Positions 1 to 64,000 of a stretch of DNA of 64,000 nucleotides are shown here, piece by piece. The translations under genes were made by a program, and so were the position numbers. The notes under the pieces are model-generated. The model was not told the origin of the DNA, did no database searches, and saw nothing but the letters and a program-made list of their open reading frames with translations. The stretch comes from Patescibacteria group bacterium (lineage in GTDB: Bacteria; Patescibacteriota; Minisyncoccia; Moranbacterales; UBA2206): contig JAKLIG010000002.1 of the NCBI GenBank assembly GCA_022709735.1, positions 1,949 through 65,948 on the forward strand, in the 5' to 3' direction. Every line of letters begins with the position of its first letter. Positions within the stretch are counted from its first letter, which is position 1.

Positions 1-28
1 TAAATTCTAAATTTTAATTTCTAAATCC

Positions 29-376
29 TTATTTCTCTTTGCAGTTTTTAGAAATTTTAGCAAAAATTAGAGTCAGTTCATGAGCTTCCTTCCAAAGTTT
101 TCTACATTCTTCTTTTTTATCTTCTTCTGCCACAGAAATCATTCTCGCCCAATGTTTCGATTCATTAGATTCTTTCTGGCAAATTCTGATTTTATTTATA
201 AAATCTTTCTTTGAGCTAGCTTGATTGGCCTCCATGTAATTAGCTCCGACACTGGTTGCTGATCTGACGAATTGATTTATCAGTGGACCTGTAATTTGAT
301 TGTATTTAATGGTTTTTGTGAATTTGATTGCTTCTTCTCCAAATTTTGCACATCTTTCTTCAAGATCGTATTTCAT
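29..376 (-). CDS. four-helix-bundle protein (23S rRNA intervening-sequence protein family)
   Basis: 115-aa ORF with helical repeat character typical of the TIGR02436 four-helix-bundle family; call is from sequence similarity recalled from memory, not a search. Confidence 0.55.
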   Translation of the reverse strand: MKYDLEERCAKFGEEAIKFTKTIKYNQITGPLINQFVRSATSVGANYMEANQASSKKDFINKIRICQKESNESKHWARMISVAEEDKKEECRKLWKEAHELTLIFAKISKNCKEK

Positions 377-449
377 AATTCTCTAGTTTAAAAATTTTTG
401 TTTTAAGATTTATTTACAAAATTAAAAATTATAAAATTAAAAATTCTAC

Positions 450-797
450 CTACGGCAGATCCAAACTCAACTGATCTCCGGTCTTGAGTACTCCCGTGCC
501 AGTGCCTCCGGCAAAATCAGCATCCAAAGTATGCGTTATAGCCGTAACTTCCGAACTGATTGAAACAGTTGCTCCGGCATTAGCATTAGCGTCTTTTGCG
601 CTATATTTAGTCCACGCTCCCGGATCGGCTTGCTCGGCTGTATGGCCATGAGTGGCGCCAACTCCGCCTGCCCAAGAACTCTGCGCCCAACCATAAGTTG
701 CGCCTTTGGCGATGTAGTCTTTGTAGAGAAATATTCCAACAGATATAGTTAGAAAAATAACCGCGAGAATCAGAAACTTTTTTTTGTTTTTTTTCAT
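450..797 (-). CDS. hypothetical secreted/membrane-anchored Gly/Ala/Thr-rich protein
   Basis: N-terminal Lys-rich segment followed by a hydrophobic helix (signal anchor); the rest is low-complexity G/A/T-rich. Confidence 0.35.
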   Translation of the reverse strand: MKKNKKKFLILAVIFLTISVGIFLYKDYIAKGATYGWAQSSWAGGVGATHGHTAEQADPGAWTKYSAKDANANAGATVSISSEVTAITHTLDADFAGGTGTGVLKTGDQLSLDLP

Positions 798-985
798 AGA
801 ATTAAAAATTAATTAATTATAAAATTTGAGCTCTACGCCAAAAAATAGTTGGACACTCCCAACGCTTTTTGACTACTAAATTATACCACATATTTTTTTA
901 TTGACAAAGATAATTTATGCCTGCACAATGGATTTACCAGTGTCATTCTGAACGAAGAGAAGAATCTTATAATTATTTTAATTTT

Positions 986-2038
986 ATGCCTCTAAAAATA
1001 GGAATTGTCGGTCTGCCAAATGTCGGAAAGTCTACGCTTTTCAAGGCTCTCACCAAAAATCCGGTGGATATTCAAAATTATCCTTTCTGCACCATCGAAC
1101 CCAATGTCGGAATTGTAAAAGTTCCTGATTTTAGACTGGAAAAATTGGCCGAAATGTCCCATTCGGCCAAAATTATTCCGACTGTCATCGAATTTGTCGA
1201 TATCGCCGGCCTTGTTAAGGGCGCATCAGTTGGCGAAGGCTTGGGAAATAAATTCCTATCTAACATTCGGGAAGTAGACGCGATTGTCCAGGTTGTTCGC
1301 GCATTTGAAAATGATAAAATCATCCATGTCCATAATAAAATTGATCCAGATCATGACATTGAAATAATTAATATGGAACTGATCCTGGCAGATCTCGAAA
1401 CGATCAAAAAAGTCGAGGATAGAATTGGAAAAGATGTCCGTGGAAAAAAGAAAGGAGCATTGGAGCAAATGGAAGTTTTGGAAAAAATCAAAAAAAATTT
1501 GGAAGAAGGAAAATTAGCCAACGAAACTATTTTGGATTTATCTGACGAAAACACAAAAATTATCGTTCGCGAATTGTCGCTTCTCACGATGAAACCTTTT
1601 CTTTATGCCTACAATGTCAGTGATATCAATCAAAAATTGTCTCCTGCTCTAGAAAATAGAGCTCATGTAAAATTAGATATCAAAATTGAAGAAGAACTTT
1701 TAGAAATGTCTCCGGAAGAGGCCAAAGAGTTGGGGATAAAATCTAATTTAGATGAACTGACTATCAAGGCTTATGAAATTTTGGGACTAATTACATTTCT
1801 CACAACCGGCGAAGACGAAACCCGCGCTTGGACAATCAAAAAAAATTCCACCGCGCCGATTGCCGGCACAGCCATTCATAATGATTTTAAGGATAAATTT
1901 ATTCGCGCCGAAATTATCCAATGGGATGAACTTTTGAAAATTGGTTCCTGGAGCAAAGCACGAGAAATTGGCAAGCTTCGAACCGAAGGCAAAGATTACA
2001 TTGTTAAAGACGGAGATGTAATAGAATTTAAAATATAA
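986..2038 (+). CDS. ychF: ribosome-binding ATPase YchF (Obg-family GTPase)
   Basis: P-loop GIVGLPNVGKSTLF plus the YchF C-terminal TGS-like domain; true start is the internal ATG at 986 (MPLKIGIV...), the track ORF begins further upstream. Confidence 0.9.
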   Translation: MPLKIGIVGLPNVGKSTLFKALTKNPVDIQNYPFCTIEPNVGIVKVPDFRLEKLAEMSHSAKIIPTVIEFVDIAGLVKGASVGEGLGNKFLSNIREVDAIVQVVRAFENDKIIHVHNKIDPDHDIEIINMELILADLETIKKVEDRIGKDVRGKKKGALEQMEVLEKIKKNLEEGKLANETILDLSDENTKIIVRELSLLTMKPFLYAYNVSDINQKLSPALENRAHVKLDIKIEEELLEMSPEEAKELGIKSNLDELTIKAYEILGLITFLTTGEDETRAWTIKKNSTAPIAGTAIHNDFKDKFIRAEIIQWDELLKIGSWSKAREIGKLRTEGKDYIVKDGDVIEFKI

Positions 2039-2258
2039 ATTAGAATCTGAAAAAGATGCTTGCCCCGTAGCGAGCCATAAAATGGCTCTGCTACTGGGGT
2101 GATTGAGTTTAAGATTTAAGCTTGACTAAAAATATTCCCTCTGCTAAGCTTTAAATAATCAAGAAAGTCCAATAGTTTTCTCGCTCCGCCTCGGTGGAGA
2201 TAAGAAAACTAACCTCCGTCAAGGACTTTCTTTGAACGGACTTTATTTATATAAATCG

Positions 2259-2343
2259 CTAATCAACACGAATTAAACCCTAATAATCACGAATTCGAGA
2301 AAATTCGAGATAAAATTAGCGTAGATTCGAGAATTATATCATT
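2259..2343 (+). promoter_or_regulatory. 85-bp leader cassette fused to the rpsF start codon (copy 1)
   Basis: ~90% identical to 3419-3503; contains three ATTCGAG words. Confidence 0.7.
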
Positions 2344-2850
2344 ATGCAATATGAAATTTTCTATCTAATCGGCGCTTCAAAAGAAGCTGATTTAGATAAC
2401 ATCAAAAGCGAAGTGAAAAAAATAGTGGAAGATGCCTCGGGAAAATTCTTGGAAAAAGAAACTCTGGAAAAAAGAAGATTGTCTTATACTGTAAAACGGG
2501 AAAATCACGGGATTTATATCGCCCAAAGATTTGAGTTAGAAAACACTGAAAATTTGCAAGAAATCACAACCAAAATGAATCTCAACGGAAATATTTTGAG
2601 ATTTATGTTGAGCAAAGCGGAAGATCTTCCAGAACTCAAATCCAAAGAAGAAAGAATTAATGATTCAACTAAAAAAGAAGAATTTCAAAAATCCAAAAGA
2701 GACCAAATCGCAGTTGAAAAAACCAAATCCGAAAAATTAAAAGAAGAAAAACCTGCCCGCATTGCTACGCAAAGCGTTGCAGGCGGGAAAGCAGAAAAAA
2801 CCAGCGATGACGACATTGATAAAAAGCTTGAAGAAATATTAAACATTTAA
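2344..2850 (+). CDS. rpsF: 30S ribosomal protein S6 with Lys/Glu-rich C-terminal extension
   Basis: N-terminal MQYEIFYLIG...RRLSY matches the S6 fold signature; classical rpsF-ssb-rpsR gene order. Confidence 0.85.
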   Translation: MQYEIFYLIGASKEADLDNIKSEVKKIVEDASGKFLEKETLEKRRLSYTVKRENHGIYIAQRFELENTENLQEITTKMNLNGNILRFMLSKAEDLPELKSKEERINDSTKKEEFQKSKRDQIAVEKTKSEKLKEEKPARIATQSVAGGKAEKTSDDDIDKKLEEILNI

Positions 2851-2932
2851 ATGCTAATATTTCACGAATGTTAAATCAAATGTATTCAAATTCATTCGCT
2901 TAAACATTCGCAATTATTCGCATAACAAAATA

Positions 2933-3406
2933 ATGAATGTCAACAAAGTTATCCTAGTCGGACGGCTTACGCGCGATGTTGAAGTAAGAAACACCGCGAC
3001 TGGGCAGACCGTCGCTTCAATTAGCATGGCAACTAACCGTTTTTGGAAAGACAAAAGCGGACAACGCCAAGACCAAACTGAATTTCACAATGTCGTGCTT
3101 TGGGGACGGCTCGCGGAAATTGCCGGACAATATCTTTCAAAAGGCCAAGAAACTTATATCGAGGGTCGACTTCAAACCAGAAAATATACCGCTAAAGATG
3201 GCACCGAACGAAGAGTAACTGAAATCGTCGCGGAAAATATGCAACTTGGTTCACGCGCTCAAGGCTCATCCGCTCCTTCTTCCTATAATAATCCTGCGCC
3301 AGCCAAACCAGTTGCTCCGGCACAAGAAGCTCCGGCCGAAGAAATTCCAACAATCAATTTAGACGAAGAAGAGAACGAAGTAAAAATTGAAGATGTCCCT
3401 TTTTAA
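2933..3406 (+). CDS. ssb: single-stranded DNA-binding protein
   Basis: OB-fold core VILVGRLTRDVEVR...FHNVVLWGRLAE and acidic C-terminal tail ending DVPF. Confidence 0.9.
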   Translation: MNVNKVILVGRLTRDVEVRNTATGQTVASISMATNRFWKDKSGQRQDQTEFHNVVLWGRLAEIAGQYLSKGQETYIEGRLQTRKYTAKDGTERRVTEIVAENMQLGSRAQGSSAPSSYNNPAPAKPVAPAQEAPAEEIPTINLDEEENEVKIEDVPF

Positions 3407-3418
3407 TTATATAACTCA

Positions 3419-3503
3419 CTAATCAACACGAATTAAACCCTAATAATCACGAATTCGAGATGATTCGAGATAAGATTAGCGTAGATTCGAGATTTATACT
3501 ATC
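3419..3503 (+). promoter_or_regulatory. 85-bp leader cassette fused to the rpsR start codon (copy 2)
   Basis: ~90% identical to 2259-2343, ending exactly at the ATG. Confidence 0.7.
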
Positions 3504-3725
3504 ATGGAAAATCAACAAATTGAAAAAAAATTATGCCACTTCTGCCAAAATAAGGTGAAAAAAATTGATTTTAAAGACGCCTATCTCTTGCGCCGTTTTA
3601 TGAACTCGCAAGGAAAAATTTATCCGCCAAAAAGACATGGCACTTGCGCTCGTCATCAGCGAACTCTTGCAAATGCGATAAAAAAAGCGCGCACTATGGC
3701 ACTCGTACCATTCGTCGCCAGATAA
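3504..3725 (+). CDS. rpsR: 30S ribosomal protein S18
   Basis: 73 aa; CHFC...DFKD..LL..F....GKI.P.R.TG.CA..QR.L..AIK.AR motif. Confidence 0.85.
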   Translation: MENQQIEKKLCHFCQNKVKKIDFKDAYLLRRFMNSQGKIYPPKRHGTCARHQRTLANAIKKARTMALVPFVAR

Positions 3726-3728
3726 TTT

Positions 3729-4286
3729 ATGCTCAATATCAACGAAATAAAAACTGGCAAAAATATAATTTTGAACGACACCCCTTATGTCGTGCTTTAT
3801 CACGAACATTCTAAAACCGGTCGCGCCGGATCAGTGCTTCGAACGCGCCTAAAAAATCTTTCCAATGGAACCGTTTTGGAAAAAACTTTTCAGGGCGCAG
3901 AAATGTGTGAAGAGGCAGACATCACTAAAACCAAAGCTCAATATACTTATCGGGAAGATGTGAATTACAATTTTATGGATAGCGAAATTTATGAACAATT
4001 TACGCTTTCCAAAGATGCCCTAGGAGATAATATTAATTATCTCAAAGAAGGCACCGAGGTTTTAATTTTGAATTGGAACGGCAATCCGATCAACATTGAA
4101 CTGCCGATTAAAATAAAATTAAAAGTAGTCGAAGCTCCGCCGGGAATAAAAGGCAATACTGTTTCCACCGGCGGAAAAGTTGTGACGCTGGAAACCGGCG
4201 TCAAAATTTCCACTCCGCTTTTTATCAAAGAAAATGATGAAATCATAATCAACACAGAAAAAGGAGAATATGTTTCAAGAGCCTAA
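3729..4286 (+). CDS. efp: elongation factor P
   Basis: 185 aa with three OB/KOW-like domains; begins MLNINEIKTGKNIILNDTPYVV. Confidence 0.9.
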   Translation: MLNINEIKTGKNIILNDTPYVVLYHEHSKTGRAGSVLRTRLKNLSNGTVLEKTFQGAEMCEEADITKTKAQYTYREDVNYNFMDSEIYEQFTLSKDALGDNINYLKEGTEVLILNWNGNPINIELPIKIKLKVVEAPPGIKGNTVSTGGKVVTLETGVKISTPLFIKENDEIIINTEKGEYVSRA

Positions 4287-4313
4287 ACTTTTTGAAAAAA
4301 TCATTAAATAAAA

Positions 4314-4343
4314 ATCTGAACTGGAAGTTCAGATTTTTATTTG
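4314..4343 (+). terminator. intrinsic terminator downstream of efp
   Basis: hairpin ATCTGAAC-TGGAA-GTTCAGAT followed by TTTTTATTTG. Confidence 0.7.
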
Positions 4344-4636
4344 AAGTTATATTCAGTTTTATTTTTACAATAACCCGACTGTGTTGAAAAGCGTGATGGT
4401 CAAGATCGGAACAAGTGCAACCAAAACGGCAAAATTTATTTCCTCCGATTCTTGCTCTTCTAACGCCCTTTTTTCGCAAGCTGGGCATTTGCATGCTTCT
4501 GTTTCCATATTTTTGTTTTTTACCCCCTTTCCAAAGGGTTTTTAATAATTAAAAAATAAAAAAGGGCGGAATTCACCCGCTCTTTCTATTAGTATTTCTA
4601 TTATACCTGATAATTTGAAAAAAGTCAAGTTTTTTT

Positions 4637-5332
4637 CTAAAGCGTCATGCCTAAAAATAAATTCAACATAAAATTTAGAAAAATTCCAAGCGGACCGGAA
4701 AAGAAAATTATAAAAAATAATAATATTACAAAACCAAATTGCTCAAGCATAAGGAGCATCTCGGTTCGAATCGGAAAAATGGAAAAAAATAATTTCGAGC
4801 CGTCAAGCGGTGGGATTGGAATGAGATTGAAAAAAGCTAAAAAAACATTCCAAAAAATAATTATCACCAAGAGTTCAAAAAAAATGGCATTCATTGATCC
4901 GGAAATTACTTCAGAAATTTTTCCCCAATCATTGAAGTTATAAATTATATCCGCTTTCACGGCCATTGGAAGATTTATAAATTTTGCCAAAAATGCCGCA
5001 ATGATTGCGATAAAAATATTTGAAAGAGGTCCAGCCGCGCCAACCATGGCCGGCCCCCATTTTTGATTTTTTAGATTATACGGATTATACGGCACCGGCT
5101 TTGCTCCGCCGAAAGCAAATTTAAAATTAGTCAGAAGCAACATCAAAACCGGAAGTCCGATTGTCATCCAAGGATCAATATGGCGTATCGGGTTGGCAGT
5201 AATTCTTCCAGCATATTTAGCTGTCGGATCTCCTTGCCAAAGTGCCGCTACTCCGTGCGCCACTTCATGGATAATCAAGCTATAGAGAAGTATGGCGATA
5301 TAAAATGCAATTAAAATTATTTCGTTAAGCAT
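4637..5332 (-). CDS. site-2 protease family (peptidase M50) zinc metalloprotease
   Basis: HEVAHG zinc-binding motif inside a TM helix; polytopic membrane protein. Confidence 0.75.
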   Translation of the reverse strand: MLNEIILIAFYIAILLYSLIIHEVAHGVAALWQGDPTAKYAGRITANPIRHIDPWMTIGLPVLMLLLTNFKFAFGGAKPVPYNPYNLKNQKWGPAMVGAAGPLSNIFIAIIAAFLAKFINLPMAVKADIIYNFNDWGKISEVISGSMNAIFFELLVIIIFWNVFLAFFNLIPIPPLDGSKLFFSIFPIRTEMLLMLEQFGFVILLFFIIFFSGPLGIFLNFMLNLFLGMTL

Positions 5333-5506
5333 AAATGTTATGCTAATCTGCTAATATAAACTAATCCACGAATTGCAAATTCGCATCATTAGCAATTAGC
5401 TGATTGGTATTTATTCGTTAATTAGCATAGTATTGTGATTGCTTGCTATTATTACTTTCTTATGCTAACTTATATTCTGTAATAAATCAAATAACTTAAA
5501 CGATTA

Positions 5507-5673
5507 TGTCTAGAGTATGCGACATTTGCGGCCGAGGATCACAAGTTGGAAACAAGGTTAGCCATTCCAATATTAAGACTCTCCGGAAATATAAAATAAA
5601 CCTGCAAACTAAAAAAATTGCCGGGCAGTCAAAAAAAGTCTGCACGAAATGCATCAAAACCATGGCGAAATAA
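5507..5673 (+). CDS. rpmB: 50S ribosomal protein L28
   Basis: 55-aa ORF absent from the track (<60 aa): MSRVCDICGRGSQVGNKVSHSNIKTLRKYKINLQ... is the L28 signature. Confidence 0.75.
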
Positions 5674-5687
5674 AGTGATTTTAGCTC

Positions 5688-5726
5688 AAAAAAATCCTCT
5701 CCGATTAATTGGAGAGGATTTTTATT
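5688..5726. terminator. bidirectional intrinsic terminator between rpmB (+) and the adk-like gene (-)
   Basis: A-run, ATCCTCTCC-GATTAATT-GGAGAGGAT hairpin, then TTTTATT. Confidence 0.7.
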
Positions 5727-5742
5727 CGCTTACTTTTATATC

Positions 5743-6822
5743 TTAAAGCCCTAGAACCTTAACTAATTGTTTTACAAGAGAAATTGCTACGGCTGGCGCC
5801 ATAAGGCTATAAACTTCCACGCCTTCATCATCCTTAACAGTAAACGGACGCTCGAGCGTTTTTATCTCGCCAGTTTTCTCATCTCGTTCATAATAAAATT
5901 CAGGAGTAAGTTCATATTCATCTACCATTTCCTTGGCTTTTTCGACTGGCACAGCATTTCTAATCATCGCTTTGGCGATTCCGTGAAGAGAAAATATTTT
6001 ATTTATTAATTTATCGTCCATTTCTAATCTATCCCGAAGAGATTCAATGCCTAAATTATCTCCTTCCTTGGCTACCATGCGCGCCTTATTACATTCCGGG
6101 TTGTCGCACATCAGATAAAATTCCTTTTTTTCTTCGTCGTATCCCACAAATTTTGTCGCAAGTAATTTTAGATTTCTTGGGGTGTGACAAATTGGACAAA
6201 CTGCGCGGTATTTCATTCGCTCATCAATCACTGCTTCTGGAATATCGATTGCAATAAAAAGATCCGGGTCTTCACGATAATCAATCATTTGCTTAAAAAA
6301 TAAAGAATATGATATTTGATCAAAATTTCTTGGAAAGCCGTCAACAAAAATCGACTTCTTCCCCATTTTGTCTATTTCTCTTTTGGTAAGCGCCATAACA
6401 AATTCGTCTGGAAGAAGCGTTTTCGTATCACGGTTTAGTAGCGCCTCAATTCCTTGCTCGGGAGTTATGTAGCCTCGATAATTTTTATGCAGATATTCCA
6501 AAAGATTTTTCTTCTCTTCTTTGTTCTCCATTGCCGAATGCACATCTCGAACAACATCTCCCACAGAGATATGCCCGATTTTATTTTTTCCAAAAATTTC
6601 CATTAAAAGTTTTGTATAAGTTCCCTTGCCGGCATTTTTTTTGCCTAAAAAATAAGCAATGAAAGTCTTTCCTTCGTCAAAATATTTTCTTAGCTTTTCA
6701 ATTTCTTCTCCTGCTTTTTTTTCAAAATATTCCTTCCTTTCCGCTAGATCAGAAAGATTGAATTTTTTGTCCACTCCTTCCATTTTCGTTTTCTGCAATG
6801 GAAACTCTTGCTCGTATTTCAT
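5743..6822 (-). CDS. adenylate kinase family protein, unusually long (359 aa) with Zn-LID
   Basis: P-loop GKKNAGKGT, ISVGDVVR, DGFPR and a CxxC...CxxC LID (CPICH...CDNPEC) align with Adk; ~45-aa N-terminal and ~70-aa C-terminal extensions. Confidence 0.65.
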   Translation of the reverse strand: MKYEQEFPLQKTKMEGVDKKFNLSDLAERKEYFEKKAGEEIEKLRKYFDEGKTFIAYFLGKKNAGKGTYTKLLMEIFGKNKIGHISVGDVVRDVHSAMENKEEKKNLLEYLHKNYRGYITPEQGIEALLNRDTKTLLPDEFVMALTKREIDKMGKKSIFVDGFPRNFDQISYSLFFKQMIDYREDPDLFIAIDIPEAVIDERMKYRAVCPICHTPRNLKLLATKFVGYDEEKKEFYLMCDNPECNKARMVAKEGDNLGIESLRDRLEMDDKLINKIFSLHGIAKAMIRNAVPVEKAKEMVDEYELTPEFYYERDEKTGEIKTLERPFTVKDDEGVEVYSLMAPAVAISLVKQLVKVLGL

Positions 6823-6845
6823 AATTTTTTTATTATTTAATGCTA

Positions 6846-6868
6846 ATTAAAAACCTCCTTGCGAGGTA
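6846..6868 (-). terminator. intrinsic terminator downstream of recA
   Basis: ACCTC-CTTGC-GAGGT hairpin followed by a T-run on the minus strand. Confidence 0.55.
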
Positions 6869-6915
6869 TCTGCAATCATATTAACAAACAAACTCTAAAT
6901 AATCAATAGTGGTCA

Positions 6916-7923
6916 TTATTCTTCCGCCTTTTCTCTTTCTTTCAATTTTTCATAAATCCCTTTGGAAATTTCTTTCATAAGTTTCGGGTCCGCTTTGAGC
7001 GTTGCTTTGGCCACTTCCCGACCAACTCCCAGCTTTATTTCTCCAAAGTTAAAAGAATTACCTTTCTTTTCAACCACTTCATATTTTACTCCTGTATCCA
7101 GGATATCTCCAGAAGCGCTGATGCCTTCATTATACATAATATCGAATTCGGCTGTTTTGAATGGCGGAGCAACTTTATTTTTGACAATCTTAATTTTTGT
7201 TCTGTTTCCAACAATGTCTTCGCCTTTTTTGATCTGCGCGCTTCTCCTCACTTCAATTCGAACTGAAGCATAAAACTTTAGAGCGTTTCCTCCTGTGGTC
7301 GTTTCCGGATTGCCAAAAACTATTCCAATTTTCATTCTGATTTGATTGATAAAAATTACCGTGCAATTGGATCGGGAAATTATCGCCGTGAGTTTTCGAA
7401 GCGCTTGAGACATGAGCCTAGCTTGGCGCCCCATATGCTGATCACCCATATCGCCTTCAATTTCCGCTTTTGGCACGAGCGCTGCCACAGAATCAACTAC
7501 AATAATATTCACCTCTCCGGAATTCACCAAAGTTTCCACGATATCCAGCGCTTGTTCACCATTGTCCGGCTGGGAAATCAAAAGATCATTAATATTCACA
7601 CCAATTCTTTTGGCATATTCCGGATCAAGCGCATGTTCCGCATCAATAAACGCTGCCACGCCTCCAGCTTTTTGCGCATTAGCAATGATATGCAAAGTGA
7701 GTGTAGTTTTTCCGCTGGATTCCGGACCATACACCTCTACCACGCGTCCTCTCGGAATTCCGCCAATCCCAAGCGCAATGTCTAGTGAAATCGCTCCGGT
7801 CGGAATTGATTCTACATCTACTTTTTTCACATCCCCAAGTTTCATAATCACGCCTTCACCGAATTTTTCTTTGATTCCTTCAACTAATTCTGTTAATTTT
7901 TTATCATCTTTTTCCTCTTTCAT
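6916..7923 (-). CDS. recA: recombinase RecA
   Basis: Walker [11 protein letters not shown]1/L2 loops, [14 protein letters not shown]. Confidence 0.95.
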
Positions 7924-8098
7924 AAAAATTTTTATCCCCCACCACTTTTGGCTTTCATTATTTTACCTAGACTAAATAAAACTAAAAATTAATTAAAAAC
8001 TTTTTATAATTTTATTTCTTACAAGCTAAAAGTGGTGGGGGATGAATTTTACTAATTATAATGATATCGTATCACTACTTCAAAATTCTGGCAAGTGC

Positions 8099-9118
8099 CT
8101 ATTTTTTAGGCTTATTTTCGGCATTAATAGTCTTGGTTTCTGGAGTAAAAGTCACGCCTTTCACTGCGCCCGAATCCGGACTCAATGCCCCTAACTCTTT
8201 TCCATTAAGCGTAACAAAAGTTGCTTTGCCTTTTCCGGAACTTATCACAATTTTTTCTTTGGCTTCAAATAATTGCACTGCTCCGCTAAGCATCGTGCCA
8301 TCAAAAACTATACTGCCATCCGCTTCTGCGCTTATCCAAACTGGTCCTGGCTCAACCTTAATTTCAATCTTAATTTTATTCTCTGTTATATTTTCTGTTT
8401 TATTTTCCAAAGACGCTTCGTTATTTGTTTCTTCCGGTTCCTTATAATCCGAACGGATGCTCAAATTTTCCACCGACTCTTTGTCAAACTTATTTACTGA
8501 TTTCAGATTAATTGTATTCAATCCGGATTGCAAAGTTAGATTTTCTCGAAATCTTCCATCATCTCCAACCAAAATTGGCTGGTTATTTATAAACAACCTC
8601 GCCTCTTTATCCGTTATGCCTTCGATATAAACAGAATTTCCGGAAACTTGACTATTATTTTGCGGATTGAGAATTACCAAACTTGGGGCATTAGCAAAAG
8701 AATTTATTTCCCGATAAAGCAGAAACAGTCCGGCGAAAACCAACACAATAATTGCCGAGATTAGAATTTTTTTGGGCGTAAAAATAAATGGCGAAATGTT
8801 AACTGGCTTTGATTTTCCCAAATCTTTTTTCTTATTTTTTTTCAAGTTCTCTCGAATTTCTTTTTCTCTTTCATAAAGACGAATAAGAATTTTTTCATCC
8901 ACACCCAAAAAATCAGCATAGCTTCGAAGAAACCCTTTCACATAAACATCCGCCGGAAGTTTTTCCCAAATTCCTTCTTCCAAATATTCCAAATAAGCCG
9001 GTTGGATTTTGGTAAATTTCGAAGCTTCAACAATCGAAGTTCGCTTATCACTTCGCAGTTTTTTCAATTTTTCTCCAAGCGTGAGTGTCCCAACGCTTTT
9101 TTTGGTAAAGCCATTCAT
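8099..9118 (-). CDS. RodZ-like cytoskeleton protein (N-terminal XRE HTH, single TM, C-terminal domain)
   Basis: HTH LGEKLKKLRSDKRTSIVEASKFTKI, then KGFLRSYADFLGVDEK, then a TM helix. Confidence 0.7.
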   Translation of the reverse strand: MNGFTKKSVGTLTLGEKLKKLRSDKRTSIVEASKFTKIQPAYLEYLEEGIWEKLPADVYVKGFLRSYADFLGVDEKILIRLYEREKEIRENLKKNKKKDLGKSKPVNISPFIFTPKKILISAIIVLVFAGLFLLYREINSFANAPSLVILNPQNNSQVSGNSVYIEGITDKEARLFINNQPILVGDDGRFRENLTLQSGLNTINLKSVNKFDKESVENLSIRSDYKEPEETNNEASLENKTENITENKIKIEIKVEPGPVWISAEADGSIVFDGTMLSGAVQLFEAKEKIVISSGKGKATFVTLNGKELGALSPDSGAVKGVTFTPETKTINAENKPKK

Positions 9119-9189
9119 AGCAATTTACGAAATTACGAATTAAGCGAAAATACGAATTCGTAATTTAGATAGATTCGTATTTTAGTAAA

Positions 9190-11583
9190 TCATAATTCCC
9201 ACTTATCCCGCTTCTCTTGATCTTCCAACTTATCTTCATATCCAATATTTTCTTCCGGAGATGCCCCATAAACTTCTCGCGGTTTGGCACCGTCCGCCGG
9301 ACCAATTATTCCTTTTTCTTCTAAAACATCCAGAATTCTAGCCGCCCGCGCATAGCCGATTCTAAATCTTCTTTGCAAAAATGACGCGCTGGCTTTTTTC
9401 GCCCGGATAATTTCTTCTTCAATTTTTTTGATAAGTTCTTCGTCTTCCCCGTTTTCTTCTTGCGCCTTGAATTCCGTAATTTCTTTTTGAGAATTCTCTG
9501 TGATATCCGCGCCTTCCTCATTTTCTTTTTTATCCTCTTTCTTTTGAGCTTTGACAAATTTAACCACTCTTTTCACTTCTGATTCGCTCACGAAAACTCC
9601 TTGAATTCTTTTCGGTTTTGGAGAGCTGGTACTAAGATACAGCATATCCCCGTTTCCAAGTAATTTTTCCGCTCCACCCATATCCAAAATAGTTCTGGAA
9701 TCAATTTGCGTCGCGACTTGGAAAGCAATTCGCGTTGCGATGTTAGCCTTAATTAGCCCCGTGATGACTTCTACTGACGGTCTTTGCGTGGAAATAATCA
9801 GATGAATTCCAACCGCTCTTGCCATTTGAGCAATTCGGACAATCGCGCTTTCCACTTCCTTGCCATGACTGCTAATCATAAGATCTGCCAGTTCATCAAT
9901 CACGATTATAATGTAGGGCAAATTTTTGAGTTCCTCTTCATAAGTTTCCTTGGTTTCCAAATCAGTGCGTTTTATTTTATATCCCGATTTATATTTTTCC
10001 CGATAAGAATTTATATCTCTTGAGCCGACATCTTGGAGCAAGCGGTATCGTCTTTCCATTTCTCCCACCGCCCATTTCAAAGCATTGATTACCTTGCCAT
10101 TATCCACTACCACATCGGCAAGCAAATGTGGAATACCATTGTATAGCGAAAGCTCCACTCTTTTTGGATCAATCATGATAAATTTCAAATCTTCCGGAGA
10201 ATTTTGGTAAAGCAATGTCAGGATAATAGAATTTATTGAAACTGATTTTCCTGTTCCGGTTGAGCCGGCAATCATAAGATGAGGCATCTTGGCCAGATCT
10301 CCCAAGATACTGCTTCCGCTCACATCTTGACCGAGTGTTAAGGTCAAATTGGAAGTTCTTTTTCGAAATTGCGTATCTTCAATCATATCGCGAAGCCGAA
10401 CAATGAGCGATGACTTGTTGGGAATTTCAATGCCAATCAAAGATTGGCCGGGAATTGGCGCTTCAATTCGAATTGGATGAGCGGCGAGAGCCAAAGACAA
10501 ATCATTTTGGAGCGCCAAAATTTTCGCAATTTTCACTCCTACCGCCGGACGAAAACTATATTGCGTCACGGCCGGTCCGATTTTCGCCGCGCCTCTTTCT
10601 ACTTGGATTCCAAAATCTTTAAGCGTTTTTTCAATAATAGCAAAATTGCTTTCAATGTCTCCGCCTTGCGCCGTGCCGTATGATTTTTCCAGCATATCCG
10701 CCGGCGGGAAAGACCACTTGGAACCCTTGGAAGCTTTTGGAAATTTGAATTCTTTGGCCGGTGATTCCATGTCTAGCGAACGCCTTTCCATTATTTTTTT
10801 GGAATTTATTTCCATCTCCGGCTGAATTTGATTTTCAATTTGAGGAGAGACAAATTGGTCGCGCCCTTCGGCAAATTCAATTCTCCCGATATTTTTTTCC
10901 GCTTCCATTTCTTCTGATTTTTTTTCTTCCAATGGAAGTTTGAGCAAAGTTTCTTGAGCTTTTTCTTCAGGCTTTTTTTCTTCTGTTTTTTCTTCTTTAT
11001 TTTCTTCACCCGATTCTTCCTCGGTTTCTTCTTTTTTCAATCTCGAAAACAAATGAATGATGGAAAAATTGAAAGCGACAATTATTCCCAGAAAAAATAG
11101 CGCCAAAAGAACCACCATGCTTCCGGCCGAGCCTAAATATTTTTCCAAAAAATAACTTAACGCGTAGCCGACATATCCTCCGCCCTTGCCTTCGCCGGCA
11201 ATTTTGAGCATTTCTTTGGAAGCATAGAACCAATGAAAAATTCCGGTAAAGCTAAGAAGCGCTACCGCGAGTCCGATAAATTTAGTTATATAGAAAGCCG
11301 TTTCACGCCGAATGAGAAGCACGACTCCTGCGATAATCAAAAACACCGGCAGAATAAATTTAACCCAGCCGATTGAATAGGCGATCATTCTGTTCAGAAA
11401 TCCGCCGAAAGATCCGGCAAGGCCGAAAAAGCCCAAAACCGAAAGCGCCGCCAATGCGAAAAGAACCACGGCCACCGCGCTTCTTTTGGCGTCCCCCTTG
11501 AGGTTTCTTCTTGGCTTTCTTTCTTCCAAGCTTTCCTCTAAGTTATCTTCTCTCAAGTTTTTGTTTTTCTTGTGTCTCCCCAT
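9190..11583 (-). CDS. ftsK: DNA translocase FtsK/SpoIIIE
   Basis: N-terminal TM helices, charged linker, motor domain with HLMIAGSTGTGKS Walker A, C-terminal winged-helix gamma domain. Confidence 0.9.
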   Translation of the reverse strand: MGRHKKNKNLREDNLEESLEERKPRRNLKGDAKRSAVAVVLFALAALSVLGFFGLAGSFGGFLNRMIAYSIGWVKFILPVFLIIAGVVLLIRRETAFYITKFIGLAVALLSFTGIFHWFYASKEMLKIAGEGKGGGYVGYALSYFLEKYLGSAGSMVVLLALFFLGIIVAFNFSIIHLFSRLKKEETEEESGEENKEEKTEEKKPEEKAQETLLKLPLEEKKSEEMEAEKNIGRIEFAEGRDQFVSPQIENQIQPEMEINSKKIMERRSLDMESPAKEFKFPKASKGSKWSFPPADMLEKSYGTAQGGDIESNFAIIEKTLKDFGIQVERGAAKIGPAVTQYSFRPAVGVKIAKILALQNDLSLALAAHPIRIEAPIPGQSLIGIEIPNKSSLIVRLRDMIEDTQFRKRTSNLTLTLGQDVSGSSILGDLAKMPHLMIAGSTGTGKSVSINSIILTLLYQNSPEDLKFIMIDPKRVELSLYNGIPHLLADVVVDNGKVINALKWAVGEMERRYRLLQDVGSRDINSYREKYKSGYKIKRTDLETKETYEEELKNLPYIIIVIDELADLMISSHGKEVESAIVRIAQMARAVGIHLIISTQRPSVEVITGLIKANIATRIAFQVATQIDSRTILDMGGAEKLLGNGDMLYLSTSSPKPKRIQGVFVSESEVKRVVKFVKAQKKEDKKENEEGADITENSQKEITEFKAQEENGEDEELIKKIEEEIIRAKKASASFLQRRFRIGYARAARILDVLEEKGIIGPADGAKPREVYGASPEENIGYEDKLEDQEKRDKWEL

Positions 11584-11592
11584 ATAAAACTA

Positions 11593-11623
11593 TTTTAGCA
11601 CAAAATCCGAAAATCAAAAAACA
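11593..11623. repeat. 31-bp direct repeat TTTTAGCACAAAATCCGAAAATCAAAAAACA (copy 1)
   Basis: identical copy at 12952-12982; partial copy near 14271-14290. Confidence 0.85.
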
Positions 11624-11632
11624 CAGTAAAAA

Positions 11633-12775
11633 TTAATCTTTGCGACCGACAAATTCAAAATAATTTTCCTTGTTGATTATTTCAAAAGAAGAATTTTCAT
11701 AATTTTTCAGCCATTCTGCCGGAGCCTTAACTTGCTTCTTTTTCCATTTCATTTCATAGCCAAAAAGTTTTCCGTTCTGCTCTTCTATAAAATCTATTTC
11801 TTGTTGATCATAAGTTCGCCAAAAATATTTGTTTGGACGCAATTTTTGATGAGAGTTTCTTTTTATTCTTTCTGCAATAAGTAAATTTTCCCAAAGCGCT
11901 CCCGTATCATTTCTAAGCGACAATAAATTAAAGTTTTGAATCAAGCTATTTCTAATTCCCAAATCATAAAAATAAATTTTAACCGATTTTGAAATTTCTT
12001 TTCGCATATTCCGGCTAAAAGCTTTCAGTGTAAACACTATAAAAGACTGTTCCAAAATATCAATATATTTTTGCACTGTGAGCCGGCTTATTCCCAAGTT
12101 TTTCGCCAATTCAGTATAGGAAACTTCTCGACCAAGTTGAAGCGCCAAAAGTTTTAGAAGATTTTCAATCACGCTGGATTTATTAATTCCTTCAAAGGCT
12201 AAAATATCTTTATATAAATAATTCGAAACAATTTCATCCACTTTTTCTTTTATACTATCCTCATTTTCCGCCAAAAAGACTTCCGGATAAGTTCCGAAGC
12301 GCATAATATTTTCCAATTTGCCATCTATTTCAAATCGATTATATTCTTGCTCCAATTCAATAATTGAAAAAGGATATAGGGTAAATCTTTTTGCTCTTCC
12401 CGTCATCGGTTCGCTAGTTTTATTCGCCATTTCAAAGCTCGACGAGCCGGTAGCGATAATTTGAATTTCCGGACAATGATCCACTAGAATTTTCAATATT
12501 GTTCCGGCATTGGACATTTTTTGCATTTCATCTAAAACCACCAGCTTATATCTTCCCAAGTACGATTTTAGTCGACTCGCTTCGGGAATTTCAAGATTTT
12601 GCCTCACAGAAAGCAATTCACAATCAAAATAACTGGCTTCTTCTCCATATTTTTCAATTATTTGCTTAGCTAAAGTTGTTTTTCCCACCTGCCTAGCACC
12701 GTAAATAATAATAGCTTTGCCTTTAAAAAGCTCGTCTTCTATTTGTTTTTGGGCTATTCTTGAGATTATTTGCAT
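11633..12775 (-). CDS. AAA+ ATPase, DUF4143 family
   Basis: Walker A GARQVGKTT, Walker B VVLDE, C-terminal DUF4143-like region; the gene is bracketed by 31-bp perfect direct repeats. Confidence 0.7.
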   Translation of the reverse strand: MQIISRIAQKQIEDELFKGKAIIIYGARQVGKTTLAKQIIEKYGEEASYFDCELLSVRQNLEIPEASRLKSYLGRYKLVVLDEMQKMSNAGTILKILVDHCPEIQIIATGSSSFEMANKTSEPMTGRAKRFTLYPFSIIELEQEYNRFEIDGKLENIMRFGTYPEVFLAENEDSIKEKVDEIVSNYLYKDILAFEGINKSSVIENLLKLLALQLGREVSYTELAKNLGISRLTVQKYIDILEQSFIVFTLKAFSRNMRKEISKSVKIYFYDLGIRNSLIQNFNLLSLRNDTGALWENLLIAERIKRNSHQKLRPNKYFWRTYDQQEIDFIEEQNGKLFGYEMKWKKKQVKAPAEWLKNYENSSFEIINKENYFEFVGRKD

Positions 12776-12951
12776 AATTTTGCCTAAATTTGTTATTCTA
12801 CTTACAATTTTAGGCTAAATTTTGATATTTGTCAAGCACCGTTCAGATTTCCTAAAGCTTCGCTTTAGGATAAATAATTCATAAAATTAGTATAAATTAT
12901 GCGATTACATTCTCAATTTTAAGCTGAATTTTAATATTTGTCGGCGATATC

Positions 12952-12982
12952 TTTTAGCACAAAATCCGAAAATCAAAAAACA
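12952..12982. repeat. 31-bp direct repeat (copy 2)
   Basis: identical to 11593-11623. Confidence 0.85.
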
Positions 12983-13023
12983 AAAAAAAGTCCCCCTCAA
13001 CCAAATTTGGCATATTGGGGGAC
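12982..13023 (-). terminator. intrinsic terminator downstream of the 13054-13413 gene
   Basis: GTCCCCC...GGGGGAC hairpin with a T-run on the minus strand. Confidence 0.55.
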
Positions 13024-13053
13024 ACTGACTTTAACTGGAAATTTCATCATAAC

Positions 13054-13413
13054 CTATGATATGCTAAAAACTTCCATGTAAGCAGACCAATTTGTAAATT
13101 TGCCTTTGTCAACAGTTTGCCCGCAAATACTGAATTTGGTTCTGGGTTCGCCGGTAGGTAATTGTGTTGGCAGAATAAAACGAATATCCCCTTCTTTCCT
13201 TTTGGCAATGCAGAATATTTCGTTATCTGCGTTCCAACATACCATAATCGGCAATATACCCTTCTTCGCCTTCAGCACATAATCAATGGCTTTTTCTTTC
13301 TCATCGATTTTGATTGTTCCGACATAAATCTTTGCAGGAAAATCATAGTCCATTTTAGTTTTTTTACCTTTTTTGAAACGGTGAATAACTAAATCAAATT
13401 CGATTGTCGGCAT
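13054..13413 (-). CDS. hypothetical protein
   Basis: 119-aa ORF; no recognised motif. Confidence 0.35.
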   Translation of the reverse strand: MPTIEFDLVIHRFKKGKKTKMDYDFPAKIYVGTIKIDEKEKAIDYVLKAKKGILPIMVCWNADNEIFCIAKRKEGDIRFILPTQLPTGEPRTKFSICGQTVDKGKFTNWSAYMEVFSIS

Positions 13414-13446
13414 AATAACCTCCTTTTTTTGTCTTATTGAATTAAG

Positions 13447-14175
13447 TTAGAGAAAAAAATTTCCGTAAGGTTCTGTGATCGCCCAGCCTGCCATAGGATA
13501 AAGACGCGTATTTCCATATTGCCTTTTTTCCTCGCAGATAATTACAGCAGAAGCAATTTGATCCACATACAGATTGACCTCTTGAGGAAGAACTTTTAAT
13601 TGTTCTATTTCGCCACAAGGATTTTTTGTTCTTGTCATTCGACAAATAAGTGGTCTCGCGGGATAAACAATGCACTTTCTTTCCCTAGTATTCAGATATG
13701 GACACGGCGTAATACCGTAAGCACATTCTTTAAGATATTCTCCAATCGACTCCCAGTTTTTTGTGCTCGTGAGAACTTCTTTATGCGCTTTAAAAAATTT
13801 CACTGACTCCTTTCTGACATGATAAAGTATTTTTGTTTTTTCCATACCTGATAAATTTTCAATGAAATCAATTATGGTTTCCATTTCCAGCGCAGTGCAA
13901 CAAACCAGCTGGTGGCAACAAATATCACAACCCTTCTTGCAGGCAATCTGGTTCTTTGCATAATACTCAGCTATTAATTGGTCATGTAGCTCATAAACAA
14001 CGCGCACCAAATTCTTGCCTCCCTTGTCCACTGAAATCATCTCTGAAAAAGATTTTTCTGCTTTTTGATATTTCTCTAAAACCTCCCCTTGTAATTCATT
14101 AATTGTTATTTTACAAGCCATCATTTTGGGAATTTTAATGCCCATTTCTTCCAAAAGAATTGGATTATAATTCAC
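13447..14175 (-). CDS. YkgJ-family cysteine-cluster protein (putative zinc/iron-chelating domain, CxxCxxCC)
   Basis: KKGCDICCHQLVCC and CPYL...CIVYPARPLICR motifs. Confidence 0.6.
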   Translation of the reverse strand: MNYNPILLEEMGIKIPKMMACKITINELQGEVLEKYQKAEKSFSEMISVDKGGKNLVRVVYELHDQLIAEYYAKNQIACKKGCDICCHQLVCCTALEMETIIDFIENLSGMEKTKILYHVRKESVKFFKAHKEVLTSTKNWESIGEYLKECAYGITPCPYLNTRERKCIVYPARPLICRMTRTKNPCGEIEQLKVLPQEVNLYVDQIASAVIICEEKRQYGNTRLYPMAGWAITEPYGNFFL

Positions 14176-14278
14176 GGTGCCTCCTTTTATTAATCGGCTT
14201 TTTCAATCATTATTTAATTTGAAAGGTTCTATTTTTCTTAGTAGCTTATTCTAAAACATATTTTGATATAAGTCAAAA

Positions 14279-14312
14279 ATCAAAAAACGCCCCGGGAAAT
14301 CCAAAGCGTTTT
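14279..14312 (-). terminator. putative intrinsic terminator downstream of rpoC
   Basis: short GC stem (AACGC/GCGTT) with a T-run on the minus strand. Confidence 0.4.
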
Positions 14313-14364
14313 TTTATTCTATAAAAAGTATATTTCCTAAAAGCTAACAGCTATAAGCTAAAAG

Positions 14365-17300
14365 CTATTTCCTGTATCCCGTTCCCGCTGGAATCAGTTT
14401 TCCGATGATAACATTTTCCTTGAGTCCGCGAAGTTTATCTTCCTTGCCTTGAGACGCGGCGTTAATGAGAACGCGCGCCGTTTCTTGGAAGGAAGCGGCA
14501 GAAAGGAAGCTGTCAGTAGAAAGCGCAACTTTTGTGATGCCGAGAAGCATTTTCTCGCCAACCGCTTTTTCTCCACCGGCTTTTTTGATCGTCTCGTTCG
14601 CTTCATCAAATTCATCTTGTTCCAAAATATCTCCAATAGAAAAGTCCGTGTCGCCTTGTGAAAGAATAGTTATTCGACTAAACATTTGGCGAATAATAAC
14701 TTCGATATGTTTGTCATTGATGCCTTCGCCTTGCGCCGCATAAACTTCTTGAATTTCTCGAATAATATAGCGGTGCACTTCTTCCCAACCCATCGTTTTA
14801 TAAAGTTTTTTGAGATCAACATGTCCTTCGGAAAGCTGGGTTCCTTTGCCAATCATTTCTCCTTCAGAAATTTTGAGTGTGCTTCCGGAAGGCACTTGAT
14901 ATTCTTTGATTGTCTTTTGCTTATCCTCCGCTTCAATCTTAATCACAAAATTCTTATCTTGCTTTTCAACTGAAAGCACTTTGCCGTTGACTTCAGAAAT
15001 AATCGCTTCGCCTTTCGGAGGACGAGCTTCAAAAATTTCTTCCACCCGAGGAAGACCTTGAGTGATGTCAGATCCCGCGATACCTCCAATATGGAAAGTA
15101 CGCATTGTAAGCTGAGTTCCTGGTTCGCCGATCGCTTGCGCCGCCACAATTCCAACCGCTTGTCCGATTTCCACCACATTGCCTCTTCCAAGATCAATTC
15201 CATAGCACTTCTGGCAAACTCCACGAGCAGTTTTGCAAGTAACCGCAGTTCGAATTTTTACTTTTGTTATTCCCATCTTTTCAATTTTCTCGCCTTGTTC
15301 CTTAGTAACCAGATTACCTTTCTCAACAACAATTTCTCCTGTTTTTGGATCTGCGATATCTTCCACTAGCACTCGGCCGATTACTCTACTTGCAAAATTT
15401 TGACCGATTCGATCAGAATCTTCCTTGAAAATATAAGCCCCGACTTTGTCTTTGCAATCCGCTTCGCGAACAATAATATCTTGCGAAACATCAACAAGTC
15501 TTCGAGTTAAATATCCAGCGGTCGCTGTTCGAAGAGCGGTGTCCGCCATACCTTTTCTGGCGCCATGAGTGGAAATGAAATATTCCAAAACATTCAATCC
15601 TTCTTTGAAACAACTCTTAATCGGAAGTTCAATAGTTTCTCCGGTTGGTCCAGCCATGAGTCCTTTCATTCCGGCCATCTGCACAACGACTGATTCCGAA
15701 CCTCGCGCCTTGGAATAAACCATAGAATAAACCGGTCCTTCTTTGTCGATAGAAGCACGAACTGCGTCAGTAATTTTATTTTTCGCTTCATTCCAAATTT
15801 CAATCACCTTGTTCTTTCTTTCTTCTTCGGTGAGAAGTCCCATATTGTATTGTTTTTTCACCAATTCCACTTTTTCTTCCGCCTTATCCATAATTTCTTT
15901 CTTGTTTTTTGGAATAACCAAATCATTCATGCCCCAACTGATACCAGATTTTGTGACGGAACGAAAACCCAAATCCTTAACTTGATCAACAAATATTGCG
16001 GCCGCTTCTCGTCCGCAAATTTCCAAAACTTTGGCAACCAAGAGTTTCAATTCCTTTTTAGTCATCTCTTCATTTAGAAAACCAATTTCTTTTGGAATAA
16101 TTAAATTTAATTTTATTCTTCCAATTGAAGTTTCCAATATTTTTCCTTTGTGATCAACTTTTATTTTTGCTCTGACATCCACTTGATTGAGTTCGTTGGC
16201 CAAAATTGCTTCATCAAAATTGGAAAATATCTTTCCTTCACCTTTAACGCCGGAAACTATATGAGTAATGTAATAACAACCTAAAACCATATCCAAAGTC
16301 GGCGTAGTGATCGGTTCTCCGCTGGCCGGTTTCAAAAGGTTTCGCGCTGATAACATCAAATTCTCTGATTCCCAGCGAGCCTTATCCGTAAGCGGAACAT
16401 GGACCGCCATTTGGTCGCCGTCGAAGTCGGCGTTGAAAGCTGAGCAAACCATCGGATGAATCTGAATCGCCTTACCTTCAATCAAAACTGGTTGAAAAGC
16501 TTGAATAGAAAGTCGGTGAAGGGTTGGGGCGCGGTTTAGCAGTACATAGTGATGCGAAATAATTTCGTCCAAAATATCATATGCTTCTTCTGTTTCGCCT
16601 TCCACCATTTTTCCGGCGCTTCTGACATTATAAGCTAATTCTCTTTCAATTAATTTATTGATAATAAACGGTTTGAAAAGTTCGAGCGCCATTTTTTTCG
16701 GCAATCCGCATTGGTGCAATTTCAAGCTCGGACCAACCACGATAACCGATCGTCCGGAATAGTCCACTCGTTTTCCAAGAAGGTTCTGACGGAATCGGCC
16801 TTGTTTGCCTTTCAAAGTATCCGCCAAAGATCGAAGCGGGCGTCTTTGCCCAGTTGATGCAGCCACACTCACTTGGCTTCTTCTCGCACTGTTGTCAAAA
16901 AGAGCATCTACCGCTTCCTGAAGCATTCTTTTTTCATTTCTAGTGATCACTTCCGGCGCGCCGATTTCAATCAGTTTCTTGAGCCGGTTGTTTCGGTTGA
17001 TAATTCTTCGGTAAAGATCATTGAGGTCAGATGTGGCATAGCGTCCTCCGTCGAGCGCTACCATCGGTCGAAGATCCGGCGGAATCACTGGAATAATTGT
17101 CGGAAGCATCCATTCTAATTTCATTCCGGCTTTCAAAAATCCTTGAAATAATTTTATTCTTTTTAGAATTTTTTTCTTATCTAAATTTTCATCGTCTTTC
17201 AAAATCTTTTTGAGTTTTTCAATTTCTTGCTGATTATCCATTCCGCAAAGAATATTTCTTATCGCTTCCGCTCCAATTGACGCAGAAAAAACTTGCGCAT

Positions 17301-17949
17301 ATTTTGTCGACAAATTGAAATATTCCACTTCAGAAATTATTTGCAATTTGTGGAGGCTCTTCAATTCTTCTTTGGAAGAACGGTAAATATTTTTGAGTTC
17401 TTCTTGTTTTTCCAAGCCTTCTTTGGTGTCAGCAGAAAAATTCTTGCTAATTTCTTTCTGCTTATTTTTATATTCCTGATCAAGTTGCGTCAAAGTTTTT
17501 TCTCTTTCATTTTCATCCACTGAAAGCACGACATAACTGGAAAAATAAACTATCTTTTCCAAATCCTGAACGCCCATGCCAAGCGCTAGACCGATCTTTG
17601 AAGGCACTCCGCGCAAAAACCAAATGTGAGAAACCGGCACTGCCAGTTTGATGTGTCCCATTCTTTCGCGTCGAACAATCGAGCGAGTGACTTCCACTCC
17701 GCATTTGTCGCAAACGATACCTTTGTAGCGGATCCTTTTATATTTTCCGCAATAACATTCCCAGTCTTTTGAAGGTCCGAAAATTTTCTCGTCAAAAAGA
17801 CCTTCCCGCTCATAGCGCTGGGTTCGATAATTTATTGTCTCCGGTTTGGTCACTTCGCCGTGCGACCATTCCATAAAATTTTCCGGACTGGCGATTGAGA
17901 GCCTTACGCTACTGAAATCGCTAATTTTGGTGGTAGAAAATGAATCCAT
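14365..17949 (-). CDS. rpoC: DNA-directed RNA polymerase subunit beta'
   Basis: Zn finger CYCGKYKRIRYKGIVCDKCG, NADFDGD catalytic motif, trigger loop; true start is MDSFSTTKI at 17949. The track's 13-aa N-terminal extension (to 17988) is translation of a repeat element. Confidence 0.95.
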   Translation of the reverse strand: MDSFSTTKISDFSSVRLSIASPENFMEWSHGEVTKPETINYRTQRYEREGLFDEKIFGPSKDWECYCGKYKRIRYKGIVCDKCGVEVTRSIVRRERMGHIKLAVPVSHIWFLRGVPSKIGLALGMGVQDLEKIVYFSSYVVLSVDENEREKTLTQLDQEYKNKQKEISKNFSADTKEGLEKQEELKNIYRSSKEELKSLHKLQIISEVEYFNLSTKYAQVFSASIGAEAIRNILCGMDNQQEIEKLKKILKDDENLDKKKILKRIKLFQGFLKAGMKLEWMLPTIIPVIPPDLRPMVALDGGRYATSDLNDLYRRIINRNNRLKKLIEIGAPEVITRNEKRMLQEAVDALFDNSARRSQVSVAASTGQRRPLRSLADTLKGKQGRFRQNLLGKRVDYSGRSVIVVGPSLKLHQCGLPKKMALELFKPFIINKLIERELAYNVRSAGKMVEGETEEAYDILDEIISHHYVLLNRAPTLHRLSIQAFQPVLIEGKAIQIHPMVCSAFNADFDGDQMAVHVPLTDKARWESENLMLSARNLLKPASGEPITTPTLDMVLGCYYITHIVSGVKGEGKIFSNFDEAILANELNQVDVRAKIKVDHKGKILETSIGRIKLNLIIPKEIGFLNEEMTKKELKLLVAKVLEICGREAAAIFVDQVKDLGFRSVTKSGISWGMNDLVIPKNKKEIMDKAEEKVELVKKQYNMGLLTEEERKNKVIEIWNEAKNKITDAVRASIDKEGPVYSMVYSKARGSESVVVQMAGMKGLMAGPTGETIELPIKSCFKEGLNVLEYFISTHGARKGMADTALRTATAGYLTRRLVDVSQDIIVREADCKDKVGAYIFKEDSDRIGQNFASRVIGRVLVEDIADPKTGEIVVEKGNLVTKEQGEKIEKMGITKVKIRTAVTCKTARGVCQKCYGIDLGRGNVVEIGQAVGIVAAQAIGEPGTQLTMRTFHIGGIAGSDITQGLPRVEEIFEARPPKGEAIISEVNGKVLSVEKQDKNFVIKIEAEDKQKTIKEYQVPSGSTLKISEGEMIGKGTQLSEGHVDLKKLYKTMGWEEVHRYIIREIQEVYAAQGEGINDKHIEVIIRQMFSRITILSQGDTDFSIGDILEQDEFDEANETIKKAGGEKAVGEKMLLGITKVALSTDSFLSAASFQETARVLINAASQGKEDKLRGLKENVIIGKLIPAGTGYRK

Positions 17950-17960
17950 AATAATTATTA

Positions 17961-18065
17961 AATGCGACTCTAATTTACGAATGAGCATTCGAATGTTTCG
18001 AATGATTCGGTTTTATTCGAGTCATTCGTGTGCAGATTCGAGTCATTCGGGTCGCTTATTAAATT
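17961..18065 (-). repeat. intercistronic ~105-bp palindromic element, subfamily A, copy I (rpoB-rpoC spacer)
   Basis: near-identical to 29149-29266 except that copy lacks here the 20-bp CCTGCC palindrome; built of CATTCGAATG/ATTCGAGT words; terminal inverted repeat GCGACYC...GAGTCGC. Confidence 0.85.
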
Positions 18066-21000
18066 TTAAACTTGATCAATGTCCTGTTCTTCTTTTTCAT
18101 CTTCATCTTTTTTCGCACCCAAGAGTTCTACATTTAGTCCCAATCCCTTGAGTTCGCTCACAAGCACATGAAAAGATGCCGGAACATTCGGACTTTTTAT
18201 CGGTTCGCCTTTGATAATTGACTCATAGGCTTTGCTTCGGCCCATTACATCATCAGATTTTATCGTAAGCATTTCTTGAAGCGTATAAGCCGCGCCATAT
18301 CCTTCCAACGCCCACACTTCCATTTCTCCAAATCTCTGTCCGCCAAATTGCGCTTTTCCACCAAGAGGCTGTTGAGTAATCAATGAATATGGTCCAATTG
18401 AACGCATGTGAATTTTGTCATCCACCAAGTGGTGAAGCTTCATCACATACATAATCCCAACTGTTGATTTATTATCAAATTTTTCTCCGGTCTTTCCATT
18501 TATCAGCTGAACTTTTCCGTCTTCCGGCAATCCGGCTTTTATGAGTTCTTCCTTGATTTGCTCTTCTGTCACACCTTCTAGCGCTGGAGTCGCTGCCTTA
18601 TATCCTAATTTCAAAGCCGCCCAGCCAAGGTGAGTTTCCAAAATTTGTCCGATGTTCATACGACTAGCCACACCCAATGGATTTATTATCATATCTACCG
18701 GAGTACCATCAGGAAGATGAGGCATATCTTCTACCGGAGCAACTCGGGAGATCACACCTTTGTTTCCGTGTCGGCCGGCTAATTTGTCGCCAACCGAAAT
18801 TTTCTTAAGTTGGGCTACCGATACTTGAATTTGTTGAATCACTCCAGTCGGAAGTTTGTCGCCAAGTTCTCGGGAAAATATTTTTATATCCACTACTTTT
18901 CCATATTCACCGTGAGGCAGATAGAGCGAACTGTCTTTCACATCACGGGATTTTTCTCCAAATATTGCGCGAAGTAATCTTTCTTCACTCGTCAAATCGC
19001 CTTCGCCTTTAGGAGAAATTTTTCCAACCAAAATATCACTGGAAGAAACTTCTGCTCCAATTCTGATTATTCCGGTTTCGTCTAAATTTTTCAGCCGTTC
19101 TTCCCCGATGTTTGGAATATCGCGTGTGATAATTTCCGGCCCAAGTTTTGTATCGCGAACATCAATTGAAAAATCTTCAATGTGAATTGAGCTATAGCGG
19201 TCGTCTTCCACTAATTTTTGTGAAATTATAATCGCGTCTTCATAGTTTGATCCTTCCCAAGGAATAAATGCCACCAAAACATTCTGGCCTAAAGATAATT
19301 CTCCTTGATCAGTTGATGCACCGTCCGCCAAAAGCTGTCCTTTCTTCACCATTTGTCCTTTTTCAACTCTAGGGACTTGGTTCATTGAAGTAAACGCGTT
19401 TGATTTTACAAAAGTTTGCAAACGATATTCTCTTTTTAGATATGGTTTTTTCGCCGCCACCGGAGCTTCTTCTTTCACTACGATATGATCACCGTCAACT
19501 TCAATCACTTCTCCATCTGCTTTGGCAATCACCACTTGACCGCTGTCAGCGGCCGCCTTGTCTTCAATGCCCGTTCCAACTAGCGGAGCTTCCGGCTTCA
19601 CGCAGGAAACCGCCTGGCGTTGCATGTTCGAACCCATAAGAGCTCGGTTGGCATCATCATGTTCCAAAAATGGAATGAGTGCTGTCGCTACAGAAATACA
19701 TTGCTTGGCGCTCACATCAATATAATCTAATTTTTCTGCTTCAATTTCTGTTGCTTGGCCTTTCACTCTCGCACCCACAATTTCATCCAAAATATTTCCT
19801 GATTTTGAAATATTAATTCCGGCATGAGCGATATTTTTCCGATCTTCCTTGGCGGCATTAACATATTCAATTTCTCGACTTATCCAAGGTTTGATTTTTA
19901 TATTTTTCTTTTCTTTAATTTTTTCAATTTTCTTTGCCATTTCTTCAGAAATTTCCATTCCAACTTCGAATTCTCCAATTTTTTCATTGAGTATTTTTCC
20001 AGAAATTTTTTCTTCCTTATTTTCCATCTCATGATAAATTTTGAGATATGGCGTTTCTAAAAATCCAAAAGGATTTATTTTTGTATAAGTCGCCAAATGA
20101 CCAACCAATCCGATGTTTGGACCTTCCGGAGTTTCTACCGGACAAATTCGGCCATAATGGGAAGGATGGACATCTCGTACTTCAAAACCGGCGCGTTCTC
20201 TAGTGAGTCCGCCTGGGCCCATCGCGCTGATTCTTCTCTTGTGTTCCAACTCCGCCAAAGGGTTGACTTGATCCATGAATTGGGAGAGTTGAGAACTAGA
20301 AAAAAATTCTTTGATCGCAGCCGCTACCGGACGGGAATTTACTAATTGCCCCGGAACAACTGTTGCGATATCGCAGGTACTCATTCGGTCTTTGATATTT
20401 CTGGCAGTTCTGGCAAGCCCCACGCGTAATTTATTTTGCACTAACTCTCCGACTGATCGCACTCTTCTGTTTCCAAGATGATCAATATCATCCGCGATAG
20501 CTCTTGGATCATTGTTTAACCTGATAATTTCTTTGATTATTAAATTCAAATCTTCTCGCACTAACACCCGATTTTCTTCATCGTCTGGTCGTTCCACTTC
20601 CAATCTTTGGTTCAAGCGATATCGGCCAACTCCGCCAAAGTCATATTTTTCAAAACTAAAAAACATCGAGTCCACCACTTGCTTGGCGTTCGATTCAGTG
20701 GCCAAATCTCCCGGACGAATTCTTTTATATACGTCCTTATATCCTTCGCCTTGATTTTTAGCGACGTCTTTCTGGATAGTCGCATCAATATATTTTGTTT
20801 CCCCGTTGTCGCTGTCTTTAAAAAGATTTAATAGTTGCTGATCAGAAGAATAACCGAAAGCGCGAAGAAGTGAAGTGATGGCGACCTTTCTTTTGCGGTC
20901 GATTTTCACAAAAATCGCTCCATCAAAATCAGTTTCAAGTTCCAGCCAGGCTCCGCGATTTGGAATAATTTTAGCACCAAAAAGTTTTTTGCCTTTGAAA

Positions 21001-21491
21001 TAATTCATTGTGAAAAACACGCCGGGACTTCGGATTATCTGGCTTACTACGACTCTTTCCACTCCATTTATGATAAAAGTTCCCCGGTCAGTCATCAAAG
21101 GAAAATCTCCCAGATATATCTCCTGTTCTTTGATTTCTCCGGTTTTTTTGATCGTTAGCTGGACTTTGCAGCGAAGTGGCGCTTCATAAGAGATATTTTT
21201 ATTCTTTGCCGTCACTTCATCGTATTTCGGTTCGTCTAAATAATATTCCTTGAAAGAAAGCTCCAAATCTTTTTCCGTAAAATCGCTGATTGGGCTTACT
21301 TCATTTAGAATTTCTCGAAGTCCTTTTTCCAAAAACCAATCATAAGAACTAAGTTGGGATTCAATTAGGTTTGGAAGGCTCACCATGGAAATCTTCCGGA
21401 AAAATTTTCTTTTGGAAAGCGAGGATTCAGAGCTGAAAGATGTTTTAACTTCCAGTTTTTTATCAACTTTAGACATAGAAATAACGCTCAT
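18066..21491 (-). CDS. rpoB: DNA-directed RNA polymerase subunit beta
   Basis: 1141 aa with the conserved beta-subunit blocks (rifampicin cluster region, GDK...HGNKGV, C-terminal clamp). Confidence 0.95.
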   Translation of the reverse strand: MSVISMSKVDKKLEVKTSFSSESSLSKRKFFRKISMVSLPNLIESQLSSYDWFLEKGLREILNEVSPISDFTEKDLELSFKEYYLDEPKYDEVTAKNKNISYEAPLRCKVQLTIKKTGEIKEQEIYLGDFPLMTDRGTFIINGVERVVVSQIIRSPGVFFTMNYFKGKKLFGAKIIPNRGAWLELETDFDGAIFVKIDRKRKVAITSLLRAFGYSSDQQLLNLFKDSDNGETKYIDATIQKDVAKNQGEGYKDVYKRIRPGDLATESNAKQVVDSMFFSFEKYDFGGVGRYRLNQRLEVERPDDEENRVLVREDLNLIIKEIIRLNNDPRAIADDIDHLGNRRVRSVGELVQNKLRVGLARTARNIKDRMSTCDIATVVPGQLVNSRPVAAAIKEFFSSSQLSQFMDQVNPLAELEHKRRISAMGPGGLTRERAGFEVRDVHPSHYGRICPVETPEGPNIGLVGHLATYTKINPFGFLETPYLKIYHEMENKEEKISGKILNEKIGEFEVGMEISEEMAKKIEKIKEKKNIKIKPWISREIEYVNAAKEDRKNIAHAGINISKSGNILDEIVGARVKGQATEIEAEKLDYIDVSAKQCISVATALIPFLEHDDANRALMGSNMQRQAVSCVKPEAPLVGTGIEDKAAADSGQVVIAKADGEVIEVDGDHIVVKEEAPVAAKKPYLKREYRLQTFVKSNAFTSMNQVPRVEKGQMVKKGQLLADGASTDQGELSLGQNVLVAFIPWEGSNYEDAIIISQKLVEDDRYSSIHIEDFSIDVRDTKLGPEIITRDIPNIGEERLKNLDETGIIRIGAEVSSSDILVGKISPKGEGDLTSEERLLRAIFGEKSRDVKDSSLYLPHGEYGKVVDIKIFSRELGDKLPTGVIQQIQVSVAQLKKISVGDKLAGRHGNKGVISRVAPVEDMPHLPDGTPVDMIINPLGVASRMNIGQILETHLGWAALKLGYKAATPALEGVTEEQIKEELIKAGLPEDGKVQLINGKTGEKFDNKSTVGIMYVMKLHHLVDDKIHMRSIGPYSLITQQPLGGKAQFGGQRFGEMEVWALEGYGAAYTLQEMLTIKSDDVMGRSKAYESIIKGEPIKSPNVPASFHVLVSELKGLGLNVELLGAKKDEDEKEEQDIDQV

Positions 21492-21740
21492 TTCCGGCTT
21501 GTTTCGTAAAATTTCTGGGAAACAAAGCCTTTAAATGAGTTATGTTAAAAGTATTAAATTATTTAATTTTTTATCACCCTAAGTATAAATAAAAATGAAT
21601 TGCTTCTAAAAAAATACTGATGAGAATATTATACATGAAACAAAAACAATTGCAAGCTCTTTGCATTCCAGTTTCACCCTTTTCTAAATTTTTGTCTTAT
21701 TTTCTCCTATGTTCTTAATATACCAGAAGGAAAAATGTTG

Positions 21741-22007
21741 TCAAGCGCTCTTCCCCCAGTTCCAAGCGTTGGCCACTGCGGCCGCAATTCTGGTCGTGGT
21801 AAAATTGTCATTTTGGTCGCTTTCCACCTTGATTTCCTTGATTTCTTCGCTTTTTAGGCCATTTCTTTGAATAAGCCTGTCAATTTCCGGGAGTAGCTTC
21901 TCCGACAGACTATATTCTTCCACAATATCCAAAAAATCAAGCTTTTTGCCATTTTTTATAAGTTCTAATTTAATTTTCCGCTCTTTAATTCCAATTAAAA
22001 TATTCAT
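21741..22007 (-). CDS. TsaB/YeaZ-like protein, short N-terminal-domain-only form (possible fragment)
   Basis: SLSEKLLPEIDRLIQRNGL...NFTTTRIAAAVANAW resembles the TsaB LLP.ID..L/GPGSFTGLRIG region, but only 88 aa. Confidence 0.3.
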   Translation of the reverse strand: MNILIGIKERKIKLELIKNGKKLDFLDIVEEYSLSEKLLPEIDRLIQRNGLKSEEIKEIKVESDQNDNFTTTRIAAAVANAWNWGKSA

Positions 22008-22714
22008 TTAATTTTATCCCAGTCAAAACCCCAAGGATCATCCTTTCTCCCCGGCGCAATATCAGAATGCCCAAGCGTATATTTTATTTTATATTTGCTT
22101 TTCAGATAAGTCAAAAGATCATTAAGCGCGCCATATTGCGAATCATTTGGCTTTTCTGATTTAGTATTCACAATTTCAATCCCAAGAGAAAAATTATTCA
22201 CACTCGTGCGTCCATCCGGAACTTTGGATTCGCCTGCATGATAGGCAATGTTTTTATCTTCAACAAGACGATAAATCAGGCCGTCTCTGGAAATTATATA
22301 ATGTGGAGAAACGCCATAAGGCTTATATTCTTTGTAAATTATGTCGTCTAAATTATGCGGGTCGGCTCCGACGGCGTTATAGGAAGAATGAATAATGATT
22401 GTATCAATTTTTCGATTTTCTGCTTTTTCAAACCCCCAACTTACTAATTTATTATTTATTTTAGGAACCTTGACTGAAGTTTCCGCTGAATTATTCTTAT
22501 TTGTGTTTTTTGCGTCATCTTGTTTTTCTGCTGTATTCTTTTGCGCTTCAACTTCTTCTGCATTATTTTGTATTTTTTCTGTATTATCCTGTGTTTCGGT
22601 TTCTGTGTTGTTTTGTATTATTTCCGTGTTATTCTTTGAAGATATAAAACTGCATCCGCCCAAAAATATTATGGCAGAAAAAAATATAATTGCTTTCCCA
22701 AAATTATTTTTCAT
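22004..22714 (-). CDS. N-acetylmuramoyl-L-alanine amidase (amidase_2/PGRP, AmpD-like) lipoprotein
   Basis: lipobox LGGC; HYIISRDG..AYHAG...GIEIVN...GHSDIAPGRKDDPWGFDW. Confidence 0.75.
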   Translation of the reverse strand: MKNNFGKAIIFFSAIIFLGGCSFISSKNNTEIIQNNTETETQDNTEKIQNNAEEVEAQKNTAEKQDDAKNTNKNNSAETSVKVPKINNKLVSWGFEKAENRKIDTIIIHSSYNAVGADPHNLDDIIYKEYKPYGVSPHYIISRDGLIYRLVEDKNIAYHAGESKVPDGRTSVNNFSLGIEIVNTKSEKPNDSQYGALNDLLTYLKSKYKIKYTLGHSDIAPGRKDDPWGFDWDKIK

Positions 22715-23061
22715 ATTGTGATTGTATCATATAAAAACAAAAGTCGTAATTTTTATTTTTAATCTGCCGAGCAAGTTATTTCCTTTTCTAATTTTTTTAT
22801 CTCAACCTCTACTTTGTCATAACATTCCCAATTGCCCTCATCCAGACAGTTTTCTTGAAGAACTACCAAGGTTTCGAGTTTCTTAAGAAGCTGCATTTTT
22901 TGGGAAAGTGTCATATTTTTTATGTTTTTTTAAAAAATTAAAAATAAAAAAATACCTTATTACTAAAGATAATAAAATATTCTGATTTCCTCCTTAAAAA
23001 ATTAATCCAACTAAATTATTATACTCCAAAAAAACCGTTCTGTCAATGCATAAAAATTACA

Positions 23062-23070
23062 TGCTATAAT
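23062..23070 (+). promoter_or_regulatory. extended -10 promoter element (TGCTATAAT) for the 23077 gene
   Basis: TGnTATAAT 7 bp upstream of the start codon; no clear -35. Confidence 0.35.
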
Positions 23071-23076
23071 AGACTC

Positions 23077-24243
23077 ATGGACATCTTAAGAAAAATTTTG
23101 CGCTGGATTTTCCGTTTTGTTTTTTTCATCGCTATTCTAATCGCGGTTCTTTGGGCAAGCGTCAAATATGTCACAGACCACAATCAAAATCTGGTTGAAA
23201 CACAAAAAGAGATAGCGATTACTTTAGAAAATCCAAAGAAAATTAAATTTGAGTGGCAATACAATGGCAAAACTTATTCAATCGAAGAAACTTTTTATGG
23301 TTCGCTTTTTAATTTTTATTCCACTAGCCCGAAAGCATACACCTACCAAGGAGAGCAACCGGCCAATTGGGAAAAAGATTATTATGCCATGTTTTTAAAG
23401 CGAACAAAAAGTGATGACTCAATTTCAAAAATCGCCGTTGATATTCAAAATTTAGGCACGCAAAAAAAATTGAGCTCCGACCAAATTGTAGAACTCGCAC
23501 TGGCTTTCGTCCAATCCATTCCCTATGACAATGCGCGCGCAGAAAAAATATTATCCGGCATGGGTGAAACAAATTATCCTTACGAAACCTTATACGAAGG
23601 CAAGGGCGTTTGTTCCGACAAAAGTTTTCTTTTCGCCAATCTTCTTTCCGAAATGGGTTATGGCGCGTCGCTTTTAGCCTACGATTCAGAGCGCCATATG
23701 GCAGTTGGGATTCAATGTCCAAAGGAATATTCCAGTTATGACAGTGGGTATTGCTACGCCGAAACTACATCTTCCGGTTTTCGAATCGGCATGATTCCCG
23801 ATATTGATCCGAAAGAAGGCTCGGCCGTGCCGATGGAAAAGAAAAATTATTCAGTAGAGAGCGAAGTAAGCCAATTTGACGCCACAAAATTAGGTGAACC
23901 AAAAGTTTTTTCCGTTTCCAGTGGAAAAACTTATGAAGGCATTGCCACATCTCTCTCGCTTGCCAAAAAAATAGACACACTCAATCAAGAAATAAACACG
24001 CTTGGAAAAAATTTGAACGCGCAAAAAAACGATATAGCTTCGGATGAAAATAAGCTCCTAGAGCTTGAGAAAAAACTTAAAAAATTAGAAAAAAAAGGAG
24101 ACTACGAAGAATATAATGATATAGTTGATGATTATAATGATCTTCTCAAAAAATATAAAAAGAAAATAAAAACTTACAACGAGCAAGTTGATTCATATAA
24201 TCAAAAAGTAAATTATTACAATTCATTGGTGAAGAGTTTTTAA
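23077..24243 (+). CDS. transglutaminase-like superfamily protein with N-terminal TM anchor and C-terminal coiled coil
   Basis: YEGKGVCSDKSFLFANLL...ERHMAVGI...D resembles the Cys-His-Asp transglutaminase-like core; Lys/Glu-rich coiled-coil tail. Confidence 0.45.
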   Translation: MDILRKILRWIFRFVFFIAILIAVLWASVKYVTDHNQNLVETQKEIAITLENPKKIKFEWQYNGKTYSIEETFYGSLFNFYSTSPKAYTYQGEQPANWEKDYYAMFLKRTKSDDSISKIAVDIQNLGTQKKLSSDQIVELALAFVQSIPYDNARAEKILSGMGETNYPYETLYEGKGVCSDKSFLFANLLSEMGYGASLLAYDSERHMAVGIQCPKEYSSYDSGYCYAETTSSGFRIGMIPDIDPKEGSAVPMEKKNYSVESEVSQFDATKLGEPKVFSVSSGKTYEGIATSLSLAKKIDTLNQEINTLGKNLNAQKNDIASDENKLLELEKKLKKLEKKGDYEEYNDIVDDYNDLLKKYKKKIKTYNEQVDSYNQKVNYYNSLVKSF

Positions 24244-24248
24244 GTTTG

Positions 24249-24320
24249 AGCGGGTAGGGGGAATCGGACCCCCCTCCACAGGTTGGAAACCTGTTATAAT
24301 AGCCACTATACGATACCCGC
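24249..24320 (-). tRNA. tRNA-Gly(TCC)
   Basis: cloverleaf GCGGGTA...anticodon loop TTTCCAA...GGGGGTCCGATTCCCCC...TACCCGC. Confidence 0.85.
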
Positions 24321-24340
24321 TTTTTATAGTTTATTTTTTG

Positions 24341-24411
24341 TCGGGATACTCAGATTCGAACTGAGATTAAATGGTCCCAAACCACTCGTGCTACCATTGC
24401 ACTATATCCCG
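24341..24411 (-). tRNA. tRNA-Pro(TGG)
   Basis: cloverleaf CGGGATA...anticodon loop TTTGGGA...CTCAGTTCGAATCTGAG...TATCCCG. Confidence 0.8.
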
Positions 24412-24477
24412 ATTGCCAATGCTCTTATCTTATATTTAAATATTTTACTCGTCAACTAATTAGCTAAACTTCATAGT

Positions 24478-24611
24478 AAAATCCCGTCCACCTGCCTGAT
24501 TTTCCTATCTAATTATAATTCCTCAATTATTTCAGTTAGATAATCTTTATTCTTAGTTGAGGAAGAATATAGCAAAATAAGAAAATCTGGCAGGCAAGTA
24601 CGGGATTTCAC
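24478..24611. repeat. tRNA-proximal palindromic TIR element, copy 1
   Basis: outer IR AAAATCCCGT.../...ACGGGATTT; inner TIR CCTGCCTGATTTTCC...GAAAATCTGGCAGG; central palindrome CCTCAAT...AGTTGAGG; related to copies at 55752, 56000 and 56405. Confidence 0.75.
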
Positions 24612-24629
24612 CACTGTCTTTTAATAAAA

Positions 24630-24914
24630 TTATTTTATCGCTTCTTTCAAAGCCTTGCCTGCGGTAAATTTTGGAATGTTCATTGCTGGAATTTGAATTT
24701 TAGCTTTTGTTTGAGGATTGATGCCGGTTCTTTCTTTTCTTTTGGAAACTCGAAAAGTTCCAAAGCCGGTAAGTGTAACTTTTTCATCATTTCGAAGAGC
24801 TTTTGTGACAACTTCTTCAAAAGTTGTAAGCACTGTTTCTATGTCTTTTTTTGATAGTTCTGTTTTTTCTGAAATAGCGGATACTAAACCATCTTTGTTC
24901 ATATGATTAGCCAT
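24630..24914 (-). CDS. hup: DNA-binding protein HU
   Basis: 94 aa; MNKDGLVSAI...GFGTF...R.GINP.T; GGAGGTG Shine-Dalgarno upstream. Confidence 0.9.
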   Translation of the reverse strand: MANHMNKDGLVSAISEKTELSKKDIETVLTTFEEVVTKALRNDEKVTLTGFGTFRVSKRKERTGINPQTKAKIQIPAMNIPKFTAGKALKEAIK

Positions 24915-24997
24915 AATCGCACCTCCATTTCTAGTTTTAAGTTAAGTTAATTTTCTAATTATATTCTACTATTTTGCCTCAAATAAAGCAAACTATT

Positions 24998-26530
24998 TTA
25001 TCTCGCAAATTCCGTCACGCGCAGTTCTCGAATTACATTTACTTTTATCTCCCCAGGATATTTTAGTTCTTTTTCAATTTTATCCGCAATTGCTCGAGAT
25101 AATTTAATCGCGCCAAGATCATCAATTTTATCCGGCTTTACAAAAACTCGAATTTCTCGGCCGGCTTGAATAGCATAAGTTTTTTCCACTTCCGGAAATG
25201 AATTTGCGACCGCTTCCAATTCTTCCAAACGCTTCAAATAATTTTCCAAAGAATCTTTTCTTGCTCCGGGACGGCTCGCGCTAATTGCATCGGCGGCCGC
25301 GATAATCATCGACTCCGGAGTTTCGAAAGGATAATCTTCATGATGAGATTTCATTGCATCAATCACATCTTTTCCGATGTGAAATTTCTCCAAAATTTTT
25401 ATCCCAATTTCAACATGAGTTCCCTGAACTTCATGGTCAACTGCTTTTCCAATATCATGAAGAAGTCCCGCTTTTTTCGCCAATGCCGCATCGGCTCCCA
25501 ATTCCGCTGCTAACGCGCCCGAAAGATGCGCCACTTCAATAGAATGAAGCATTGCATTTTGCCCGAAGCTTGTCCTGTAACGAAGTCGTCCGATTATATG
25601 AATAAGTTTTGGATCAAGCCCGACTATTCCTACATCATAAACCGCTGCTTCACCAGCTTCTTTGATTTTTTTATTCACTTCGTTTTTTGCAAACTCCACC
25701 GCCTCTTCAATTTTTGTCGGATGAATTCGGCCGTCGCCGATTAATTTATCCAAAGCAATTTTGGCAATTTCTCTTCGAATCGGATCAAACCCGGAAATAA
25801 CAATTGCTTCCGGCGTATCATCAACAATAATTTCAATTCCCGTGAGCCTCTCCAAGGCCTTGATATTTCTTCCTTCTCTTCCGATAATTCTCCCTTTGAC
25901 TTCATCCGATGGAATGCTCACAGTGGAAGTTGTTGCGTCCGCTGCATGCGAGCCGGCATATTTTTGAATAGCCTGCGTCATAATATCTTTAGCTTTTTTG
26001 TCCAATTCTTCTCGACCTAAAGTTTCCATCTCTTTCAATTTTTTTCCAAAATATTCGCGGTTTTCTTCTTCGGTAAGTTGAAGTAGAATTTTTTTGGCCT
26101 GATCTTTTGGAAGTCCGGCTATTTTTTCCAATCTTTTTAATTCTTGTTTTTTCACTTCATCCACTTCTTTTCTGATTTGCCTGATTTCTTCAGCCTTTTT
26201 TTCCAACATTACTCTCCCGCGTTCAATTTCTTCCATTTTATTGTCCAAAATTCCTTCTCTTTTTTCCAGCCTTTCTTCCAGGCGCATTATCTGATTTTCT
26301 CTGTCCTGCTCTTTTCTTTTCGCTTCTTCCAAAATATTAACAGCCTTATTTTTTGATTCAATAAGGATTTCTTGGGACTTTTTGTCCGCTTCTTCTAAGA
26401 TATTATTTGCCTTTCCTTCGGCTGTGTGTAACTGCTTTTTAGCAATAGTTTGCCTGGCATAATATCCGGCAATTGAACCGGCTGCCAAGGCTAAAAGACC
26501 AATGATAAGAATGGTTAAACTTGATTCCAT
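24998..26530 (-). CDS. rny: ribonuclease Y
   Basis: N-terminal TM helix, coiled coil, KH domain GRIIGREGRNIKALE, HD domain. Confidence 0.9.
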   Translation of the reverse strand: MESSLTILIIGLLALAAGSIAGYYARQTIAKKQLHTAEGKANNILEEADKKSQEILIESKNKAVNILEEAKRKEQDRENQIMRLEERLEKREGILDNKMEEIERGRVMLEKKAEEIRQIRKEVDEVKKQELKRLEKIAGLPKDQAKKILLQLTEEENREYFGKKLKEMETLGREELDKKAKDIMTQAIQKYAGSHAADATTSTVSIPSDEVKGRIIGREGRNIKALERLTGIEIIVDDTPEAIVISGFDPIRREIAKIALDKLIGDGRIHPTKIEEAVEFAKNEVNKKIKEAGEAAVYDVGIVGLDPKLIHIIGRLRYRTSFGQNAMLHSIEVAHLSGALAAELGADAALAKKAGLLHDIGKAVDHEVQGTHVEIGIKILEKFHIGKDVIDAMKSHHEDYPFETPESMIIAAADAISASRPGARKDSLENYLKRLEELEAVANSFPEVEKTYAIQAGREIRVFVKPDKIDDLGAIKLSRAIADKIEKELKYPGEIKVNVIRELRVTEFAR

Positions 26531-26747
26531 ATTTTTTTTCTCTATTCAATTGATAAATCATAAGGTTTTTTCAAAATATTTCCAAAAAATACCATAATTC
26601 CTGCTATTATCAATAGAAACTAGATAATTTAAACAAATTAATTAAATCTTTCTCCTTAATAAATACTACTCGAGAGAACCTTTTTTGTCAAAGAGTCTGG
26701 CAAATGCTATTATTAGTAAGTAAAAAAATTTTGAAATTAATATTTTT

Positions 26748-28343
26748 ATGGCAGAAAAAAAAATAAACAAAAAAACTTCCAAACCTATAATGCTCATCGT
26801 TCTTGATGGCTGGGGAATCGGTGAAGGCAATCGAGGCAATGCAATCACTAATACTGATCTGCCGACTTTCAAAAAACTAGATGAATATTATCCGGAAATT
26901 TCTTTGCAAGCTTCCGGGATTTCAGTCGGCCTTCCTTGGGGCGAGCCGGGAAATTCAGAAGTCGGTCATATGACGCTTGGCGCTGGAAAAGTAATCTATC
27001 AAAATATGCCTCGCATCACCATGTCTATTCAAGACGGAGAATTTTTCAAAAATAAAGTGCTTTTGTCAGCTATTGAAAAAGCCAAAAAAAATAAATCTTC
27101 CCTCCATCTCATGGGGCTTGTCGGACACGGCTCCGTCCATTCCAGTTTGGATCATGTTTACGCGCTTCTTGAAATGCTTCGCGATCAAAAAGCGGAAAAA
27201 GTTTTTCTCCATATCTTCACAGACGGCCGGGACAGCGCGCCTAATTCCGGAATTCAGACAATCAAAGAATTGCGACTCCGCCTTGAAAAATACGGCATTG
27301 GAAAAATTGCCACTGTCTCCGGACGATATTTTGCGATGGACCGAAATAACAACTGGGATCGAGTTGAGAAAGCATACAATGCCCTTGTTAAAAGCGAAGG
27401 AAATAAAATCGAAGGCGCAGAAAATATAGAAAAATACTTAATGGATTCATATAAAAAAGAAATTTATGACGAATATATAGAGCCGGCGGTTATTTTTGAA
27501 AATGGAACTCCGGTTGGAGAAATAGCAGACAACGACTCGATAATTTTTTTCAATTATCGCGAAGATCGGGCGCGCCAAATCACGAAAGCCTTTACTGTCC
27601 CGGGTTTTTCAAAATTTAGCGCAAAAAAATTCAAAAAATTATTTTTTGCCACCATGACGCAGTATGAAGAAAGCCTTCCGGTTGAAGTTGCTTTTCCTCC
27701 AATCAAAATTGATGTGTGCATCGGAAAAGTTCTTAGTGAAAATAAATTAAATCAGCTTCGAATTGCCGAAACAGAAAAATTCGCTCATGTTTCTTATTTT
27801 TTCAACGGCGGTAATGAAGATCCATTTGCCGGCGAAGACCGCATAATTGTTCCGTCCAAGGATGTTTCAAGTTTCGACAAAGCGCCTCAAATGAGCGCGC
27901 TAGAAATTACCGAGAAAGTTTTGGAAAATGTTGAACGAGATAAATATGATTTTATCCTTATAAATTTTGCTAACGCCGACATTGTGGGGCATACCGGAAA
28001 TGAAAAGGCCGCCGAAAAAGCCGTGGCGACGATAGACAAATGCTTGGAAAAAATTATTCAAGCCGTACTTTCCAAGGGTGGCCAGCTCCTCATCACCGCT
28101 GATCACGGCAATGTAGAAGAAATGTTTGATATTCATACCGGCGAAAAAGATACCGAGCATAGCGCCAATCCGGTTCCGCTTTGGTATATTACGCCGGAAA
28201 ATTTTTCCAAAACTCCCAAGAAAGCAAGAAAAGTAGAAATATCCGGACTGCTTAGTGATGTTGCTCCGACAATTCTAGATATTATGGACATCAAAAAACC
28301 GGCCGAGATGACCGGTGAAAGTCTGCTTTCGCTTTTAAAATAA
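26748..28343 (+). CDS. gpmI: 2,3-bisphosphoglycerate-independent phosphoglycerate mutase
   Basis: MLIVLDGWGIGE... alkaline-phosphatase-like iPGM; 531 aa. Confidence 0.9.
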   Translation: MAEKKINKKTSKPIMLIVLDGWGIGEGNRGNAITNTDLPTFKKLDEYYPEISLQASGISVGLPWGEPGNSEVGHMTLGAGKVIYQNMPRITMSIQDGEFFKNKVLLSAIEKAKKNKSSLHLMGLVGHGSVHSSLDHVYALLEMLRDQKAEKVFLHIFTDGRDSAPNSGIQTIKELRLRLEKYGIGKIATVSGRYFAMDRNNNWDRVEKAYNALVKSEGNKIEGAENIEKYLMDSYKKEIYDEYIEPAVIFENGTPVGEIADNDSIIFFNYREDRARQITKAFTVPGFSKFSAKKFKKLFFATMTQYEESLPVEVAFPPIKIDVCIGKVLSENKLNQLRIAETEKFAHVSYFFNGGNEDPFAGEDRIIVPSKDVSSFDKAPQMSALEITEKVLENVERDKYDFILINFANADIVGHTGNEKAAEKAVATIDKCLEKIIQAVLSKGGQLLITADHGNVEEMFDIHTGEKDTEHSANPVPLWYITPENFSKTPKKARKVEISGLLSDVAPTILDIMDIKKPAEMTGESLLSLLK

Positions 28344-28363
28344 AAAGTATATTTTTTAGTTTT

Positions 28364-28393
28364 AAAAAACTCGGGATTAATCCCGAGTTTTTA
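28364..28393. terminator. bidirectional intrinsic terminator downstream of gpmI
   Basis: A-run, CTCGGGA-TTAA-TCCCGAG, then T-run. Confidence 0.75.
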
Positions 28394-28407
28394 TTTCATC
28401 AACATAA

Positions 28408-28540
28408 GGGCTTATGCGCTTGACGAAAAATTACTCACAACCGGTAATATTTGCAATTATTAACTTTAAGTAAACTAGAAAAATATCAAATTATATGTAG
28501 AAATTACGCTTTAGTAATTTTGAAACAAGCGCGTAAGCCC
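28408..28540. repeat. 133-bp cassette flanked by 15-bp inverted repeats (GGGCTTATGCGCTTG / CAAGCGCGTAAGCCC)
   Basis: imperfect TIRs (1 mismatch) around an AT-rich core with small internal palindromes; gpmI-clpP spacer. Confidence 0.6.
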
Positions 28541-28550
28541 TAAAATAAAG

Positions 28551-29135
28551 CTACTTTATAATCTTATCCACTATCCCATATTTTTTCGCTTCGTCGGCGC
28601 TCATGAAATAATCACGCTCGGCGTCCCGTTCTACTTTTTCCAATTTCTGTCCGCAATGCTTCGCCATTATTTCATTTAATCTTTTTTTGATATTCAAAAT
28701 ATGCTTGGCATGAATGTCAATGTCAGTCGCTTGTCCTTGCGCTCCGCCCATCACTTGATGAATCATCACTTCGCCATTTGGAAGAATCATTCTCTTGCCT
28801 TTTGCTCCGGCCGAGAGTAAAAGCGCGGCGGCGGAAGCGGCTGTGCCAACGCAAATCGTGGAAACATCCGGCGCAACATACTGCATGGTGTCATAAATTG
28901 CGAGAGCCGAAGTCACTTGCCCGCCGGGAGAATTGATGTAGAGCTTGATATCTTCTTTGGAATTTTGCTGTGTCAAAAACAAAAACTGGGCGATTATCGC
29001 ATTAGCAACCATATCATCAATTGGTCCGCCTAAAAAAATAATGCGATCGCGAAGAAGCCTCGAATAAATATCATAAGCCCTCTCGCCATAGCTGGTTTTT
29101 TCGATAACAGTTGGGATAAGGTATTGGTTGTTCAT
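28551..29135 (-). CDS. clpP: ATP-dependent Clp protease proteolytic subunit
   Basis: catalytic triad context [14 protein letters not shown]...; 194 aa; downstream of tig. Confidence 0.95.
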
Positions 29136-29148
29136 AAATTATATTTTA

Positions 29149-29266
29149 AATGCGACTCTAATTTACGAACCTGCCTGCCGGCAGGCAGGTGAACATTCGA
29201 ATGTTTCGAATGATTCGGTTTTATTCGAGTCATTCGTGTGCAGATTCGAGTCATTCGGGTCGCTTA
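29149..29266 (-). repeat. intercistronic palindromic element, subfamily A, copy II (tig-clpP spacer), carrying the 20-bp palindrome CCTGCCTGCCGGCAGGCAGG
   Basis: identical to the copy at 17961-18065 except that TGAG is replaced by a 23-bp segment containing the perfect palindrome (approx. 29173-29192). Confidence 0.85.
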
Positions 29267-30547
29267 TTAAATTTTTTCCAGGTATTCAAACACTTTCTCA
29301 TTTTCCAAAACTCCTTTGCTATAAGTATACAATCTTTCCATATCAATATTCTTCTCCATATCTTTGACATTCTTGTAATATTGCAAAGTCTTGTTTATCT
29401 CCGCTTCAATTTCTTCTGATGTCGCTTCCAAACTTTCTAGCTCGGTTATTTTCTTAAGTGCCAGCGCGCTAATTACTCTTTTTTCGGCCTGTGGCTCCCA
29501 GTCATGAATAAGTTCTTCCTTGTCTTTCTTAATTTGCGCCAGATATTGATCAAGATTCATTCCCATCGGCGCCAACTGATATTCAAATTCGTCGAGCATT
29601 TTGTGCGCTTCTTCGTGAACCAAAATTTCCGGCAGTTCTACCTCCGAGTTCTTAATTATTTCTTCAATATACTTGGTTCTTTTTTCGTCTTTAATTTTAT
29701 GCTCATTTTCGTGCTCCATGCCCTCTTCAATATTTTTCTTGAGCGCTTCTAAATTTTCAAATTTCCCTAAGGATTTCGCAAAATCATCATTGATTTCCGG
29801 CGTCTGCCTTTCTTGAACTAAATTTACTTTTACTTTGAAACTCGCTGGCTTTCCGGCTAAATCTTTTTTATGGTAATCAGCTGGGAAATTCAGCTCGAAT
29901 TCTTTTTCTTCTCCCTCTTTCATTCCAATAATTTGCTCTTCAAATCCCGGGATAAAAACTCCTCGGCCAATGATAAGCGGATGTTTTTTGCTCGTTCCAT
30001 TTTCAATTGGGACTCCGCCGATTTTCACCTCAAAGTCAATTTCGACGCTGTCATTTTTTCGTGCCTCACGCATAACTGTCACCAATTTCACCCGGCTGTT
30101 AGCCAATTTTTCAAGTTCCAATTCCAAATCCGCCTTTTCCACTTTCGAAGTCCGGCTTTTGAAATCATTATTAATTTCTTTTATACCTTTGACATATTTT
30201 TCTTTTATCTCAATTTTTGGCATAACAGAAACGATCGCCTTGTATTTCAAATCTTCCCCTTCTTTTATTTCCACTATTTCTACTTTTGGATTGCCGATTG
30301 CTTCAATTTTTTCTTTTAGAATATAATCGACATAACTTTTCTTCACGGCTTTTTCTCCCGCATTATTGAGGATTGTCCCCAATCCGACTTTTTGCTCAAT
30401 TAAATTTCTCGGCGCTTTGCCCGGGCGAAATCCCGGAATTTTTATCTCTTCTGAAATTTCATTGACTGCCGAGTCTAAAAATTTCTCCCATTCTTTCCAA
30501 GGGACAGTTATTTCAAATTCAATTTGCGATTTTGGTAATTTTTTCAT
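29267..30547 (-). CDS. tig: trigger factor
   Basis: ribosome-binding GFRPGKAP motif, PPIase and C-terminal arm; tig-clpP synteny. Confidence 0.9.
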   Translation of the reverse strand: MKKLPKSQIEFEITVPWKEWEKFLDSAVNEISEEIKIPGFRPGKAPRNLIEQKVGLGTILNNAGEKAVKKSYVDYILKEKIEAIGNPKVEIVEIKEGEDLKYKAIVSVMPKIEIKEKYVKGIKEINNDFKSRTSKVEKADLELELEKLANSRVKLVTVMREARKNDSVEIDFEVKIGGVPIENGTSKKHPLIIGRGVFIPGFEEQIIGMKEGEEKEFELNFPADYHKKDLAGKPASFKVKVNLVQERQTPEINDDFAKSLGKFENLEALKKNIEEGMEHENEHKIKDEKRTKYIEEIIKNSEVELPEILVHEEAHKMLDEFEYQLAPMGMNLDQYLAQIKKDKEELIHDWEPQAEKRVISALALKKITELESLEATSEEIEAEINKTLQYYKNVKDMEKNIDMERLYTYSKGVLENEKVFEYLEKI

Positions 30548-30553
30548 AGAAAT

Positions 30554-31483
30554 TTATTTAGTTAATTCTTCGGTTAATTGCGGGATGATTTGTTTTTTTC
30601 GGGAAACTACTTTTTCCAAAAACATTATTCCATTTTCAATTTTTCCTCCAAAAACTTTTTCCGCAAGATTTTTTTCCGCTTCCGATATAATATAAAGATA
30701 GCTATTTTGTTTTATAATATCGACTGGCAGAAAAAATAAATAATCCTGTTTTTCTTTTTCCTTTTTCGCTTTTAATGCTTTCCTTATCTCTTCTTGTTTT
30801 TCATTCACACTTTCTGGACTAGTCGTTTCCCAAGTTCCAATTCCCACTTTGAATTTTCCCATTTCAAAATCTTTATGATCCAATGAAATTATTTCTTCCA
30901 CAGAAATTCCCTCAAGACTTGACTTAGCCTCAAACATTTCTGCTACAAAATTATCCACATCAATTTTTGCTGTTTCATTTAAAACTCCGGCAATTATTTT
31001 ATCTTCCTCGGTAGATGTCGGACTGGTAAAATTCAGCGTATCAGAAAGAATTCCGGCTAAAAGCAACTTTGCATTTGTTTCAGAAATTTTTTCATTTTTT
31101 TCCAAAAACATTTTTGCGATGATGGAAGATGTAGCGCCCATTTCTTCTGTTCGGCAAAAAATAGGCTTGTCTGTTTTTATAGAAAATTTATGATGGTCAA
31201 TTATATAATTGACTTTAGAAAAATCGATCTTCTCCGAAATCTGATTTGCTTCATTATGATCCACCAGCACAATATTTTCACCTTCCCCAATTTCCGAAAT
31301 CAATTCCGGAGCTTCAACATTAAATTTTTGCAAAATAAATTTCGTTTCATTATTAATTTCTCCCGCGCGAAAAGCCTTCGCTTCAAGCTTCAGCGCATTT
31401 TTGAAATATTCCGTTGCTACAATGCTCGACACAATTGAATCCGTATCCGGATTTTTATGTCCAATAACAATTAATTTTCCCAT
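30554..31483 (-). CDS. ppaC: manganese-dependent inorganic pyrophosphatase (family II, DHH)
   Basis: DTDSIVSS, DHN, DHH motifs and DHHA2 C-terminal domain. Confidence 0.8.
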   Translation of the reverse strand: MGKLIVIGHKNPDTDSIVSSIVATEYFKNALKLEAKAFRAGEINNETKFILQKFNVEAPELISEIGEGENIVLVDHNEANQISEKIDFSKVNYIIDHHKFSIKTDKPIFCRTEEMGATSSIIAKMFLEKNEKISETNAKLLLAGILSDTLNFTSPTSTEEDKIIAGVLNETAKIDVDNFVAEMFEAKSSLEGISVEEIISLDHKDFEMGKFKVGIGTWETTSPESVNEKQEEIRKALKAKKEKEKQDYLFFLPVDIIKQNSYLYIISEAEKNLAEKVFGGKIENGIMFLEKVVSRKKQIIPQLTEELTK

Positions 31484-31501
31484 AAAATTTAAAATTAATT
31501 T

Positions 31502-32872
31502 TTATTCTTCTTTATTTTCCGCCTCTTTGGTTTCTTTGGTCTTTTTCGCCTTTTTCTCTTTTTTTTCTTCCTTAACTTCCTCGCTTATTTCTTTCTTGCT
31601 TTCTTCTGTCTCACTTACTTCTTCCTTCTTACTTCCCTCTTCTTTCTTGCCTTCTTCATCAGCCGAAACTTGCTCTCCACCGCTTGGCGCTAGACCTTTG
31701 ATGTCTATTTTCCAACCGGTAAGTTTGGCAGCCAGTCTTACATTTTGTCCGCGTTTGCCGATTGCCAAAGATAACTGGTCTTCTAAAACTGAAACCGAAG
31801 CTTCTTTTCTTTCTTCATTAATTTCCACCTTCAAAACCTTGGCCGGAGAAAGTGCGCCAGAAATAAATTTTGAAATATCATCATTCCACATTACAATATC
31901 AATTTTTTCTCCACCCAGTTCATCAATCACCGCTTGCACTCTGGTTCCTTTTTGCCCGACGCAAGATCCAATTGGATCAATGCCGTCTTCCGTGGAAGAA
32001 ACAGCAATCTTAGTTCGCTCGCCCGCTTCTCGCGCAATTGATTTTATCTCCACTGTTCCAGAAAAAATTTCCGGCACTTCAAGTTCAAACATTTTTCGCA
32101 CCATTTCCGGATTCGTGCGACTTAGGGTTATGCCAGGACCTTTTGTACCGGCATCAACTTTTTGCAAATATACTTTTATCCTTTGCCCAACTCGATAATT
32201 TTCTCTTTCAATTTGTTCGCTCGGGAAAAGAACGCCGACTGATTTTCCAAGATCAACAAAGATGTTCCGTCCTTCTACTCTTTGCACTACACCGTTTAGA
32301 ATTTCGCCTTCCTTATTTTTATATTCATCATACATCGCGTCTCTTTCCGCTTCGCGAATTCGCTGGATGATCACTTGCTTGGCAGTTTGGGCTGCTACTC
32401 GGCCGTAATCAGTTTTTTGTTCAAGTTCTGTTTCGATAATATCTCCCACCTTGGCATCCTTTTTTATTTTCTTCGCTTCCTCCAAAATCAAATCTCTTTC
32501 CGGATTAAATCTTGGCAATCTTTCTTCCGCGTTTTCTTCTGTATCAATTTGTTTTTTTTCTTCTGCCTTATCTGTTTTTTTATCCGCCTCATCCGTTTCT
32601 TCCATAAATTCCCGCATTGTTTCGTCCACGACTTCTTTTACCAGAAAAAATTTCGCTCCACCAGTAAGCTCATCAAATTCGCTACGGATATTTTGTCCGC
32701 GCTTGCCATAATCTTTTTTATACGCCGCCGAGAGCGCCGCCTCGATTGTTTCAACTACTTTTTCTTTGGAAATTCCTTTTTCCTCACAAAGAGCGGAAAT
32801 AGCCGAGCTAAAATCGCCCGTTCGCCCGCCGGAATTGTTTTCTTCGTCTTTTTTTGTTCTTTTCTTTGCCAT
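31502..32872 (-). CDS. nusA: transcription termination/antitermination factor NusA with Lys/Glu-rich C-terminal tail
   Basis: N-terminal domain, S1 and two KH domains (GQKGTRVQ, IGKRGQNVRLA). Confidence 0.85.
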   Translation of the reverse strand: MAKKRTKKDEENNSGGRTGDFSSAISALCEEKGISKEKVVETIEAALSAAYKKDYGKRGQNIRSEFDELTGGAKFFLVKEVVDETMREFMEETDEADKKTDKAEEKKQIDTEENAEERLPRFNPERDLILEEAKKIKKDAKVGDIIETELEQKTDYGRVAAQTAKQVIIQRIREAERDAMYDEYKNKEGEILNGVVQRVEGRNIFVDLGKSVGVLFPSEQIERENYRVGQRIKVYLQKVDAGTKGPGITLSRTNPEMVRKMFELEVPEIFSGTVEIKSIAREAGERTKIAVSSTEDGIDPIGSCVGQKGTRVQAVIDELGGEKIDIVMWNDDISKFISGALSPAKVLKVEINEERKEASVSVLEDQLSLAIGKRGQNVRLAAKLTGWKIDIKGLAPSGGEQVSADEEGKKEEGSKKEEVSETEESKKEISEEVKEEKKEKKAKKTKETKEAENKEE

Positions 32873-33049
32873 AAAATTTTATTTAAAAAATTAATTTTGC
32901 CTTATTTAAGCTTAATTTAACCATATTTACTGCCTATTTAATAAAGAAAGTTCGCTTTCCGCGAACTTTATCTGCTCTTCTAACTGATAAAACAATCTTA
33001 TCAATTATTTTATTTTATGTCAACTGGCAATATTTATAGCGGAAATCAT

Positions 33050-33772
33050 CTAAAATAATGCTCTTGTTCCGCGAAGCGCCGTATCAATTGCTCTAACAGC
33101 CACAAATCCAGAAAGCGCAACGATTATTCCAATAATTGAATAGGTCATATTTCTTTTGGCTATCTCTATAATTTTTTCATCACCTGACGCTAAAAGATAT
33201 TGTCCACCAGAAATAATAAAAGCAATTACAGTAATAATTCCGATAATCCTCAATAACCAATTCAAAATATTAACTAAAATGTTTTTTATTCCGGGTGAAT
33301 CAGGAAGCCCTGCTTTAGAAACAGAAGTAAAATCCAGTTCCCCATTAGCTGTTCCGACTGCTCCATTAGGATTATTACTATTGCCATTATTATTACTATT
33401 ATTTGCATTATTATTGCTATTATTTGCATTACCATTTCCACATACTCCAGTATCAGCACAACTCATATTATACCAATTACTAGGATCGCAATTAGCCTTG
33501 CTAGATGAACAACTAGCACCATTAACACAACATCCGACACTAGCCGTTTCGTTAGAATTAGAATTAGAATTAGAATTATTATTATTATTTACATTCACAC
33601 ACCCTACTTCAAGACAAGTTAATTCATACCAATTAGCAGAATTACAGCCATCTTTATTTGTTGAACAAGTCGTGGAGCAACAGCCAGCATTAGCTGAAGA
33701 CGCAATGGCGAAAACAGCCAAAAAAACAAACACTAAAAAAATTAAATTAAAATAGAATGAATATTTTTTCAT
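33050..33772 (-). CDS. pilin-like TM-hairpin protein paralog 1 with Cys-rich, Asn/Ser-rich ectodomain
   Basis: signal peptide; Cys-rich domain with NNNNNSNSNSNSN tracts; C-terminal conserved TM-hairpin LLASGDEKIIEIAKRNMTYSIIGIIVALSGFV shared with the four neighbouring genes. Confidence 0.5.
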   Translation of the reverse strand: MKKYSFYFNLIFLVFVFLAVFAIASSANAGCCSTTCSTNKDGCNSANWYELTCLEVGCVNVNNNNNSNSNSNSNETASVGCCVNGASCSSSKANCDPSNWYNMSCADTGVCGNGNANNSNNNANNSNNNGNSNNPNGAVGTANGELDFTSVSKAGLPDSPGIKNILVNILNWLLRIIGIITVIAFIISGGQYLLASGDEKIIEIAKRNMTYSIIGIIVALSGFVAVRAIDTALRGTRALF

Positions 33773-33794
33773 TTTTTACCATTAAATAGCTTAG

Positions 33795-34172
33795 TTAAAA
33801 TGAACTAGAATTAAGCATATTCTGCGCCGCAGCAAAGACCACATAACCAGCTAACCCCACAATTACTCCAATAATCGAATACATCATAGCTTTTTTAGCA
33901 TTTCCTGCTCGCGTTTCATCTCCGGCCGCCGTAAGATACATGATTCCAGCAATAATAAATCCGATAAGAGAAACCACACTCAAGACTCCCAAGAGCCACT
34001 TAAGAATATTTTCTATTATTCCAAAAATTGTTCCGGTCGGCAGGCCATAATTATCATCTTGAAGTCCGTCACTCTTTGGGTCTCCAAGGCCAAAAAGAGC
34101 TAAGGATACTTTTGGCATAAATAGCATTGTCCCAACATAAATTGCTATTAATATTTTTTCTATTTTTTTCAT
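33795..34172 (-). CDS. pilin-like TM-hairpin protein paralog 2 (VirB2/TrbC-like architecture)
   Basis: signal peptide plus MYLTAAGDETRAGNAKKAMMYSIIGVIVGLAGYVVF...NMLNSSSF. Confidence 0.5.
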   Translation of the reverse strand: MKKIEKILIAIYVGTMLFMPKVSLALFGLGDPKSDGLQDDNYGLPTGTIFGIIENILKWLLGVLSVVSLIGFIIAGIMYLTAAGDETRAGNAKKAMMYSIIGVIVGLAGYVVFAAAQNMLNSSSF

Positions 34173-34236
34173 ACTTTTTTTGTTCCATAAAATAAATTAT
34201 ATTTTATGAAATTAATTTTTATTAATAATTATTATT

Positions 34237-34617
34237 TTAAAACTTCGCCGTTGCATTGAGCAAGGCTTGTGCTGCCTTAAAAAACACAAATCCTGAAAAT
34301 CCCACAATCACTCCAATAATTGAATATGTCATAGCTTTTTTAGCATTTCCTGCTCGCGCTTCATCTCCGGCAGCGGTAAGGTACATAAGTCCAGAAATTA
34401 TAAAAGCAATAAAACAAATTACCTCCAGTGTTCCCAAAAGCCAAACGACTAAATTAGAGACGATACCAAAAACTGATGAGTCTGGAAGATTAAATTGTTT
34501 CAAATCATCAACCTTCCATTGAGCAAAAATTTTTGCAGGGAAAAATGAGATGGCTGAAAATATTGCAAGTGATAGAATTTTATTTCTAATTTTTATTTTC
34601 ATAATTATTCGCGTCAC
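34237..34617 (-). CDS. pilin-like TM-hairpin protein paralog 3
   Basis: signal peptide plus MYLTAAGDEARAGNAKKAMTYSIIGVIVGFSGFVFF...LLNATAKF. Confidence 0.5.
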   Translation of the reverse strand: MTRIIMKIKIRNKILSLAIFSAISFFPAKIFAQWKVDDLKQFNLPDSSVFGIVSNLVVWLLGTLEVICFIAFIISGLMYLTAAGDEARAGNAKKAMTYSIIGVIVGFSGFVFFKAAQALLNATAKF

Positions 34618-34769
34618 TTCCGCACCTGCCTGCCAGCAGGCAAATTTAAACAGAAATGGCAGAAAAGAAAAATTTACATTTATAATTATACCACGCTTTT
34701 AAAAAAATAAAAACAGCCCGTAATCCACAGGCTATTTTTATTTTATTTTGAAATTTCAAAATACGCTTT

Positions 34770-35126
34770 TTAGAATCCAGCGTTAGAATTAAGCATATTT
34801 TTAGCAAAGCTAAGGGCTACGAGTCCAGCTAAAGCTACAATTACTCCAATAATTGAATACATCATCGCGTTTTTAGCTGTACCTATTCTCGTTTCATCTC
34901 CAGCTGCTGTAAGATACAAAATTCCGGCAATACAAAATCCAATCACGCCAACAATCCCAACAGCTGCCAAAAGCCAGTTCATTATATTGGTAATAATTCT
35001 CATAATAGTACTACTAGGAAGATTTGTTCCCACTGGTGGATAATATTGCGCGCCAGCCAAAGCAGGCATCAAAAGAAGTGACCCTGAAATTATAGAATAT
35101 GCAACTGATTTTATTTTATTTTTCAT
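34770..35126 (-). CDS. pilin-like TM-hairpin protein paralog 4
   Basis: signal peptide plus LYLTAAGDETRIGTAKNAMMYSIIGVIVALAGLVAL...NMLNSNAGF. Confidence 0.5.
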   Translation of the reverse strand: MKNKIKSVAYSIISGSLLLMPALAGAQYYPPVGTNLPSSTIMRIITNIMNWLLAAVGIVGVIGFCIAGILYLTAAGDETRIGTAKNAMMYSIIGVIVALAGLVALSFAKNMLNSNAGF

Positions 35127-35194
35127 CTTGCACCTCCTTTCATAAATAACATCTTAATTTTTCTTTATTTTTTATATTCTCTCGCCTTTTATCT

Positions 35195-35950
35195 TTACGA
35201 TACGCTGATAAGACTGGAGATTTGCCTTACAACTACAAGCGCGCTAAGCGCTACTACAATTCCAATTATAGCATAGGTAATTATTTTTTTTGCCGTATCT
35301 ATTCTTTTTTCATCTCCATAAGCTGTAAGATACATTCCTCCGCCGATGACTAAAGAAATTATAGCAATAATTCCAAAGATTGACAATAAGAAATTCAAAA
35401 CATTAACTGCAATCATTTTTATAGTAAGTGTTGACCCGGTGCCGGCAACATCTGGTCCGGCCTGAAGAATAGCCAAAATTTCATTAAGAAATGCTGGCGC
35501 TGCCAAAGCAATCGCTAACCCGACTACTGCGCCTGTCCAAGTTTGTTTGGCGCGCGTTACCATCTTTTCGTTTCCGGCCGATGACATATACATAATTCCG
35601 CCAATAATCATAAATATCACTGCGATAATTACAATTATTCCTCTAAGCTTGCTCATAAGCGAAGTGAGCAACTCTTGAACAGAATTGATTTGAAGAGGAT
35701 TAGCAAATGTTGTAGTAGATGAGTTCGCAGTAGCCGGATTTATATAACCAGGGCAAGTAGACATAGTTATGCAAGCTGCCTGATCAAAATATGTCGTACC
35801 CGCTCCACAATCCATAGCGGAATTAGCACTTGAACAAACTCCCATGGCAGTAGCAAAGCAACAGCCTGCTGTTTGCGCTTGAACCAATTTAGTATTCAAA
35901 AAAAATCCTGCAATAAAAACTAATATAGTAATGATAAAATATTTTTTCAT
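35195..35950 (-). CDS. pilin-like protein paralog 5: Cys-rich ectodomain plus two tandem TM-hairpin units
   Basis: signal peptide; AGCCFATAMGVCSS...C...C...C; two repeats of the MY(M/L)(S/T)AxG(N/D)EK...AK hairpin. Confidence 0.5.
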   Translation of the reverse strand: MKKYFIITILVFIAGFFLNTKLVQAQTAGCCFATAMGVCSSANSAMDCGAGTTYFDQAACITMSTCPGYINPATANSSTTTFANPLQINSVQELLTSLMSKLRGIIVIIAVIFMIIGGIMYMSSAGNEKMVTRAKQTWTGAVVGLAIALAAPAFLNEILAILQAGPDVAGTGSTLTIKMIAVNVLNFLLSIFGIIAIISLVIGGGMYLTAYGDEKRIDTAKKIITYAIIGIVVALSALVVVRQISSLISVS

Positions 35951-35973
35951 ATTTATTTTTATATTTTAAAAAA

Positions 35974-37383
35974 TTATAAGTTATTCACCCTTTGCGCGGC
36001 AGTTTTTAGCGCATCAGAAACTGTCGCTTGGCCTTTGTTCACACTATCAATCATTTCTGCAAAAATTGATTCTACCGAAGTTGAATCTTTTTGCCGCCAG
36101 CTTTTAGCAATTAAATTTCCTGCTGCAAAAACTCCAACTTTCGGATCAGTTTTTTGCAATTCGATCAAATCCCGCCTCGCTGCTGGTTGGCCAGTTTTTG
36201 CAAGAAATTTTACAGCTGGATCAAGCTTTAGATTGGCTGATTGCCCAACTCCCGAACCAGAAGAAGTACCAGCAAAAGTCCCATCCGGTTTAGTCGAAAG
36301 ATATGTCAAAAACCACCAAGCTTCTTTTACTCTGGTATCATTACTTATCGTTACAGTACTTTGCAGAGTTTTAGAAATCGAATTTTTTGCAACTACGAAT
36401 CCCCAATAGTTAGCAAAATTAACCGGCGCCTTATTTTCAAATTGCGGGACTGGAGAAACAGCAAAATTTAGCTTTGGCGATTTTGCCAAAATTGTATCAA
36501 CATTCCAAGAATAATTTATCATCATTGCCGTAAGCCCTTCCGAAAAAGCATCGATGGAATAATGCATATTTGGATTCCATGTATAGTTAAAAGATTTAGA
36601 ATTAGCAAACTGCGTATAAAAATTAAGAGCTTCCTCGCCGAGATAAACTCCATTTGGGTTTGAATCTGTTTTCGAAAAAGAATCGTCGAAAGCTACCCGC
36701 CCCATATCATCAGTCATTTCGGTTCCGTTTTGAAGCATTATGAGATTTAATATATCCGTAGAACGATTTATATTATAAGCAGTTCCAATAGCTGCGCCAG
36801 AGTGAATTATATTTCCAAAAGAATCTACACTTTTTAGTTTTATCACATCGTCGATAAATTCATTCCAATTTTTTGGAGGAGTCGCAATCCCAGCCTGATT
36901 CAATAGATCTTTATTATAAAAAAGTGCTAAACTATCCACTGAAAGTGGCACAGCATAAATTTTATTTTCTTTGATAAAATCCTCTGCTACTACATCTATA
37001 AAATTATTTCTAAATTTTTGTTCATTTATAATTCTTGGATCTACTTCAGACGGCGCTGGAGCAATTTTATCAGTAAAAGAAGGTAGCCATAGATTATTCA
37101 CCATAAAAATATCCGGCCCCTGGCCTGATGCCAGTGCATCCATCAGTTCTTTTCGATAGGTGTCTATGGGAATTTTTTTATAAGTAATTTTAGAAACATT
37201 TGGATTTATAAGACTATAATTATCAAAAATTTCTCTCATTGCTGTTTCCTGGTCTAGCGGTCCCCAAATTTCAAGATCTAAATCATATTTGTGTGTATTA
37301 GCCGGCTTGCATCCGCAACCAGAAATAACTAAAACTACTGTCAAAAAGGAAATTGCTAAAATTATTTTTTTTATTTTATTCAT
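35974..37383 (-). CDS. extracellular solute-binding protein (ABC-type, family 1) lipoprotein, orphan
   Basis: lipobox ISGCGC; SBP-like fold hallmarks (GPDIFMVNNLWLPSF); no permease or ATPase nearby. Confidence 0.55.
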   Translation of the reverse strand: MNKIKKIILAISFLTVVLVISGCGCKPANTHKYDLDLEIWGPLDQETAMREIFDNYSLINPNVSKITYKKIPIDTYRKELMDALASGQGPDIFMVNNLWLPSFTDKIAPAPSEVDPRIINEQKFRNNFIDVVAEDFIKENKIYAVPLSVDSLALFYNKDLLNQAGIATPPKNWNEFIDDVIKLKSVDSFGNIIHSGAAIGTAYNINRSTDILNLIMLQNGTEMTDDMGRVAFDDSFSKTDSNPNGVYLGEEALNFYTQFANSKSFNYTWNPNMHYSIDAFSEGLTAMMINYSWNVDTILAKSPKLNFAVSPVPQFENKAPVNFANYWGFVVAKNSISKTLQSTVTISNDTRVKEAWWFLTYLSTKPDGTFAGTSSGSGVGQSANLKLDPAVKFLAKTGQPAARRDLIELQKTDPKVGVFAAGNLIAKSWRQKDSTSVESIFAEMIDSVNKGQATVSDALKTAAQRVNNL

Positions 37384-37387
37384 AATT

Positions 37388-37945
37388 TTATTTTGTTATT
37401 ATCCATCCAAAATGAAAACTGCTTACTTTTATTTTTTTTAAAATGGCTAATTTATTTTTTTGAATTATATCCGAAAGTTCATCTTTGGAAACTCTGTTTT
37501 TTATTTCTGGACCTAATGACCTGTCTAGCTCTTCCCAATCGATAAAAAGAATGCATCCTCCCTTTTTTAAAATTCTTTCCGCTTCCATAAAAACTTCCAA
37601 CTTTTTCTGACTTTGGTAAAGCATATTAACAATCAACACCCAGTCTATGCTTTCTTTCCCAAGTTTTGTTCCTTTTTCTTCTTCCAAATTAACTCTACGC
37701 GCATCAATATTATCAAGTCCCATGATTTTCGCCTGGCTTCTCACTGCTTCAACTTTTGCTTCTAATATATCCAGGGCATAAACCACTCCTCCTTCGCCAA
37801 TTTTTTTCGCCACAGGAAAAGTGAAAAATCCCGTCCCGCATCCAAAGTGAGCAACTCTCATTCCTGGCAAAATTTCCAAACCAGAAATTATCTCTTCGGG
37901 ATTTAGAAATTTAACTGCATAATTTGTACTTTTATCAAAAGTCAT
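37388..37945 (-). CDS. class I SAM-dependent methyltransferase
   Basis: motif I VAHFGCGTGFFT, then ALDILEAKVE and ILFIDWE. Confidence 0.7.
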   Translation of the reverse strand: MTFDKSTNYAVKFLNPEEIISGLEILPGMRVAHFGCGTGFFTFPVAKKIGEGGVVYALDILEAKVEAVRSQAKIMGLDNIDARRVNLEEEKGTKLGKESIDWVLIVNMLYQSQKKLEVFMEAERILKKGGCILFIDWEELDRSLGPEIKNRVSKDELSDIIQKNKLAILKKIKVSSFHFGWIITK

Positions 37946-38064
37946 TTTTATTTTTTTATCTGTACACTTATTTTACAATAAATTGAAAAAACTAACAACA
38001 TCGGATTATCCACGGCAAAAAATTTGATAATCTGCCAATATTCTTGTAGATTAAATAAGGGTAG

Positions 38065-38151
38065 GGAAGCGTGCCAGAGTGGTCGAATGGGGCGGTTTCG
38101 AAAACCGCTATATCCGAAAGGGTATCAGAGGTTCAAATCCTCTCGCTTCCG
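38065..38151 (+). tRNA. tRNA-Ser(CGA)
   Basis: class II tRNA: GGAAGCG...anticodon loop TTCGAAA...long variable arm...AGAGGTTCAAATCCTCT CGCTTCC. Confidence 0.8.
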
Positions 38152-38159
38152 CTAATAAA

Positions 38160-38188
38160 AAATTGCTTAAGTTTAGCAATTTTTTTAA
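38160..38188 (+). terminator. intrinsic terminator after tRNA-Ser
   Basis: TTGCTTAAGTTTAGCAA hairpin followed by TTTTTTT. Confidence 0.6.
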
Positions 38189-38231
38189 TCTATAATTTCA
38201 AAAAATTTGGCTGATACAATTTTATATTTCT

Positions 38232-38675
38232 TTAAAAATGTAAATTAGCTGACCTAGAAACGCTTGGCATACTTCTATTTTGTGTTAGATTACTTTTTCT
38301 AGGTTCTATCGCCCTATTAATCTTTGGCTTTGAGATATTGCTATTTTGCTTAGTTTTTGGCTTTTCATATATATATCGACTTTCAAAAAAACCAGCATTC
38401 GGAAATATTTTTCCAGCTAAAACTTCTGCTTCTTTTCCATCTATATTTTTTCCTTTTCCGCTTCTAAAAGTGCCTAGGACCTTTTTCATTTCTTCTCTCG
38501 TAATTCCTCCCTGTGCCTTCTCTTTTAAGGCAGAAAAAAACTCATCCTTCTCGGCCGTTGTATCCAAAACATTTGCTATTTTTTTGTCTTTAAATAGGCT
38601 ATTCATTGCTTGGCTACTCTTTCTTGAATATCCAACTTGCTTATTTGAATATAAATTTTTTGTAAAAAATCCCAT
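38232..38675 (-). CDS. hypothetical protein
   Basis: 147-aa ORF, Lys/Ser-rich; no motif. Confidence 0.3.
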   Translation of the reverse strand: MGFFTKNLYSNKQVGYSRKSSQAMNSLFKDKKIANVLDTTAEKDEFFSALKEKAQGGITREEMKKVLGTFRSGKGKNIDGKEAEVLAGKIFPNAGFFESRYIYEKPKTKQNSNISKPKINRAIEPRKSNLTQNRSMPSVSRSANLHF

Positions 38676-38864
38676 ATTTTTAGTTTTTTAGTCACAAATA
38701 AAAGCGGATTCACCCGCTTTTTGTATTTTCTACTTTAATTATAGCAAACTTTTGCCTTTTTGTAAAGATTTTAAACTTTCTAAGCTATTTCAGCATAAAA
38801 ACATTATGGGGTTTACATTTAATAATTTAAATGCTAGCCTAAAAGAAACTAGTTTTACAAAAAT

Positions 38865-39377
38865 ATGGCAATTATCGAAAGTTTTATCCAAAATAACCTT
38901 TCTCTTATAGCACTGGCTTTCTCCGGCCTGCTTTTGGTTTTTATAGTTTGGACTATAGTTCTCCAAATCCAGCTTTCAAAGATTAAAAAAAGAAATCAAA
39001 ATTTTTTTGCCGGAAGTTCTGTCAAAAACATTGAGGAATTGATTCTTGGCCATTCCAAAAATCTGAAAATTTTAGATAAAGACATTCAGGAGCTCTATAA
39101 TATTTCCAACCAAATTAATAATCTGGCCTTTCGCGGATTTCATAAATTAGGTTTGGTGCGATTCAATCCTTTCAAGGATGTCGGCGGTGACCAAAGTTTT
39201 TCTCTCGCGCTTCTAAACGGAAAAAATAATGGCTTGACCATCTCTTCACTTTTTACCCGGGAAGGCGCCAGAATTTATTCCAAATCAATTACTGGAGGCA
39301 AATCAGAAAAACATCCTTTGACTGAAGAAGAAAAAGAAGCCATAAAAATAGCCATGGAAAATCAAAAGGTAAAATAA
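38865..39377 (+). CDS. DUF4446 family protein
   Basis: N-terminal TM helix plus LGLVRFNPFKDVGGDQSFSLALLNGKNNGLTISSLFTREGARIYSKSI...LTEEEKEAIKIA matches the DUF4446 signature. Confidence 0.6.
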   Translation: MAIIESFIQNNLSLIALAFSGLLLVFIVWTIVLQIQLSKIKKRNQNFFAGSSVKNIEELILGHSKNLKILDKDIQELYNISNQINNLAFRGFHKLGLVRFNPFKDVGGDQSFSLALLNGKNNGLTISSLFTREGARIYSKSITGGKSEKHPLTEEEKEAIKIAMENQKVK

Positions 39378-39397
39378 AATTAATTTTTCAAAAATAA

Positions 39398-41173
39398 ATG
39401 ACTGATACAATTCTCAAAAAAATATCCTTGCCAAGTTCAATCACTGTCAAAAAATTCAGCGAGGTTTTAAATATTCCCTTAAATGTTGTCATCACCGAGC
39501 TTATGAAAAATGGAATTCTTGCAACCATCAATGAAAAGATTGATTTTGAAACGGCATCGATTATTGCTGGAGACTTAGGCTTTGAAGTTTCCGAGGAAAT
39601 TTTAGAAGCCGGAGAAAAAATGACCATTGAAAAATTAAATGAGGAACTTAAGAAAGAAAAGGAATCTTCTGATATTCTCAAGAGTCGCGCTCCAATCGTC
39701 ACAATCTTGGGACATGTTGACCATGGAAAAACTACCCTTCTTGATACCATTAGAAAAACTAATGTGGCGGCCAAAGAATCGGGCGGAATCACCCAGCACA
39801 TCAGCGCCTATCAAGTCAAGAAAAAGGGCCAACTCATCACCTTTGTTGATACGCCTGGACATGAAGCCTTTAGCGCTATGCGCGAACGAGGCGTGAGCAT
39901 TGCTGATATCGCCGTTCTGGTTGTCGCCGCTGATGACGGAGTACGCCCGCAAACCAGAGAAGTTATTGAATATCTTCTGGCAAAAAAAATTCCGACAGTT
40001 GTTGCGATAAATAAAATTGACAAACCTTCGGTTAATATTCAACGAGTGAAACAAGAATTGGCTGATGCTGGAATAGTTTTGGAAGAATGGGGCGGACAAG
40101 TGCTCTCTGCTAAAATTAGCGCCAAACAAAATATCGGCATTGATGATCTCTTGGATAATATTCTTCTTATCAATGAAGTGGAAGACTTTAAGGCTAATTA
40201 CAAAAGAGATCCTTTGGGAATTGTTTTGGAATCACATCTTGATCCGCAAAAAGGACCGATTGCCACCGTGCTTATCAAAACTGGAACACTCAAAGAAGGA
40301 CAAGATGTCATTGCCGGCGCAAGTTTCGGCCGAATAAAAAGAATTGAAGATTTCAGAGGAACAAGGATCACCGAAGCTGTTCCGGGAACTCCTGTAAGCA
40401 TTATCGGTTTTCATTCTGCTCCAAGCTCCAATGATATTTTGCAAGCTTCGCCCGAAAAACACCAAGGAAAATCAAAATCACAATCCGGACTTTTGAATAA
40501 TTCCGAAGAAGAAGCTTTTAGCTCTCAAAAAATGATGCGCGTTATCGCTTCGGAGAAAATAAAAAGATTAAATATAATTTTGAAATCAGATGTGCAAGGA
40601 TCGCTTGAAGCGATTGGACAGATTTTGGGCGAAATAAAATCCCAGGAAGTGGCGATTGATTATATCGGAACTGGCGTCGGCAACATCACTGAATCAGATG
40701 TCCGCTTGGCTGGAAGTTCCAATGCTACTATTTATGGATTCAATGTAGAAATTACGCCGGTCGCCAAAAGAATGGCTGAGACTGCCAAAGTAGAAATCAA
40801 AAATTATAAAATTATTTATGAACTCGTGGAAGATATAAAAAACAAATTGATTGCCATGCTTCCTCCGATCATCGAAAGAACTGATTTTGGAAAAATGAAA
40901 GTTTTGGCGCTTTTCAAAACTGGAAAAGGCGACATGATTATCGGCGGAAAAATAACAAACGGGAAGATGGTTAACAAATCCTTGATTGAAGTTATGAGAA
41001 ACGATGCAATTATCGGACAAGGAAAATTAAACAATCTTCAAGAAAATAAAGTTAATGTGGACGAATGCGTTTCTGGTAAAGAATGTGGAATAACCTTTTT
41101 GGGTTCGACAAAAATAAAAGAAGGCGATGTATTATTGAGTTATAAAGAAGAAGTAAAGAAGCAAACACTTTAA
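39398..41173 (+). CDS. infB: translation initiation factor IF-2 (short N-terminus)
   Basis: G domain GHVDHGKTTLLD...DTPGHEAF...NKID; C-terminal beta-barrels. Confidence 0.9.
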   Translation: MTDTILKKISLPSSITVKKFSEVLNIPLNVVITELMKNGILATINEKIDFETASIIAGDLGFEVSEEILEAGEKMTIEKLNEELKKEKESSDILKSRAPIVTILGHVDHGKTTLLDTIRKTNVAAKESGGITQHISAYQVKKKGQLITFVDTPGHEAFSAMRERGVSIADIAVLVVAADDGVRPQTREVIEYLLAKKIPTVVAINKIDKPSVNIQRVKQELADAGIVLEEWGGQVLSAKISAKQNIGIDDLLDNILLINEVEDFKANYKRDPLGIVLESHLDPQKGPIATVLIKTGTLKEGQDVIAGASFGRIKRIEDFRGTRITEAVPGTPVSIIGFHSAPSSNDILQASPEKHQGKSKSQSGLLNNSEEEAFSSQKMMRVIASEKIKRLNIILKSDVQGSLEAIGQILGEIKSQEVAIDYIGTGVGNITESDVRLAGSSNATIYGFNVEITPVAKRMAETAKVEIKNYKIIYELVEDIKNKLIAMLPPIIERTDFGKMKVLALFKTGKGDMIIGGKITNGKMVNKSLIEVMRNDAIIGQGKLNNLQENKVNVDECVSGKECGITFLGSTKIKEGDVLLSYKEEVKKQTL

Positions 41174-41250
41174 AAAATTTTCAATAATTATTTTTTGAAA
41201 ATTATTTAATTGAAAATTTATTGAAAATTGAGAATTGAAAATTTTAAATT

Positions 41251-41583
41251 ATGAATGAAAGAATAAATAAAATCAACGAGCTTATAAAACAACATGTGAA
41301 TGATATCGTTCTCAAAAACCTCTCTTTAAAAGATGGGGTTTTTATTACTATCGCCAAAGTTGACACAACAGAGGATCTTCGTTATACTCGGGTGTTTGTT
41401 AGTATTTTCCCGGAGAAAGAAATTCCTTATGCCACAAAAACTTTGGAAAAAGAACTTTTTGAAATCCAGGGAAAACTTAACAAAAAACTGCATATGCGAC
41501 CACTGCCCAAAATTGAATTCCGTCTTGATATGACAGAATCCAAGGCAGATGAAATAGAAAAAATTTTAAAAGAAATAAATTAG
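41251..41583 (+). CDS. rbfA: ribosome-binding factor A
   Basis: 110 aa; KH-like RbfA motif VFITIAKVDTTEDLRYTRVFVSI; infB-rbfA synteny. Confidence 0.8.
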   Translation: MNERINKINELIKQHVNDIVLKNLSLKDGVFITIAKVDTTEDLRYTRVFVSIFPEKEIPYATKTLEKELFEIQGKLNKKLHMRPLPKIEFRLDMTESKADEIEKILKEIN

Positions 41584-41690
41584 GCGACTCGAATAACTCG
41601 AATTTTCACCCGAATGTTTCGAATTTATTCGAATCATTCGAGTGTTCACCTGCCTGCCGGCAGGCAGGTTCGTAAATTAGAGTCGCTTTT
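41584..41690 (+). repeat. intercistronic palindromic element, subfamily B, copy III (rbfA-nrnA spacer), with the 20-bp CCTGCCTGCCGGCAGGCAGG insert
   Basis: GCGACTCGAATAACTCGAAT...CATTCGAGTGTTCA[CCTGCCTGCCGGCAGGCAGG]TTCGTAAATTAGAGTCGC, then a T-run; starts immediately after the rbfA stop codon. Confidence 0.85.
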
Positions 41691-41694
41691 ATAT

Positions 41695-42654
41695 ATGAAA
41701 AAGTTTTCTCAAGAATTTAATACCCTTAATTTCGTCATCAAAGAATCAACTAACATTCTTCTTTTTGCGCATTCCCGTCCGGATTCTGATACCGTCGGTT
41801 CGGTTTTGGCTCTGCGAGAATATATAAAAAATCTTGGAAAAAATGTTGATATCGCCTGCCTTGATCCCTATCCAGAGTATCTCAAAGATTTGGCGCCAGA
41901 TTATTTTAATTTTCCGGATCATTTAAATCTGGAAAAATATAATTTAATCATCGCTACTGACAGCGTGGAAAGAGGCTTTCAAAAAATTAAGGATAAATTT
42001 ACAGAAAATCAGGTCGTCGCGCTTCTTGATCATCATCCGGATATAACTATTCAAGGTGACATCAATATTATTGAGGCCAGCTATTCTTCCGTTTGTGAAA
42101 TTATTTATAATTTTTTTGAATTTAATAAAATAAAACTCACTCGGCAGATTTCTACTTTTTTACTCTTGGGAATTTTGGGAGACACTGGAATGTTCCAACA
42201 CTCCAATACCACTCCGCGCATTATGGAAATTGCTTCCGCCTTAATGAAAAATGGTGCACCACTTTCAAAAATAATCAGCGTGGCTTTTTCCAATAAAAAT
42301 ATTTCAACTTTGAAACTTTGGGGCCGGGCTTTTGAAAAAGCTAAAATTAATCCAGAAAATGGAATGATCGTTTCATTTATTTCTGAAAAAGAACTCGAAG
42401 AATGCGGTGGCAGCCTTGAAGACATTTCTCAAGTTTCAACTATCCTAAATACAGTCCCTGGAACAAAATTCGCGCTGGTTCTTTCGGAAAGAGGCGATGG
42501 GATAGTCAAGGGCAGTCTTAGGAGCGAAGAATATAAAGGCGTGGATGTTTCGCAAATTGCCGCGCTCTTCGGCGGTGGTGGCCACAAGCTTGCATCAGGT
42601 TTTGAAATTGAAGGAAAAATTGTTGAAACCGAAAATGGCTGGCAGATAATATAG
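41695..42654 (+). CDS. nrnA: DHH-family phosphoesterase NrnA (bifunctional oligoribonuclease/pAp phosphatase)
   Basis: DHH motifs HSRPDSDTVGS, DHH, GGGGH (DHHA1); true start is MKKFSQE at 41695. The track's N-terminal extension is repeat-derived. Confidence 0.75.
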   Translation: MKKFSQEFNTLNFVIKESTNILLFAHSRPDSDTVGSVLALREYIKNLGKNVDIACLDPYPEYLKDLAPDYFNFPDHLNLEKYNLIIATDSVERGFQKIKDKFTENQVVALLDHHPDITIQGDINIIEASYSSVCEIIYNFFEFNKIKLTRQISTFLLLGILGDTGMFQHSNTTPRIMEIASALMKNGAPLSKIISVAFSNKNISTLKLWGRAFEKAKINPENGMIVSFISEKELEECGGSLEDISQVSTILNTVPGTKFALVLSERGDGIVKGSLRSEEYKGVDVSQIAALFGGGGHKLASGFEIEGKIVETENGWQII

Positions 42655-42741
42655 GTGACTCGAATAACTCGAATTTTCACCCGAATGTCTCGAATTTATT
42701 CGAATCATTCGAGTGTTCATTCGTAAATTAGAGTCGCTTTA
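42655..42741 (+). repeat. intercistronic palindromic element, subfamily B, copy IV (nrnA-nfo spacer), without the 20-bp insert
   Basis: identical to copy III except for lack of the 20-bp palindrome at GTTCA^TTCG. Confidence 0.85.
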
Positions 42742-42756
42742 TGCTAAAATAATCTT

Positions 42757-43602
42757 ATGAATATCGGCGCTCACATTTCAATCGCCGGCGGAATTATTGA
42801 AGCCCCCAAAAGAGCTTCCGATTTAGGCTGTGAATGTATGCAAATTTTTACCCGTTCTCCCCAAGGCGGAAAAGCACCAAGCCTCACAAACTCCGTTTGT
42901 GAGGAATTTAAAATTTCAAATTTAAAATTTAAAATTAAGGAGGTTTATATCCATACTCCCTACTACATTAATTTCGCCTCTTCTAATAATCGCATTCGCT
43001 ATGGGTCAGTCAGCGTTGTTCGCGATGAGTTGGAAAGAGGAAATCTCATTGGCGCAAAATATGTCATGACTCATCTTGGCACTGCCAAAGATTTGGGGCA
43101 AAAAGAAGCTACTGCCAAAACTATTAAAATGCTTTCAAAAACTTTGGAAGGATATACTGGAAAAACAAAATTACTTTTAGAAAACAGCGCCGGCGCCGGA
43201 GAAATTATTGGCGATGATCTCTCTGAACTTTCAGAAATTATCAAAGGCGTTGCTTCGGATGCCATCGCTGGAATTTGTCTCGACACCCAACATTCTTTCG
43301 CTTCCGGATATGATTGGCGAAAATCTGATGTAAGGGCAATTCATGAATTGCCCCTGCTAGAAAGAATAGATAAAGAAATTGGACTGGATAAAATAAAATT
43401 AATCCACGCTAATGACAGTCTGACGGATTTCAATTCCAAACGAGACCGCCACGCCCATATTGGCGAAGGAAAAATTGGTTTGGACGCCTTTCAAAACATT
43501 GTCGCCTTTGCTGAGAAAAATAATATAGATATGATCCTAGAAACAGAACATGATAAAGTGAAAAAAGATATTGAAATTTTGAAAAATTTCCGCGATAAAT
43601 AA
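42757..43602 (+). CDS. nfo: deoxyribonuclease IV (endonuclease IV, AP endonuclease family 2)
   Basis: TIM-barrel motifs HAPYLINLAS-like, HLGT, ICLDTQHSFASGYD, HANDS...RDRHAHIGEGKIG, ILETE; contains an in-frame 22-bp palindrome at 43333-43355 coding AIHELPL. Confidence 0.85.
   Translation: MNIGAHISIAGGIIEAPKRASDLGCECMQIFTRSPQGGKAPSLTNSVCEEFKISNLKFKIKEVYIHTPYYINFASSNNRIRYGSVSVVRDELERGNLIGAKYVMTHLGTAKDLGQKEATAKTIKMLSKTLEGYTGKTKLLLENSAGAGEIIGDDLSELSEIIKGVASDAIAGICLDTQHSFASGYDWRKSDVRAIHELPLLERIDKEIGLDKIKLIHANDSLTDFNSKRDRHAHIGEGKIGLDAFQNIVAFAEKNNIDMILETEHDKVKKDIEILKNFRDK
43333..43355. repeat. REP-like palindrome AGGGCAATTCATGAATTGCCCT (copy A, inside the nfo CDS)
   Basis: perfect 22-bp palindrome; related copies at 43606-43630 and 43925-43952. 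Confidence 0.85.
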
Positions 43603-43605
43603 TCG

Positions 43606-43636
43606 TAGGGGCGATTCACGAATCGCCCCTTTTTAA
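43606..43636 (+). terminator. REP-like palindrome copy B acting as terminator-like hairpin after nfo
   Basis: TAGGGGCGATTCACGAATCGCCCCT followed by TTTTTAAAT, 4 nt after the nfo stop. Confidence 0.65.
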
Positions 43637-43702
43637 ATATACGCAAAACAAAAACAGAAAACCAAACCGTCTCCAAAATTTTGATTATTCCCAAAATGGG
43701 AT

Positions 43703-43727
43703 GTACCTGCCTGCCGGCAGGCAGGTT
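43703..43727. repeat. 20-bp palindrome CCTGCCTGCCGGCAGGCAGG at the truncated 5' end of the RAYT-like gene
   Basis: perfect palindrome GTACCTGCCTGCCGGCAGGCAGGTTTT immediately upstream of the GTG start. Confidence 0.85.
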
Positions 43728-43729
43728 TT

Positions 43730-44170
43730 GTGACAATTTGCACGAAAGACCGGGAAGAATTATTTGGAGAAATTAAAAATGGAGAAATGGTTTTGAATGA
43801 ATTGGGAAAAATCGTTTTTAAAAATTTAAAAAATATTCCATATTATTTTGAAAATATAAATTTGGATAAATTTATTGTGATGCCAAATCACGTTCATTTA
43901 ATTCTTGAAATTAACAAAAATATCGTAGGGGCAATTCATGAATTGCCCCTACAAAAACGGCGGAATATGTTGATTCCGAAAATAATCGGCAAATTTAAAA
44001 TGTTATCCGCCAAAGAAATAAATATTCTGGCAAATAATTCTGGGAATCCATTATGGCAACGAAATTATTACGACCATATTATCCGAAACGAAATTGAATT
44101 AAACAAAATTCGCGAATATATATTGGAAAATCCGAAAAATTGGGAACGCGATAGAAATAATATTGTGTAG
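43730..44170 (+). CDS. IS200/IS605-type HuH tyrosine transposase, REP-associated (RAYT)-like, N-terminally truncated (possible pseudogene)
   Basis: HuH motif FIVMPNHVHLILE and catalytic-Tyr motif WQRNYYDHIIRNE; TICTKDREELFGEIKNGEMVLNELGKIV matches this family. GTG start only; upstream in-frame region has no ATG and is occupied by the 20-bp palindrome. Contains palindrome copy C (43925-43952). Confidence 0.7.
   Translation: MTICTKDREELFGEIKNGEMVLNELGKIVFKNLKNIPYYFENINLDKFIVMPNHVHLILEINKNIVGAIHELPLQKRRNMLIPKIIGKFKMLSAKEINILANNSGNPLWQRNYYDHIIRNEIELNKIREYILENPKNWERDRNNIV
43925..43952. repeat. REP-like palindrome GTAGGGGCAATTCATGAATTGCCCCTAC (copy C, inside the RAYT-like CDS)
   Basis: perfect 28-bp palindrome coding VGAIHELPLQ. 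Confidence 0.85.
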
Positions 44171-44265
44171 GGGCAGACCTTGCATCTGTCCTTTTTTATA
44201 TTCACCCGTTTACCCAAATAAAAATCGGCAGGAACCACGATGGACTCCTGCCGAGTTAATAAACG

Positions 44266-44643
44266 CTAGCAACAATTTAATCTAATATAAACAACATCCT
44301 TGGCTCTTTTTGAAAGAAAATCATTAATTTGCTTGATATGATTTATGGCATATTCTTTATTCGTAGGAGATCCGGATACAAAAATTATTTTTTTTACCTC
44401 AGAAAGAGCCTTCTTCATTGCCTCTGCAATTTTTTCCGTGTTACAGCAAACGCATTCAGTTGTAAAAAATCCTACCTTAGTTTCCAAATCGTTAGTAATT
44501 CCAAGCCCTTTCATATGAACTCTCCATTGATCTTCCGTTAGTCCGCAACCATTCTTATAGAAAAAGAATCTGGCTTTTCTAGGGTATAATTCATTTTTTA
44601 CCATTTGCATAATACAGTCATAATATTCCTCCTTAATGCTCAT
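44266..44643 (-). CDS. hypothetical Cys-rich protein
   Basis: 125 aa with CG..., ECVCCN and C-terminal CC. Confidence 0.3.
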   Translation of the reverse strand: MSIKEEYYDCIMQMVKNELYPRKARFFFYKNGCGLTEDQWRVHMKGLGITNDLETKVGFFTTECVCCNTEKIAEAMKKALSEVKKIIFVSGSPTNKEYAINHIKQINDFLSKRAKDVVYIRLNCC

Positions 44644-44696
44644 AGAATTCTCCTTTTCTAAAATTAGTTGAATATAGATGGGCGCCTGCCATTTCG

Positions 44697-45110
44697 TTAA
44701 TGCTTTTCGAAAGCAATTATTAAAAACAAAAATCCCTTCTTATTTCCAATTTCCAAGAAATCTTTTCTAGTTTTTATTAGACCAATTTTTTCAAAAAGCA
44801 TAGACATTATTTCTTGTACTGATCTAACCAGATGAGGAAGATTAATTTGTATATTCTTTATGCCTCCTACATTCCATTCAAATTCTCCTGAACTTTCTTT
44901 TCCGAATTTTGTTTTTTTTATGAATTCCACGAGCCCCTTGCAGATCCATCCAATACCATCCACATTATCTCCCCTAAATTCTTCTATAATACCAACGGCT
45001 TCATGCAATGATCTGGAATTAAATAATTCATTTTTTAATTGCCCAAGTTGCTCTATTATTTCAAAATAATTCATCTTTCTTCTCCTTTTTATTGAGTTTT
45101 TAATATTCAA
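44697..45110 (-). CDS. hypothetical protein
   Basis: 137-aa ORF (alternative start MNYFEII); no motif. Confidence 0.3.
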   Translation of the reverse strand: MNIKNSIKRRRKMNYFEIIEQLGQLKNELFNSRSLHEAVGIIEEFRGDNVDGIGWICKGLVEFIKKTKFGKESSGEFEWNVGGIKNIQINLPHLVRSVQEIMSMLFEKIGLIKTRKDFLEIGNKKGFLFLIIAFEKH

Positions 45111-45268
45111 TCAGTTTTCCATCATAACGCCCTATTATATTCCAAAATTAATAAAGTGTCAATAATTCTAGATTTCAAAGCGATTAATTGTTATTTTTGG
45201 CTAAAATAAGGCAATAAACCCGAATTAGTGTTGACATTTTTACCGTCATTTGATATAATTAAGGTAAT

Positions 45269-46105
45269 ATGAGCCTAGAAAATAACCTAAAATCAATCGG
45301 ATTAGAAGAAAAAGAAGCTCGAGTCTATCTCGCCACTCTTGAACTTGGCCCGACAAACATTCAAAATCTAGCCAAAAAAGCAGGAATTAAGCGCAGCACT
45401 GTTTATGAAATACTGCGAAATCTCAAAAACCAAGGCCTTATTTCTGAAGCTATGCAAGGAAAAAGAAAGCTGATTGTCGCTTCTTCGCCTGACAAACTCA
45501 AAAGAAATATCAAAGAAAAAGAAAATTTGCTAAATCAAATTTTGCCAGAGCTAAAATCACTTGATAATGCTGGACCAATCAAGCCAAAAATAACCTACTA
45601 CGAAGGTCGCGAGGGTTTGCGAGAAATTTATATGATCGCGCTTGAAGCAAAGAATAAACGCGCCGATTGGGTTTCGCCTATTCAATCTGTTGTAGAAACA
45701 GTCGGGGAAGATTTTTTGGAAAAATATGTTGAAACAAAAAAAAGAATGGGCTATTGGATTCGCTCCCTTCATATCACCAGCCGTCAAGTTTCTACCTACA
45801 AATATCTTGATCCGATTACTTTCAAGAAAACTTTGCGCGATGTCAGATTTTCTCCCCTGGATGTAGATATTCCAAACACCATTGCAATGTGGGATAATAA
45901 GGTAGCTATCATCAGCACCCAAAAAGAAGGTTTTGGTTTTATAATTGAAAGCAAAGATTTTGCAATCTCGATGAAAATGTTTTATGAACTTCTTTGGAAC
46001 ATCAGCAAGCCTTATGGTGAAATGAATTTTGACAATCAAAATAAAAGCGAGGAAAATATAACAAAAGAAAAAGAAGATGACCTTGATTATTGGGCTAAGC
46101 AATAA
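45269..46105 (+). CDS. TrmB-family transcriptional regulator (paralog 1 of 3)
   Basis: N-terminal wHTH LKSIGLEEKEARVYLATLELGPTNIQNLAKKAGIKRSTVYEIL; ~270 aa. Confidence 0.6.
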   Translation: MSLENNLKSIGLEEKEARVYLATLELGPTNIQNLAKKAGIKRSTVYEILRNLKNQGLISEAMQGKRKLIVASSPDKLKRNIKEKENLLNQILPELKSLDNAGPIKPKITYYEGREGLREIYMIALEAKNKRADWVSPIQSVVETVGEDFLEKYVETKKRMGYWIRSLHITSRQVSTYKYLDPITFKKTLRDVRFSPLDVDIPNTIAMWDNKVAIISTQKEGFGFIIESKDFAISMKMFYELLWNISKPYGEMNFDNQNKSEENITKEKEDDLDYWAKQ

Positions 46106-46111
46106 AACAAT

Positions 46112-46618
46112 ATGTCTAAAATTGCCATCACATCCGACATCCATAACAACGAAGTTAATCTAAAAAAAGTTTTGGATTATTGTAAAGTTAATAATATTCA
46201 AACGATTATTTGTTGCGGAGACATGGCGTCAAAAGAAGTTTTGGATTTCATGAATGACAATTTTTCCGGAAACATTCTTTATACTTTCGGCAACGCTGAT
46301 TATGATGATTTGCGTGAACTGGAAGATGAAAAAAAATATCGAAACACCCATCTTTTCAAAAAATTTGGCGAAGCTATAATTGAAAAAAAGAATGTTGCCT
46401 TCACGCATTTTCCCCAGGAAGCGAAGGGGCTCGCGCGAACTGAAAAATATAATTTTGTTTTTTATGGCCACACCCACAAGCCCTGGGAAGTAATGCTCGG
46501 AAATTGCAAACTACTTAATCCCGGAACCACTGGGGGCGAAATCTACCCGCCGACATTTGCAGTCTGGGAAACAGACAATGATAAATTTAATTTAATCAGG
46601 ATCCACGATTTACAATAA
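46112..46618 (+). CDS. metallophosphoesterase (YfcE/MJ0936-like calcineurin-type phosphoesterase)
   Basis: SDIH, GDM..., GNADYD, GHTH motifs. Confidence 0.75.
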   Translation: MSKIAITSDIHNNEVNLKKVLDYCKVNNIQTIICCGDMASKEVLDFMNDNFSGNILYTFGNADYDDLRELEDEKKYRNTHLFKKFGEAIIEKKNVAFTHFPQEAKGLARTEKYNFVFYGHTHKPWEVMLGNCKLLNPGTTGGEIYPPTFAVWETDNDKFNLIRIHDLQ

Positions 46619-46814
46619 GTTGTATTTTAATCCGCCCATAGCGTAGCGCGTTTCAGAATTTCAATCGAAAGAGCGTTAAAAAATTTATTAAATTTTAGCG
46701 AGTGAGATTAGAAATTCTGCCAGCGCAAGCCCGGGCGGCAGTTCTTTTGTAACTTTTCTTGCTGCCAAGAAAAGTTAGAATAAAACTTGCGGAAAGAAAA
46801 AGTATATAAAAAAT

Positions 46815-47396
46815 ATGCCCAAACAATCTCAACTCGACGAATTGAATAAAAAAATGTCCGCCTGTTCGGCGTGTGTTCTACGCGGAACATGCCATCAAGT
46901 TGTCCCTGGTGAAGGTTCCGCCGAAGCCGAAATTATGTTTATCGGCGAAGGACCAGGGAAAAAAGAAGACGAGCTAGGCCGTCCCTTTGTTGGCTCGGCC
47001 GGAAAATTCCTGGACGAAATGCTGGGAGTGATAAATTTAAAACGCGAAAATGTTTATATCGCCAACGTTGTGAAATGCCGTCCTCCGCAAAACCGCGATC
47101 CATTGCCGCAGGAAGCCGCAACTTGCTGGCCATGGCTTTTAGAACAAATTAAAATTATTCAACCAAAATTAATCGTCACCCTTGGTCGTCATTCCATGGA
47201 AAGATTTCTGCCAGGAAAAATAATTTCCCAAATGCACGGAACGCTTGTCATAAAAACAATCCCCGAAATCGGCAAACAAAATTTCTATACTCTCTATCAT
47301 CCCGCCGCCGCACTATATAATGGTTCAATGCGCGAAACGCTTATTAAAGATTTCCAAAAAATCCCAAAAGTTTTGGAAAAAATAAATCTATCCTAA
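46815..47396 (+). CDS. uracil-DNA glycosylase, family 4
   Basis: GEGPG..ED..G.PFVG.AG..L and CRPP.NR.P motifs; 4Fe-4S Cys ligands. Confidence 0.85.
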   Translation: MPKQSQLDELNKKMSACSACVLRGTCHQVVPGEGSAEAEIMFIGEGPGKKEDELGRPFVGSAGKFLDEMLGVINLKRENVYIANVVKCRPPQNRDPLPQEAATCWPWLLEQIKIIQPKLIVTLGRHSMERFLPGKIISQMHGTLVIKTIPEIGKQNFYTLYHPAAALYNGSMRETLIKDFQKIPKVLEKINLS

Positions 47397-47459
47397 CATT
47401 CAATGTTAGGAAAAATAAAAGACCGCGCACAGTTTTCCGTGAACGGTCTTTTCTAGTTT

Positions 47460-47648
47460 TTAAATTTTTTGCAAAAATGGAATTACCACCGAAGATAAAT
47501 CAGACTTTATCAAGCGCTTACAATGATCAACGCATTCGTTGCAAATGTAAAGACCAGTGGTTGAGGGACATTCAATCAATTTATCTACTTTATTTTTGTT
47601 TTTTCCACAAAAAGAACAAACTGCTTCTGTTTTGTTTTTGTTATTCAT
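47460..47648 (-). CDS. stand-alone ClpX-type C4 zinc-binding domain protein
   Basis: CSFCGKNKNKVDKLIECPSTTGLYICNECVDHC closely matches the ClpX N-terminal ZBD (CSFCGK...ICDECV..C); no AAA+ module follows. Confidence 0.5.
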   Translation of the reverse strand: MNNKNKTEAVCSFCGKNKNKVDKLIECPSTTGLYICNECVDHCKRLIKSDLSSVVIPFLQKI

Positions 47649-47659
47649 GTCTTCCTCCT

Positions 47660-48085
47660 TTATTTTTCACGAGCTATGATACAAAAACTGCTTTCCTGAT
47701 AACCATCAGACAATATGAATTCCTGGAAAATAAAATTGCTAAGTATGTTTCTGATTTTCTTTGATATTTCAAGTTGCTCTGTCGCTGAAAGCGGAAACAC
47801 ACAATAAATTTCCAACACGACAAACGGAAAGCGCGCCGATTGGTTAATCTCAAATATCGGCGTTGACACCAGCTCATCGTCATCTTCCTTATTTTCCACA
47901 AACCAGAATACTTTTGCACTGCCATATTCATTGAAACTCCATGCACATATATCTTGTCTCAAAAAATATTTTACGACTTTTTCAAATAACTCTTTATTAT
48001 TCATGCCCGCCTCCTTTATTTTCATTTTTTTAATGTTAACGAACAAAACTCCTCTTTTCTCCCGAATTAAATCACTATAATCCAT
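47660..48085 (-). CDS. hypothetical protein
   Basis: 141-aa ORF upstream of the ClpX-ZBD gene; no motif. Confidence 0.3.
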   Translation of the reverse strand: MDYSDLIREKRGVLFVNIKKMKIKEAGMNNKELFEKVVKYFLRQDICAWSFNEYGSAKVFWFVENKEDDDELVSTPIFEINQSARFPFVVLEIYCVFPLSATEQLEISKKIRNILSNFIFQEFILSDGYQESSFCIIAREK

Positions 48086-48212
48086 AAATAAACTATTGTC
48101 ATACTACTTATGATGATATTTATAAGTATTTTAATATCAAAATAAGCCCTAATTTTAGGGTTTTTTGCTAATTTGACTTGACTTATATAATTTTATATGA
48201 CAAAATGGCCTC

Positions 48213-48980
48213 ATGTATAAAGACCTCCAGACAATCGGACTAGGTAAAAACGAAGCTCAAGTTTATGAAGCCTTGGTTAAATTCGGCCCTTGTCGAGCAG
48301 GCGTTATTATAAATAAATTAGATATCCACCGAAATTTGGTTTATCAGTCGCTGGAAACACTCATCGCCAAAGGTTTTGCGGTGAAAGTAATCAAAAAAAA
48401 TGTTTGGACTTTTCAGATTACTGATCCAAAAAGTTTGCTTACTTCGCTCAAAAGCAAAGAAATGATCGCTCATGAAGTGATAAAGCAAATCCAAACTTTT
48501 CACCATCAGGCTAGCCAGCAGATCGTCGTCTATGAAGGCATTGATAGTTATCGAAATTATTGGATGAGTTCGCTAGAAAAAATTCCGGAAGGCTCAACCA
48601 TTCATTGCCTCGGCACCGTCAATAATGAATCTTTTTTCAAACTGCTCGGGCCCTTTGCCAAGAAATATATGGAATTAAAAATCAAGAAAAATATTATTTG
48701 GCAAACAATTCATTTTAAAATTACAAAAAGTGAAATTGAAATGCTCAAAAATTTTCCCGAGCTTACGCGATATAGATTATGGCCGAAAGATATTGAATGC
48801 GCTGGGAATTTCAATGTTACTAATAATACAATAATCATCCAGTCCTTCGTTGAACCGCTTCGCATCATTGAAATAAAAGATTCAATCATGGTTTCAGTTT
48901 TTCAAAATTATTTTGATATGATGTGGGAGAAATCAACTCCTATTACGCCGGAAAATATTGAGAAATTTAAAGGAAAATAA
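48213..48980 (+). CDS. TrmB-family transcriptional regulator (paralog 2 of 3)
   Basis: wHTH LQTIGLGKNEAQVYEALVKFGPCRAGVIINKLDIHRNLVYQSL. Confidence 0.55.
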   Translation: MYKDLQTIGLGKNEAQVYEALVKFGPCRAGVIINKLDIHRNLVYQSLETLIAKGFAVKVIKKNVWTFQITDPKSLLTSLKSKEMIAHEVIKQIQTFHHQASQQIVVYEGIDSYRNYWMSSLEKIPEGSTIHCLGTVNNESFFKLLGPFAKKYMELKIKKNIIWQTIHFKITKSEIEMLKNFPELTRYRLWPKDIECAGNFNVTNNTIIIQSFVEPLRIIEIKDSIMVSVFQNYFDMMWEKSTPITPENIEKFKGK

Positions 48981-49003
48981 AAATCGCTGACAAAGCGATT
49001 TTT
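48981..49003 (+). terminator. intrinsic terminator after the TrmB-like gene
   Basis: ATCGCT-GACAA-AGCGAT followed by TTTT. Confidence 0.6.
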
Positions 49004-49004
49004 G

Positions 49005-49088
49005 TGGTCCAGGTGGGACTCGAACCCACACGACCTTACGGACACAACATTTTAAGTGTTGCGCGTATACCAATTCCGCCACTGGACC
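49005..49088 (-). tRNA. tRNA-Leu(TAA)
   Basis: class II: GGTCCAG...anticodon loop CTTAAAA...long variable arm...GTGGGTTCGAGTCCCAC CTGGACC. Confidence 0.85.
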
Positions 49089-49097
49089 AAAATAAAA

Positions 49098-49592
49098 TTA
49101 AGTTCTTCTCTTTCTGTTCTTTCCTCTATGTGTTTGTTTTAAACTATGGCAATTTGGGCATAACACTCTCAGGTTTTTTAATCTATTATCGGTACTATCA
49201 CCATTTATGTGATCCAGCTCAAGTGGCAATCTCCCATCTGCTGATATTTTATGCCACCCACATTCTTCACAATATTTTGGTTTTAAATTTTCTTCAAATA
49301 ATCGTTTTTTTAATTTATAGCTTTGGAAATAGTTTCCTTTTACAAGAATATCTCTTAACTTTATTCTGGGTTTTCCTATTCCTTCCAAGCCTCTACTCCA
49401 CCCTCTGCCTTTTAAATGCTTGGAATCTATTTTATAAAATTCGATGTATTTTTTTATCTGAGAATAATTTCCGCCAGCTTCTCTTAATTTTAATTTAGAC
49501 AAAACCTTCCTTATACTTGTGCTATTTTTTACCGCGATCCTTAATTGGTCTTCTGTCCAAGTTCTTTTTCTATTTGTTTTTATTATAATCAT
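49098..49592 (-). CDS. HNH endonuclease (free-standing, homing-endonuclease-like)
   Basis: CEECGWH...LELDHINGDSTDNRLKNLRVLCPNCHS HNH/Zn motif; stop codon 10 nt upstream of the tRNA-Leu(TAA) 5' end. Confidence 0.7.
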   Translation of the reverse strand: MIIIKTNRKRTWTEDQLRIAVKNSTSIRKVLSKLKLREAGGNYSQIKKYIEFYKIDSKHLKGRGWSRGLEGIGKPRIKLRDILVKGNYFQSYKLKKRLFEENLKPKYCEECGWHKISADGRLPLELDHINGDSTDNRLKNLRVLCPNCHSLKQTHRGKNRKRRT

Positions 49593-49666
49593 GGTAGACT
49601 TAAATAGTTATATTACACTATAAGTATACCATAAATAATATCTGATGCAATTTTCGAGGTCGCGTC

Positions 49667-49737
49667 CGGGATTGAACCGGAGTACAGGGTTTTGCAGACC
49701 CTTGCCTAACCGCTCGGCCACGCGACCGCAACTATAT
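49667..49737 (-). tRNA. tRNA-Cys(GCA)
   Basis: GGTCGCG...anticodon loop CTGCAAA...TCCGGTTCAATCCCGGA CGCGACC. Confidence 0.8.
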
Positions 49738-49834
49738 TTTATACTATCAAAGGCTGTATAAGTAGTCAATTTTAAAATACAAAAACCCTTCTCTTACGAA
49801 AAGGGTTTTTGCTTCTATTTAAAATCTTTATTTT

Positions 49835-50392
49835 TTAGAGAATCACTTCTGCTTCAAGATTTTTTCTTCCGAAAGCAAAAGCTTCTTTTTTAGTTTTCAT
49901 GTAGATGTCTACATGATTACCTTTGATCGCGCCCCCACGATCTTGGCAGATATAAGTTCCCATTCCAGAAATCTTAATTTTAGTTCCCATCGGAAACTGT
50001 GGAGGACAAGCAATTGTTTCTTTTTCCTTAACCATAAGCCCAGAAGCAGTTATCCCATCAGACTTTCCACATTCATCGGCTGCCGCAGTATATGCAGAAG
50101 CGTTGATTGTAAATTTTCCTTTAGGATATGACGCTGATTTTCTTTTTTCAGCATATCTTTCTAAGGCTTTTTCTCTTTTCGAATCTTCCAAAGCTTTTTC
50201 TACCTTTTTTTCTGTATCAAATCCTTCAAAATTTTCATCGTCATTATAAGCTAAAAGGATTTTATTTTCAGAAAAAATATTTAAATTTGTTTTTGTTTCA
50301 TTAGACTCTCCTGCTTCGGCCGCCATCGCTACATTTGAAGAAATTATAACGAAAGCGATCAGAAGCGCCAAAGATGCACTAATGATACGCAT
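49835..50392 (-). CDS. 3D-domain protein (MltA/YuiC-like cell-wall-binding or lytic domain) with signal peptide
   Basis: ASAYTAAADECGKSDGITASG...IACPPQFPMGTKIKISGMGTYICQDRGGAIKGNHVDIYM 3D signature. Confidence 0.7.
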   Translation of the reverse strand: MRIISASLALLIAFVIISSNVAMAAEAGESNETKTNLNIFSENKILLAYNDDENFEGFDTEKKVEKALEDSKREKALERYAEKRKSASYPKGKFTINASAYTAAADECGKSDGITASGLMVKEKETIACPPQFPMGTKIKISGMGTYICQDRGGAIKGNHVDIYMKTKKEAFAFGRKNLEAEVIL

Positions 50393-50570
50393 ACAATATA
50401 TTCTAAATTATTAAAAGGCTGACTCTAGGCTAATTAAAAAAACCTATAAAAGCTTAATTAATTAACTTGAGAGTATAACAAATAAAGACAAGAAAGTCAA
50501 GAGCTTCAAGACAATATTGGCTTATATGAGCCATCGTCATTTCAGCAAATATCCTTTTTTGGCTTATATA

Positions 50571-50596
50571 AAACAAAATAAGCCCCAAAGGCTTAT
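50571..50596 (-). terminator. intrinsic terminator downstream of the 50622-51866 gene
   Basis: TAAGCC-CCAAA-GGCTTA hairpin with a T-run on the minus strand. Confidence 0.5.
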
Positions 50597-50621
50597 TTAT
50601 ATATTTTAGCTTAAATAAGGG

Positions 50622-51866
50622 TTATTTCTTGCCAGATAACAAAGAATTTATTATCCCCTCATCTTGGCAGGTATATTTATTGCTAGCGCTATATGACCTT
50701 CTTTTTGAGCCATAACAGCCACCATTGTCCTTATAAAGAGTAGCTGACATTGGCATTAAAAAACCCATATTTTTAGAAGTGAAATAGCCATACAAATTTC
50801 TAAGCGTTTCGGCTCTTTTGGCCTTATTCATCCTGGCAAAAACACTCATATCATCAAAAGCGAGTCCGCTCCAATCGAGATGAAGCAAAACATTATTCGC
50901 TTTTGAAGCATATCTTTCGTGCCAAAGAAGCGCCCAGCAACTTCCCATTCGGCTCCAACATGGTCCCTCTTCAATCACTCCATCATCGCCCATTCCTACT
51001 CCGCCTTCAATATAATCAAACATGCGAAGATATTTTTCATCCGTAATATTTCCCGTCTGCGCACCGATGACAATTTCAATTCCTTTTTCCCTGGCATAGC
51101 TCCGCATATCATCCAAGACTTTTTGCATTTTAGATTTATCCGAATCAACAGAATCCTGAAAATAAATTTGGCCGAAAAGAAAACTTTGAATTCCAATATC
51201 CATTGCTTCACGAGTTATTTGCGCTAAATATTCCCGGTATTCCTTTTCACTGATATTGGGCTTGCAAGTATGCTCTCCCCAAATATTATCCGAGCCATTC
51301 CGGCACATATCCGAAAAATCAAATTCTTTTCCGTCTTCTTCAAAAGATCTCTCTCCTTTTCTAATAGCTTCTGCAATAAACATTCCATAAATTATTCCCG
51401 GCTTTTTTATTTTCGCCATAATCTCCGTGGCTTTTTGAAAATCCGGAGTATCCACCCAAGTTTCAAGCGCTCGATGAAGATACATACAATTCGAACGATT
51501 GATCATCGCCACCGCCTCCTTAGTATCACCACCGTACTGCGAAAGAATTCCGTCAACTACACAACCTTGCGTTTTTATTTTCTCCATTGAAATTGGACCA
51601 GGTTTATAAACATATCCGTACTTCGGCTTAGGTGGTTCTTCTTTTTTGACAATTCTTTTTGGAATAATAATGACCGCCGGTTCTATTTTGGAAACTTGAT
51701 TGGCTTTTTTCAAAACTAAAAAAGAAAAAAATATAGCCAAAAGTAAAAGAATAATTGTCCCCGAAATAATCCCTATTTTTTTAGTTTTTAGATAAAGCCA
51801 AAAACGCTCCCCAGAAGAAAGATAAATAAATTCAGGATTAATTTGGTTTTTATGAAAATACATCAT
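50622..51866 (-). CDS. hypothetical membrane-anchored protein (possible glycoside-hydrolase-like TIM-barrel ectodomain)
   Basis: N-terminal TM helix; 414 aa; no confident motif. Confidence 0.35.
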   Translation of the reverse strand: MMYFHKNQINPEFIYLSSGERFWLYLKTKKIGIISGTIILLLLAIFFSFLVLKKANQVSKIEPAVIIIPKRIVKKEEPPKPKYGYVYKPGPISMEKIKTQGCVVDGILSQYGGDTKEAVAMINRSNCMYLHRALETWVDTPDFQKATEIMAKIKKPGIIYGMFIAEAIRKGERSFEEDGKEFDFSDMCRNGSDNIWGEHTCKPNISEKEYREYLAQITREAMDIGIQSFLFGQIYFQDSVDSDKSKMQKVLDDMRSYAREKGIEIVIGAQTGNITDEKYLRMFDYIEGGVGMGDDGVIEEGPCWSRMGSCWALLWHERYASKANNVLLHLDWSGLAFDDMSVFARMNKAKRAETLRNLYGYFTSKNMGFLMPMSATLYKDNGGCYGSKRRSYSASNKYTCQDEGIINSLLSGKK

Positions 51867-51960
51867 AGTTTATGTACTGCCATTATATTATACACCTAAA
51901 TATTGCATTTATACCCTTTTTCCTTCATACTAAAAATATAAAATTTAACTACCAAAGTTT

Positions 51961-53133
51961 ATGGATATTTTTTGGGCAAAACCAGAGGATTGGAAAAAAA
52001 CAGATACTAACAAAATCACGACTCCTTGCTATTTGGTTTCAGAAAAAATTATCGAAAGAAATCTCCAAATTTTAGATTTGGTGCAAAAACAAACCGGAGC
52101 AAAAATTATTTTGGCTCTCAAGGGCTTTTCAATGTTTAGCGTTTTTCCGTTGATTAGAAGATATCTTCATGGCACAACTGCCAGTTCTCTTTTCGAAGCC
52201 AAACTCGGGAAAGAAGAATTTGGAAAAGAAGTGCATATTTTTTCACCCGCTTATAAAAAAGAAGAATTTTGGGAAATTATGAAAATCAGCGATCATATTG
52301 TTTTCAATTCTTTTTCGCAGTGGAAATTATATAAAAATAAAATCGCTTCTTCCGAGAAGAAAATTGGTTGTTCAATCCGAGTCAATCCAGAGCATTCCGA
52401 AGTAAAGACCGCGCTTTATGACCCTTGCGATAAAAATTCCAGGCTGGGAGTGAAATTTAAAGATTTTGAAAAACAAAATCTTTCCGGCATAACTGGTTTG
52501 CATTTCCACACGCTATGTGAATCTGGCGCCGACTCATTTGCAAGAACATTGGATGTTTTTGAAAAAAAATTTGGAAAATATTTGGATAATATGAAATTTG
52601 TAAATTTCGGCGGAGGCCATCATATCACTCGGTCAGATTATAATATAAAACTTCTTTGTAAAACTATAAATGCATTTAAAAAGCGCCATCCGCATCTAGA
52701 AATTTATCTGGAACCAGGCGAAGCGGTTGCTTTGAATACTGGAATTTTAGTTGCTTCAGTTTTAGATATTATTGAGAATAAAACAAAAATTGCAATTCTC
52801 GACACTTCTTTTGCCACCCATATGCCAGACACATTGGAAATGCCATACCGCCCCGAAATTATTGGCGGAAATGTTCCGGGAAAATATCCCAACAATTATA
52901 AGCTCGGCGGGATTTCCTGTTTGGCTGGCGATATGATTGGAAATTATTCCTTCAAAAAACCCCTGCAAATTGGTGACAAATTAATTTTTCTAGATATGGC
53001 GCATTACACGATGGTAAAAAATAATACTTTCAATGGGATAAATCTTCCTTCAATTTTAATTCAAAAGAAAAATGGAAAAATAATTGTCCAGAAAAAATTC
53101 GAGTATCTTGATTTCAAAAATAGGTTATCATAA
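51961..53133 (+). CDS. nspC: carboxynorspermidine/carboxyspermidine decarboxylase
   Basis: PLP fold-type III decarboxylase: TPCYLVSE, ILALKGFSMFSVFPLI, GGGHHI, EPGEAV. Confidence 0.7.
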   Translation: MDIFWAKPEDWKKTDTNKITTPCYLVSEKIIERNLQILDLVQKQTGAKIILALKGFSMFSVFPLIRRYLHGTTASSLFEAKLGKEEFGKEVHIFSPAYKKEEFWEIMKISDHIVFNSFSQWKLYKNKIASSEKKIGCSIRVNPEHSEVKTALYDPCDKNSRLGVKFKDFEKQNLSGITGLHFHTLCESGADSFARTLDVFEKKFGKYLDNMKFVNFGGGHHITRSDYNIKLLCKTINAFKKRHPHLEIYLEPGEAVALNTGILVASVLDIIENKTKIAILDTSFATHMPDTLEMPYRPEIIGGNVPGKYPNNYKLGGISCLAGDMIGNYSFKKPLQIGDKLIFLDMAHYTMVKNNTFNGINLPSILIQKKNGKIIVQKKFEYLDFKNRLS

Positions 53134-53197
53134 AAAATAAAAAAACACAGCTGAATTAAAAGTTGTGTTTTTATTTTGTATTTAGAATATTATATTT

Positions 53198-54070
53198 TTA
53201 TATTTTCAATCTTTCTAACACATCTTTGGTAGCCAAATCAAAAGTCCCTCTTTTTTCAAGCGAAATAGTAGCTACCATTGCTGCAAAGCGTCCTTGTTTT
53301 TCTGGATCATCGAAAAGATCAAGCGCTTTTATGAAACCAGCTACATAATTATCGCCAGCTCCCGTTGGATCGATTAATTTGTTGGGCGAAAAAGCTGGAA
53401 TTTTATAATATTTCTCGCCAGAAAAAACATGCGAACCTTTTGACCCTTCTGTCAAAATCAAATTTTTTAAACCTTTTTTATGAAAAAAGCTGGCAATTTC
53501 ATAAATGTCTTTTTTATCAGAAACAAAAACCGCCTCATTAACATCTAAAAATACATATTGTAAATATGGTAAGATCTGAATTAGTTTTTCTGGATACTTA
53601 GCAACCCAATTTCCATTTTCGCAAGCCGTAAATATTCCAAAATTTCCATATACTATTTTTTTGTGCTTTAGTTTTTCAACTAATTCAAAAGGGATATTCG
53701 TATCAAGAAGTGGCGCTAATATTATCACATCAAAATTATCTAATTCACTAATCAACTTGCTGTCTGGTTTGATAACTCCTTTAGCGCACACCTTAATCTT
53801 GTTTATTCTGACATCAGGATTAGCTCGGGAAAGTTTATGTTGAACTTCTAGAGTTCTATCGTCTGAAATGTGTCTGACTTGTACCCCCTCAAAATGTTTA
53901 ACAATCCAGTCATTGTCTTTTTCATTAAAAGTAGCAAATGCCGTTACCTGAACTCCCAAATTTTTCAAAGCTACTCCTGTATAATAAACAATACTGCCAA
54001 TTTGGGCTTTGGTTTCATTATCTACTTTTATATAATCTTTACATACTGGCCCCAATATTGCTATTTTCAT
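53198..54070 (-). CDS. PfkB-family carbohydrate kinase
   Basis: DPTGAGDNYVAGF motif; start taken at MKIAILGP, shorter than the track ORF. Confidence 0.7.
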   Translation of the reverse strand: MKIAILGPVCKDYIKVDNETKAQIGSIVYYTGVALKNLGVQVTAFATFNEKDNDWIVKHFEGVQVRHISDDRTLEVQHKLSRANPDVRINKIKVCAKGVIKPDSKLISELDNFDVIILAPLLDTNIPFELVEKLKHKKIVYGNFGIFTACENGNWVAKYPEKLIQILPYLQYVFLDVNEAVFVSDKKDIYEIASFFHKKGLKNLILTEGSKGSHVFSGEKYYKIPAFSPNKLIDPTGAGDNYVAGFIKALDLFDDPEKQGRFAAMVATISLEKRGTFDLATKDVLERLKI

Positions 54071-55028
54071 CTTTTTGCATTTCCCATTTAGTTGGTTGCG
54101 TTTCCACGAACCTTCTTTCTTCCCCTTTGGCCTCAACAATTATTTCTATAGGTTTTTCTTTTGTTTTTTCTGATTGTTTTTCGTCTTCTTCCATCCTAAA
54201 TCCAACGCTTTCGCAATTTTTTATCGACTCACCAAATTCTTCGTTCAAAAAATAAATGAATGAATTTTCGTGGCTAAAACCGAGAATTTTAATATTCTTT
54301 TTCGGATTTTGTTCTAGAATTTTTTTCTGAGCAAATTTTCTCAAGCGCAACATTCGCTTAAATTTAGTTTTATAAACCTCTTCGGCTGATTTTACATCTG
54401 AAAATATTTTGCTGATTTCTTCTGAATGAGCATAATAGTTATCCCCCCAACTACCCTTATTATCATTTTCTATTATTGTTCTTGCCTTATCCCACTTTGC
54501 CCTCGTATCCTCAGATACATTATCCGGATATTTCACTACATCTTTTAAATAATTCTTCTTCGGATCAAAAATTTTCTCTCGAAGCATATTTTCCAAATGA
54601 TCCAGCGTTAAACAATCAATTTTTCTTATATACCCTTCACCTATTTCTTCAGCTTTGTTATCAAAATGATCGTGTTCAATTTTATCTTTTTCCCATGGCC
54701 AGATTATTTCAAAGCCTTTTTCTTTGGCTACATCCATAAATATCCTGGCAGTTTCTGCTGCTCTTACAAAATCGCTCGACACAAAAAACAATGCATCCGT
54801 TTCTGGATTTAGTGTACCAAAATATTCTTCCGCTTTTTTCCGCGCTAATTCTCTACCTTCCAAGGTTAGATCTCGATAAAACCACTGGTCATCACTTCTT
54901 GGTTTATCTTCAGGTTTTTTCGATTTGACTATGCCTTCATCTAATTTATATTCAGCAATACTATGTCGAAAAACCTTCGCTTCATCCTTTCTTTTTGATT
55001 CTCCTCCCTCTAATGTAATTCCTTCCAT
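54039..55028 (-). CDS. histidine phosphatase superfamily protein (PGAM-like)
   Basis: RHS catalytic motif, LTLEGRELA..., VSSDFVRAAETARIF, ILGFSHENS. Confidence 0.5.
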   Translation of the reverse strand: MEGITLEGGESKRKDEAKVFRHSIAEYKLDEGIVKSKKPEDKPRSDDQWFYRDLTLEGRELARKKAEEYFGTLNPETDALFFVSSDFVRAAETARIFMDVAKEKGFEIIWPWEKDKIEHDHFDNKAEEIGEGYIRKIDCLTLDHLENMLREKIFDPKKNYLKDVVKYPDNVSEDTRAKWDKARTIIENDNKGSWGDNYYAHSEEISKIFSDVKSAEEVYKTKFKRMLRLRKFAQKKILEQNPKKNIKILGFSHENSFIYFLNEEFGESIKNCESVGFRMEEDEKQSEKTKEKPIEIIVEAKGEERRFVETQPTKWEMQKDENSNIGASM

Positions 55029-55046
55029 ATAATAAATTTAATAAAT

Positions 55047-55583
55047 TTATTCAGCCACAACAATAACTGAAATAAAAGTGCTTCCATTTTCATCTTTCCC
55101 AATTGTAACCGCCACGCTTCGACTGTCTTTTTTGAAATTAACAATTGCGCCTTGATCTGTTCCAAAATTCATTTCTGTTTCTTTTGTCCAGCCAGAACCC
55201 GTCATTTCAGTTTTATATTTTTCCATTGCTTCATTTTGCGTCGCTGATTTTGTGGAATAACTCACTGATAAACTTCCTGTCCCCGTGGTATTGGAAGTCG
55301 AAAGAGTTATTTTAGCGTCAGAAAAAATAAATATATCTTTCGGAAAACTCTCTGGCAATTTTCCCTCCCCTTCATTTGAAACTGACATTTTTCCTTCTCC
55401 GGTCGTGATGTCCATAGTATTTTTTCCGCTATTTATATCCACTTTCCCTCCGGTTTGCGATTCAATGGCTCTTTCCATAATTGCTTCGCCGGCTTTTTGG
55501 CGCGCCGCGTCTCCTGCTCCGCAACCAGAAAAAATTAATGCTAGGAGGACCACTCCGCTTGCTCCTAATATTTTTTTCTTCAT
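55047..55583 (-). CDS. hypothetical lipoprotein
   Basis: lipobox FSGCGA; Thr/Ser/Gly-rich. Confidence 0.4.
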   Translation of the reverse strand: MKKKILGASGVVLLALIFSGCGAGDAARQKAGEAIMERAIESQTGGKVDINSGKNTMDITTGEGKMSVSNEGEGKLPESFPKDIFIFSDAKITLSTSNTTGTGSLSVSYSTKSATQNEAMEKYKTEMTGSGWTKETEMNFGTDQGAIVNFKKDSRSVAVTIGKDENGSTFISVIVVAE

Positions 55584-55680
55584 TTTATTTTAATTATTTA
55601 ATTACTTTTTTATTATAACAGATTTTCCCAATTTTCAAAAAACAAAAACAGCCCAATTTAAGGCCGTTTCTGAAATTTTG

Positions 55681-55752
55681 AGCGGGTAACGGGAATCGAA
55701 CCCGTCGCTCGTCCTTGGCAAGGACGTATATTAGCCACTATACGATACCCGC
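55681..55752 (-). tRNA. tRNA-Gly(GCC)
   Basis: GCGGGTA...anticodon loop TTGCCAA...CGGGTTCGATTCCCG TTACCCGC. Confidence 0.85.
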
Positions 55753-55890
55753 CTGCCTGATTTGCTTACTTTATTATTTATCCCCAACTATTTAAGTTAT
55801 ATAAATTTAATTCTTAGTTGAGACTATTTGATAAAATAAGCAAATCTGGCAGGCACGCCCACCTTGAGCAAGTTTGGCAGGCACGCCCTT
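55752..55890. repeat. tRNA-proximal palindromic TIR element, copy 2 (abuts the tRNA-Gly 5' end)
   Basis: CCTGCCTGATTTGC...GCAAATCTGGCAGGCACGCCC, plus a second GGCAGGCACGCCC 16 bp later. Confidence 0.7.
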
Positions 55891-55927
55891 ATTCTTTGTC
55901 CTTCTTAAATTTTTGATCTTAGCGTTG

Positions 55928-55999
<72 letters not shown>

Positions 56000-56106
56000 C
56001 TACCTAATTTTCCTATCTTATTATAATTCCTCAACTGTTTCAGTTATATAATCTCTATTCTTAGTTGAGGTAAAATATAACAAAATAAGAAAATTTGGCA
56101 GGTAAA
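56000..56106. repeat. tRNA-proximal palindromic TIR element, copy 3 (abuts the tRNA-Phe 5' end)
   Basis: CCTACCTAATTTTCC...CCTCAACTG...CAGTTGAGG...GGAAAATTTGGCAGG; ~97% identical to copy 4. Confidence 0.8.
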
Positions 56107-56269
56107 CCTCATGATTTTATGGTGCACGCTAAGGGACTTTCACCCCGCACCATTTTCAAGAAAAAATTCTGTTTTAGTAAATTCGAGAGCGAAGCGGCTT
56201 CGCCTTAAAATTTTTTATTATTAGAGACTTTCCAAAAAATGGTGCGGGACGAGCCCCTAACCTATTTTG

Positions 56270-56342
56270 TGGGCAATATAGGACTCGAACCTATAACCCT
56301 CTCGGTGTAAACGAGATGCTCTAGCCATTGAGCTAATTGCCC
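56270..56342 (-). tRNA. tRNA-Val(TAC)
   Basis: GGGCAAT TAGCTCAATGGCTAGAGC...anticodon loop TTTACAC...ATAGGTTCGAGTCCTAT ATTGCCC. Confidence 0.85.
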
Positions 56343-56374
56343 ATGCGAACTCATAAAATTTTAGTAATTAAATG

Positions 56375-56410
56375 AACGAGGTGCTCTAGCCATTGAGCTA
56401 AGCGTGCCTG
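56375..56410 (-). pseudogene. tRNA 5'-half remnant (acceptor, D-arm, start of anticodon arm)
   Basis: GGCACGC TTAGCTCAATGGCTAGAGCA CCTCG TTCAT... then no 3' half; D-arm identical to the adjacent tRNA-Val; abutted by TIR-element copy 4. Confidence 0.55.
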
Positions 56411-56512
56411 CCTAATTTTCCTATCTTATTATAATTCCTCAACTGTTTCAGTTATATAATCTTTATTCTTAGTTGAGGTAAAATATAACAAAGTAAGAAA
56501 ATTTGGCAGGCG
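56405..56512. repeat. tRNA-proximal palindromic TIR element, copy 4
   Basis: GCCTGCCTAATTTTCC...GGAAAATTTGGCAGGCGAG; near-identical to copy 3. Confidence 0.8.
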
Positions 56513-56525
56513 AGCTAACTTACGT

Positions 56526-56593
56526 GCGAACGAGAGGACTTGAACCTCCACGGGATTGCTCCCATCCGCCTCGGGCGGACGCGTATACCTTCG
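56526..56593 (-). pseudogene. 5'-truncated class II tRNA (Leu-like) remnant fused to the 3' end of tRNA-Leu(GAG)
   Basis: has D-loop end, anticodon arm, variable arm GGGAGCAATCCCGT, T-arm GGAGGTTCAAGTCCTCT and 3' acceptor CGTTCGC A, but no matching 5' acceptor strand; CGAAGG microhomology at the junction. Confidence 0.5.
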
Positions 56594-56676
56594 TGCCTTC
56601 GGCGGGACTCGAACCCGCACGGCCTTGCGACCCATGCACCTCAAGCATGTGTGTATACCAATTCCACCACGAAGGC
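56594..56676 (-). tRNA. tRNA-Leu(GAG)
   Basis: GCCTTCG...anticodon arm CATGC TTGAGGT GCATG...variable arm GGTCGCAAGGCCGT...GCGGGTTCGAGTCCCGC CGAAGGC. Confidence 0.85.
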
Positions 56677-56681
56677 CTAGC

Positions 56682-57116
56682 TTATTTCTTCTCTTCCTTT
56701 TCAATTTCTTCTTTTTTCTCTTCTTTAGCTTCTTCTGGCACTGCTACTTCTTCTTTGATAAAATCCTTGATTTCTTTATATTTCATTCGACTTTTCTTGG
56801 CCGTCAAATCTCTGATGTAATAAAGTTTTGCCCTTCTAACTTTGGCCTTCTTGATTAGTTCTATTTTTTGCACATTTTTGGAAAGAATAGGCAAAATCAT
56901 TTCCACTCCAACTCCGTGGGAAATTTTTCTAACAGTAATTGTTGGCGAAGAGCTTTGTCTTCCTTTAACGCCGATTACAATTCCTTCGAAAAGCTGGACT
57001 CTTTCCTTTCCGCTTTCTTTGATCTTAAGATGAATTTTCACCACATCACCCGCTTGAAAATCAAGCTTTCTGCTTCCTCTTGAATTCTTATTAAATTCAA
57101 TCATTTTTTTATCCAT
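56682..57116 (-). CDS. rplS: 50S ribosomal protein L19 with Lys/Glu-rich C-terminal extension
   Basis: FQAGDVVKIHLKIKESGKERVQLFEGIVI...RKISHGVGVE L19 signature. Confidence 0.85.
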   Translation of the reverse strand: MDKKMIEFNKNSRGSRKLDFQAGDVVKIHLKIKESGKERVQLFEGIVIGVKGRQSSSPTITVRKISHGVGVEMILPILSKNVQKIELIKKAKVRRAKLYYIRDLTAKKSRMKYKEIKDFIKEEVAVPEEAKEEKKEEIEKEEKK

Positions 57117-57186
57117 AGCTTTATTATAACAAATTATTAGATTAAATAAAAAATTGCCAAAATTTAGAATTTTTAGCCTTTTTATA

Positions 57187-58152
57187 CTAGCTTTTTATTC
57201 CTTTCTCGTCAAGGAACTTCTGGAAATCGCTAGGCAACTCCGATTCAAATTTGAAATCATTACCATTTAGGCTAAATTCAATTTTTTTGGCATGGAGCAA
57301 GTGCCTTGAAATATTTTTTTCCGACTTAGTATTTTTGAGCTTATATTTTTCATCCCCCAAAATTGGATTCCCGATTGAAGACAGATGCACTCTAATCTGA
57401 TGCATCCGACCAGTTTTCGGTTTTGCCTCTACTAAAGAATACTCTGCAAATTCTTTGAGCACTTTGTATTCGGTAGTCGCTGGGCGTATTTTTGTTTTAG
57501 TTTTCCCGCTAGCGATAACTTGTTTTTTATAATCAGCCGAGCGCGCAATTGATTTATCAATTATTCCTTTTTTATTTTTTAATTTTCCGCAAACTATCGC
57601 CCAATATGTTTTTTGAATTTGGCGATTCTTAAATTTATTTTTGAGTTCTTCAAAAGTTTTTTGATTTCTGGCCACAATCATAATCCCACTCGTATCTTTG
57701 TCTAACCGATGAACAATTCCCGGCCGCAGATTTACTTGCCCTGAGCTTGTCGAAGGATCGCCAACATTTTTGATTTCTGGAAATTTATATAGCAATCCAT
57801 TAACCAAAGTATCTTGTTCGCTTTTATCGCTCGGATGCACCAAAAGTCCGGCTGGTTTATTTATGACAATAATATTTTTGTCTTCAAGAATAATTTCAAA
57901 TTCAACATTTTTATTCGGTGCTAATTGTTTTTGTTTCAAATTCCATAATTCATAATTCCTAATTCCTAATTCATCACTATTTTTCAAAATATAACTTGGT
58001 TTTACAATTTTATTATTTACCAAAACATTTCCCATTTTTATATTTCTAATAATTTCTCCCCTCGTAATTTCGGAATTTAAAAAAACTTCCTTTTTGAGGA
58101 ATTTATCAATTCGTCCGCCAGAGTTATTTTTTACGACAATTACTTTTTTCAT
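57187..58152 (-). CDS. RluA-family pseudouridine synthase (RluD-like, S4 domain plus catalytic HRLDKDTSG)
   Basis: S4-like N-terminus, catalytic Asp motif HRLDKDTSGIMIVAR. Confidence 0.85.
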   Translation of the reverse strand: MKKVIVVKNNSGGRIDKFLKKEVFLNSEITRGEIIRNIKMGNVLVNNKIVKPSYILKNSDELGIRNYELWNLKQKQLAPNKNVEFEIILEDKNIIVINKPAGLLVHPSDKSEQDTLVNGLLYKFPEIKNVGDPSTSSGQVNLRPGIVHRLDKDTSGIMIVARNQKTFEELKNKFKNRQIQKTYWAIVCGKLKNKKGIIDKSIARSADYKKQVIASGKTKTKIRPATTEYKVLKEFAEYSLVEAKPKTGRMHQIRVHLSSIGNPILGDEKYKLKNTKSEKNISRHLLHAKKIEFSLNGNDFKFESELPSDFQKFLDEKGIKS

Positions 58153-58156
58153 TTTG

Positions 58157-58240
58157 TGCCCAGAAGAGGACTCGAACCTCCAATCCCTTGCGGGAACCAG
58201 TTCCTAAGACTGGCGCGTATACCAATTCCGCCATCTGGGC
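58157..58240 (-). tRNA. tRNA-Leu(TAG)
   Basis: GCCCAGA...anticodon loop CTTAGGA...variable arm TTCCCGCAAGGGAT...GGAGGTTCGAGTCCTCT TCTGGGC. Confidence 0.85.
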
Positions 58241-58256
58241 ATAATTTATTTTAATG

Positions 58257-58340
58257 TGGGCGAAAGAGGACTTGAACCTCCAAGGGATTGCTCCCGCTAA
58301 CACCTGAAGCTAGTGCGTTTGCCAATTTCGCCATTCGCCC
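58257..58340 (-). tRNA. tRNA-Leu(CAG)
   Basis: GGGCGAA...anticodon loop TTCAGGT...variable arm CGGGAGCAATCCCT...GGAGGTTCAAGTCCTCT TTCGCCC. Confidence 0.85.
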
Positions 58341-58344
58341 TCTC

Positions 58345-58638
58345 TTAATTTAAAATCGCTTTTAGTCTTCGCACTTCCTCTGCCAACGCTCCTTCATTTT
58401 CATATTCGCCGTGATGACGAGTATCATCGCCATAGGTTTCTTTTTTTGCGTCCAAATGAATATTAATCGCCATATCAACGCCGTTTACTTTCACATACAT
58501 ATGAAATCTTGGATATCCGGAAGCACTAAATGGACGAACGAAACTCATTTCCCCACCTTCTTGTCTTTGAAAAGTATATCCAGCTCGGCGAAGCATGTTT
58601 ACCGGACTACTTGAAATATTTTTAACTTCTATTTGCAT
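58345..58638 (-). CDS. hypothetical protein
   Basis: 97-aa ORF overlapping the folD 3' end by 17 nt; no motif. Confidence 0.25.
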   Translation of the reverse strand: MQIEVKNISSSPVNMLRRAGYTFQRQEGGEMSFVRPFSASGYPRFHMYVKVNGVDMAINIHLDAKKETYGDDTRHHGEYENEGALAEEVRRLKAILN

Positions 58639-59473
58639 AAATTTTAACCGCTTTAATAGTATTCTTCAAAAGCATTGCGATTGTCATTGGCCCCACTCCT
58701 CCTGGCACAGGTGTAATTGCACTAGAAATTTTGGAAACTTTGGCAAAATCAACATCTCCTAATAACTTTCCTTCCTCATTTCGATTCATTCCCACATCAA
58801 TAACAACTGCTCCTTGTTTTACCATATCTGCTGTTATTAGTCCAGTTTTCCCAACAGCAGAAATCAGAATATCCGCTTTCAAACATTCATCTTTCAAATT
58901 TTTAGTTTTAGAATTGCAACTTGTTACTGTTGCACTTTCATTTATCATCATAAGCGCCAGTGGTTTTCCCACAATATTGCTCCTCCCGACAATTACCACA
59001 TTTTTTCCAACTATTTCTATTTCATATTTTTTCAAGATTTCCATTATCCCTGCTGGCGTGCAAGGCAAAAATCTCAAGTTATCCAAAAATACTCTCCCGA
59101 TATTTTCCGGATGGAAACAATCGACATCTTTTTTCGGATCAATCGCCAAAATAATTTTGTCTTCATTGATATGACTTGGAAGTGGAAGTTGAACCAAAAT
59201 TCCATGAATTTTTTCATCCGCATTTAATTTATCAATCAGCATTAAAAGTTCCTCTTCGGATATTTTTTCTTCTAACCCATGAACCTCCGAATATATTCCA
59301 ATTTCCTTGCAAGCTTTTTCCTTGTTCCCGACATAAATTTCGGAAGCGCTATCATTTCCAACAATTATTACTGAAAGCCCCGGAACAATTCCTTTGTTTT
59401 TCAATTCCAAAATTTCAGATTTTAATTCTGTTTTCAAATCCTGCGCCAATTTTTTCCCATCTAAAATTATCAT
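58622..59473 (-). CDS. folD: bifunctional methylenetetrahydrofolate dehydrogenase/methenyl-THF cyclohydrolase
   Basis: MIILDGKKLA..., GNDSASEIYVGNK, PCTPAGIMEIL, VVIVGRSNIVGKPLA. Confidence 0.9.
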   Translation of the reverse strand: MIILDGKKLAQDLKTELKSEILELKNKGIVPGLSVIIVGNDSASEIYVGNKEKACKEIGIYSEVHGLEEKISEEELLMLIDKLNADEKIHGILVQLPLPSHINEDKIILAIDPKKDVDCFHPENIGRVFLDNLRFLPCTPAGIMEILKKYEIEIVGKNVVIVGRSNIVGKPLALMMINESATVTSCNSKTKNLKDECLKADILISAVGKTGLITADMVKQGAVVIDVGMNRNEEGKLLGDVDFAKVSKISSAITPVPGGVGPMTIAMLLKNTIKAVKIYANRS

Positions 59474-60129
59474 ATAATTTCGTCTTTTACTTTTTTGAGT
59501 ATTCCCACTACTCTATCATCTTTTCTAAGTTCGTCAACTATTTGGATTAGCTCGTTTGGATCTATAGACATTTTTTGCTTGCTTTGAAATATTTTTATAG
59601 ACTTATTATCTGGTTTTTTTTCAATATATTTGGAAACCATCGCATACCAAAGACCAAATGTTTCCGAACTAACATCAATATCAGAATCAAAATATGGGGT
59701 ATTGTTAAAATAATGTAGTATCTTTTCCCAATTATTATAATCCTCATAAATTAATTCGTCTTCCAGCATCTTGGCCGGCTGGCCAAACATTTCGGTTGTT
59801 CTTGGAAGTACATAGAATTCATATTTATTCAAAATTTCTTCCCGCTTCATATCGCAATAGAGATGAAATTTCCAGCCGGCTTCAAACGAAGTAAGTCCGG
59901 AAAAATCTAAATCCAAAGGTTCAAATCTTAAGTGTGTGTCTTTTCTTTTTATGCTTTTATCAATTTTTCTGATATCCGGAAAAACACAACCCAAAATAAA
60001 TTCATCTTTGTTAATTTTATTGCTGGGTGCCAAAAGTTTTTCTTCCGGACTTAAGTCTTCAAATTTTTTCAATTCTAAACTATCAAAATATTTCTTGGCA
60101 TAAATTATGTGGGCAATTTGCGAAGCCAT
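59470..60129 (-). CDS. hypothetical protein
   Basis: 219-aa ORF; no confident motif. Confidence 0.3.
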   Translation of the reverse strand: MASQIAHIIYAKKYFDSLELKKFEDLSPEEKLLAPSNKINKDEFILGCVFPDIRKIDKSIKRKDTHLRFEPLDLDFSGLTSFEAGWKFHLYCDMKREEILNKYEFYVLPRTTEMFGQPAKMLEDELIYEDYNNWEKILHYFNNTPYFDSDIDVSSETFGLWYAMVSKYIEKKPDNKSIKIFQSKQKMSIDPNELIQIVDELRKDDRVVGILKKVKDEII

Positions 60130-60157
60130 AGTTTAATTTTAAACTAAAAACAAAAAT

Positions 60158-60904
60158 TTAACTAATCGCTTTTTCATCTCCAATCGTGTCCCAAATAATT
60201 TCAAACATAGCTTTAAAAATTCCTACCATTTCTGGAATAGAAATTATTACTGCCATGGAACTAAGATTTGGACTTACAACGGATATTTTGTCATCAAATA
60301 TATCCATTGTGCAGTTAAATTCATATTTTTCCGGCAAATATTTAAATTCGCGCAAATATTTTTTATTATCGGTCGGATTCAAGCGCCTCGAGGAATGCGT
60401 GAGAAGTGCTTTGGTTTTTATTTTTGCTTTAGCGCGATCCAAACGGTATTGATGCAAAAACTCTGATTGACCTTCTTCCCAAGCATTCACATTCCCCACT
60501 ATGCAATAACTTTTATTTTTATAATCTTCTAAAACATTTAGATAAAATTGTTGCAACTCTTCTTTTGTTTCAACAAATTGAAGTCCAAAGATAGTTTCCT
60601 TCTTCTTTTCCGCCGATTCAAGAAAAGGAATGATACTTTCGAAACCTTTTATTTTATTTTCAAAAACTGAAAGCAATTTTTGCGGTTTTTGCGCATAATA
60701 AAACTTTTTATTTTTTCTAAAATAAACCAGAATGCAATTTTTATGCGCTAATGTTTTTAGAATTGGATAAACGGCCGTTCTTTGCATACCGGCTTCCTTG
60801 GCAATTTTGCTGGCAATTGACCCGCCAATTTTCAAAAGTGCCAGATATATACTTGCTTCTTGTTCAGATAATCCCAATTCTATTAAATAAGCCTTTTTGT
60901 CCAT
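60158..60904 (-). CDS. TrmB-family transcriptional regulator (paralog 3 of 3)
   Basis: wHTH LIELGLSEQEASIYLALLKIGGSIASKIAKEAGMQRTAVYPIL. Confidence 0.55.
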   Translation of the reverse strand: MDKKAYLIELGLSEQEASIYLALLKIGGSIASKIAKEAGMQRTAVYPILKTLAHKNCILVYFRKNKKFYYAQKPQKLLSVFENKIKGFESIIPFLESAEKKKETIFGLQFVETKEELQQFYLNVLEDYKNKSYCIVGNVNAWEEGQSEFLHQYRLDRAKAKIKTKALLTHSSRRLNPTDNKKYLREFKYLPEKYEFNCTMDIFDDKISVVSPNLSSMAVIISIPEMVGIFKAMFEIIWDTIGDEKAIS

Positions 60905-61124
60905 AAATATATGTAAATTTTTTACTACATTTTTCTTTTATGCTACTAATATAGCTTATATAAAGTATTTTGTCAATGTTCATAGTAAATAATTATTTAC
61001 ATTTTATACAGAAGTGCTAATATTATCTATTCTTTAACAATCAAACATAAACTAAAACCTTAAATTTCAAAGTTAATTAAAAGTAAAAAATTAATTAAAC
61101 AGCAAAAAACAGAGGAGGCAAATT

Positions 61125-61610
61125 ATGTACAGGTCAGGTATTGAAAAACCAAAGATAGTATTAATTGATGCTGGAGTACTTCTTTCTAGTAAATCGACGA
61201 GGGAAGCAATTGAAGCTTGTAAAAATAGTCGCGTGGACGAAAGAATTACTAAATGCAACTTTAAATTACCCCTGCCTATTAGCAAGCGCAAGAAAAGAAA
61301 AGTTGTTTTGATGAAATTTAGCGGGTTTGTTTTTGGATGTCCAATTGAAGAAATTATCCGAAAAGCAGAAAAAAAAGGTCTTATAGCGCCAACTCCCATA
61401 GATGCTATTGATTTTGGAGAACAACTCTGCAAAATCGAATATGGCATTGTTATATTTCTACATAGACCCATCATTGACGATTCAAAGCCTCCTTATTACA
61501 CAAAAAGTGTAATATATGTGTATAACCAAGAGTTAAGTTTAACAGAATTAACACCAAATTGGTGCAACTATGGCGGTAGCGACTGTTTCGGGTTTATCCA
61601 AGAAATATAA
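61125..61610 (+). CDS. hypothetical protein
   Basis: 161-aa ORF preceded by an AGGAGG Shine-Dalgarno site and followed by a strong terminator. Confidence 0.35.
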   Translation: MYRSGIEKPKIVLIDAGVLLSSKSTREAIEACKNSRVDERITKCNFKLPLPISKRKKRKVVLMKFSGFVFGCPIEEIIRKAEKKGLIAPTPIDAIDFGEQLCKIEYGIVIFLHRPIIDDSKPPYYTKSVIYVYNQELSLTELTPNWCNYGGSDCFGFIQEI

Positions 61611-61612
61611 TA

Positions 61613-61653
61613 AAAAAACAGGCAGACCGCATAACCGCGCTCTGCCTTTTTTA
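61613..61653 (+). terminator. intrinsic terminator
   Basis: AGGCAGA-CCGCATAACCGCGC-TCTGCCT followed by TTTTTT. Confidence 0.7.
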
Positions 61654-61713
61654 ATTTTGTTTTGTTCTAGAATTTATTTTTGTTTTATGTTCCATGTTCC
61701 ATGCTTCATGGCC

Positions 61714-63285
61714 TCATTCTACCCAATATTTCTTCTTCATCAGTTTCTCTTCCTCTTCCTTTTCTTCTTCAATTTTTTTCTTCGCCATTACGCGAAGGTC
61801 GTTTAGGTCTTTTTTATTCAAGTCCTTGGAAAGTTTCAGAAGTTTTTCTTTGTCGTTTAATTTTGGATCATCGATTACTTTGGCAAGTAGCACATCTAAA
61901 ATCGCGCCGATTTTTGGTCCGGGCTGGATTTTCAAATCTGAAATTAGATCATTGCCATTGATTTTGAGTTGTCTCACAGAAATAGGATCTTTGGAAACTT
62001 TTTCCACCATAAATTTGAAATGGCGGAGTTTATACGGCACGGCTTTTGGTACGCCTGATCCAAGTCGATCAGCAATTCGAACATCAATTAGATCATTGAT
62101 ATTTTCTAAACCGACTTTTCGAATAACTCTCCGCACTCCGGTTTCACCCACTTCATCCACGTTATAATAAAACATGTGATTTTTAACGAGGAGCACAGTT
62201 TTTTCAATAACTTTCCGCGGATATTTCATTCGCTCCAAGATTTTCTCAACTATTCGAGCGCCGAAATATTCATGAGAATAAAAAGTCGCCATTTCACCTG
62301 TTCCTCTTTTTGATTTCGGTTTTCCAATGTCATGAAAAAATGAAGCCAGTCGCACTTCCAATTTTTCTGACGGACATTTTTCAAGACTCGCCAGCATATG
62401 CGCATAAACAGTATTATACGGCCCATAATAATGATGGCGATTTTGTTTGACTCCGATTGTTTCCAAAACTTCCGGAATAAATTGATCCATTAATTTACTT
62501 TCGGTTAATAATTCAATTCCTTGGCTTGGATTTCTGGAAAGAATAATTTTATTAAACTCATCTCGAATTCGTTCCTCCGAAATATATTTCAAATTTTTCG
62601 CATTCTTTCTTATCGCCTCAAAAGTTTTCTCTTCAATCTCCCAAAATTCTTTATTCTTACTTCCTTCTTCTTGCTTCTTATCGCTGAGCTGACAAGCGAA
62701 GCGAACTGCCCTCATCATGCGAAGCGCATCTTCATCAAATCTTTCATTCGCATCTCCCACCGCTCGAATAATTTTATTTTCCAAATCCTTTTGCCCTTGA
62801 AACAAATCTATTATTTCAAAATTATTTTTAGATTTTTCTTTATTCTTACTTCTTTCTTCTTGCTTCTGTATTTTTATCGCCATTGCATTAATCGTAAAAT
62901 CCCTCCGGCTCAAATCTTCTTCCAGAGTTTTTGCAAACCTAACTTTATCCGGATGCCTTTTATCGGAATATTTTGATTCGATTCGATAGGTTGTTATTTC
63001 TACATTTTCTCCGTTCTGTTCTTCTTCCTTTATGCCTTCAATATATTTGAGCGAAACCATCACTGTTCCAAATTCATTCTCATATTTTCCATCCGGAAAA
63101 ACCTTTACAATTTCCTCCGGCTTAGCATTGGTCGCAATATCCCAATCCTTTGGTTCGACAGGCTCACCATGAATGGTTCCCAGCATCAAATCCCGCACAC
63201 ATCCGCCTACAATATACGCCTCAAAACCAGCCTTCTCAAGCTTTTGGATAGTACTTATTATATATTTTGGAATTTTATTGCTCAT
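61714..63285 (-). CDS. cca: CCA-adding tRNA nucleotidyltransferase (poly(A) polymerase family head plus HD domain)
   Basis: GGCVRDLMLG...DWDIAT nucleotidyltransferase motif; HD domain FFHDIGKP; Lys/Glu-rich insertion with an internal ~32-bp direct repeat. Confidence 0.8.
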   Translation of the reverse strand: MSNKIPKYIISTIQKLEKAGFEAYIVGGCVRDLMLGTIHGEPVEPKDWDIATNAKPEEIVKVFPDGKYENEFGTVMVSLKYIEGIKEEEQNGENVEITTYRIESKYSDKRHPDKVRFAKTLEEDLSRRDFTINAMAIKIQKQEERSKNKEKSKNNFEIIDLFQGQKDLENKIIRAVGDANERFDEDALRMMRAVRFACQLSDKKQEEGSKNKEFWEIEEKTFEAIRKNAKNLKYISEERIRDEFNKIILSRNPSQGIELLTESKLMDQFIPEVLETIGVKQNRHHYYGPYNTVYAHMLASLEKCPSEKLEVRLASFFHDIGKPKSKRGTGEMATFYSHEYFGARIVEKILERMKYPRKVIEKTVLLVKNHMFYYNVDEVGETGVRRVIRKVGLENINDLIDVRIADRLGSGVPKAVPYKLRHFKFMVEKVSKDPISVRQLKINGNDLISDLKIQPGPKIGAILDVLLAKVIDDPKLNDKEKLLKLSKDLNKKDLNDLRVMAKKKIEEEKEEEEKLMKKKYWVE

Positions 63286-63339
63286 ATTGTTATTAAAATA
63301 TTCTACTACATATACATCAGATCATCAAATAATTTATCA

Positions 63340-63984
63340 CTAGCTAATTTCTTCTACCTTCTCCTCTTTTCTCGCTTCAATTACTAAATCATTTTTCTTC
63401 GATAAAAGCTCCGGATATTCAATCGCCATCTGAGTAAATTTATCCATCTGGTAAATTTCATTTATTTCCACTTGCCGGATAATGTCTTTGAATATATTTT
63501 TCATTTCCCGAATTAAATCTCGGAGAGCTTCCCGCGTTTCAATTTCAATTTCCAACATCAAATCCCAATTACCCATTCCTTTTATATAATTTATTATATT
63601 AGGATGAAGACAACAAAATTTATATAATTCATCTATTCTGCTTTGATCAAACTGAACAATCTTAAAACACACCCGAGACATTGAAAGTCCAATTTTTTGG
63701 TAATCAATCGTATATGTAATTTTTGTAATGACTCCATTTTTTTCCAGCTTATTATAATGCTTGTGAACCAATCCAACTGATACACCTAACACTTTAGCAA
63801 TTTTAGTAAATTCCATTCGGCCATCCTGCAAAAGGAGCGACATTATCTTTCTATCAACTTCGGTTAGTTTTATTTTCTCTTTTGTTCCTCCTGAAAGAGC
63901 AAATTTTTGAAATTCATTTTCTTTGCCGACTAAATAAGTTCTAGGAAATTTAATAAATCCCAACCCAACAAAAATATCGGCCAT
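63340..63984 (-). CDS. Lrp/AsnC-family transcriptional regulator (extended N-terminus)
   Basis: HTH MSLLLQDGRMEFTKIAKVLGVSVGLVHKHYNKLEKNGVI plus RAM-like C-terminus; start codon ambiguous. Confidence 0.6.
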   Translation of the reverse strand: MADIFVGLGFIKFPRTYLVGKENEFQKFALSGGTKEKIKLTEVDRKIMSLLLQDGRMEFTKIAKVLGVSVGLVHKHYNKLEKNGVITKITYTIDYQKIGLSMSRVCFKIVQFDQSRIDELYKFCCLHPNIINYIKGMGNWDLMLEIEIETREALRDLIREMKNIFKDIIRQVEINEIYQMDKFTQMAIEYPELLSKKNDLVIEARKEEKVEEIS

Positions 63985-64000
63985 GGTTATATATTGACCA

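Follow-up and report, generated by a model that had tools for sequence, protein, structure and literature searches.

A probable REP–RAYT module of subclass 2.4 type, recently inactivated, in a Candidatus Moranbacteria genome

Introduction

When copies of one palindrome lie beside, and even within, the gene of a putative Y1 transposase, the question arises whether enzyme and repeats belong to one system and whether that system is still at work. Such a cluster occurs in a Candidatus Moranbacteria genome, in the window analysed in the present study (the whole stretch of DNA, 64,000 nucleotides of a contig of about 200 kb). A preliminary description, made from the sequence alone, had seen here a REP-associated (RAYT-like) transposase without its first beta-strand, possibly inactivated, suggested that it had seeded the palindromic families pervading the window, and regarded this arrangement as unusual. 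The features that bear on these points are collected in Table 1.

Table 1. Positions in the window of the RAYT-like gene, the REP copies, palindrome P and nfo
Feature	Position	Strand	Description
nfo (deoxyribonuclease IV), apparently intact	42757..43602	+	TIGR00587, 216.7 bits against a cutoff of 129.65; hosts copy A
REP copy A	43330..43357	+	GTAAGGGCAATTCATGAATTGCCCCTGC, in frame in nfo, codes V192-L200 (VRAIHELPL)
REP copy B	43605..43635	+	GTAGGGGCGATTCACGAATCGCCCCT then TTTTT; flanks the RAYT gene on its upstream side
RAYT pseudogene, 5' fragment	43638..43705	+	encodes YTQNKNRKPNRLQNFDYSQNGM(Y); out of frame with the main ORF; without a start codon
Palindrome P	43706..43725	.	CCTGCCTGCCGGCAGGCAGG, 20 nt; inserted in a Tyr codon of RAYT; ssDNA hairpin -9.7 kcal/mol
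RAYT (TnpA_REP-like Y1 HUH) pseudogene, main body	43727..44170	+	HuH motif MPNHVHL, Y motif WQRNYYDHII
REP copy C	43925..43952	.	GTAGGGGCAATTCATGAATTGCCCCTAC, 28-bp perfect 'double-foot' palindrome, codes VGAIHELPL in frame in RAYT
REP-like copy D, decayed	44165..44199	+	GTAGGGGCAGACCTTGCATCTGTCC then a T-run; overlaps the RAYT stop codon
Palindrome P, second copy	41649..41668	.	in an intergenic TCGAAT-rich element, 41570-41691, about 100 nt long
Palindrome P, third copy	29170..29189	.	same site of a copy of the TCGAAT-rich element, reverse orientation, 29147-29277

Results

Identity and decay of the RAYT-like gene

By sequence comparison, the ORF at 43730-44170 codes for a REP-associated type of Y1 HUH enzyme, as had been proposed. 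Its translation holds both MPNHVHLIL and WQRNYYDHII, and the Pfam family PF01797 (Y1_Tnp) matches it at 33.6 bits, above the gathering threshold of 23. For the repaired RAYT protein, the top NCBIfam match was NF047646 (REP_Tyr_transpos) with 69.7 bits, a score that, like the 63.3 bits of the intact ortholog P0003, stays under the model's cutoff of 80; the IS200/IS605 model NF033573 gave 22.7 bits, under its cutoff of 55. A sequence search of the PDB returned 4ER8, the TnpA_REP of E. coli, as the top match. With the AF2 model of the repaired protein (pLDDT 82.7) as the query, the top 30 Foldseek matches in the PDB were all Y1 transposases (ISDra2, IS608 or IS200 TnpA, or 4ER8; E values 1.7e-7 to 5.5e-5), the highest query TM-score, 0.56, being that of 4ER8.

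Gene callers place the start of the main ORF at GTG 43730, and the N-terminus with its first beta-strand had been taken to be missing. It is present in another frame, in the fragment directly upstream, which aligns to the N-termini of homologs and includes the nearly invariant residues R11, L12, D16, Y17, S18, G21 and Y23. In the DNA alignment with the intact ortholog on contig L001, the ATG is absent from the gene described here, an exact 20-nt gap without target duplication falls on palindrome P, and the alignment breaks off exactly at copy D, where the conserved C-terminal ...AENILM has been replaced. The insertion point of P is within a tyrosine codon of beta-strand 1 (GMY/FVTICT, the slash marking the point), and the frame is shifted. 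Judged from this alignment, the gene became a pseudogene recently, by three lesions: the lost ATG, the frameshifting 20-nt palindrome, and the 3' end replaced by a REP-like hairpin. The suspicion that the transposase had been inactivated is borne out by these lesions, and the event can be called recent because dN/dS against L001 is only 0.10 at a dS of about 1.1.

The intact ortholog ends about 30 aa past the Y motif, the last helix being H145-164 of 170 residues (alignment and model), and neither the ortholog nor the model has a conserved C-terminal extension after the core domain. Here, where there is one REP unit, HuH and Y are about 58 aa apart; among the homologs in the alignment the spacing reaches more than 130 aa. 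A motif search of the 64-kb window found no second Y1 gene and no GIY-YIG gene, the RAYT gene being single-copy there. Its homologs are common in Patescibacteria and numerous in Cyanobacteria, Bacteroidota and Chloroflexota, a phyletic spread that is scattered.

REP copies at the locus

The three palindromes first described, copies A, B and C, lie where the preliminary description had put them and occur far beyond chance, with 0.00 matches expected in 100 shuffles. Copy C carries feet on both ends (GTAG-GGGCAATTCATGAATTGCCC-CTAC). Copy B forms a perfect 11-bp stem at 43608-43629 with a non-palindromic 2-nt centre, and has a single foot and a GGGG base. In copy A the match at 43333-43354 has one mismatch, and there is a perfect 20-bp palindrome at 43334-43353 with a GTAA head. 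Copies A and C are identical at 26 of 28 nt, and all four copies share a GTA[GA]GGGC head. The related motif that had been noticed over the RAYT stop codon is the 8-mer GTAGGGGC at 44167-44174; it occurs four times in the 64 kb, always at this locus, against 0.4 occurrences expected. Folding as single-stranded DNA, which the preliminary description had suggested for B and C, gave hairpins of -7.6 (A), -11.2 (B) and -12.7 kcal/mol (C; z = -7.2), and a weak one of -3.7 kcal/mol (z = -1.55) for copy D, which resembles the GGGGCAGAC…GTCTGCCCC type of REP found at locus L071.

The RAYT gene is bracketed by GTAG-footed hairpins, B and D, and contains another, C, as first reported. The feet of B and D lie on the same strand, whereas in the classical picture the flanking REPs are inverted. 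Copy C is placed in the loop that follows the HuH strand, between H80 and Y137, and its peptide (residues 91-101) is the only segment of the RAYT model with a pLDDT below 50. Both intragenic copies encode AIHELPL, a coincidence that had been thought informative; no other outcome was possible, as the remaining two frames of the REP contain TAG or TGA. A T-run follows each of B and D, and both were recorded as terminator-like sites in a terminator scan. Copy B is likely the terminator of nfo, and most likely both B and D now act as terminators.

No REP (GGGGC…GCCCC) was found outside 43330-44193 in the 64-kb window of the contig. The three to four copies all lie within an 870-bp locus, the one in nfo being the one dispersed copy, and the related contigs L001 and L006 have one copy each. 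With the REPs confined in this way, and with palindrome P lacking a GTAG foot, the idea that the enzyme seeded palindromic families throughout the window is not upheld. No Rfam family matches the REPs, P or the TCGAAT-rich element (window at gathering thresholds; 41400-44400 at E ≤ 1); the yield was tRNAs and a chance miRNA-like match on copy C. Literature searches with the AIHELPL peptide, the 20-mer of P and 12- to 14-mers of P returned nothing relevant.

The internal hairpin in homologous loci

A survey of 80 homologous loci, drawn from over 15 phyla, bears on whether the arrangement is exceptional. A GC-rich hairpin with a perfect stem lies within the coding sequence, at the position taken here by copy C, at 59 of the 80 loci (median position +262 nt), 49 of these hairpins having a GT[AG]G/C[TC]AC foot, and the same core is repeated outside the gene at 35 of the 80, within 400 nt upstream in 27. 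A RAYT gene with internal and flanking REPs is therefore ordinary for its enzyme subfamily, and with homologs common in Patescibacteria the host does not make it unusual either, contrary to the first impression.

Covariation was tested on sequences anchored on the 5' GT[AG]GGG only. Pairing was found in 73.5% of cells, and double-sided changes numbered 80, against 27.5 ± 4.9 in shuffled data (0 of 500 shuffles reached 80); the covariation score was 0.340 and the maximum for slid partners 0.166. The orthologous gene of L001 carries GTAGGGGCGGTTCATGAACCGCCCCTAC, two compensatory pairs apart from copy C. The internal site varies in copy number and length, with tandem or duplicated units in P0011, P0060, P0085 and L045, and in L033, L039, L055, L080 and L081 the sequence at the site goes with that of the extragenic REPs in the same genome.

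The preliminary description had held that mobility would be contradicted by an AIHELPL-coding palindrome conserved in unrelated taxa, if there were no extragenic copies and the nfo segment was ancestral. The first part was found: VGAIHELPLQ is kept at the protein level in many taxa, and the AIHELPL palindrome is present in the coding sequence of unrelated phyla. However, extragenic copies accompany the palindrome and the nfo segment is not ancestral, so that mobility stands unrefuted.

The REP in nfo

Alignment with orthologs, which the preliminary description had proposed, shows that copy A adds a net 7 codons to nfo in comparison with most orthologs, which read WRDFE-KTLKKID without the insert (protein alignment, and L008 at the DNA level). 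The model of the nfo product places the insert in a loop of low confidence, where pLDDT drops under 50 at residues 195-197. All of the invariant metal-ligand columns (H66, H106, E142, D176, H179, H217, D230, H232 and E262) are kept, and dN/dS against the L006 ortholog is 0.115. Despite 7 added residues in a surface loop, nfo appears to stay functional. Other Moranbacteria have a different REP type at the same codon position, and in a neighbour-joining tree of nfo (short and unbootstrapped) the insert-bearing sequences are scattered, as multiple gains or precise losses would leave them. A 10-bp hairpin elsewhere in nfo (42882-42904) was considered as a possible insertion and rejected, as it is no gain relative to orthologs.

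Palindrome P

The second palindrome family, which the preliminary description had placed at the N-terminal position of the transposase, is palindrome P, and it has two further copies in the window (Table 1). At 41649 the filled sequence TTCA/P/TTCG stands against TTCATTCG in an empty paralogous copy of the element (42646-42745), and 29190-29275 matches the P-free copy at 17982-18067 with 99% identity. Each of the three filled sites in the window therefore has a matching empty copy, either a paralogous element or the orthologous gene, and there is no target duplication. At least 120 metagenome contigs, whose GC contents span 29% to 71%, and 35 IMG/VR stretches contain P without any change of sequence. 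Most copies lie outside genes. P recurs in loops of tRNA(-like) genes and within arrays of short repeats, and is also contained in another RAYT gene, L131; extra copies decay through transitions. Its neighbours include no common gene, and small GIY-YIG proteins alone recur, at 8 of 155 loci, which is too weak a signal to count.

A library or assembly artefact was considered as the source of P and rejected on four grounds: the insertions are exact and the sequence around them is contiguous, JGI, NCBI and ENA records all have this truncated ORF, mutated copies exist (e.g., L005, from an NCBI MAG), and the contigs come from many projects. P was likewise rejected as a RAYT substrate, as it lacks both a GTAG foot and a conserved flank. 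It is absent from the 694 kb surrounding the 80 RAYT homologs, and the comparisons of foot, flank and homolog neighbourhood showed no link to RAYT. Tentatively, P could be a very small insertion unit, mobile or templated, of a kind as yet undescribed and not dependent on GTAG-REP/RAYT systems, although we would put this at somewhat below an even chance.

Discussion

The locus is probably a recently inactivated REP–RAYT module of the TnpA_REP subclass 2.4 / RAYT group 4 type, in a Candidatus Moranbacteria genome. The intact gene would have encoded a Y1 HUH enzyme about 171 aa long. From E. coli TnpA_REP and the TnpA of IS200/IS605 elements we infer its catalytic activity and ssDNA mechanism: it would bind a GTAG-footed ssDNA hairpin, cut and rejoin at the foot, and by this means copy or move 28-nt REP units. 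The layout is that canonical for the subfamily, with REP B upstream, C in frame in the disordered loop after HuH, and the now decayed D downstream. A further REP, copy A, has entered the neighbouring nfo in the sole stop-free frame of the repeat, adding 7 residues, and was presumably placed there by this particular enzyme. Since then, in this lineage, the RAYT gene has died, through loss of its start codon, the frameshift by the unrelated palindrome P in beta-strand 1 and the exchange of its 3' end for hairpin D. With the gene dead, the REPs at this locus are therefore fossils.

Among described systems, the closest are TnpA_REP subclass 2.4 of Quentin et al. (2018, BMC Genomics 19:475; PMC6006769), in which REPs are of the double-foot kind and also occur in frame between HuH and Y, and the equivalent RAYT group 4 of Bertels et al. 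(2017; PMC5581495), with low-copy flanking 16-mers. Shared with the present locus are a Y1 HUH enzyme without a C-terminal extension domain, double-foot REPs (5' GT[AG]G, 3' C[TC]AC), a REP-flanked gene, low-copy repeats and a scatter over phyla; the assignment is based on these features and on sequence comparison. The HuH-Y distance in subclass 2.4 has a median of 88 aa and is highly variable, the 58 aa seen here being at the short end of the range. The present gene differs in being a pseudogene, and in its CPR/Patescibacteria host, of which no mention was found in PMC6006769 or PMC5581495.

TnpA_REP of E. coli and its REP-BIME system (Ton-Hoang 2012; Messing 2012, PDB 4ER8; Corneloup 2021, PMC8266576) share with this locus the fold, the HuH and Y motifs, GTAG at the foot of a GC-rich hairpin, and a single-copy gene adjoining its REPs. 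That enzyme belongs, however, to subclass 2.2 (group 2), with hundreds of REPs, imperfect bulged stems and BIMEs; the E. coli gene contains no REP and the sequence identity is about 15%. The TnpA proteins of IS200/IS605 elements (IS608, ISDra2) share the Y1 HUH fold and, presumably, the recognition of ssDNA hairpins and the insertion without target duplication. In contrast to those elements, no distinct left-end and right-end hairpins, tnpB or multiple gene copies were seen in the window, and the same REP type lies on both flanks and inside the gene. For copy A, the parallels are the intragenic GTAG/CGTC REPs and the Rickettsia RPEs (Di Nocera et al. 2013; PMC3733652), which are in-frame palindromes in loops or linkers of apparently functional host genes. 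Many of the intragenic GTAG REPs lie in replication and repair genes, so that a palindrome in a DNA repair gene is less unusual than had been supposed; what differs here is the host, nfo in Moranbacteria, and the presence of two REP types at one codon position according to lineage.

The internal palindrome might instead be no mobile REP but a permanent working part of its gene, such as a hairpin, of DNA or RNA, through which the enzyme regulates itself by binding its own gene or mRNA; the flanking and nfo copies would then have arisen secondarily from it by gene conversion. Its nearly fixed position in 59 of 80 homologs across phyla, the protein-level conservation of VGAIHELPLQ, the covariation that maintains the hairpin and the small number of REPs near the RAYT gene would all suit such a role, but it is nonetheless unlikely, given that the palindrome is absent from 21 of the 80 homologs, that unit number and length differ at the site, and that at five loci its sequence follows the extragenic REPs of its own genome. 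Besides this, the peptide it encodes is predicted to be disordered, the nfo site is polymorphic among orthologs for both presence and type of REP, and Quentin et al. (PMC6006769) interpreted the internal palindrome as a REP insertion. There is still less to be said for the hairpins being ordinary intrinsic terminators or chance palindromes unrelated to the Y1 gene. The T-runs after B and D, and the detection of both by the terminator scan, fit such a role, but A and C lie within coding sequences and have 26 of 28 nt in common, all four copies carry the same head, the expected number of chance matches is zero, and the same layout surrounds homologs in dozens of phyla. The shuffles, the 8-mer count, the homolog survey and the covariation effectively refute this reading, and we give it almost no weight.

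Whether the disrupted gene could still give an active enzyme, through a start at GTG 43730 or frameshifting across the hairpin, is a separate matter. P supplies a Shine-Dalgarno-like GCAGG 4 nt upstream of that GTG, and the 146-codon ORF is without internal stops, has a low dN/dS against L001 and is predicted as a truncated ORF by the gene callers of three sources (P0001, P0002 and P0004). The GTG product would, however, lack 24 N-terminal residues, among them the nearly invariant R11 to Y23 set named above and half of beta-strand 1 (E21-29 in the model). The upstream part has no in-frame start, because no ATG, GTG or TTG follows the TAA at 43635, and the conserved C-terminus has been replaced as well. 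The low dN/dS is a product of the long history that the two genes share, at a dS of about 1.1, rather than of present-day constraint, and activity of this kind is very improbable. A dead REP–RAYT module remains the preferred account of the locus.

A single nfo codon that hosts differing REP versions in related lineages is useful for thinking about REP turnover, and leaves the current picture of REPs unchanged. P is the more open lead: if it is truly mobile, and invariant across phyla, then its enzyme or template would be new ground. The module itself would extend a described REP–RAYT subclass to a CPR (Moranbacteria) genome, and would provide a clean, dated example of the death of such a module, by three independent lesions and with the coding signal still intact.

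The RAYT pseudogene and its locus

The locus was rightly read in the preliminary description as a REP/RAYT system, with REP palindromes around a REP-associated Y1 HUH enzyme. The ORF scores above the Pfam Y1_Tnp threshold, its top NCBIfam model is REP_Tyr_transpos, and among solved structures E. coli TnpA_REP (4ER8) is the closest in sequence. For an AlphaFold model of RAYT (pLDDT 82.7), the top 30 PDB matches are all Y1 transposases, with best coverage for 4ER8. The N-terminus, previously thought to be missing, is coded upstream in a different frame (YTQNKNRKPNRLQNFDYSQNGM(Y)), and the conceptually repaired protein (170 aa), with 96–100% of length aligned to hundreds of homologs (170–230 aa), includes their nearly invariant N-terminal residues. 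The repaired protein (69.7) misses the NCBIfam equivalog cutoff (80), as does the intact ortholog.

The suspicion of inactivation was well founded. DNA alignment with the intact ortholog at locus L001 of a related Moranbacterium (protein P0003, 82% identical) revealed three lesions: the ATG is gone, palindrome P (exactly the 20 nt CCTGCCTGCCGGCAGGCAGG) lies inside the Tyr codon of GMY/FVTICT, and after …DRNN, hairpin D takes the place of the conserved AENILM end. In the model, P is predicted to break beta-strand 1 (E21–29). The dN/dS against this ortholog is 0.10 (dS ~1.1), so that purifying selection acted on RAYT during most of the divergence and its death is recent. Gene order is conserved as rbfA-DHH-nfo-…-TrmB. 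In the relative, the nfo-TrmB interval (nfo locus L006, 5001–7448 compared) lacks RAYT, and the intact gene lies elsewhere (L001, 6001–6516), where it follows a 615-aa ORF and precedes another TrmB-family gene; RAYT has thus either changed its place or been gained in separate events.

REP palindromes of the window

The three reported copies of the palindrome (A in nfo, B upstream of RAYT and C inside it) are real, their shared core GGGGCRATTCAYGAATYGCCCC having zero occurrences in shuffled sequence, and B and C do fold as ssDNA hairpins. With a GC content of 36.5%, the window is AT-rich. Its 64 kb contain four occurrences of the 8-mer GTAGGGGC, against 0.4 expected, and every one is inside the REP/RAYT locus. 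Scanning the whole window for GC-rich hairpins with perfect stems yielded no further member of the A–D family, which is thus local; the ideas that REP palindromes pervade the window and that RAYT seeded its palindromes both fail. P has no GTAG foot and shows no sign of having been made by RAYT. Since just one of the three reading frames of the REP is stop-free (the other two hold TAG and TGA), both intragenic copies, A and C, must code AIHELPL. The copy C peptide (residues 91–101) is predicted to be the sole internal disordered segment of the RAYT model.

Features of the locus and window, with P sites in tRNA(-like) loops of other metagenomes
Feature	Position	Sequence or form	ssDNA folding (kcal/mol)
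RAYT ORF	43730-44170		
RAYT N-terminus, other frame	43638-43705		
Copy A	43333-43354 (core, 1 mismatch)	GTAAGGGCAATTCATGAATTGCCCCTGC with head	-7.6
Copy B	43608-43629 (core)	GTAGGGGCGATTCACGAATCGCCCCT with head, then TTTTT	-11.2
Copy C	43928-43949 (core)	GTAGGGGCAATTCATGAATTGCCCCTAC with head; perfect palindrome, 28 bp	-12.7
Hairpin D	across stop codon at 44167	fourth GTAGGGGC; weak hairpin, T-run after	-3.7
P, three perfect window copies	29170-29189, 41649-41668, 43706-43725		
P, single decayed window copy	34625-34644		
TCGAAT-rich intergenic element	17961-18067 (-), 29147-29277 (-), 41570-41691 (+), 42646-42745 (+)	~100 nt	
121-nt direct-repeat family	24474-24594, 55735-55855, 55982-56102, 56390-56510	60-93% identity; adjoins tRNA genes of the 55.6-56.7 kb cluster, one copy near tRNA-Pro/Gly (24.3 kb)	
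P in tRNA(-like) loops	L162 640-700, 815-880; L168 1-60; L241 ~490-560; L133 ~770-830; L124 ~325-375; L211; L234		

The internal palindrome across RAYT homologs

The peptide VGAIHELPLQ or near variants (VGAVHEPPLQ, VGAIRELPLQ, tandem HELPLHELPL) occupies one shared position among RAYT homologs annotated from Moranbacteria, Omnitrophica, Brocadiales, Planctomycetes, Zixibacteria, Bacteroidota and others. We surveyed 80 RAYT-homolog loci in species-representative genomes that span more than 15 phyla, and 59 carry an internal GC-rich hairpin (stem perfect over 8 bp or more) in the CDS, at a median position of +262 nt, usually of the form GTAGGGGC-N6/N6-GCCCCTAC and with a GT[AG]G/C[TC]AC foot in 49 of the 59. 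The core is repeated outside the gene (±5 kb) at 35 of the 80 loci, within 400 nt upstream in 27, and at many a single sequence serves as upstream, inside and downstream REP (L030, L033, L039, L080, L081). At L055, from a Deferrisomatales MAG, GGGCGACGCATGCGTCGCCC crowds around the RAYT homolog (4599–8285) in 24 copies whose feet alternate between GTAG and CTAC. A predicted viral contig, L252 (IMG/VR 3300029959_001594), holds eight exact matches to the window's REP core in 14.8 kb.

Covariation was tested on 53 sequences anchored solely on the intragenic 5' GT[AG]GGG, with no selection for palindromes. Paired cells made up 73.5%, double-sided changes numbered 80 versus 27.5±4.9 in shuffles (reached by 0/500), the score was 0.340 versus at most 0.166 with the partner slid, and all Watson-Crick types were seen at the four inner pairs. 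Exactly two compensatory pairs separate copy C from the hairpin of the L001 ortholog. The internal palindrome is a trait of the RAYT homolog family, and the locus is not the unusual case first supposed, its subclass being the already described RAYT group 4, with low-copy flanking repeats and scattered distribution (PMC5581495).

Insertions in nfo

By profile match, nfo is clearly a deoxyribonuclease IV. Most of 28 orthologs read GYDWRDFE-KTLKKID where the window nfo and ortholog P0122 have seven extra codons (VRAIHELPL), and the site is empty in L008, which makes copy A a net insertion. Metal-ligand columns are all conserved, dN/dS is 0.115, and the insert falls in what is modelled as a low-confidence loop, which together indicate a tolerated insertion. 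Five other orthologs carry a different 7-codon insert at the identical site (VRTGRDLSL or a decayed form); as DNA, the two inserts, GTAAGGGCAATTCATGAATTGCCCCT and GTAAGGACAGGTCGCGACCTGTCCCT, are equal in length and frame and four compensatory pairs apart. In the L001/L006 genome, the nfo REP (AATT version) differs from that genome's own internal RAYT REP (GGTT/AACC version). Other Moranbacteria/Patescibacteria orthologs (P0128, P0182 and P0186, columns ~195–202 of the ortholog alignment A2; also P0228 and P0160) have additional short in-frame, REP-like inserts at a second site (GVRTGLKPVPS, apparently GTAAGGACAGGT…ACCTGTCC), and longer inserts occur too, so that REP-like insertions seem to have hit nfo repeatedly in this group. 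Insert-bearing sequences are interspersed with empty ones in a rough neighbour-joining tree, a pattern that points to gain on several occasions, to precise loss or to replacement in place. A palindrome inside a repair gene is not, as had been thought, unusual, as GTAG REPs within genes were described earlier, with replication and repair genes as frequent hosts (PMC3733652). Another nfo hairpin (42882–42904, CCTCACAAACTCCGTTTGTGAGG, 10-bp stem) was rejected as an insertion, there being no length change relative to orthologs; it is probably a chance palindrome.

Palindrome P

Outside the RAYT gene, P lies in two of the four TCGAAT-rich element copies, at an identical point (TCA/P/TTCG). This element has inverted ends (GCGACTC…GAGTCGC), always terminates 15–30 nt ahead of the start codon of the gene that follows (a 1207-aa ORF, a 194-aa ORF, the DHH phosphoesterase and nfo), and may represent either a MITE that bears a promoter or a regulatory element. 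The P-filled copy (29190–29275) and the empty one (17982–18067) are 99% identical, and P gains are exactly 20 nt, without target duplication.

The unchanged 20-mer occurs in at least 120 metagenome contigs of GC 0.29–0.71 and in 35 IMG/VR viral-contig stretches. Across P-bearing loci (L090–L244), unit boundaries are sharp and flanks are without conservation, and extra copies at the metagenome loci differ by transitions. P is mostly extragenic: with P deleted, 19% of sites fall in a long stop-free frame versus 67% of random positions. Frequent settings are short-repeat arrays, the apex of existing hairpins and loops of tRNA(-like) genes, and one copy is in another RAYT gene (L131). In other metagenomes, P is seen in the D-loop, variable loop or T-loop of tRNAs or sequences resembling them; ARAGORN made no calls for P-interrupted tRNAs. 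Several of these copies immediately precede a small GIY-YIG gene. Such genes are the sole recurrent neighbours of P (8/155 loci). P was not found in 694 kb around RAYT homologs from other phyla, had no match in Rfam, and none was found in the literature. In shape the locus is textbook, yet it is a dead member of a subclass known before, here in a CPR genome, and P is the only part of it that might be new.

Follow-up and report, generated by a model that had tools for sequence, protein, structure and literature searches.

The locus and its inverted repeat

The window (by which we mean the whole stretch of DNA that was analysed, 64,000 nucleotides) belongs to the chromosome of a Candidatus Moranbacteria (CPR) and not to a phage. 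On its minus strand it carries, in this order, tRNA-Cys(GCA), an open reading frame (ORF) of 164 amino acids coding for an HNH protein, a spacer of 9 nt and tRNA-Leu(UAA). The initial annotation had reported an HNH gene beside tRNA-Leu(TAA) and preceded by tRNA-Cys, and this arrangement is real. The ATG of the HNH gene lies 63 nt beyond the end of tRNA-Cys, and a search by tblastn returned no second HNH copy in the window. The features of the locus, in the direction of transcription, are as follows:

49741..49769 (-): promoter-like site upstream of tRNA-Cys, TTGACT-17-TAGTAT preceded by a TG (consensus scan)
49656..49727 (-): tRNA-Cys(GCA), the upstream neighbour of the cassette (ARAGORN; Rfam, 58.5 bits)
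49621..49632 (-): 5' arm of the inverted repeat, ATGGTATACTTA (repeat search)
49603..49620 (-): hairpin loop of 18 nt, TAGTGTAATATAACTATT, holding the -10-like TGTAATATA (read from the sequence)
49591..49602 (-): 3' arm of the inverted repeat, TAAGTCTACCAT, covering the first two bases of the ATG (repeat search and RNA folding)
49098..49592 (-): HNH endonuclease ORF, 164 aa (ORF call, domain searches, model)
49428..49559 (-): N-terminal three-helix domain, codons 12-55, a putative DNA-binding module (AlphaFold2)
49107..49283 (-): HNH beta-beta-alpha-metal / Zn-ribbon catalytic domain, codons 104-162 (Pfam HNH, invariant residues)
49089..49097 (-): spacer of 9 nt between the HNH stop codon and the 5' end of tRNA-Leu (read from the sequence)
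49004..49088 (-): tRNA-Leu(UAA), intact, the invariant partner of the cassette (ARAGORN; Rfam, 62 bits; 80/80 related loci)
48979..49003 (-): intrinsic-terminator-like hairpin directly after tRNA-Leu (sequence scan)

From their sequences, we presume that the site at 49741..49769 is the promoter of a tRNA-Cys / HNH / tRNA-Leu operon and that the hairpin at 48979..49003 is the end of this operon. The motif TTGACT-17-TAGTAT travels with the operon where the latter is inverted (locus L001). Inspection by eye revealed nothing convincing as a promoter for tRNA-Leu within the 3' end of the HNH ORF.

An inverted repeat, GGTAnAC/GTnTACC, and a promoter-like site precede the ORF. The core of ATGGTATACTTA, GGTATAC, is the same heptamer as that found in the D-arm of the resident tRNA-Leu. 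Taken as RNA, the repeat region of the window has a folding energy of -16.9 kcal/mol (z = -3.3) and the AUG is part of the stem: this matches the start-sequestering hairpins described for I-TevI/II/III, segB and mobE, a role which is putative here. In the CPR loci which we call type A, the hairpin is found some 25 nt further upstream and leaves the AUG uncovered. The spacing between a motif of this kind and the ATG is conserved in 43 loci out of 94 for type A and in 20 out of 94 for type B, when about one would be expected. We relied on these counts, anchored on motif and position, since an unanchored search for the best inverted repeat gave 7.3 matches against 6.8 in shuffles of this AT-rich DNA. 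Over 87 loci the two arms pair at 77.6%, compared to 68.9% in controls (0/500 shuffles), in a test which is inflated by the fact that the pairs were chosen for their complementarity. Strict covariation within CPR alone is weak (7.49 vs 6.81), while compensatory changes become clear once the phage copies are included. Judged on its sequence, the repeat may correspond to half-sites for the protein or to an RNA hairpin, both roles being possible. Consensus matches also place -10-like sequences in the loops of related CPR copies, and a near-consensus extended -10 ends 7 nt ahead of the ATG, at identical positions in two type A loci (L033 and L049). In the window, the -10-like TGTAATATA of the loop may act as a promoter.

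The HNH protein and its relatives

The protein is a member of the HNH / His-Me finger endonucleases: it has the motif made of a His, an Asn and a second His, and it passes the gathering thresholds of Pfam both for HNH (PF01844, residues 108-153, 8.7e-6, 26.2 bits for a cut-off of 21.4) and for HNH_3 (PF13392, 1.6e-5, 24.9 bits for a cut-off of 24.8). The initial annotation had proposed searches for HNH_3 and NUMOD domains; the former is present, but the domain search found no NUMOD domain in the protein. The PHROG profile phrog_10822 ("HNH endonuclease") covers residues 7-163 with E = 8.1e-42, which means that the match to this family is full-length. In 95 relatives, the two CxxC pairs of the Zn site (C108, C111, C145, C148) are invariant, as well as H128, N140 and H149; in the N-terminal domain, the alignment of the relatives displays an invariant A39-G40-G41-N42-Y43. 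In the AlphaFold2 model, the pLDDT is above 90 over the helices 14-22, 27-33 and 40-52, and the HNH part comprises the strands 125-128 and 141-144, then a helix at 146-150. Going by this model, we infer that the N-terminal three-helix domain binds DNA. Solved structures, searched with a sequence profile in the PDB and with the model in Foldseek, gave no lead for the N-terminal domain: the matches (McrA, Cap5, DotN) are restricted to the HNH motif.

The dN/dS among relatives lies between 0.015 and 0.16, a sign of strong purifying selection, and the synonymous sites are saturated in 99.7% of the pairs. Hence, we concluded that the HNH gene is old and functional. Relatives with an identity of 61-85% occur in at least 590 species genomes, and identities within the cellular clade range from 55 to 99%. 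The protein tree is star-like, with local clades which follow the type of tRNA and the flanking context. Co-divergence of protein and tRNA (Mantel r = 0.13) is too weak to decide between vertical and horizontal descent. No recent transfer between lineages was detected, that is, no pair in divergent contexts with unsaturated synonymous sites. The sequences indicate that vertical descent dominates in CPR. The gene also occurs at the same tRNA in four GC-rich genomes, of which three bear the label Elusimicrobia, and its GC content there is 6-14 points below that of the flanks; this supports a horizontal acquisition by genomes lying outside the typical composition of CPR.

In annotated phages, 10 relatives out of 12 are located in tRNA clusters and 7 out of 12 abut the next tRNA. 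On viral contigs, 48 of the 77 relatives adjoin a tRNA with a UAA anticodon; they carry the same GGTAnAC/GTnTACC repeat, with TATAAATA in the loop. Their identity is at most 53%, and no copy of the CPR type, above this value, was found in viral contigs. The link to phage tRNA clusters which had been suggested is therefore borne out by full-length phage relatives abutting tRNAs, but it does not extend to the window itself, where no phage context surrounds the HNH gene.

A fixed site beside tRNA-Leu(UAA)

In all of the 80 loci examined in other genomes, across CPR, the ORF either stops where tRNA-Leu(UAA) begins or continues into this tRNA. This means that the adjacency is not due to chance. Over 90 loci, the gap between ORF and tRNA-Leu takes values between -102 and +47 nt, most often 3-5 nt, about one third of these ORFs having their stop codon inside tRNA-Leu. 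In contrast, tRNA-Cys lies upstream in only about two thirds of the related loci: the defining linkage is with tRNA-Leu(UAA) and not with the Cys/Leu pair, so that the setting initially described keeps only one of its two partners. Beyond the tRNA, the flanks vary from one lineage to another, and the operon as a whole may occur in inverted orientation. No partner gene is conserved beside the HNH gene in the related loci.

We sampled 110 tRNA-Leu(UAA) loci, picked by the tRNA alone: 47 are occupied by the gene and 63 are empty. The comparison of the Cys-Leu spacer in related genomes, which had been proposed as a check, gives a bimodal distribution, with 3-98 nt in the loci without the gene and about 530-670 nt in those which have it. 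About five copies are decayed (L097 and L181 are internally deleted, three others are split across frames). In locus L112, a LAGLIDADG ORF fills the same spacer, the site being of the empty type as regards HNH. Four pairs of occupied and empty loci have collinear flanks (L049/L107, L125/L189, L173/L098 and L081/L209), although flanks are only 70-87% identical even in the closest pairs, so that the polymorphism observed is one between lineages. The counts and the syntenic pairs thus display the presence or absence at a fixed site which is characteristic of free-standing homing endonuclease genes. The idea of a sporadic insertion must be given up, given the same site in so many species and the purifying selection acting there. 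The initial annotation held that a gene universally present at this locus, under purifying selection and with a housekeeping HNH function (such as a McrA-like protein with partners), would speak against a homing endonuclease: the constant site and the selection are indeed there, but more than half of the sampled loci lack the gene, a few copies are decayed and conserved partners are missing.

The pair L049/L107 shows where the cassette may enter. In L049 a 5' fragment of tRNA-Leu begins exactly at the start of the tRNA of the empty allele L107, and the cassette sits within the tRNA-Leu gene after about position 26, followed by a new 5' part of the tRNA. As this segment replaces the original one, an insertion of the L049 type regenerates an intact tRNA. 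This is a single syntenic pair, and among the 45 type A loci only 7 show the 5' fragment clearly. A tandem HNH-tRNA-Leu / tRNA-Leu in locus L206 was left out, as it looks like a chimeric assembly with Ns. We found no immunity polymorphism in the tRNA-Leu of carriers: the tRNAs of 41 occupied and 54 empty loci are alike outside the variable arm, and these loci differ only 5' of tRNA-Leu. As the tRNA-Leu of an occupied allele is intact and the same as in empty loci, the tRNA itself gives no account of how a carrier would escape self-cleavage, which weighs against a homing endonuclease.

A putative homing cassette and its rivals

Next to tRNA genes, homing endonuclease genes are well known from the textbook cases of T4 and T5, and they are regarded as phage curiosities. 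A full-text search of the literature yielded no earlier description of an HNH element at tRNA-Leu in CPR. We consider, with a probability of about 0.55, that the locus harbours a cassette with a free-standing homing endonuclease, similar in kind to T4 SegB and T5 F-Tfl, which is specialised on tRNA-Leu(UAA) and has long resided in CPR, its nuclease activity and its homing being putative.

The T4 mob genes had been put forward as the analogue, but SegB, in the tRNA cluster of T4, is nearer (PMC2330249, PMC2988022). It is a free-standing GIY-YIG homing endonuclease whose recognition site includes the T-psi-C stem-loop, a conserved motif of tRNAs; the segB ORF abuts the 5' end of the next tRNA, whose maturation cuts the mRNA at the stop codon (PMC2330249), and the gene is controlled by a hairpin and a late promoter (PMC2988022). 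The CPR cassette resembles it in standing free between tRNA genes, in the end of its ORF at the 5' end of the next tRNA and in its presence or absence between related genomes. It differs by its HNH instead of GIY-YIG domain, by its cellular instead of phage chromosome and by being fixed to tRNA-Leu(UAA), whereas SegB is linked to several tRNAs; no duplicated 5' fragment of a tRNA is described for SegB, and the homing of SegB was demonstrated experimentally, while we deduce that of the CPR cassette. [quoted passage not shown] The C-terminal HNH half of BF23 hegA is about 46% identical, but in tblastn against BF23 hegA and T5-like phages only residues 81-164 align and the N-terminal domain differs, so that the homology is not full-length; moreover, these phage genes are not tied to tRNA-Leu(UAA). 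Members of phrog_10822 (Gordonia phage GodonK gp149, Rhodococcus phage Dorin gp94, Salmonella phage pSJ21) have the same architecture over their full length (8e-42, 35-44% identity) and the same location in tRNA clusters, the end of the ORF abutting or overlapping the next tRNA, and relatives on viral contigs add the hairpin and a neighbouring UAA-anticodon tRNA. They are set apart by identities which remain at or below 53%, as against 55-99% within the cellular clade, and by a UAA-anticodon tRNA usually located upstream of the phage gene; the phage proteins are uncharacterised. Regulation by hairpins and mimicry of operators have been described for homing endonucleases (PMC2988022). In I-TevI, which is GIY-YIG and intron-encoded, a hairpin blocks the translation of read-through RNA while a promoter in or next to the hairpin gives a translatable RNA, and an operator overlapping the promoter resembles the homing site (PMC2988022); in the CPR cassette, the repeat would play comparable roles as hairpin and operator.

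The cassette would thus be made of the inverted repeat, overlapping a promoter-like site, and of a two-domain protein (N-terminal three-helix domain, linker, HNH/Zn catalytic domain) whose ORF reaches the first base of tRNA-Leu(UAA). In the window, it would be transcribed inside the tRNA-Cys / tRNA-Leu operon. The hairpin would bury the AUG in the read-through RNA, while transcripts starting at the -10-like site of the loop would lack the 5' arm and be translatable, as in the scheme of T4 I-TevI, segB and mobE. In most other CPR lineages, the extended -10 located seven nt before the ATG would imply a leaderless mRNA. The 3' end of the mRNA would be set by the 5' maturation of tRNA-Leu. The protein would recognise the conserved tRNA-Leu gene, plausibly the D-arm motif which its own repeat mimics, and would cut loci devoid of the cassette; repair would then copy the cassette, using the conserved tRNA genes as homology. 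In CPR the cassette would be old, mainly vertically inherited and often lost, and it would stay functional either because homing goes on within populations or because the host draws a benefit from it. A bolder version of this homing cassette, which we find rather doubtful, would see in it a minimal element of about 560 bp targeting tRNA genes, of a kind not yet described in cellular genomes: it would insert in tRNA-Leu(UAA) at the junction of the D-stem and the anticodon-stem and rebuild the tRNA with its own 5' copy, its D-arm mimic serving as regulatory hairpin or operator and as recombination handle. It would be a long-lived gene drive across the whole CPR radiation and its phages, perhaps now co-opted in such a way that the copies of hosts and those of phages attack the tRNA-Leu(UAA) loci of the other side.

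Of the alternatives, we take most seriously, without holding it for probable, a domesticated or "addictive" former homing endonuclease, which entered tRNA-Leu(UAA) early in CPR and is now simply inherited. Its strong promoter could now drive an essential tRNA (UUA is a major Leu codon in these AT-rich genomes), in agreement with the near-consensus promoter directly upstream of ORF and tRNA and with the fact that embedded promoters favour the retention of T4 endonuclease genes (PMC2988022); such a role, however, leaves the selection on catalytic residues unexplained. Or the protein could benefit the host, for instance by cutting incoming phage DNA with tRNA-Leu(UAA) genes or rival cassettes: many phages have UAA-anticodon tRNAs beside related genes, and a patescibacterial phage carrying tRNA-Leu(TAA) has been reported (10.1101/2024.03.08.584096). 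The low dN/dS, the saturated synonymous sites and the congruence of the clades with tRNA type and context fit either variant. Against both, the 63 empty loci out of 110 and the decayed copies show that the gene is dispensable, there are no conserved partner genes, and the top match of PADLOC is a generic "homing endonuclease" model and not a defence system.

That we are dealing with a McrA-like or other housekeeping or restriction HNH nuclease, set beside tRNA genes by chance, is very improbable. Some database sources do label relatives "McrA", and HNH domains of McrA-type enzymes are the only similarity among solved structures. But this similarity is confined to the HNH motif of about 55 residues (E = 0.07; Foldseek TM 0.31) and does not reach the modified-DNA-binding N-terminal domain of McrA-type (type IV) enzymes; the flanks other than tRNA-Leu(UAA) vary by lineage in an invertible operon, and most phage relatives too have a UAA-anticodon tRNA beside them. 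The invariant tRNA linkage effectively refutes this reading. The least probable origin is that the locus retains the remnant of a group I intron together with the endonuclease ORF of this intron. The tRNA-Leu(UAA) gene is the classical seat of such introns, and in one lineage the cassette is indeed inside the tRNA gene; however, its insertion point, after about position 26, lies outside the anticodon loop, the complete tRNA is rebuilt by duplication and not by splicing, and the non-coding part amounts to just 40-75 nt or so. Rfam returned only tRNAs and a tmRNA, and no intron family, in the window (at the gathering threshold) and in five related loci (at an E-value threshold), and no anticodon-loop intron with a ribozyme core interrupts the tRNA of the window, which is intact. 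The intron is thereby effectively refuted, and the initial annotation was right in calling the gene free-standing.

What the homing cassette would mean for CPR follows from its distribution: one clade sits at the same tRNA gene in at least 590 species of bacteria whose genomes are streamlined, at about 1 Mb. The cassette looks selfish, and it occurs in a diverged form in many phages; selection on it is as strong as on core genes, yet about half of the loci are without the gene. It thus offers a natural setting in which to study the persistence of a selfish nuclease in tiny genomes over deep time. The duplicated 5' fragment of the tRNA and the D-arm-like repeat provide concrete, testable predictions on the target site. 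If the protein reads the tRNA-Leu(UAA) gene, it would be a compact, sequence-specific nuclease whose target is defined and conserved universally, it would offer a marker of DNA exchange in organisms which are hard to culture, and it could explain the rearrangements around the tRNA operons of CPR.

The HNH gene and its setting in the window

The initial annotation had described an HNH endonuclease gene wedged between tRNA-Cys and tRNA-Leu(TAA) on the same strand. ARAGORN, Rfam and the ORF call agree with this description, as listed here.

Features of the locus (window positions)
49004-49088, minus strand: tRNA-Leu(taa); ARAGORN and Rfam agree
49089-49097: 9-nt spacer from the HNH stop codon to the first tRNA-Leu base
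49098-49592, minus strand: HNH ORF of 164 aa, the sole long ORF between both tRNA genes
49591-49602 and 49621-49632: arms of an inverted repeat
49656-49727, minus strand: tRNA-Cys(gca); ARAGORN and Rfam agree

The end of tRNA-Cys lies 63 nt from the HNH ATG. The protein scores above the Pfam cut-offs for both HNH and HNH_3 and matches PHROG phrog_10822 over its full length (8e-42); the Pfam search, which the annotation had proposed, found no NUMOD domain in it. Rfam gave no intron RNA in the window, and the annotation was right to disfavour an intron. Since a promoter-like site (TTGACT-17-TAGTAT with TG) precedes tRNA-Cys and a terminator-like hairpin follows tRNA-Leu, the two tRNA genes and the ORF look like a single operon. 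Phage-like genes, for which the annotation had proposed to look, were not found near the HNH locus in the window, where the neighbours encode a TrmB-like regulator and a 3D-domain protein. The window is a cellular chromosome, with ORFs sized like RNA-polymerase subunits, several tRNA clusters and the gene for ribosomal protein L19, and an identical HNH protein is recorded in a metagenome-assembled genome of Candidatus Moranbacteria (Patescibacteria/CPR).

In the 85%-identical relative L001 (5460-6227; also in L002), the promoter/tRNA-Cys/HNH/tRNA-Leu unit is inverted with respect to window positions 49000-49770; the TTGACT-17-TAGTAT promoter travels with the unit, and the TrmB-like and 3D-domain flanks remain collinear around it, taking the window as reference. 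The Moranbacteria relatives L005-L008 carry an 84-aa GIY-YIG-domain ORF (5490-5744, plus strand; Pfam 2e-18) directly upstream of tRNA-Cys, between it and the 3D-domain gene; it has no counterpart in the window, where this interval is only ~107 nt. The related loci L005 and L056 share with the window (55680-58340 and 49004-49727, both on the minus strand) the tRNA order Leu(gag)-Val-Phe-Gly(gcc) followed by Cys and Leu(taa); Gly(gcc) and Cys are parted by ~6 kb of protein genes in the window. The Gly(GCC)-Cys-Leu(UAA) part is similar to the E. coli glyW-cysT-leuZ operon.

A fixed site at tRNA-Leu(UAA)

Searching with the protein gave 3,671 clusters, with 65-85% identity for the best 120. Across genomes taken one per species, at least 590 encode the protein, among Moranbacteria, Curtissbacteria, Roizmanbacteria, Levyibacteriota, Saccharimonadales, Peregrinibacteria, Berkelbacteria, Falkowbacteria, Yonathbacteria, Nomurabacteria and many others. 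The site is fixed: a tRNA-Leu(taa) lies 3' of the ORF, on the same strand, in 80/80 fetched loci. The HNH stop codon falls from -102 to +47 nt relative to the tRNA start (mode 3-5 nt), inside tRNA-Leu in about one third of loci, and 5' maturation of the tRNA would leave the mRNAs of these latter ORFs without a stop codon. Four such ORFs (L059, L073, L087, L090) terminate at the anticodon TAA itself, the others in the D-arm or variable arm. Upstream of the ORF, about two thirds of loci have tRNA-Cys and the rest a tmRNA, a tRNA-Gly or a protein gene; the constant partner of the HNH gene is therefore tRNA-Leu(UAA).

For a gene-blind sample, we scanned metagenome contigs for the D-arm/anticodon-arm pattern of tRNA-Leu(UAA) and obtained 110 loci with enough upstream sequence. 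The HNH gene is present in 47 of them and absent from 63, 8 of these empty loci being on contigs of at least 55% GC which may not be CPR. The comparison between genomes proposed by the annotation reveals a presence/absence polymorphism. With tRNA-Cys upstream, the spacer is two-peaked (3-98 nt or ~530-670 nt), and several occupied/empty pairs have collinear flanks of 70-87% identity. Copies in decay form a series: about five are split across reading frames; L097 and L181 have suffered internal deletions leaving only N- and C-terminal pieces.

Other contents were seen in this spacer. In L112, a 222-aa LAGLIDADG ORF (Pfam LAGLIDADG_3, 5e-10) stands instead of the HNH gene between tRNA-Cys (7738-7812) and tRNA-Leu(taa) (8522-8607), which makes it the second endonuclease family seen here. 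The spacer of L115 (3350-4234) and L132 (390-1274) is GC-rich and 885 nt long, lacks the HNH gene and shows no convincing ORF; 34 nt of it resemble 16S rRNA, at a score under the Rfam threshold (E = 1.7e-5). That of L123 (370-957), also devoid of the HNH gene, is filled by a 128-139-aa ORF without Pfam match. Finally, L206 (1736-2423), on a contig with Ns, has two tRNA-Leu(taa) copies 516 nt apart with near-identical downstream sequence. The assembly probably fuses an occupied and an unoccupied strain into a chimera; if so, the polymorphism would exist within one population.

Insertion is intragenic, with regeneration of the tRNA. In the empty locus L107, tRNA-Leu begins 8-11 nt past the end of the upstream gene. 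At that very position the syntenic occupied locus L049 has a 26-nt fragment, GCCCAGGTGGCGAAACTGGTATACGC, which is the acceptor 5' strand and D-arm of a tRNA-Leu; after this fragment come the promoter region, the ORF and a complete tRNA-Leu. As read from this pair of sequences, the cassette lies inside the tRNA-Leu gene after about position 26, with a new 5' segment restoring the gene. A clear tRNA 5' fragment precedes the cassette in 7/45 loci of the common architecture, with weaker remnants in several others; if tRNA-Cys lies 1-10 nt upstream, the D-arm-like part alone is left. The window, too, has kept that part alone (ATGGTATACTTA). In the empty loci L189 and L169/L183, the 10-17 nt that separate the tmRNA 3' end from tRNA-Leu contain CAGACA or AGTATAC, resembling the 5' repeat arm of the syntenic occupied L125 (GGCAGACAC); loss of a cassette may have left them behind as scars, or the resemblance may be due to chance.

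The inverted repeat, the protein and their phage relatives

The repeat is conserved: nearly every copy has GG[TCA]A[N][ATG]C and its complement, inverted, upstream of the ATG, with a near-constant gap of 17-19 nt between the 10-mers. In the layout of most CPR, type A, the 5' arm is followed by TTGnnn, the 3' arm, T(G)nTATAAT and, after 7 nt, the ATG. Scanning for promoters gave near-consensus sites at identical coordinates in two loci, L033 (11/12 matches, with TG) and L049; both end 7 nt ahead of the ATG, which would imply a leaderless mRNA for type A. In type B, found in the window and other Moranbacteria-like loci, the 3' arm touches or overlaps the ATG, and a -10-like sequence is in the loop. 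At the expected position, the type A 5' arm was found in 43/94 loci and its 3' arm in 30/94, and both type B arms in 19/94, as against ~1 or 0 loci in shuffles. Over 87 arm pairs, cellular and viral, 77.6% of positions pair versus 68.9% after shuffling (0/500), in a test leaning towards pairing since the arms were chosen partly for complementarity; slid controls give 35-43%. Compensatory variants recur, among them GGTAAAG/CTTTACC and AGTAAAC/GTTTACT. As RNA, the window repeat is predicted to place the AUG within the stem of a fold at -16.9 kcal/mol (z = -3.3). Its core motif is also a tRNA-Leu D-arm sequence (GGTATAC in the window's tRNA).

The link to UAA-anticodon tRNAs is family-wide. Full-length identity to the closest annotated phage proteins is 35-44%; of 12 such genes looked at, 10 are in tRNA clusters and 7 end at or inside the next tRNA (GodonK, Dorin, Vibrio phage D69, S-CRM01, pSJ21, PEi26 and V45v66 are examples). 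In 77 viral-contig relatives (40-53% identity) an anticodon-TAA tRNA is directly upstream in 40 and directly downstream in 8, and the repeat of the CPR copies recurs between the TAA tRNA and the ATG, its loop holding TATAAATA, the T4 late-promoter consensus. Many upstream TAA tRNAs of these viral contigs (L224-L299) are 73-77 nt long, without the long variable arm expected of tRNA-Leu, so their amino-acid identity is uncertain. T5-type HegA/F-Tfl proteins have only the catalytic half in common with the cassette protein.

Modular homing endonucleases usually tether a DNA-binding module to a nuclease module. The AlphaFold2 model (pLDDT 85) predicts a three-helix domain at the N-terminus (residues 14-52), joined through a poorly ordered linker to an HNH/Zn domain, and its structural neighbours are HNH domains only. 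The gene is under purifying selection, with dN/dS of 0.015-0.16 wherever dS is measurable (Nei-Gojobori, 94 distinct coding sequences). Synonymous differences are saturated in 99.7% of pairs, including the window and L001. The neighbour-joining tree is star-like; its shallow clades agree in tRNA-Leu type and flanking tRNAs, and named lineages cluster, by eye, broadly as in current taxonomy. Saturation, low dN/dS and shared contexts argue that the cellular clade is old, functional and mainly vertical in descent, with many losses. At least one crossing between phyla is supported by sequence: four GC-rich genomes (three labelled Elusimicrobia) have the cassette at their own, different tRNA-Leu(UAA), the HNH gene being 6-14 GC points under its flanks (in L087, third-codon GC is 0.52 versus 0.60-0.67 in adjacent genes).

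Homing or retention

The anatomy of the cassette fits known phage systems point by point. T4 SegB lies in a tRNA cluster and recognizes 27 bp around a conserved tRNA motif; when the following tRNA matures, the segB mRNA is cleaved right after the last sense codon, ahead of the stop (PMC2330249). For I-TevI/II/III and segB of T4 and mobE of Aeh1, a hairpin silences read-through RNA, and expression comes from a promoter whose transcript cannot make the hairpin; I-TevI, whose modular build has been reviewed, represses its own promoter via an operator mimicking the homing site (PMC2988022). Because of this fit, we favour, with a probability of about 0.55, a homing-endonuclease cassette specialised on tRNA-Leu(UAA). 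Its nuclease would cleave tRNA-Leu(UAA) specifically, the hairpin and promoter would govern cassette expression, the tRNA genes would be used as homology arms and homing would go on today.

The main rival, which we hold to be possible though rather unlikely, is that the cassette has ceased to move in CPR and is kept as a strong promoter for an essential tRNA, or as a host aid against phages. Promoters embedded in such endonuclease genes favour gene retention (PMC2988022), and the saturated synonymous sites and the congruence of clades with context speak for immobility. A pure promoter role, however, fits poorly with a gene dispensable in more than half of loci, with the decayed copies and with invariant catalytic residues. 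Neither homing nor immobility accounts for the intact carrier tRNA-Leu being indistinguishable from that of empty loci.

Our full-text literature search found phage precedents and no description of the CPR element. Free-standing homing endonucleases of tRNA clusters are of an already known kind; what is new is that a cellular clade spanning the radiation is locked to one tRNA, that the insertion lies within the tRNA gene and comes with a duplicate of its 5' segment, and that a D-arm-like repeat is common to the cassette and its phage relatives.
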